The translations under genes were made by a program, and so were the position numbers. DNA of 32,000 bases from Candidatus Heimdallarchaeota archaeon (GTDB lineage: Archaea; Asgardarchaeota; Heimdallarchaeia; Heimdallarchaeales; Kariarchaeaceae). Shown here piece after piece: positions 1 to 32,000 of the stretch (positions are counted from its first letter, which is position 1; the number at the start of each line of letters is the position of its first letter). The notes under the pieces are model-generated. The model was given only the letters and a program-made list of their open reading frames with translations. It searched no databases and had not been told where the DNA came from. The DNA is taken from NCBI GenBank assembly GCA_030149205.1, contig JASBSB010000007.1, positions 210,001-242,000 of the forward strand, in the 5' to 3' direction.

Positions 1-65
1 ACCTCTACTTTTTTGTTTACCAGTTTGTGTAATTCAGCTAAATAAGCTCTATTTGCTTGACTCAT
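1..65 (-). CDS. Partial (runs off window start) Lsm/Sm-like RNA-binding protein, SmAP3-like N-terminus
   Basis: ATG at 65 (minus strand) preceded by AGGT reads MSQANRAYLAELHKLVNKKVEV, which resembles the N-terminal helix and beta1 of archaeal Lsm proteins (e.g. RKFVAELNNLLGREVQV). Only 21 codons are visible. Confidence 0.4.
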   Translation of the reverse strand, partial: MSQANRAYLAELHKLVNKKVE

Positions 66-222
66 ATTTACCTGTTGATTATCCCTTTCTTATAAATTTC
101 TTTAGTTTGACTATATAATTGAAACCTTTTATCAACTTCCAATGAAAGTGTAATAGAAGTTCTCATTAAATTCTGACCAAACAAATAAGTATTAAACAAT
201 CAAAACCACTCTTGAAATAAGA

Positions 223-1584
223 ATGATAACTTCCTCTTCTTTTGGGAATTATTCCAAAAATATAATAAAAGAATTCAATTCCAAAAATATATCTATTGGA
301 GATTTTATCGAGGTAAAAAGAGTCAAAAATAAAATCTCTGGCATTTTGTTACCACAGTCAGAATTTGGTGATGTGAATACCATTATCTTAAAACAGAAGA
401 ATGGATATAATGTTGGAATAAAATTTGAGCCAAAAACAAAAATTGTGAAAGTCGGTGAGGGAATAAAACTTGAAAATTTTCCCGTAGCCTCTATCAAACA
501 AAAACCCAAATTACCTGAAATATCTCTGATAGCAACAGGAGGCACAATCGCATCCAGGATTGATTATTTAACTGGTGGTGTGTACATGGCAAGTAAACCA
601 GAAGAGGTTTTTGCCAGCTTACCAGAACTATTGGATGAGGTGAGCTTTAAAACAATCAATCCCCTATTTCAGCTGGCAAGTGAAGATATGGGATACATTC
701 AATGGCAAAAAATAGCTACAGAGATCAAGAAAGAGTTAGATGGGGGTTCAAGAGGAATAGTTATTATGCATGGGACGGATATGATGGGATATTCATCTGC
801 AGCATTATCTTTCATGTTAGAAAATTTAACGGCCCCTGTTGTTTTTACAGGAGGGCAAAGGTCATCTGACAGGGGATCTTTTGATGGAGCTCTTAATCTT
901 ATATCTTCAGCAAGGTTAGCTGCAAATTCTAATATTGCTGAGGTAATGGTGTGTATGCACGAAACATCAAATGACACAACATGTTTAGCATTACCTGGAA
1001 CCAAGGTCAAAAAGATGCATACATCAAGAAGGGATGCATTTAAGGTGATCAATGGATTTCCTTATGCTAGAACCTATAAAAGCGGAAAAATTGAGGAATT
1101 AGATGTTAAGGATGTCCATAGAAGAAGTGAAGGAAATGTGAAGTTGTTATCCGGGTATGAACCAAAAGTTGGTCTTTTGAAGATATACCCAAATTCAAAT
1201 CCTGAAATTATCGATTGGTATGTTGATCGAGGTTACAAAGGATTAATTATTGAAGGAACTGGGCTTGGACATGTTCCTGCATTTACACCTGATGGTGAAG
1301 AGCATCGATCTTGGTTACCAGCCATTGAGCGTTCTTTGGAGTCTGGATTATATGTTGGAATGACTTCTCAATGTGTGTATGGTAGAACCCATCCTTATGT
1401 CTATAGGGGATTAAGAAAACTCTCTAAGGTTGGAGTTGAGTACCTAGGAGACATGATCTCAGAAACTGCCTTAATTAAGCTGGGCTGGGCCATTGGGAAC
1501 TTTTCTTTTGATAATGTCTCTAACATAATGAACACAAATATAGCAGGTGAACTTTCTGATAGGACACTATTGGGAGGTAATTGA
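223..1584 (+). CDS. gatD: Glutamyl-tRNA(Gln) amidotransferase subunit D
   Basis: N-terminal GatD domain followed by an asparaginase-like domain: ATGGTIASRIDY, MHGTDMM (T->M variant of HGTDTM), GGQRSSDRGS, KKMHTSRRDAF. Directly upstream of gatE. Confidence 0.97.
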   Translation: MITSSSFGNYSKNIIKEFNSKNISIGDFIEVKRVKNKISGILLPQSEFGDVNTIILKQKNGYNVGIKFEPKTKIVKVGEGIKLENFPVASIKQKPKLPEISLIATGGTIASRIDYLTGGVYMASKPEEVFASLPELLDEVSFKTINPLFQLASEDMGYIQWQKIATEIKKELDGGSRGIVIMHGTDMMGYSSAALSFMLENLTAPVVFTGGQRSSDRGSFDGALNLISSARLAANSNIAEVMVCMHETSNDTTCLALPGTKVKKMHTSRRDAFKVINGFPYARTYKSGKIEELDVKDVHRRSEGNVKLLSGYEPKVGLLKIYPNSNPEIIDWYVDRGYKGLIIEGTGLGHVPAFTPDGEEHRSWLPAIERSLESGLYVGMTSQCVYGRTHPYVYRGLRKLSKVGVEYLGDMISETALIKLGWAIGNFSFDNVSNIMNTNIAGELSDRTLLGGN

Positions 1585-1585
1585 G

Positions 1586-3577
1586 ATGGTCAATATCAAA
1601 GCCCCAGAAAACCTTGATTATGAAAAAGAAGGATTAATGATAGGCTTGGAATTTCATCAGCAAATTTACGCTCCTTATCATTTAGATAGTCATTCAGAGT
1701 TAGAAATTACTGAGGGGTCAAAGCTATTTTGCCCCTGCCCAGCTGTTATCCAAGAAAAAGAACCAGATTTAGAAATCATTAGGCAGTTAAGGGCTGTTAG
1801 TGGTGAAACTGGTGAGGTAGATATTACAGCAAAATTTGAAAAATCTAAAAACCAAATGATACATTATGAGTATTATAAGGACACAAATTGTCTTGTTGAG
1901 TTAGATGAAGAACCAATTCACCCGGTTAATCCAAATGCATTGCTTCGAGTAATTGCAATTTCAAAGAATCTATTTAACTTACAAATTTTTGATGAATTGT
2001 TAGTGTGCAGAAAAACAATTATAGATGGGAGTAACACAAGTGGATTTCAAAGGACAATTCAGGTAGCCTATGGAAATGAGGATTCTTTTATAACAGTAAA
2101 TGGGAAAAAAATTAAGATATATCAAGTTAATTTGGAAGAAGATTCAGCAAAAAATATGGGAAAGTTTTCAGGTTATAAGAAATTCAGTTTGGATAGGTTA
2201 GGTATCCCATTAATTGAGATAGCCACAGATCCTGACATGAATTCACCAGAAGAAGTACTTTCGGTTGCATCTCGAATAGGAGAGCTTCTCCGAACAACAA
2301 AATTCGTTAAACGAGGCCTAGGTACAATTCGTCAAGACATTAATGTATCAATAACTAAGGGAACTCGAGTAGAGATAAAAGGTGTTCAGGAATTAGCTTT
2401 ACTTCCTGAATTTGTGAAGAATGAGGCAATTAGGCAATATAGGATGTTGGAATTCCTTTCTGAATTAGAGAATCGTAACTTTGATTTAAACAAATTTTTG
2501 AAAATTAAATCAGTAGATTTAACTAAAATTCTTTCTAAGTCGGATTCAAACCTTGTTAAAAAGGCTATAAAACAAAAACATAAAGTTATTGGATTAAAGC
2601 TCCCTAAGTTAAGTGGAATGTTAGGTTATGAATTACAAGAGGGATATCGTCTTGGAACTGAACTTTCAGAAGTTGTAAAAGTCTTAGGAGGTGGTGGTGG
2701 AATAATTCATAGTGATGAATTACCCAAATTTGGGATTAATGAAGAGGAAGTTGACCTTATTAGGGATGCACTTAAGGCAGATTCAAATGATGCATTTGCT
2801 ATTTCGTTTGGGAAAAAGACTGTTGTGGAAAGAGGTTTTACAAGTATCAAAGAAATATTTAAGCTCTGGATTGAATCCGAAACACTCCTCCCTGAAGTTA
2901 GAGCTCCGAGATCTGATGGTACCACTGGATTCCTTAGACCTTTACCTGGGCAAGCCAGAATGTATCCTGAAACCGATATACTCCCCATAGACATTGGTTC
3001 TGAAATATTTGATAAATTAAACAACATCGTTTTTGAGTTACCAGAAGATCGAATTGATCGATACCACAAAGATTTTTCTCTTTCTATGGAATTAGCTGAG
3101 AGAATGTCTTCAAGTCCAGAAAACGAGCTATTCGAAAAGTTGGTTAATGAAAATTCAGTCGAACCAGTTTTGGTTGCCTCAACCCTATTGAATACAATGG
3201 TAGAACTACGTAGAGAAGATTTAGATATTAGTAAAATAAACGAAACTGTGCTTGGTGAACTTTTCAAAGCTGTTTCAGACTCAACTTTAAATAAATCTAA
3301 AGTGCCTGAGGTTCTTCGAGCGTATTGTTTGAATCCAAAGAATCCAATTCAAAACTATATTATAGAATATTCTAAAGGAACGATCTCTGAAGAAGACCTT
3401 GTTGATTTTATTAATGACCTTGTCTTAAAAAACAAGAAATTAATTATAGATAAAGAAATGAGATCAGTTGGTGGATTAATGGGAGATATTATGAAATTCA
3501 CAAAGGGGAATGTTGATGGCAAAAAGGCAAATAAATTTCTAGTATCTGAAATAAAGAAAATTTTAAATCAAAGCTAA
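1586..3577 (+). CDS. gatE: Glutamyl-tRNA(Gln) amidotransferase subunit E
   Basis: Motifs GLEFHQQ, SKLFCPCP, RKTIIDGSNTSGFQRT, LDRLGIPLIEIAT, RGLGTIRQDINVSI, RPLPGQARMYPETD. Start moved from 1547 to ATG 1586, which follows GGAGGT (1573-1578) and the gatD stop. Confidence 0.97.
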   Translation: MVNIKAPENLDYEKEGLMIGLEFHQQIYAPYHLDSHSELEITEGSKLFCPCPAVIQEKEPDLEIIRQLRAVSGETGEVDITAKFEKSKNQMIHYEYYKDTNCLVELDEEPIHPVNPNALLRVIAISKNLFNLQIFDELLVCRKTIIDGSNTSGFQRTIQVAYGNEDSFITVNGKKIKIYQVNLEEDSAKNMGKFSGYKKFSLDRLGIPLIEIATDPDMNSPEEVLSVASRIGELLRTTKFVKRGLGTIRQDINVSITKGTRVEIKGVQELALLPEFVKNEAIRQYRMLEFLSELENRNFDLNKFLKIKSVDLTKILSKSDSNLVKKAIKQKHKVIGLKLPKLSGMLGYELQEGYRLGTELSEVVKVLGGGGGIIHSDELPKFGINEEEVDLIRDALKADSNDAFAISFGKKTVVERGFTSIKEIFKLWIESETLLPEVRAPRSDGTTGFLRPLPGQARMYPETDILPIDIGSEIFDKLNNIVFELPEDRIDRYHKDFSLSMELAERMSSSPENELFEKLVNENSVEPVLVASTLLNTMVELRREDLDISKINETVLGELFKAVSDSTLNKSKVPEVLRAYCLNPKNPIQNYIIEYSKGTISEEDLVDFINDLVLKNKKLIIDKEMRSVGGLMGDIMKFTKGNVDGKKANKFLVSEIKKILNQS

Positions 3578-3578
3578 C

Positions 3579-3917
3579 TTAAAGTTGAGAAAAAAGCTCA
3601 TTGTAAATTTGTTCAAATTCTTTTTTTGTTTCTTCAATTAATTTTTCACCTTTTACTGTGATTTCATAATATTTTCTGTTTGGGAATGGTGAATGAACTA
3701 ACGAGGAAACGAATCCTTCGTTGTTTAATTTGTAAAGAACTGAGTATGAAGTTACAGTGGCAGGGGCAAATCCAAATCTTTCCTTTATTTCTTTTCTTAA
3801 TTCATATGCATATTTTTTTTCTTCTTTGAGAATCACTAGAATCCATATATATAATATATCAACTCTTAGTTTTTTCTTTAATCTCTCTAAGGGTTTATAT
3901 TTTTCTTCACTGCTCAC
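3579..3917 (-). CDS. PadR-family transcriptional regulator
   Basis: ILVILKEEKKYAYELRKEI ... YSVLYKLNNEGFV ... RKYYEITVKG, a PadR winged-helix pattern. GTG start. Confidence 0.88.
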   Translation of the reverse strand: MSSEEKYKPLERLKKKLRVDILYIWILVILKEEKKYAYELRKEIKERFGFAPATVTSYSVLYKLNNEGFVSSLVHSPFPNRKYYEITVKGEKLIEETKKEFEQIYNELFSQL

Positions 3918-4025
3918 TGTGGTCTACCCCAATACTTCAATGTATCATATTTCCCTATTATTTTTAAGCTAATTGCAATCACAAATAAATTTGTTAAGTT
4001 TTAAAATCAATTAATGAAATAGGGC

Positions 4026-4061
4026 TTTAAATTTGCTTTAATGTCCATTCCGCTTACGGAA
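4026..4061 (+). promoter_or_regulatory. Putative TATA box (TTTAAAT, 4026-4032) and downstream inverted repeat TTCCG-N4-CGGAA (4048-4061) upstream of the urocanase gene
   Basis: Both motifs are seen directly in the divergent intergenic region between the PadR gene and hutU. Function is inferred only. Confidence 0.35.
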
Positions 4062-4092
4062 ATTGTAAAAACCTTATTTGTTAATACAAATT

Positions 4093-5973
4093 ATGAAAAC
4101 GAAATTCCAAGAAATACTTGAGGGGTCTCATGCTCTCCCCTTTGAAAAAAGGCTTAGAATGGATCTTAAACCTGAAATTATTCCTCCACTTCCTAGTGGT
4201 GAAGAAGCTTTGAAACCTTCTACTAAGGCCGGATGGGAAACAGAAGCAATTAAAAGAGCGATGATAAATAATCTCCACAATGGTAGCAATTGGGAGGAAC
4301 TTTATATCTATGGGGGATCAGGGAGAGTAGCCAGAGATTGGGAAGCCTTTTTCAGAACAATAGAATTAATTGAAAATCTGGAACCGAATGAAACTTTATT
4401 TTTACAATCTGGTGTTTCATATACAAAAACTCTTACCCACAGGCTTGCTCCAAGAGTAGTTATCACAAATTCTTTGGTAGTTCCAAAGTGGTATAACAAT
4501 TTTACTGAATTTGTTAATGCTGGACTGACTGTTTATGGACAAATGACAGCAGGTTCTTTTATTTTTATTGGTCTACAAGGTATAATTCAAGGAACTTATG
4601 AAACAATGGTTGCTGCAATAAAAAAGGCGGAAACAACCACTTCTAGGTCAGATTTAAACATATATGAAAAACAGGTTGTTGTTTCATCTGGACTTGGTTT
4701 AATGAGTGGAGCACAACCCTTAGCCATAAAAATGGCAGGAAAATCATCTATAATTGCGGAGGTAAATATTCACGCCCTAGAGAGGTTATATAAAGAGGGG
4801 CGAGAAAGGGGAACCCCCTACTTAGATGAAATTGCGAAATCCCCTGAAGATGCCTTAAAGATCATTAAAAGAACCGTTGACGAGGGAGGAACCATCTCGG
4901 TTGGGGTGCATTGTAATGCAACTGATCTTTTGAGCTACCTTGTTTCAATTAACTTCACACCAATTGTATTGACTGATCAAACCTCAGCTCATGATTTGAT
5001 TTATGGGTATTTTCCTGAATCTTTAACGTATGAAGAGGCCTTAATTATGCGAGAGTCTAAACCTGATGAATATAAAAAGCTCTCAGAAACAACTATAATA
5101 AAACATGTAAACTTAATGTTGACCCTTCAAATAAGGGGTTCAGAGACGTTTGATTACGGAAACAACATAAGAACACAAGCTTTCAATTTAGGTGTGGAAG
5201 ATGCATACAATTTTGAAGGTTTTGTAGTTCGCTATATCCGTGATTTGTTTTCTATAGGGAAAGGGCCATTTAGGTGGGTTGCATTAAGCAACGACCCGAC
5301 AGACATTCTAACTACAGACAAATATGCAAAAATGCTTTTTGATGAAGATGAGCAACTTGTAAATTGGTTAAACCTTGCACAAAAGTTTATCCCCTTTGAA
5401 AAAGGACTTCCTGCACGAGTCTTCTGGGCAGGTTTTTGGGGGAGGGCTGCATTTGGGATGCTAATAAACAAGCTTGTGCAGGAGAAAAAAATTAAAGCTC
5501 CAATAATTATAGGGAGAGATCATTTGGATGGTGGGTCGGTGGCATCACCTTTTAGAGAAACTGAGGGTATGAGGGATGGAAGTGATGCTATCAGTGATTT
5601 TCCAGTCTTAAACTTGCTTGGAAATGCACTGGGGGGAGCAACGTGGGTGAGTCTACATGGTGGTGGAGGGGTTGGTGTTGGTTATTCAATTCATGCTGGT
5701 CAGGTAATTATAGCTGATGGAACACAACTTAGTCAAGAAAGACTCTTTAGAGTTTTATTATGGGATCCATTATCTGCTGTAATTAGGCATAATGTTTCAG
5801 GTTATAAAAAATCTAAAGAACTTATAGATCAGTTTGGCTTGGTGTCTAAGGAAAATGGTAGAACAACAACTAATTTTCTCGAAATTTATAATAAAATGAT
5901 TGACTGGGTTTATGAAAAGGTAGGTGTGAAGCTTTTTGAACCGCTTCAAAGTATAGAGTTGAAATTATTCTAA
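4093..5973 (+). CDS. hutU: Urocanate hydratase (urocanase) family protein
   Basis: YGGSGRVARDW, GQMTAGSFIFIG, QGTYET, TDQTSAHD, FDYGNNIR, GPFRWVALS, GRDHLDGGSVASPFRETEGMRDGSDA, GGATWVS. ATG 4093 preferred over TTG 4078. Confidence 0.92.
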   Translation: MKTKFQEILEGSHALPFEKRLRMDLKPEIIPPLPSGEEALKPSTKAGWETEAIKRAMINNLHNGSNWEELYIYGGSGRVARDWEAFFRTIELIENLEPNETLFLQSGVSYTKTLTHRLAPRVVITNSLVVPKWYNNFTEFVNAGLTVYGQMTAGSFIFIGLQGIIQGTYETMVAAIKKAETTTSRSDLNIYEKQVVVSSGLGLMSGAQPLAIKMAGKSSIIAEVNIHALERLYKEGRERGTPYLDEIAKSPEDALKIIKRTVDEGGTISVGVHCNATDLLSYLVSINFTPIVLTDQTSAHDLIYGYFPESLTYEEALIMRESKPDEYKKLSETTIIKHVNLMLTLQIRGSETFDYGNNIRTQAFNLGVEDAYNFEGFVVRYIRDLFSIGKGPFRWVALSNDPTDILTTDKYAKMLFDEDEQLVNWLNLAQKFIPFEKGLPARVFWAGFWGRAAFGMLINKLVQEKKIKAPIIIGRDHLDGGSVASPFRETEGMRDGSDAISDFPVLNLLGNALGGATWVSLHGGGGVGVGYSIHAGQVIIADGTQLSQERLFRVLLWDPLSAVIRHNVSGYKKSKELIDQFGLVSKENGRTTTNFLEIYNKMIDWVYEKVGVKLFEPLQSIELKLF

Positions 5974-6774
5974 ATCTTTGTTGAAATCTGCTACCACTTC
6001 TGCAATTTTATAAGTTTCTGATATATTAATTTCAGATATATTCCCCACAATAATTATCTGAGGCACTAATTTCTTATCGCTAGTTTTAGCATACAATATT
6101 TCTTCAATGTCTTTCTTTGATTTTATACCTCCCCCATAAATTGCTCTGTCAACCACAGTTCCTGATTTTGAGCGTTTATTTACTGTGGTCAAATATCTTG
6201 AAATTATTTTAGAATTAAGTTTCTGCTGACCAGATCCAGCTTCCAAATAATATAATTTGAAGAAGTTATTCGAGACTGCCGCTTCAAACCGTTTTGAAAT
6301 CAAAACCTCATCATGATTTTTGTCTGCAAGGGTACGATCTGCAGCCTTACCTCCCATTGGATGATAAGCAACTGGAATTATCTTTGCCTTGTTTGTTTTC
6401 GAGACAACCCATGTAGCAACCTTTGCTTTCATTTTAAGGTATCCACTCTTTGAGTTTATTGGAATAGGGGCAAACACAAATTTTGGTCCTTTAATTAGAT
6501 GGTTTGTTGAACTTGGAAATAGTCCAATATATGATGTTGGTGTGGGCTTTGAGTTTGTTATATTATTTATTGGAGAAAAATGCTTTCTTTTTTGCATTGA
6601 TTCCTCGACTCTATTGTACATGTTGACGATATCTTGCTTTTTGAGGTATTTTTCAGAAGCACCGATTAATGAAAAGGTTGTGTTTTGAAAAACTGCGAAT
6701 ATTTCATAGAATTCATTTGAATAAAGGTCATACTTAGCAGGGTCAGAAAGAATCCCTAAATGAATGGGCATCAT
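5965..6774 (-). CDS. Geranylgeranylglyceryl phosphate synthase (GGGPS, group II-like), divergent
   Basis: HLGILSDPAK (LIDPD-like), GLFP, YYLEAGSG and YGGGIKS phosphate-binding motifs, IIVGN near the C-terminus. TIM-barrel size. Confidence 0.8.
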   Translation of the reverse strand: MMPIHLGILSDPAKYDLYSNEFYEIFAVFQNTTFSLIGASEKYLKKQDIVNMYNRVEESMQKRKHFSPINNITNSKPTPTSYIGLFPSSTNHLIKGPKFVFAPIPINSKSGYLKMKAKVATWVVSKTNKAKIIPVAYHPMGGKAADRTLADKNHDEVLISKRFEAAVSNNFFKLYYLEAGSGQQKLNSKIISRYLTTVNKRSKSGTVVDRAIYGGGIKSKKDIEEILYAKTSDKKLVPQIIIVGNISEINISETYKIAEVVADFNKDLE

Positions 6775-6904
6775 ATAACTTGAAGCAAAAAAGGTTAAAA
6801 AATTTTGTGTGCCTTAAAGTATTGAGACAAAGTTTAAACAAATCTAAGTAAAAGTATAATGAAAAGAGAACAAAGAATTTAAAGACAATTAATAAAGTAA
6901 AGAT

Positions 6905-7336
6905 ATGAATAAGGTTCCTTGGGTTTTTCCTGCACCCCAACCAAAGTTTGTCTTACCAAGGTTGAAATTTACGATCCCCACAACAGTTCCTACTAATCTT
7001 ATTTTCTTTTTAGTTTATGTTGGTGTTTTCTATGTTTTTATTGGTGGGGTATATGATTTAGTTAATAATCCAATCGCAATTGGAGTTGTGGGTAACACTC
7101 CACTTTTGATAAGTAATCAAGGGGTAGGCTCTCAATTTTTATTGGAAGGAATAGTTGGTGGATTAGTGATGTTTTTAGGTTCATTCGGGCTTTATCTAAT
7201 TCGACAAGCATCTTCTAACCCACATGACACAGAGAATGCCAATAGATTATTCATTTTGGGCGTTTTAACATTGCTATTATCAATTATTTTTATCTATTCA
7301 ATGTATATGGCAAAGACAAGTGGTCGATTATATTAA
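6905..7336 (+). CDS. OST3/OST6-family oligosaccharyltransferase subunit, OSTC/DC2-like (three TM helices, no thioredoxin domain)
   Basis: KVPW N-terminus, GGVYDLVNNPIAIG and SQFLLEGIVGG match the OSTC pattern GGIIYDVIVEPP ... QYIMEG. C-terminal hydrophobic helix ending in M-x-K. Confidence 0.8.
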   Translation: MNKVPWVFPAPQPKFVLPRLKFTIPTTVPTNLIFFLVYVGVFYVFIGGVYDLVNNPIAIGVVGNTPLLISNQGVGSQFLLEGIVGGLVMFLGSFGLYLIRQASSNPHDTENANRLFILGVLTLLLSIIFIYSMYMAKTSGRLY

Positions 7337-7342
7337 GAAGCA

Positions 7343-7801
7343 ATGAGAGAAAACGAAATTTTTCAACATTTGTGTGTTTTTTCTGCATCTTCATTTGAGA
7401 TTCAAAAATATATTGATGAAACTTTTATCAAAAACAATTATCAAAAGACTCTGTTTATAGATATAGATAGAAAACTAAGTTTAAAACAAAAAAGCCATGA
7501 TTTAACTATACGTCCAAATAATCGAGAAGAGCTACTAAAATTACTTATTATTCTTTCTGATAAGCTCATTATAAACATTAATAAAATTATAATCTCAAAC
7601 TTAGCATATTATTTTAGAGATTATGATCCTCTAGACCATCCTGTTATAGCAAACAGAAGGCAGATGGCCTATGTACTTTCGAAATTAAAATCGTTAAAAA
7701 TAGATGTGTTGATATTCCTTCGATCTACCGCTTTTGACCCTGAAAGACCCTTATTTTCTGAACTAATTGATTACTATGGGTTTCAGAAGATTTTATTATA
7801 G
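7343..7801 (+). CDS. Minimal, degenerate RadB/Rad51-paralog-like protein
   Basis: Colinear resemblance to RadB: KTLFIDIDRKLS, IRPNNREELL, KIIISNLAYYFR, IDVLIFLRSTAFD, RPLFSELIDY. No Walker A. Confidence 0.5.
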   Translation: MRENEIFQHLCVFSASSFEIQKYIDETFIKNNYQKTLFIDIDRKLSLKQKSHDLTIRPNNREELLKLLIILSDKLIININKIIISNLAYYFRDYDPLDHPVIANRRQMAYVLSKLKSLKIDVLIFLRSTAFDPERPLFSELIDYYGFQKILL

Positions 7802-7805
7802 GGTG

Positions 7806-8603
7806 TTACTCAGCTAAATTTAAAATTCCATTTTCTATAACCTGACCCAATCCTTTTCCGGTTGAATAATCTAAAAATGACACTTTCAATATTCCATTTT
7901 CAAAAACTTGTGATAATACGGTTTTAGGGTCTTCGTTTTTTATCTTTTTAGAGTTGTATGCCAAAATAAGGTTTATCCTTTCTCTTTTCTCTTTAGGGAG
8001 ATTCTTTAATATTAGGTCTAAATTTGCAATAGATTCAGTATCAATAACAAGGCTCGATAAATTTTTTTCCTTGAGAAAAATAGAATAACCATCTTCTGAA
8101 GTTTGTGTAACTCTAATTCTGTCATAGAAAATATCTATGGTTAATTTACAAATCTCTGCTCGTAAATTTTTATCGTCTCTGGTGTTTAATGATATAACAG
8201 ATAAATATGATTTGAAAAATTTTCGAAATGCAGGTGAATTTGATATTAATAGGATGTTTGTATACCTAAGAGGAAAATTTAGATTCACAGAAAAAGTTTT
8301 TTCAACAGCTGATGCAATAATTCTCTCAACTATTGAAGATATTAAATATACAACATTTGCTTTTCTGACACTTCCTAATTTGTCAATTTCAATCATTAAA
8401 ATATGATCACCGTGAGAGAGGCTCCTTTTTATTAGTCCTGAATCGGCCTTTTCGTTAATTTGAGGGACAGACGGCAGTCCTATTCTCATACCATTCTCTT
8501 CTTTCTTGTTTTGATATAAGTCATATGAAAATTCTATCCAGTAGGTTTTTCTACATTCTGGACAATATGCTTGAATTTCACTGATGAGTGTTATAAAAAT
8601 CAC
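7806..8603 (-). CDS. Hypothetical protein: N-terminal CxxC/HxxH putative Zn-binding domain plus a possible degenerate small-GTPase-fold domain
   Basis: YCPEC ... HGDHILMIEIDKLGSVR. Its GTG start directly abuts the TAG stop of the upstream GTPase. Confidence 0.6.
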   Translation of the reverse strand: MIFITLISEIQAYCPECRKTYWIEFSYDLYQNKKEENGMRIGLPSVPQINEKADSGLIKRSLSHGDHILMIEIDKLGSVRKANVVYLISSIVERIIASAVEKTFSVNLNFPLRYTNILLISNSPAFRKFFKSYLSVISLNTRDDKNLRAEICKLTIDIFYDRIRVTQTSEDGYSIFLKEKNLSSLVIDTESIANLDLILKNLPKEKRERINLILAYNSKKIKNEDPKTVLSQVFENGILKVSFLDYSTGKGLGQVIENGILNLAE

Positions 8604-9176
8604 CTAGCTTAATTGATTAATTTTTTCAATTAACCAATTTATTCCTTCAAAGACACCCGTTCCAAATTTTGCAGATCCTGGAATAATTAAAAAATCTCTT
8701 CCTCTTTGTCTTTTATTAATTTGATATTCCAACATAGCTTCTGTAACAGTATAAGGTTTAAGTGGAATTAAGTCTTGCTTATTTATTAACACTAAAACGG
8801 GTTTGTTATTATTTAGTATATTTAACATATACTCAAAACTTAATTTTGACTTTTCAAATGCTTTCAAGTTTTTATCCCTTTTTATTGTTCCATCTATAAC
8901 ATAAATAATCGCGTCAGCTTGAGTTACAGCCAACCCCCAGAGGGCATTCTTATATAAATCTTGCCCACCCACATCAATTGTAGAAAGCTTCCATTTTCCA
9001 ATACTTATGCCCTTATTTCTAATATCCATCCCTAGTGTCATATCAACCTCAGACACTGTTGTACCCGTTTCTAAATATCTAATTAACGTTGTCTTTCCAG
9101 CCCCTGAAGTGCCAAGTGTAACAATTTTTGCTAATTTGTTTTTATTCCTTCTGAATATAGTATCAATCAGGTTCAT
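8604..9176 (-). CDS. Arf-family small GTPase
   Basis: G1 GTSGAGKT, G2 Thr in MTLG, G3 DVGGQ, G4 NKQD, G5 SAK. Arf-like DVGGQ..LW and GVFEGINWL. Short N-terminal amphipathic segment without Gly2. Confidence 0.92.
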   Translation of the reverse strand: MNLIDTIFRRNKNKLAKIVTLGTSGAGKTTLIRYLETGTTVSEVDMTLGMDIRNKGISIGKWKLSTIDVGGQDLYKNALWGLAVTQADAIIYVIDGTIKRDKNLKAFEKSKLSFEYMLNILNNNKPVLVLINKQDLIPLKPYTVTEAMLEYQINKRQRGRDFLIIPGSAKFGTGVFEGINWLIEKINQLS

Positions 9177-9283
9177 CTTTTATTCATAGAGATAATGATT
9201 TAAAAGCTACTGATTTCACTCGTTCAACAAAAAATACATGGACATAAGGAGAACTTAAATTATTAGGAATTAAAAAATTAGCT

Positions 9284-10198
9284 ATGGTTCAAATTTTGGT
9301 TTTGGATTCAGTTGACTCTGCCTCCTTATTATCTTTAAGAGAGGAAAATTACGAAGTTATTGACTTAACTAATGACAAGAACTCCTTAAATGATTACCTT
9401 GAAACTGCTGATGGAATTATTATAAGAAGTGCAACAAAGGCAACTTCAGACTTCTTAAAGAGGTTTAATAAGATTAAAATTATTGCAAGAGCTGGAGTCG
9501 GTTTAGATAATGTTGATTTAGAGTATTGTAAATCAAATGGTATTAAAGTAGTGAACAGCCCAAATGGGCCTAGTAAAAGTGTCGCGGAATTAACTGTTGC
9601 TATGTTGATTTCTGTTTCAAGGAATTTAAGATCAGCCCTCATAGGAACAGTTGAAAAAAAATGGCCAAAAAAAACAAGTGCAGGTACAGAAGTTTCAGGT
9701 AAAATTCTAGGAATCATTGGAACTGGTGCTATTGGATTTGAGGTAGCAAAACTTGCCAATTGTTTAGGTATGAAAGTGATTGGATATGACATAATTATTA
9801 ATCAGAAATTAAAGGAGTCAGGTTGGTTTGAATACGTTGATAAAGATGAATTACTGAGAAATTCTGATTATGTTACAATACATGTTCCACTCCTAAAATC
9901 CACATATCATATTCTTTCGGATGAAGAATTTAAAATTATGAAACATGGTTCTTTTGTTCTTAACATGTCTCGGGGTGGATTAATAGATGAAGATTCCTTA
10001 ATTAAAGCAATAGAAAGTGGGAAAATTAAAGGTGCTGCTTTAGATACTTATGAAAAAGAGCCCGTTCAGAATGAGGATATATTATCTAATCCACAAATTT
10101 TTTGTACCCCTCATATTGGTGCAAGTACAACAGAAGCACTTCAAAAAAACACTTCAATAATTGTAAAAGAGATAATTGATTTTTTTACTCAGAAATGA
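9284..10198 (+). CDS. serA: D-2-hydroxyacid dehydrogenase, D-3-phosphoglycerate dehydrogenase-like (no ACT domain)
   Basis: ARAGVGLDNVD, GIIGTGAIG (Rossmann), IHVPL, NMSRGGLIDE, AALDTYEKEP, TPHIGAST. Confidence 0.85.
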   Translation: MVQILVLDSVDSASLLSLREENYEVIDLTNDKNSLNDYLETADGIIIRSATKATSDFLKRFNKIKIIARAGVGLDNVDLEYCKSNGIKVVNSPNGPSKSVAELTVAMLISVSRNLRSALIGTVEKKWPKKTSAGTEVSGKILGIIGTGAIGFEVAKLANCLGMKVIGYDIIINQKLKESGWFEYVDKDELLRNSDYVTIHVPLLKSTYHILSDEEFKIMKHGSFVLNMSRGGLIDEDSLIKAIESGKIKGAALDTYEKEPVQNEDILSNPQIFCTPHIGASTTEALQKNTSIIVKEIIDFFTQK

Positions 10199-10937
10199 AT
10201 ATTTTTATGTAATCATTGAACACTAAATCAAACTTTCCCTCAACCAAGGGGTAAATTTCATAATAAACTTCATGTGCAATTTCTGAAAAGAGGACTCTTT
10301 CTTGAATTAAACACAGAATAATCTTTTTTGACCTGCAGTATTCTATTAAGTTCCAATCCCAATTTAGAGTAATAATTAGCTTTGGTTTAGTTGTAGAATT
10401 TAAAAGGATATCTTGAAGGTTTTTCCCATCCGATAAATAAAAATGGTTAATTTCTTCATTAAAGTTTGATAGGGAAGAACTACTTAACATCCCCCTAATC
10501 ACCCTTTTAAGTAATATATCTGATTGAGCTCCAGACTGACTGGTAAACATAACTGAATTAGTATTGTTTAATAAGTAATTATGGTTGAAACCTTCTACCT
10601 GTAAAATTGATTTAATATATGTTATTGCCTTTGGATTTGTAAACCAATCTAACTGAATTTGAATTAGTAAAATCATTTCCTTGTATAGAAACTCTAACAT
10701 TGAACCCGTTTTTTCTATTGTATACTTTAAAGGTAAAGCTTGGATTACAATTAAACAATTTGCTCCCTTTGATTTTAGCTTTCCTAGAATTTTATTTTTT
10801 AAAATTCCAGTAATAGCGATCCCAGTTATTTTTTTTGAAGATTCAATGGCTCTCTTCCTCCCCAGAGGGAGTATTATAGAGCTTTTCCCAAAACAATCTT
10901 CAAGAACTTTAAGAAGATCTGCTCCTGTGTAACTCAT
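10185..10937 (-). CDS. Degenerate Nif3/DUF34-like protein
   Basis: KKITGIAITG ... KGANCLIVIQALPL aligns by eye to Nif3 VKKIAVALD ... GADLIITHHPL. The length fits the family, but the His ligands are absent. Confidence 0.4.
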   Translation of the reverse strand: MSYTGADLLKVLEDCFGKSSIILPLGRKRAIESSKKITGIAITGILKNKILGKLKSKGANCLIVIQALPLKYTIEKTGSMLEFLYKEMILLIQIQLDWFTNPKAITYIKSILQVEGFNHNYLLNNTNSVMFTSQSGAQSDILLKRVIRGMLSSSSLSNFNEEINHFYLSDGKNLQDILLNSTTKPKLIITLNWDWNLIEYCRSKKIILCLIQERVLFSEIAHEVYYEIYPLVEGKFDLVFNDYIKIFISE

Positions 10938-10945
10938 GAAATGCT

Positions 10946-12052
10946 CTATCTATCTAAATCTCCTACACATAAATCTACTGATCCCATGACTGCAGGAATA
11001 TCGGCAAGCTTACCATCTTTTATTAATTGTGGGAGTGGTTGTAAGTTGTTAAATGTTGGTGCTCTAATTCTTACTCGATAGGGGGAAGTTGATCCGTCAC
11101 TTTCAAAATAGTATCCAGTTTCTCCTCTTCCACCTTCTATACGACGGTAAGTATTGCCTGCTGGAGGTCTCCTAGGGATTTTTTCCAATCTGTATGGGTC
11201 ACTTGGCTTTAATTCCATATATTTGTCAAGAGCTTGAAGGATAATAGCCATTGATATTTCCATTTCTTCTAATCTTACTCTGTACCTGGCAAAGCTATCT
11301 CCTTCAGTCCTTGTTGGAACACTGAATTTAAGTTGATCATACCCCATATACGGTTGAATCTTTCTAATATCATAAGGAACTCCTGAGGCTCTTAACATTG
11401 GTCCAGTTACTCCAAAGCTCAATGCGTCTTCCTTTGTTAAAACTCCAATACCTTTTGTTCTCATTCTAAAAATTTGTGCCTCTTCTAGTAAATCAAGAAA
11501 TTCTTCATGAAGCCTCTTAAATTCCACCAAACTGTCTTCAATTTTTTTCTCAATTTGATGTGGAAGATCCTTGTATACACCCCCGATTCTGGCATAATTG
11601 TAGGTCATTCTTGCTCCAGTTATGGTCTCCAAAAGATTTATCAATATTTCTCGAGCTGTCATAGGATAAACCAGCATTGATAATTGACCAAGATCCACAC
11701 TCATGGCACCTAACCACAAGCAATGAGAGGCAATTCTTTGAATTTCTAAGGTAATTATCCGAATCCAATTTGCTTTCTCTGGAGCTTCTATTCCATATAT
11801 ACCTTCAATAGAGTATGCATAAGCTTGTGAATATGTGTGGCTCTCAACATAACAAAGACGGTCTGTAATTGGTATACCTTGTTCATATGTTCTATTTGCA
11901 AGTAGTTTTTCATAACTTCTGTGTAAATATCCAATCTGACAATCAGAATTTAATACAGTTTCTCCATCAATTGTCAATCGAAGAGCCCATAACCCATGCA
12001 TTGAAGGGTGTTGAGGACCCATAAACAGGCTCATTTCAGTTTTGTCTTGCAT
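10946..12052 (-). CDS. nuoD: NADH-quinone oxidoreductase (complex I-like) subunit D
   Basis: MGPQHPSMHG, IGYLHRSYEK, DRLCY, GVTGPMLRASGVPYDIRK, EGGRGETG, C-terminal DLCVGDLDR. Confidence 0.95.
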   Translation of the reverse strand: MQDKTEMSLFMGPQHPSMHGLWALRLTIDGETVLNSDCQIGYLHRSYEKLLANRTYEQGIPITDRLCYVESHTYSQAYAYSIEGIYGIEAPEKANWIRIITLEIQRIASHCLWLGAMSVDLGQLSMLVYPMTAREILINLLETITGARMTYNYARIGGVYKDLPHQIEKKIEDSLVEFKRLHEEFLDLLEEAQIFRMRTKGIGVLTKEDALSFGVTGPMLRASGVPYDIRKIQPYMGYDQLKFSVPTRTEGDSFARYRVRLEEMEISMAIILQALDKYMELKPSDPYRLEKIPRRPPAGNTYRRIEGGRGETGYYFESDGSTSPYRVRIRAPTFNNLQPLPQLIKDGKLADIPAVMGSVDLCVGDLDR

Positions 12053-12536
12053 AATCCTTTCTATCTCCTTCTGGTTTGTGATATTTTGGTTTCTTATAGA
12101 TATAATCTTCTCTTAAGGGATAGCCTTCCCAGTTATCTGGAAGATATATTCTTCTTAGGTCATTATGTCCCTCAAAATTAACACCCAATAAATCATACGT
12201 CTCTCTTTCGTGCCAATTGAATCCAAACCAAATATCAGATAATGTTGGAACGGAGGGATTTTCTCTGTCTGTCGTGACCTTTAATATAATAATTTCCATT
12301 TTATCAGGTCTCCCAAGATACCACCTCATTTCCATTTTATCTTCATAATCGGTCCCAAAAGCCATAATATCTAATGTAAAGCCGAGGTCATGTTTCATGA
12401 ACGTAGCTAAATCCCGAAGTTTTTCCTTTTTAACATCAATTACAACGTGTTCCTCTTCAAAATCTTGTTCATTTTCAAAAGAGTCTGGAAATGCATCTTT
12501 TAACTTACTTAGTAATTCACTGAATTCTTCTGACAT
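12036..12536 (-). CDS. nuoC: NADH-quinone oxidoreductase subunit C
   Basis: WHERETYDLLGVNFEGHNDLRRIYLPDNWEGYPLREDY signature. Start placed at ATG 12536 behind AGGTGG; the GTG at 12548 lies inside this RBS. Confidence 0.93.
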   Translation of the reverse strand: MSEEFSELLSKLKDAFPDSFENEQDFEEEHVVIDVKKEKLRDLATFMKHDLGFTLDIMAFGTDYEDKMEMRWYLGRPDKMEIIILKVTTDRENPSVPTLSDIWFGFNWHERETYDLLGVNFEGHNDLRRIYLPDNWEGYPLREDYIYKKPKYHKPEGDRKDYARQN

Positions 12537-12538
12537 GA

Positions 12539-12928
12539 TTACATCCACCTTAATTTATCTCTCATTGACCAATATCCAAATCCAATAAGGAGTATACCTA
12601 AGAATATTACTGCGATAATGAATCCAAACATCTTAGTCTCTCTTAAAATAAGTGCCCAAGTGAAGAGAAACCCGGTTACAACATCAAATATTACAAATAC
12701 TAACCCAAAAATATAATACTGAAAGTTAAATCTGTCTTGACCTGTTCCAATAGGAACTTCTCCACATTCATATGCGACAAAGACACTAAGCTTATCACTC
12801 TTGTTTTCATCGTATTTTCTTCTAGGTGCTAAAATGAAACTTAGGGCTTTAAAAAGCACAACAAACACAGCACCCATAATAAATAGAGTTAATACCCCAA
12901 CATATTGGAGTTGAATATTTGTGACCAT
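12539..12928 (-). CDS. nuoA: NADH-quinone oxidoreductase subunit A
   Basis: Three TM helices, AYECGE loop, YYIFGLVFVIFD..FLFTWA, C-terminal LRW. Confidence 0.93.
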   Translation of the reverse strand: MVTNIQLQYVGVLTLFIMGAVFVVLFKALSFILAPRRKYDENKSDKLSVFVAYECGEVPIGTGQDRFNFQYYIFGLVFVIFDVVTGFLFTWALILRETKMFGFIIAVIFLGILLIGFGYWSMRDKLRWM

Positions 12929-13011
12929 ATCATAACCTGCTTTAGTTTAATTAGCTGTCAGAAATTTATCTCTTAAAAGTTTACTTAAGTTGATATGAGA
13001 AAAGCTGTCTG

Positions 13012-13689
13012 TTATTCCTTCATGACTTCAAAAATTCGTGCAATTTCTGGACCAGTCGTATCGCCACCTACTAAAATTCCTTTAGAATTTGACAAAATAC
13101 CAGACTTTGGATACGGGGTTCCTCTGTTTACTGTGGTTATTCCGATTTTTTTATTGAAGAACTGTCTCAAATATTCAAGATCATCATCGGGAACCATAGG
13201 GTGGGTTAACAGTCCCCAACTGTTTTGAACAATAATGGATCCAACTAATGGGTTGCTCATAATCTCCATTTTAACAACTTCAACATCTAGGGTATCTTCA
13301 ATATATTTTGCCTCTTTAGCTGTAAAGTCTGGGTGAATTATAGCTTTTCTTTCATCGCAAGTAATCGTATTTCCTAGTGCCGTAATTTTTGAGTTTAAAA
13401 TACCAATCTCAACATTATCTGGGATTTCTGAACGTAATATTTCATATTCTGGTTTTGTTAATAAGTCTGGGAAAAGTACACCATTCTTGTTTCCAACAGA
13501 ATATAACCCTATTAATTGAGATTGAACTACAGTTCCCCTTATGATTTTTAATGGGAACGTATTTTCTAATACCTCTAAAACTCTCTTTTTGGTGTTATAG
13601 GGTACTATCATAAAGGTTTCTGACATATAGGCAAAAATACCAATACTTGAATTACCAAGAAAATTAATTTGTTCTACTGTGAAGCTCAC
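13012..13689 (-). CDS. eif6: Translation initiation factor 6 (aIF6/eIF6)
   Basis: GNSSIGIF, LIGLYSVGNKNG, ALGNTITC, TTVNRGTPY..SGIL.NSKG.LVG..TTGPE. Located downstream of rpl31e. Confidence 0.95.
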   Translation of the reverse strand: MSFTVEQINFLGNSSIGIFAYMSETFMIVPYNTKKRVLEVLENTFPLKIIRGTVVQSQLIGLYSVGNKNGVLFPDLLTKPEYEILRSEIPDNVEIGILNSKITALGNTITCDERKAIIHPDFTAKEAKYIEDTLDVEVVKMEIMSNPLVGSIIVQNSWGLLTHPMVPDDDLEYLRQFFNKKIGITTVNRGTPYPKSGILSNSKGILVGGDTTGPEIARIFEVMKE

Positions 13690-13710
13690 AAGAATCCCTT
13701 TCTGAATATT

Positions 13711-14079
13711 TTACTCTTCTTCTTCTTCTTCTTCATCTTCTTCGAGTTCGGTTTCTGAAGGTTTAGAAATTCCTTTTATAACAGGTTTTTTGGTTTCTTT
13801 GACTTGAGTTTCTGCCAAAAATACTTCAACCACTCCATCAACAATTTTAACTAACCTTAGCATTACTTTTCTAGGTGGTTTTTGTATCCCTTTTTTCCAA
13901 ATAAATTCATTCACTTGATCATCAATCCAGATATTTTCGTCATCAACTTTCATATGTCGCTTAACAAATTCTTTGATGATTCTCATGGCTCTTGGGGCTC
14001 TTTTACCCCTTGGTGTGGTATTTAATTTTGGATAAAAGGGGACAGTATAAGTTCTTTCAAATTCAATTTCTAATGACAT
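13711..14079 (-). CDS. rpl31e: 50S ribosomal protein L31e with acidic C-terminal tail
   Basis: ERTYTVP, KRAPRAMRIIKEFVKRHMK, VNEFIWKKGIQKPPRKV. ATG 14079 has AGGTGA 5 nt upstream. Confidence 0.96.
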   Translation of the reverse strand: MSLEIEFERTYTVPFYPKLNTTPRGKRAPRAMRIIKEFVKRHMKVDDENIWIDDQVNEFIWKKGIQKPPRKVMLRLVKIVDGVVEVFLAETQVKETKKPVIKGISKPSETELEEDEEEEEEE

Positions 14080-14084
14080 ACTTT

Positions 14085-14240
14085 TCACCTTTTAATGGAG
14101 CTACTTCTCCAATGTCTTTGACCTGGTCTTTGCCTAACTTTTTTGTTAGTTTTCATTGTCACCCATGTGGGAACAGGTCGGTTTGAATTCATCTCTTTTG
14201 CATACCGCTTTTTACGACTGTATATTTTATTTCTGGTCAT
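14085..14240 (-). CDS. rpl39e: 50S ribosomal protein L39e (not in ORF track)
   Basis: Manual translation gives MTRNKIYSRKKRYAKEMNSNRPVPTWVTMKTNKKVRQRPGQRHWRSSSIKR (51 aa), in the canonical position between PDCD5-like and rpl31e. Confidence 0.96.
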   Translation of the reverse strand: MTRNKIYSRKKRYAKEMNSNRPVPTWVTMKTNKKVRQRPGQRHWRSSSIKR

Positions 14241-14241
14241 T

Positions 14242-14583
14242 TTAAACTCTCCTAAATTCAATTTTAGAATCTCGTTTTTGATTCGAAAATTGTTTTAATA
14301 ATTGTAATAATTGTTCCTCTGATAACTTGGAACTAATTCTCCCTCTTTGAACCAATTGGATTAACTGAACCTCAATGTTCTCAGCAAGTTGTGGTTTTAC
14401 TAGTTTGATGTTGTTTAACCTCTCTCTTGCCTTATCTGATAAGATTTTTCTCAATACATTTTGTCTTATAGATTCTTCTTGAGCTTTTCTTTCTTTCACT
14501 GCTTCCTCTGATTCTTGAGGTTGTGATTGGTTTAATTGATTTTTATATTTTTCTCTTAAAGCTCTTAGTTCATCATCAGACAT
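14242..14583 (-). CDS. PDCD5-like DNA-binding protein (MTH1615 family)
   Basis: MSDDELRALR, LRKILSDKARERLNNIKLVKPQLAENIEVQLIQLVQRGRI. Conserved operon position. Confidence 0.93.
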   Translation of the reverse strand: MSDDELRALREKYKNQLNQSQPQESEEAVKERKAQEESIRQNVLRKILSDKARERLNNIKLVKPQLAENIEVQLIQLVQRGRISSKLSEEQLLQLLKQFSNQKRDSKIEFRRV

Positions 14584-14592
14584 TTAAATCAC

Positions 14593-15015
14593 CTATCTAT
14601 TTTGTTCAACAATATATGCCTGTTTATCAAGGAAAGACATTCCAAAAGAAGTTATTTGTCTACCTTTTCCAGGGATATTTTTGACTAGTTTTGCATTTTC
14701 GAGTTGCTGTAAGATTTTTCTCGTTATGCTTCCACTGCCTGGTCGGGGATGTTCTGCTTTTGCTCCTCTGTTTTTCTTTTGACTGTATTCATTTTTTATC
14801 CTTCTTGTTCCTAACGGTCCCTTTAGGTAAACCTTTCTAAGCATTGAAGCAGCTCTCACATACCACCAATCAGGACGATCTGGTGGGAGTTCTTTTGCGA
14901 CCCCGGTTTTTACGAAAGGGGCCCAAGTTGGTGGGACTATGTCCTCATAAGTTTTAAGCTCGTCTGCTGTTTGTTCAATTAATTTTTCAGCTAAGACATC
15001 GTAAACTGTTGTCAT
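14593..15015 (-). CDS. rps19e: 30S ribosomal protein S19e
   Basis: MTTVYDV, PTWAPFVKTGVAKE.PP...DWWYVRAASMLRKVY, GSGSITRKILQQLE. Confidence 0.97.
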   Translation of the reverse strand: MTTVYDVLAEKLIEQTADELKTYEDIVPPTWAPFVKTGVAKELPPDRPDWWYVRAASMLRKVYLKGPLGTRRIKNEYSQKKNRGAKAEHPRPGSGSITRKILQQLENAKLVKNIPGKGRQITSFGMSFLDKQAYIVEQNR

Positions 15016-15179
15016 TTAATTCACCTTTCTTTTAGTTTTAGTAATAAACTTCTTTCATAAATATCACTATAGTTTCAAAAAGCAGAACACTGTCAGGACT
15101 TAAAAAAAACGCGAAATCTTGAAAATAGATAAAGGTATATTCAACACATTTAAGATAAGTTTATTTTAAACTCAATGTT

Positions 15180-16385
15180 GTGAAAGAACTCATTGGCATA
15201 GTTGGGAAACCCTCTTCAGGAAAATCAACTCTTTTTAATGCGTTGACAATGGCAGACGTGAAAATGGGTGATTATCCTTTCACAACTATTGATTCAAACC
15301 TAGGAATTTCATACGTAACAGTTAATTGTCCCTGTAAAGAGTTTCAATTAACCTGTAGCCCTCGTTTTGGAAAATGTGTTGATGGTGTCCGGACGGTTCC
15401 CATTGAGATTTTAGACGTTGCTGGGTTGGTTCCAGGGGCATCAGAAGGAAAAGGAATGGGAAACCAGTTTTTGGATGAATTAAGAAGGTCAAAAGCACTT
15501 ATAGTTGTTTTGGATCTATCTGGAAAAACTGATGCAGAGGGAAATTTAACCGAATTTTGGCCTCCCTCAAAAGATATTTTTTGGCTGAATGAAGAAATTG
15601 AACAGTGGCTTAAAAAAATAATATTTTTTGATTGGGAAAAAGGAACCCGTTCTATGTTAGGAGATCAAAAAAAATTTATATCTTATGTGCAAAAGAGACT
15701 TTCTGGAATGGCAATAACCGATAATAATGTGACATTAGCCCTCCAAAAGAGCCATTTGTTGGGCTTAAGTAATTTTCTTGATTGGACAGATAATCAAAAA
15801 AGTGATTTTGTTAAATCATTAAAGCGAATTCGATTCCCGGTAATCTATGCTGCAAACAAATTAGACAAGGTAAATGCAATAAATAACTTTGAAACCTTAA
15901 AAAGCCAATTTCCAGAAGAACAGATATATCCAATATCTGCCTTAATTGATCTATTATTACGTAAATGGGAATCTGAGGGTTATATAGATTTAACAATCTC
16001 ACATGACCATTTCTCTCCTCGGTCAACCATAAATATCCCTGAGGAAATAAATTTAGCTTTGTCAAAAATAAAAACAGATTTTTTTGAAAAAGGATTAACA
16101 CCTGGTGTAGTTGAATTATTAAACAAGGCCGTTTTTGAGCTTCTAGACTTAATTGTAGTTTTTCCAGTAGAGGATCAAACTCATTTAACGAACAAAGATG
16201 GATTTGTGTTACCCGATTGTTTTCTTATAAAAAGAGGGACAACAGTAAAAAACTTTGCTGGTGAAATCCACACAGACTTTGCAAAATTTTTCATAAACGC
16301 AATTGATGCCAGAACAGGTCAGAGAAGAGGGGCTGAGTATATATTAAAGAATGGTGATGTAATAAAAATTAATCTTGCAAAATAA
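15180..16385 (+). CDS. ychF: YchF/Ola1-related Obg-family GTPase with C-terminal TGS domain
   Basis: GKPSSGKSTLFN, YPFTTID, DVAGLVPGASEGKGMGNQFL, NKLD, TGS-like GTTVKNFAGEIHTDF ... GDVIKI. Confidence 0.9.
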   Translation: MKELIGIVGKPSSGKSTLFNALTMADVKMGDYPFTTIDSNLGISYVTVNCPCKEFQLTCSPRFGKCVDGVRTVPIEILDVAGLVPGASEGKGMGNQFLDELRRSKALIVVLDLSGKTDAEGNLTEFWPPSKDIFWLNEEIEQWLKKIIFFDWEKGTRSMLGDQKKFISYVQKRLSGMAITDNNVTLALQKSHLLGLSNFLDWTDNQKSDFVKSLKRIRFPVIYAANKLDKVNAINNFETLKSQFPEEQIYPISALIDLLLRKWESEGYIDLTISHDHFSPRSTINIPEEINLALSKIKTDFFEKGLTPGVVELLNKAVFELLDLIVVFPVEDQTHLTNKDGFVLPDCFLIKRGTTVKNFAGEIHTDFAKFFINAIDARTGQRRGAEYILKNGDVIKINLAK

Positions 16386-16431
16386 TTTTAATTCAGAAAC
16401 TTTAATATTATAAAAATCACAGAATTTTAGA

Positions 16432-17091
16432 ATGTACAAACTAGAAAGCTACTCGCATGGTATTATTTTGAGTGAAAGACAGCACGGGCCACAATTCATA
16501 TCACAAGTAGGGTTACATAATAACGAACTCAATGACATTCTATTGTTTGGTCTACCGAACGGTGGATTTAAAGGCTATAAATTTAAAATAACCAAAATTA
16601 AAGATAATAATATTTTATCCATCACAAAAAATACTCAAGAGGGATATCTATCTGGTATCCTAAAACTTAGTTCTATTTCACAGAGTTTGAATGTAATTAA
16701 GCTATTTCAATTACTTCTCGATTTACTGTATCAATATGAGATGTCTTCTTCAAAAAACCTTGACAAGCACAATTTTCCCCTATCAGATTCAGCCTATGAA
16801 AAACTTGATACGAATCTGATTTATAAATTATATATGGATTTAACACTTAAAGGAAAAATAATTTTTATAGGGTCGCCTATGTTGGTGATTTCATTTTTAA
16901 CTACCTTTTTCAATAATATACCTTACGCAGAATTCGATTGGATTGATTTAGAGGTTCCATTTGATTCCTTTTCAAAAGAAGTAAATATAATGGGTTTTCA
17001 ACAGGAAATTGATATTCCTCCGAAAATTAGGAGAAAGTCGTCTGTGTATAATTTGCTAAAGATTAGGGCTGAACTTTACAATATACAATAA
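16432..17091 (+). CDS. Hypothetical protein, DENN/Avl9-like (uDENN/longin plus start of cDENN)
   Basis: HGPQFI ... ILLFGLPNG resembles the uDENN motifs GP ... FLALPDG. LYMDLTLKGKIIFIGSP ... NNIP resembles the cDENN motif LLLEKRVLF.SP ... LIP. Confidence 0.45.
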   Translation: MYKLESYSHGIILSERQHGPQFISQVGLHNNELNDILLFGLPNGGFKGYKFKITKIKDNNILSITKNTQEGYLSGILKLSSISQSLNVIKLFQLLLDLLYQYEMSSSKNLDKHNFPLSDSAYEKLDTNLIYKLYMDLTLKGKIIFIGSPMLVISFLTTFFNNIPYAEFDWIDLEVPFDSFSKEVNIMGFQQEIDIPPKIRRKSSVYNLLKIRAELYNIQ

Positions 17092-17143
17092 AAGAGTGAT
17101 TTTGAATCGATTAATTTATTAAAAAAGGAAACTACATTATTTT

Positions 17144-18505
17144 GTGGTTCTTAGAAGTTTTGGGAAATCATTAAACAATGCGATAAACAAACTTATTAAT
17201 AAAGGTCCTGCAGATGCAGCTCTAATCAAAGAATTAAAAAATGACATACTTAGGGCTCTTCTAGAGGCAGATATCGAACTTTCACTTGCTAGTCAAGTCG
17301 TGACAAATGTCGAAGCACGATCACTCTCAGAGGAACTACCACCAGGCCTAGAAAGAAATAAGGCAGTAATCAATATTGTTTATGAGGAACTGACAAAGAT
17401 AATGGGGGAAAAATTTTACCCTCTTTCTCTCGAAAAAGAAAAGACAAATATTTTGATGGCTATAGGAATTCAAGGGTCAGGAAAGACAACAACAATAGCA
17501 AAGCTTGCACGTTTATTAACAAAAGAAAATTGGAATGTAGGTTTAATTTGTACAGATACATGGAGACCAGGCGCATATGAACAATTGACTCAACTTGGAG
17601 AGCAAATAGGTGTCGAAGTCTTTGGAGAACCAACACAAAAAAACCCTATAAAAATTGCTAAAAACGGAATCAAACACTTTAAAGAAAAAAGGAAAAATCT
17701 AATACTCGTAGATACAGCTGGCCGTCACAAGGAGGAGAAGAGTTTAATTAAAGAGATGAAAGAATTAAACAAGAAATTAAAACCACAAGAGATAATTTTG
17801 GTAATTGACGGTACTTTGGGTCAAAAAGCAAAAATTCAAGCTATGGAATTTCATGAGGCGACACCAATAGGTAGTATAATTGTAACCAAGCTAGATAGCA
17901 CTGCAAAGGGTGGTGGTGCTATTTCTGCTTCAGCTAGTACAGGTGCCCCAATAAAATATATTGGACTTGGAGAAAAGGTAAATGATATTGAAAAATTTGA
18001 GCCTAAAAAATTTGTTGGAAGAATTCTTGGTTTGGGCGATATTGAAACATTACTTGAAGAAGTTAAGAAGGCACAGCTCTCAGTCGATGAAGACAGAACT
18101 GCAGAGATGATGAAAGGAAAGTTTACATATACAGATATCATTGGAATGTTTGAGTCAATGAATAAAATGGGTGGGGTACGAAAAATTTTAGATCTGTTAC
18201 CAGGGGGGATGACTCATCAAGTGGATGACAACATGTTGAATATGAGTAAGGAAACAATGGAACGTAATAAAAATATAATTCAGTCCATGACACAAAAAGA
18301 ACGAAATGCCGAAGTAAAGCTTAGCAAAACTCGAATTGAAAGAATAGCAATTGGAAGTGGGGTCTCTATCGATCATATTAAAGAATTAGTTAATCAAAAG
18401 AAAATGGCAGAAAAAATGGTTAGGCAAATGACTAAACCAAGACGAGGTAAGGGAAATAAGAATTCACCATTCGGAAACCTTCCATTTAACTTTTCCATGA
18501 ACTGA
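17144..18505 (+). CDS. srp54: Signal recognition particle protein SRP54
   Basis: GIQGSGKTTT, DTWRPGA, DTAGRH, TKLD, Met-rich M domain with RIAIGSG. Confidence 0.97.
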   Translation: MVLRSFGKSLNNAINKLINKGPADAALIKELKNDILRALLEADIELSLASQVVTNVEARSLSEELPPGLERNKAVINIVYEELTKIMGEKFYPLSLEKEKTNILMAIGIQGSGKTTTIAKLARLLTKENWNVGLICTDTWRPGAYEQLTQLGEQIGVEVFGEPTQKNPIKIAKNGIKHFKEKRKNLILVDTAGRHKEEKSLIKEMKELNKKLKPQEIILVIDGTLGQKAKIQAMEFHEATPIGSIIVTKLDSTAKGGGAISASASTGAPIKYIGLGEKVNDIEKFEPKKFVGRILGLGDIETLLEEVKKAQLSVDEDRTAEMMKGKFTYTDIIGMFESMNKMGGVRKILDLLPGGMTHQVDDNMLNMSKETMERNKNIIQSMTQKERNAEVKLSKTRIERIAIGSGVSIDHIKELVNQKKMAEKMVRQMTKPRRGKGNKNSPFGNLPFNFSMN

Positions 18506-18507
18506 GT

Positions 18508-26958: not shown

Positions 26959-27155
26959 TTCGGGTTAAACACTCCATTTGTAAGTTGCTCAATGAGAGTT
27001 TTTGCATAGTCAACCAAATTGAATACGAGGATTCCGAGACCAAGGAAGATCAATACTCCCATCCCAATTAGAATCGCCTCTTCTAATAAAGGAGAGCTTC
27101 TTTTTGACCTTTTTAATTTATATAGTTTTTGAATAACAATTCTGTTTTTGTTCAT
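26955..27155 (-). CDS. Small type IV pilin-like protein with class III signal peptide
   Basis: Basic leader ending KRS, then SPLLE (Glu at +5) and a hydrophobic helix. Only 66 aa. Confidence 0.6.
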   Translation of the reverse strand: MNKNRIVIQKLYKLKRSKRSSPLLEEAILIGMGVLIFLGLGILVFNLVDYAKTLIEQLTNGVFNPK

Positions 27156-27342
27156 AAAATAGTTTGTGACCTAGTTATTTAAGCTAATTAATTTTTAGAA
27201 CACAGAGTTTAATTTACAAGAATTCAAAATATGTGTTTTTAAATTTCCAATAATTCGTATCGCAAATTAGAATTTATCAGATCAATAATTGATTTATGTT
27301 CAGAAAGATATTTATTGAATTCCGTAAATCTAAAACCTACTA

Positions 27343-28029
27343 ATGAAAAAAGCTTCATCCAACCTTGATAGGGAAGTTAAAAACGCATTAGTTGAATATA
27401 AAATACTTCTCGACCAACAATCCAAGGAAAGAGAAATGATTATTGAAGAACTTGACAAATTCACCTTGGCAACAACAAACATAGGTCGTTTAGATGAGAA
27501 AATTGAAATTATTCGGTCTCTTTTACTCGAAATGAAAACGAAGTTTGAGGGAACATCAAATTTCGAACTAACTTCATTGAACGATTCAAATCCAGATTTG
27601 GTCGAATCAAAGCAAGATTTAAGCTCTCTCTCCGCTCTAATTAATGAAAAAGCTGGAGAAGTTCAAGAAAAGGATTCTTACATCGAAAATCTTAATCATA
27701 AGATTGAAAGATTATCCAGTGAAAAATTTGAACTAAACAATGAAATCGAAAAGATGAACAAAGCCATTGAGAATTGGAAAAATCAATTAGAATTATTGGA
27801 AAAACTAGCTTTGACTGATCCAAGATATAAGATTATTGGTGTTTTAAAGAAACATGAGGAGATGAGTGAGATTCAATTGGCTTTTACACTCGGGAATTCT
27901 ATAATTCAAGTGAAAAAATATTTAAACGAATTATTAGAATTAGGGTTAATTCAGCAACTCAACAATGGAAAAATTGTTATAAATGCTAATTACAAAGGTT
28001 CAAATGATTTTTTATTTGAGAAATTTTAA
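27343..28029 (+). CDS. Hypothetical coiled-coil protein with C-terminal winged helix-turn-helix
   Basis: Heptad-rich E/K/L segments, then DPRYKIIGVLKKHEEMSEIQLAFTLG ... VKKYLNELLELGLI with a beta-hairpin end. Confidence 0.65.
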   Translation: MKKASSNLDREVKNALVEYKILLDQQSKEREMIIEELDKFTLATTNIGRLDEKIEIIRSLLLEMKTKFEGTSNFELTSLNDSNPDLVESKQDLSSLSALINEKAGEVQEKDSYIENLNHKIERLSSEKFELNNEIEKMNKAIENWKNQLELLEKLALTDPRYKIIGVLKKHEEMSEIQLAFTLGNSIIQVKKYLNELLELGLIQQLNNGKIVINANYKGSNDFLFEKF

Positions 28030-28084
28030 TAGAATGTGAGACTACCGATCGATTGAAAAAGACAAACACATTCATTCATATTAA

Positions 28085-28403
28085 CCCCAGGTAACACTAT
28101 GTGGCCAGCTTGGGCCTGGCTTGAAACTGGAGAATGCTCAATACCAGACAGATGAAGTAATTTCGGGAGAAACCAAATAAAAGTTTCCATCCTCTCGATG
28201 ACAGTGAAATGTGGTCTATCGAAGGCGTGCACTTGTGGAAATTGTTTCCGTAGGGAAACTTTAGAAGCTTTGCCCAACAAAGGGTCAGGTTCGGAAGAAA
28301 GCAGCCCACTGGGAGTGTTCGTCGCTCAAGAGTAACTGCATGGAGTCTAAAGGGGAAGGGGGGCTTATATGAGGACTCACAAGATTACTCGTGCCTAGAG
28401 GGG
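28085..28403 (+). ncRNA. ffs: Archaeal signal recognition particle RNA (7S); ends approximate
   Basis: Helix 8 GGGTCAGGTTC-GGAA-GAAAGCAGCCC (28282-28307). Helix 6 GTTTCC-GTAG-GGAAAC with GNAR loop (28244-28259). Long helix 5 pairings (GCACTT/GAGTGT, AGTAATTT/AGATTACT). Alu hairpins GCCAG/CTGGC and CTGG/CCAG with complementary loops. Confidence 0.93.
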
Positions 28404-28475
28404 AAAAAACTAGAAATATTGTAATTATTTGCTTAATATTAAGTAAGATTATATTTGATTTGTATTATGGTACTT

Positions 28476-29210
28476 ATGTCTCAATTTTCTCTTCCACGAG
28501 TTACAACTGGAATTACAGGGCTAGATATAATGCTAGGGGGGGGCTTTCCAAAAGAACGTACAATTCTCATTGCAGGACCAGCAGGTGCTGGCAAATCAAC
28601 CTTTGGTTTACAATTTTTATACACTGGAATAATACAAGAAGATGAACCAGGGATTTATGTTTCATTTGATGAAACATTGTCTAATGTTAGAACTGATGCA
28701 GCATCATATGGATGGGATCTAAAAACATTGGAAAACCAAAACTTATTAGCAATGGTTGATGGATTTAGTGGGAGGGCTGGTGTAGCTTCCAATGAAAAAT
28801 ATCAAACTAAGTTAGAAGTTGATGAACTCTTAACTCTTCTTATTTCTCTTATTGACTCAGTAGGAGCAGAAAGAGTTGTGATTGATTCAATTACCGCATT
28901 AGCTCTAAGTGTAGATGATGAGCTTCTAATTAGAAAAGAGATATTAAAACTTTCTGCTGTAATGTCATCCTTGACTTGTACAACACTTATGATCTCTGAA
29001 ATGCAAAATTCAGATGAAATTTCGAGATTCGGAGTTGAAGAATTTATGGCTCAGGGTGTTATAACCTTGAAATATGATTTTGGTAAAAAAGGTACTAGGA
29101 GTTTACAAGTGAGAAAAATGAGAGGTATATCTCATAGTATGATTGAAAGACCATTTAATTTAACAAATAATGGGGTTGAAGTTTATCATGACGAAATTTT
29201 GTATCAGTGA
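28476..29210 (+). CDS. Single-domain KaiC-like (RAD55 family) ATPase
   Basis: TTGITGLDIMLGGGFP, Walker A GPAGAGKST, SFDE, Walker B VVIDSI, RSLQVRKMRG. Start may be 28467 or 28476. Confidence 0.92.
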   Translation: MSQFSLPRVTTGITGLDIMLGGGFPKERTILIAGPAGAGKSTFGLQFLYTGIIQEDEPGIYVSFDETLSNVRTDAASYGWDLKTLENQNLLAMVDGFSGRAGVASNEKYQTKLEVDELLTLLISLIDSVGAERVVIDSITALALSVDDELLIRKEILKLSAVMSSLTCTTLMISEMQNSDEISRFGVEEFMAQGVITLKYDFGKKGTRSLQVRKMRGISHSMIERPFNLTNNGVEVYHDEILYQ

Positions 29211-29211
29211 A

Positions 29212-31308
29212 TTAAATAAATCTATTTAATATATCCGTGGATTTTTCTTTTGGATCAATCCATCCAAATTGATTGACACTTATTGTTAATTCATTAGAGT
29301 AGTTATCCAATCTGCTTACTCCCTTAATCCAAATTTTTCTTTGCAGCAATTTGTCTTTTTGCTGCTCTATTGGTGTGGTTTCATCACCTGTGCGTTCAAT
29401 AATTTCATAAGCCTCTTTTCCTGATAAACCAAGCAGCTTTTCTGCAATTTCCCCGAAAAATTTTGCTCGAATTGTATCTTCGTGATCATCCAATGTTATG
29501 GTTAGTATCATAACCTTCTTTGATTCTGATTGTTCTCCATGCTCAGGACAAACACCAATCCCATCTTCTATTACAATTTTTCTATTACAGCTAAGACATG
29601 AATCATAGAAAAATAACTTTGAAGTTAAACTTGAAATTGACCCCTCTACTTCTACATTTAAATTTTCATCTTTAATATGAATTATTGCTGTTTTTTCGTA
29701 AAAATTACTGTTTATTAATTCATCAGCAGTTTTAAATAAAACATTTGTATCATCAAAATCTGTAATTTTCTCAACCCTAGAATTTCTACCAATTGTTAAA
29801 GATAGGCCATATTCATTTCTCTTTGCTCTAACAAAGCTTAATCTTATGGTGTCTCCAACTTCTAAAGTTTCAATTAATTTTATATCATCATCCCATGCAG
29901 CTAACTGTCCCCGTTCTCCATTCTCATCTATTACATTTAAGTTTAAGACTTTTCCTTCACTCATGTCTGTTTTCCGTGTAATTGATTTTAGTTCATTTTT
30001 TTGAGTTATTTTCACTTTAAAAAATCCAGCTGGTGTTTTCTCTTTAATTTCTTGAAATAGTTTATATGGTAGATTTTCAACTTCTGTAGAGTTTATTTCA
30101 CCTATTGAAACTTTAGAATTTCTAGTAAAAGTAAGTTCTAATTGTTGTTGATAATTATTGTATCTAACTAGCAAATTTTCTAAGGTTATGTTAGTATTTA
30201 CCTTTGCATTTTCAAACTTTTCAATCTCCTCATTCCAAATATTTAGTGGAAGTACTCCGGTATCATCCATCAAATAAAGTTGGGTTAATTTATATTCACC
30301 ACCTTTCCCTTCAATAGTTTTGGTTTCCCCAATGTTGGCTATGTTTGCAGATAAATTAATTCCTGTATCTATTAACTCTTCAGTGATATCTGATATCTTT
30401 AATATTGTTTTTGAATCTATTCTTTGATTTAGTTTGCTCAATTCTTCATCTTCAACAATTTCAAATGATGAGTAATCTGCAAAAGTTAGACCCAATTCAT
30501 TGTTTTTATCTTTTTTAACTTGCAGATTATAAAATTCAAAAACCGAACCAACCTCGAATTTTTCTAACAAAAGACTTTTTTCATTCCAGAAAGTAATTCT
30601 TATAGAACCAGATTTATCAATAAGTAATATACTTCCCACTTTCCCACTTGAACCGTCAGCTCTTTGGAAGGTGTTAATTCCATTGTTAAATTTTATTAAC
30701 CCCTTAACACTTGTATCTTGAAATTTTTCAGGGTCAATTTCATTAATAGGTATTATTGGAGGTAAGGTCACTTCAGGAAATTCATCTTCATTAATTCCAA
30801 TTACATTGGGATCTATTATCGATCCTGAGGTCATAGAGATTTCTACAGTTTCATTTCGACCTAACCTTGGGTCTACATTTGATACACGAACTAATTGTCC
30901 AACTGATAGACCTAACTCTTCAACTAAATCAACAGCTTTATCCCAAAGAGTTAAAACTATACCCCCAGATTTATCAATTAATTCAATTTTTCTGAACTTT
31001 CCTGCTGTGTTGTCTTTTCTGGTAAAATGTCTTGTTCTATAAATTTTACTGATTCTACCTATTAAAGAGACAGGCCCCATTCCTGGAGTTAGATCTTCAA
31101 TCAATAACTCTTTTGATCCTCCTGAGGAATCAGTATTTAATGGAACCTCAAGATTGTTTGCTAAAAGATAAGCCGCTCCCTGTTCATTAACAAAATTGTT
31201 TAACTTTTCTTGAGTTTCCTTAACAAGTTTATAAATTTCTTCTTTTGATTTCCCGGTTTTTTTGCTTATTAGGGAAACCACTTCTTCCGTTGATAATTGG
31301 GTACTCAT
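29212..31308 (-). CDS. rpa: Replication protein A large subunit (five OB folds, Zn finger in the last)
   Basis: Repeated OB motifs (DKSG..LTLWD, DKSG..ITFWN, DDTG..LNIWN, DENG..LAAWD, DDHE..AKFFG) and CLSC ... CPEH. Confidence 0.92.
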   Translation of the reverse strand: MSTQLSTEEVVSLISKKTGKSKEEIYKLVKETQEKLNNFVNEQGAAYLLANNLEVPLNTDSSGGSKELLIEDLTPGMGPVSLIGRISKIYRTRHFTRKDNTAGKFRKIELIDKSGGIVLTLWDKAVDLVEELGLSVGQLVRVSNVDPRLGRNETVEISMTSGSIIDPNVIGINEDEFPEVTLPPIIPINEIDPEKFQDTSVKGLIKFNNGINTFQRADGSSGKVGSILLIDKSGSIRITFWNEKSLLLEKFEVGSVFEFYNLQVKKDKNNELGLTFADYSSFEIVEDEELSKLNQRIDSKTILKISDITEELIDTGINLSANIANIGETKTIEGKGGEYKLTQLYLMDDTGVLPLNIWNEEIEKFENAKVNTNITLENLLVRYNNYQQQLELTFTRNSKVSIGEINSTEVENLPYKLFQEIKEKTPAGFFKVKITQKNELKSITRKTDMSEGKVLNLNVIDENGERGQLAAWDDDIKLIETLEVGDTIRLSFVRAKRNEYGLSLTIGRNSRVEKITDFDDTNVLFKTADELINSNFYEKTAIIHIKDENLNVEVEGSISSLTSKLFFYDSCLSCNRKIVIEDGIGVCPEHGEQSESKKVMILTITLDDHEDTIRAKFFGEIAEKLLGLSGKEAYEIIERTGDETTPIEQQKDKLLQRKIWIKGVSRLDNYSNELTISVNQFGWIDPKEKSTDILNRFI

Positions 31309-31414
31309 ATTGCTGCCTCGAATTCCTCGGTAATTATAATTAGACTTTGGTTATTTAAAGAGATAGGATAGACACATCATTAAATATAATAATAAACAAT
31401 TTAGCAGACGGGGG

Positions 31415-32000
31415 TTAATTTAATGCGAACTCTCTTGTTGACCCTATATATGTAACATCTAATTCTGTGCATACAGCCTCATTGTTTATTATTTCACTTA
31501 AATTTGGGATTGTTCTTGAATTATCTCCTGATATGAATTCTTTGATGTAAGTTCCCCCCTGGGCTTTTATTAACACTTCAAGTGTTTTAGGGTCGTATTT
31601 TAATATCTCAATTTTTAAAATGTCTTTATGTCTTATTTTGTCAACTCTCCTATGTAAAACTCTTCGAGGTGTTGCTTGGTTTATCTGAAGTGGGTATTTT
31701 ATCTCTTTGATTTTACTTAATTTAGTTAAATCCAACTCATTAGTTAATTTGATTAAAGCTCTGTATTCTTTTACATTAAATTGGGACAGCTCTTTTAATT
31801 CCTTTATTTTTTTTCTGTCACAAAACTCAAGAGAGTTGACACTAACAATATTGGATGCGTTGATTTGTCTTTCTATTAATTCTAAATCCATATTTCTGGT
31901 TGTTGGATTTTTTAATTCTAAAACAAAAGGTCTTCCTTCTCCTAACATTTTTGCATCAATATCTTCCCTTCCTGCTCCATGAAAACTTGAACTTGTATAT
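31415..32000 (-). CDS. pus10: tRNA pseudouridine(54/55) synthase Pus10, C-terminal part (5' end outside window)
   Basis: The frame is open to the window edge and includes FHGAGREDIDAKMLGEGRPFVLE (catalytic Asp), QATPRRVLHRR and GGTYIKEFISGD. Confidence 0.95.
   Translation of the reverse strand, partial: YTSSSFHGAGREDIDAKMLGEGRPFVLELKNPTTRNMDLELIERQINASNIVSVNSLEFCDRKKIKELKELSQFNVKEYRALIKLTNELDLTKLSKIKEIKYPLQINQATPRRVLHRRVDKIRHKDILKIEILKYDPKTLEVLIKAQGGTYIKEFISGDNSRTIPNLSEIINNEAVCTELDVTYIGSTREFALN

Follow-up and report, generated by a model that had tools for sequence, protein, structure and literature searches.

An Arf-family GTPase and a pseudoGTPase-like partner with a putative zinc domain form a conserved gene pair in Heimdallarchaeota

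The window analysed in the current work, a stretch of 32,000 nucleotides from a Candidatus Heimdallarchaeota archaeon, carries on its reverse strand the gene of a 190-amino acid Arf-type GTPase whose TAG stop codon (8606-8604) is followed without a gap by an open reading frame which is called from a GTG (8603-8601), ends at 7806 and specifies a protein of 265 amino acids, here named the partner (Table 1). An earlier first-pass annotation of this DNA had described an intact Arf-type GTPase gene whose TAG stop precedes a 265-amino acid frame with CPEC and HGDH motifs, and the frames, coordinates and motifs are as given there.

Table 1. Features of the GTPase-partner locus (positions in the window; residues numbered within each protein).
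Feature	Position	Strand	Basis or remark
Arf-family (ArfR-like) small GTPase, as predicted	8604..9176	-	Pfam Arf; G1-G5 intact; 16-residue N-terminal extension
P-loop GTSGAGKTT, residues 22-30	9087..9113	-	G22, S24, A26, G27, K28, T29, T30 invariant (GTPase alignment)
G3 / switch II DVGGQ, residues 68-72	8961..8975	-	Arf type with catalytic Gln; G70, G71, Q72 invariant
G4 motif NKQD, residues 132-135	8772..8783	-	Invariant in GTPase alignment
G5 motif SAK, residues 168-170	8667..8675	-	Invariant in GTPase alignment
AGGTGA, Shine-Dalgarno-like element	8600..8605	-	Overlaps GTPase TAG stop; holds the partner's called GTG
Partner protein, unannotated family: putative zinc-knuckle beta domain, linker helix, probable GTPase-fold domain without G motifs	7806..8603	-	AF2 model
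N-terminal domain, residues 1-88, five beta strands, two putative zinc knuckles at hairpin turns	8340..8603	-	DSSP of model
CPEC, residues 14-17	8553..8564	-	Predicted zinc knuckle
HGDH, residues 64-67	8403..8414	-	Predicted zinc knuckle
Linker helix, residues 89-109	8277..8339	-	DSSP H89-109
C-terminal domain, residues 110-265, probable GTPase fold without G1-G5	7809..8276	-	Model and fold searches

The GTPase reaches 79.1 bits (E 3.5e-22) on the Pfam Arf profile (PF00025), whose curated cut-off is 22.3, and is the top Arf-profile match among the small GTPases of the genome, of which there are at least 25. In an alignment of 31 homologues its motifs GTSGAGKT, T47, DVGGQ, NKQD and SAK are all invariant, while 16 residues (MNLIDTIFRRNKNKLA) precede beta1, as in Arf alignments, and Gly2 is absent. 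Among PDB sequences it is matched best by Arl3, Arl1, Arf6 and the Asgard protein HodArfR1 (8oul), with E values of 1e-15 to 1e-14, and by this similarity to PDB sequences the protein is predicted to be an ArfR-like member of the Arf family.

The two genes are co-oriented and separated by at most 9 nt, whichever partner start is used. The abutment of TAG and GTG on which the first-pass annotation had commented is present as called, but it probably represents a ribosome-binding element lying over the stop codon and not a strict TAG/GTG junction. Of the 8 orthologous junctions, 7 have an AGGTG[A/G] element overlapping the GTPase stop codon and, 4-12 nt downstream of it, the ATG or TTG of the partner, and the remaining junction reads GGAGGAGG at this place. 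Considering that the called GTG of the window lies inside AGGTGA and that the position matching the orthologues' partner start is ATA (8594-8592), translation may truly start at the GTG or, three residues downstream, at a near-cognate codon. A survey of the 24 long ORFs of the window retrieved a Shine-Dalgarno motif for three of them and none for most; therefore, the junction element rests on the comparison between orthologues and not on a genome-wide rule.

An orthologous partner gene is located directly behind an orthologous GTPase gene, at a spacing of 0-24 nt, in all eight loci examined (the window, three same-genus genomes, one genome from a different genus and three contigs from metagenomes), five of which come from one taxonomic family and are thus kin rather than independent. 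The flanking genes vary, being a helicase and PolD at one locus (L018), an aminotransferase and a 2-hydroxyacid dehydrogenase at two (L019, L020) and others elsewhere (L002-L005). The adjacency, for which a check of neighbourhood conservation had been proposed, is therefore kept while its surroundings differ, and it exceeds chance. The GTPase evolves slowly (orthologues being 63-71% identical) and the partner faster (37-43%), yet 41 residues of the latter are invariant.

The partner matches no family in Pfam or NCBIfam; its family profile retrieved nothing meaningful from the PDB sequences (best E = 1), and a feature search of the ESM Atlas gave no usable match. Word-index searches are nearly blind to this family, since the single sequence retrieved itself alone and the profile three proteins, while an exhaustive search of 1.84 billion proteins recovered 25 representatives at E<=1e-3. 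As far as sampled, the family is small and Heimdall-restricted, and it is undescribed in the literature searched. The genome carries two further paralogues, neither with a small GTPase nearby, and most paralogues of the family have no small GTPase close by, so that the fold may serve a function without the need of a co-encoded GTPase. When compared by hhalign with 350-amino acid proteins that end other Arf operons, the family gave a match (probability 14.6%, E 0.0018) which is colinear across the whole partner C-terminal domain and is suggestive, not significant.

In the AF2 model of the partner (pLDDT 82.7), CPEC occupies the turn that joins strands 5-14 and 19-28, and HGDH that which joins strands 58-63 and 67-73 (DSSP), so that the N-terminal domain as modelled presents the two beta-hairpin knuckles and four putative metal ligands of a zinc ribbon. 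C14, C17, H64 and H67 are invariant in an alignment of this domain (21 sequences), and in the full-length alignment (28 sequences) H64 and H67 are invariant with C14 and C17 conserved to at least 90%; the partner would be expected to bind zinc. D74, G77 and the near-invariant R80 are part of a conserved hairpin, EIDxNGxVRK, and the loop 35-53 is disordered and variable. Folded alone, the domain matched no solved fold (Foldseek, none at E<=1e-3; VIA-align, best Z 3.8). The linker helix which follows overlays the Arf N-terminal helix (VIA-align, model 98..265 against 8oul_A 2..182).

To the C-terminal ~150 amino acids of the partner, the first-pass annotation had assigned a small-GTPase topology with eroded motifs on beta1, beta4, beta5 and beta6. 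About 155 amino acids model in this manner, in the order beta1, alpha1, a three-strand antiparallel hairpin region, beta4, alpha3, beta5, alpha4, beta6 and alpha5, and the DSSP assignment of the model is in accordance with where that annotation had put the eroded motifs. The top 50 matches listed by Foldseek against the PDB are all small GTPases, mostly Arf, Arl and Sar (E 1.3e-6 to 1e-4), the top match by VIA-align is the Asgard HodArfR1 (8oul; Z 11.1, 157 residues, rmsd 4.0), with Arf1 at Z 10.8 and MglA at Z 10.4, and the ESM Atlas returned Arf and MglA clusters; on this structural basis the domain is probably small-GTPase-like in fold. The nucleotide-binding motifs are missing from the family alignments: at the position of the P-loop GxxxxGK[ST] the family reads S-N/Q/R-S/A-x-A-F with no conserved Lys, there is no DxxG, N-S-K/R-K takes the place of NKxD, and D-Y-S/A-x-x-x-G that of SAK. 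S121, D188, N217, S218, D245, Y246 and G251, which are invariant in the GTPase-coupled clade, sit at or just past the C-terminal ends of strands. The partner is thus predicted to be devoid of nucleotide binding, as a pseudoGTPase of the class-I type. A comparison of the partner and GTPase families by hhalign indicated no relationship (probability 0.3%) and the partner has no GTPase match in Pfam; therefore, common descent is unproven and the pseudoGTPase claim stays at the level of the fold.

The two genes are a real, conserved GTPase/pseudoGTPase-like pair, and none of the three findings which the first-pass annotation had named as fatal to its proposal (a different fold, an adjacency lost in relatives and no interaction predicted or measured) was obtained. 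The multimer check which it had suggested predicted an interaction, if weakly: the complex of GTPase and partner reached an ipSAE of 0.46 (runs 0.44, 0.46 and 0.46) against 0.00 for the best of three controls, the runs agreeing in at least 69% of contacts with a partner pLDDT of at least 64. When the method was calibrated, 58 of 80 solved complexes reached the mark, as did 2 of 110 mismatched pairs; those which did so at an ipSAE of <=0.60 were 7 of the 80 solved complexes and both mismatches, counts which hold only roughly because custom alignments were used.

The reading preferred here, with moderate confidence, is that the two genes constitute an operon making a matched pair, in which the first product would be an active, ArfR-like GTP switch and the second its dedicated partner, with a zinc-stabilised beta domain joined via a long helix to a degenerate G-domain. 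The most likely mechanism would be direct binding of G-domain to pseudo-G-domain, the switch region of the GTPase being contacted by the strand-end face of the partner (S121, D188, N217-S218, D245-Y246 and G251), by its zinc domain with R80, or by both. By such a physical interaction, the partner would hold or shift the nucleotide state of the GTPase (in a GEF, GAP or GDI-like manner) or read that state as an effector. An independent second linkage, that of another clade of the partner family to an Arf-like GTPase (L040, L041), speaks for this reading, and the many paralogues without a small GTPase nearby speak against it.

It is also conceivable, though rather unlikely, that the partner, rather than being a direct regulator, acts as a downstream adaptor or effector in a larger membrane-associated GTPase module together with a ~300-amino acid soluble protein and a ~270-amino acid multi-pass membrane protein, of which only the GTPase-partner pair would have stayed linked in the lineage of the window. 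Such a set of genes is found in another taxonomic family, where members of the partner family that form a separate clade in the tree close a four-gene operon (L040, L041) consisting, in this order, of an Arf-like GTPase (42-45% identical), a 318-amino acid protein, a 271-amino acid membrane protein with 6 predicted TM segments and the partner-family member. At two further loci (L009, L046), homologues of the soluble protein and of the membrane protein lie ahead of partner-family members; such homologues are also present in three Arf-containing operons (L013, L014, L017), and a weak homologue of the membrane protein (E 7.6e-12) is encoded ~28 kb from the pair on the same contig. However, this single weak match is not beside a GTPase, three of the four single-sequence searches in which the genome was queried with the soluble and membrane proteins from the four-gene operon retrieved nothing, and the pair stands alone in all eight loci of its clade; moreover, direct binding between GTPase and partner is compatible with membership of such a module.

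The degenerate G-domain of the preferred matched pair has to be weighed against CheY-like receivers, which fit the core of the C-terminal domain nearly as well (VIA-align Z 8.5-9.8, with a lower rmsd of 3.0-3.3 A over fewer residues, 112-121; one ESM Atlas receiver cluster with a TM of 0.69 normalised by target), so that the GTPase fold call is probable, not certain, and rests on a modest margin and on the extra hairpin and helix, GTPases aligning over 135-157 residues, among them the hairpin that follows alpha1 as well as the preceding helix. That the domain would instead be a degenerate CheY-like receiver, or a flavodoxin-like domain of a generic kind into which a hairpin was inserted, in either case without relationship to GTPases, and that the protein would serve in signalling or nucleic-acid binding by way of a zinc ribbon and simply be expressed alongside the GTPase, is improbable. 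D188 and S218 occur where receivers have the phospho-acceptor Asp and the beta4 Ser/Thr, as deduced from the order of elements in the model, and the hhalign result would suit such a domain, yet no receiver is present among the top 50 Foldseek matches listed, and the domain has no acidic pair ending beta1, no conserved Lys past the last strand and no Pfam Response_reg match. The pseudoGTPase identity put forward by the first-pass annotation thus stands as regards fold and motif loss, and is tempered by the closeness of the receivers and by sequence homology to GTPases not having been found. An adjacency without functional meaning, in which two unrelated genes would simply have inherited a common transcript in closely related genomes, would be in line with the kinship of five of the eight loci, but is very improbable considering that the pair and its junction element persist while flanking genes change, and that the second partner clade has its own linkage, in a gene arrangement of another kind, to a different Arf-like GTPase.

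The proposed matched pair, with one Arf-fold protein regulating another, resembles ARL13B and ARL3 (PDB 5DI3), the Arl3 of this structure being the top PDB sequence match of the window GTPase; Gotthardt et al. are said to have reported in 2015 that ARL13B, with its atypical Arf-like G-domain, acts as a GEF for ARL3. In contrast to ARL13B, the partner is without G motifs and without sequence similarity, and has an added zinc domain. ARL13B still binds GTP and has a recognisable Arf-family sequence. Stiegler and Boggon have reportedly provided a classification of pseudoGTPases, with the p190RhoGAP pseudo-G domains and CENP-M as examples. The partner would share with such eukaryotic proteins a G-domain-like fold with eroded G1-G5, a predicted inability to bind nucleotide and a role as an interaction module, whereas it is archaeal, fused to a putative zinc-knuckle domain and located in a predicted operon with a GTPase predicted to be active; no paper dealing with pseudoGTPases together with Asgard archaea was found in the literature searched.

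The window GTPase is similar to the Asgard ArfR/AArf proteins (HodArfR1, PDB 8OUL, and GerdArfR1) in its Arf profile, DVGGQ motif, N-terminal extension and Heimdall origin, and HodArfR1 is both among its best PDB sequence matches and the best structural match of the partner C-terminal domain, although the partner has the fold in common with ArfR and not the sequence or motifs. Text searches of two papers on these proteins (Vargova et al., bioRxiv 10.1101/2024.02.28.582541; PMC11914678) retrieved no relevant mention of gene neighbourhoods, operons, synteny, zinc or pseudoGTPases. A small GTPase with a dedicated regulator in the same operon, as proposed for the pair, is known from MglA-MglB and the longin/roadblock GAP/GEF partners, including those of Asgard archaea (PMC10933270), but the partner model has neither a roadblock nor a longin fold. 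GTPases of MK-D1 are generally not in operons with regulators, and gene order rarely helps (Tran et al., PMC10933270).

A putative zinc module with a near-invariant R80 beside an Arf-type GTPase recalls ArfGAP, with its C4 zinc finger and arginine finger. The partner was rejected as an ArfGAP, given that it has no PF01412 match at E<=0.1 and a different ligand set (C-x2-C-x46-H-x2-H as opposed to C-x2-C-x16-C-x2-C), and that no ArfGAP appeared in the fold search; the resemblance would be one of logic only. The more specific proposal of an archaeal GTPase/pseudoGTPase heterodimer, in which a zinc module with R80 as arginine finger would set the nucleotide state of the ArfR-like protein, is distinctly unlikely.

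The eukaryotic Arf, Arl and Sar proteins are considered to have arisen from the Arf-family GTPases of Asgard archaea, none of which has, to our knowledge, so far been paired with a regulator or effector; GTPase-shaped proteins without nucleotide-binding motifs have so far been described mainly in eukaryotes. The locus represents a conserved, compact and experimentally tractable pair of two soluble proteins, of 190 and ~265 amino acids, and thereby provides an archaeal Arf protein with a matched candidate partner, which is a rare case. If the two proteins do not bind, the partner family would still be of note as an unannotated family with a putative zinc domain, restricted to its lineage and present in several copies per genome. 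If they do, the partner would be the first to be defined for an archaeal Arf, and an archaeal case of a GTPase-shaped protein without nucleotide-binding motifs. Should the heterodimer prove true, an Asgard Arf would for the first time have a matched regulator, and the eukaryotic control of Arf-family proteins by a zinc-finger GAP or by another G-domain, as exerted by ARL13B on ARL3, would have a counterpart in prokaryotes or have been invented there independently.

The window's Arf-like GTPase is an additional ArfR/AArf-type protein and hence belongs to a known class: it scores 79.1 bits on Pfam Arf (3.5e-22; cut-off 22.3), a PDB sequence search returned Arl3, Arl1, Arf6 and the Asgard HodArfR1 (8oul) on top (E 1e-15 to 1e-14), and none of the other small GTPases of its own genome (at least 25 in all) fits the Arf profile better. 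Its P-loop GxSGAGKTT, T47, the GGQ of DVGGQ, NKQD and SAK are invariant across 31 aligned homologues. Homologues are named in databases as Heimdallarchaeota or Hodarchaeota "ADP-ribosylation factor-like protein".

The pair formed by this gene and the partner ORF, as described in the first-pass annotation, is real and recurs. Three further genomes of the window's genus and one from a different genus carry an orthologous partner (37-43% identical), in each case behind an orthologous GTPase (67-73% identical); the same arrangement is seen for three remoter orthologues on the metagenome contigs L018, L019 and L020. The order is kept in eight of eight orthologous loci, the window included, and these eight partners form one clade in a maximum-likelihood tree of the family (97/96 support). 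Flanking genes vary (helicase and PolD large subunit at L018, aminotransferase and 2-hydroxyacid dehydrogenase at L019 and L020, other genes at L002-L004), and the operon structure of the pair is not in doubt. An AGGTG(A/G) element overlaps the GTPase stop codon in seven of the eight junctions, with ATG or TTG 4-12 nt downstream; the remaining junction carries GGAGGAGG. The called GTG start in the window therefore falls inside this element, and, as ATA occupies the place of the orthologues' start codon, the partner start is uncertain by three residues; of the abutting TAG/GTG, the adjacency stands and the assignment of GTG as start is uncertain. Only 3 of 24 long window ORFs (≥180 aa) carry GGTG, GAGG, AGGT or GGAG in the 20 nt ahead of their called start, against a background of 15%, a scarcity consistent, as judged from sequence, with first genes that are mostly leaderless or lack an SD; since SD-like motifs are rare there, the junction element is regarded as an internal-operon feature.

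Coordinates of the gene pair, neighbouring window ORFs, modelled partner C-domain elements (residues) and related loci
Feature	Position	Strand	Remarks
Arf-family GTPase, 190 aa	8604-9176	minus	TAG stop at 8606-8604
Partner, 265 aa	7806-8603	minus	called start GTG at 8603-8601
AGGTGA element	8605-8600	minus	overlaps GTPase stop
ATA codon	8594-8592		homologous to orthologues' start
269-aa protein	5965-6774	minus	weak PcrB/GGGP synthase matches (Pfam 1.2e-6; NCBIfam 38.6 bits, cut-offs 113-353); possibly a divergent paralogue of prenyl-glycerol-phosphate synthase
143-aa membrane protein	6905-7336	plus	sub-threshold OST3/OST6 match only (E 0.012, 15.5 bits, cut-off 27)
152-aa ORF	7343-7801	plus	convergent with partner gene; no family match
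Beta1	115-120		strand, model
First helix	124-140		model
Three short strands	147-151, 155-160, 163-168		tight turns between, model
Beta4	182-188		strand, model
Helices	195-207		model
Beta5	211-216		strand, model
Helix	226-235		model
Beta6	241-245		strand, model
Last helix	249-261		model
Four-gene operon	L040:1596-4760	minus	another taxonomic family
Four-gene operon	L041:2869-5741	plus	another taxonomic family
Arf operon	L013:4001-8585		Heimdall-group assembly
Arf operon	L014:4001-8579		Heimdall-group assembly
Arf operon	L017:4001-8220		Heimdall-group assembly
Paralogue near larger GTPase	L007:1-618		one genus with L008
Paralogue near larger GTPase	L008:2877-3548		one genus with L007
Divergent family member	L021:3001-3885	plus	metagenome contig
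Divergent family member	L021:3935-4651	minus	same contig, tail to tail
280-aa membrane protein region	G000:C8:246257-248422 (L048:1405-3570)		own genome, ~4-6 kb past window end

The partner family is undescribed. The 265-aa protein has zero matches in Pfam and NCBIfam, and when 1.84 billion representatives were scanned exhaustively with HMMER, only 25 family proteins came up at E≤1e-3, with lengths of 130-294 aa; one of them has a name ("hypothetical protein", from a Heimdallarchaeota MAG). Of 41 related genomes, drawn from four taxonomic families, 13 have members, and these belong to two of the families; a genome has at most four copies, and the window's own has three. In an AlphaFold2 model built with the family alignment (pLDDT 82.7, pTM 0.66), residues 1-88 form five strands with a disordered, variable loop at 35-53, and CPEC and HGDH lie at two hairpin turns, a layout which in the model is that of a zinc ribbon whose ligands would be of C2H2 type. 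The 28-sequence family alignment shows H64 and H67 without exception, and C14, C17, G56, D74, G77 and R80 in at least 90%. Modelled by itself (pLDDT 79.7), this N-domain retrieved no solved relative with Foldseek at E≤1e-3, and its best VIA-align Z was only 3.8. A long helix (89-109) joins it to a C-terminal alpha/beta domain.

This C-domain, according to the model, is probably GTPase-like. Foldseek returned 414 PDB matches at E≤1e-3, the best 50 being small GTPases throughout, with Sar1/Arf/Arl structures on top (E from 1.3e-6 upward, probability 1.0, TM by target 0.43-0.57). VIA-align, an independent scan of 48,161 chains, placed HodArfR1 first (Z 11.1, 157 residues, rmsd 4.0, model 98-265 onto chain 2-182), followed by Arf1 (10.8), an amoebal Arf (10.6), Arl10B (10.5) and MglA (10.4), and an ESM Atlas search retrieved Arf and MglA clusters. 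The positions previously proposed for the eroded motifs agree with the model: NILLISNSPAF at beta1/P-loop, LVIDT at beta4, LILAYNSKK at beta5/NKxD and FLDYSTGKG at beta6/SAK. No G motif survives, the domain being without a glycine-rich loop, conserved Lys-Ser/Thr, DxxG or the NKxD Asp. The GTPase-coupled clade has 41 invariant residues, those in the C-domain (S121, F126, F129, F130, S132, S135, N140, D188, N217, S218, P226, D245, Y246, G251) lying mostly on helix 1 or at or just past the C-terminal strand ends. Real GTPases hold nucleotide on that face, which in the partner we infer to be a docking or ligand surface.

We put at about even the chance that GTPase and partner work as a dedicated binary pair: through its pseudo-G-domain and/or its R80-bearing zinc domain, the partner would bind to the switch region of the ArfR-like protein and control or read the nucleotide state of the latter. 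The single complex prediction, with family alignments for both chains, is a weak pointer to such binding (ipSAE 0.46, runs 0.44, 0.46 and 0.46, sharing at least 69% of contacts; partner pLDDT at least 64; tool grade "weak support"). The best of three controls scored 0.00. In the tool's calibration, 58 of 80 solved complexes passed the mark, as did 2 of 110 mismatched pairs; at 0.60 or lower were only 7 of those 80 and both mismatches. The interaction is plausible but unproven.

The main rival, in which the partner is an adaptor within a larger membrane module and no direct regulator, is given a lesser chance. In another taxonomic family (L040, L041), a partner-family member of a different clade ends a four-gene operon behind an Arf-like GTPase (42-45% identical to that of the window), a soluble protein of about 318 aa and a membrane protein of about 270 aa (271) with six predicted TM/hydrophobic segments; this is a second, independent Arf/partner-family linkage. 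At L009 and L046, where the contig ends before any GTPase position, partner-family members likewise stand behind homologues of both the soluble and the membrane protein. Such homologues recur around Arf-like GTPases (50-55% identical) in other Heimdall-group assemblies (L013, L014, L017), in a conserved operon with the order Arf, 228 aa (C-terminus helix-turn-helix-like), ~285-aa multi-pass membrane protein, 298 aa, a second Arf (at two of these three loci) and 350 aa. None of the non-GTPase genes of that operon has a Pfam family, and the 350-aa protein is colinear with the partner C-domain but not significantly so (hhalign probability 14.6%).

Several further arrangements were observed. A second Arf-like GTPase lies ~1.2 kb upstream of the L040/L041 operon on the same strand, past an opposite-strand gene. 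At L007 and L008 the neighbours of a paralogue include, two genes away, the C-terminal portion of a larger GTPase that has an NKxD motif (AGNKID) and does not qualify as a small GTPase under the 31-homologue profile, and, on the opposite side, a formiminotransferase-like gene. Two very divergent members lie tail to tail at L021, with no GTPase nearby. Past the window end lies the gene for a membrane protein of 280 aa and seven segments that resembles weakly (E 7.6e-12) the one of the Arf operons; it directly follows an ABCE1-like ATPase, and a Roadblock/LC7 protein (Pfam 6.4e-11) is encoded close by.

A C-domain of degenerate receiver type, in a protein simply co-expressed with the GTPase, is improbable. 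CheY-type receivers align to the core at Z 8.5-9.8, with lower rmsd than GTPases over fewer residues, one ESM Atlas cluster is a receiver (TM 0.69 normalised by target), and profile-profile comparison of the partner and GTPase families gave a probability of 0.3%. The GTPase fold proposed on first reading is largely right but ambiguous. It is favoured because GTPases also explain the preceding helix and the hairpin after helix 1, and because the acidic pocket and conserved lysine of receivers are missing from the partner, which a membership test placed outside that class. Meaningless adjacency is very unlikely. Small GTPases are absent from the examined flanks of many paralogues, including the own genome's other two copies.

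Asgard GTPases are generally not paired with regulators by gene order (Tran et al., PMC10933270). A term search through the text of the two papers defining ArfR/AArf (bioRxiv 10.1101/2024.02.28.582541; PMC11914678) turned up nothing relevant on operons, gene neighbourhood, synteny, zinc or pseudoGTPase, and no paper in the literature searched joins pseudoGTPase with Asgard. In function, the nearest analogies are the action of ARL13B on ARL3, the pseudoGTPase domains of eukaryotes and zinc-finger ArfGAPs, although a membership test rejected the partner itself as an ArfGAP. The pair is worth a specialist's testing, but the ambiguous fold and the as yet hypothetical binding lessen the surprise.
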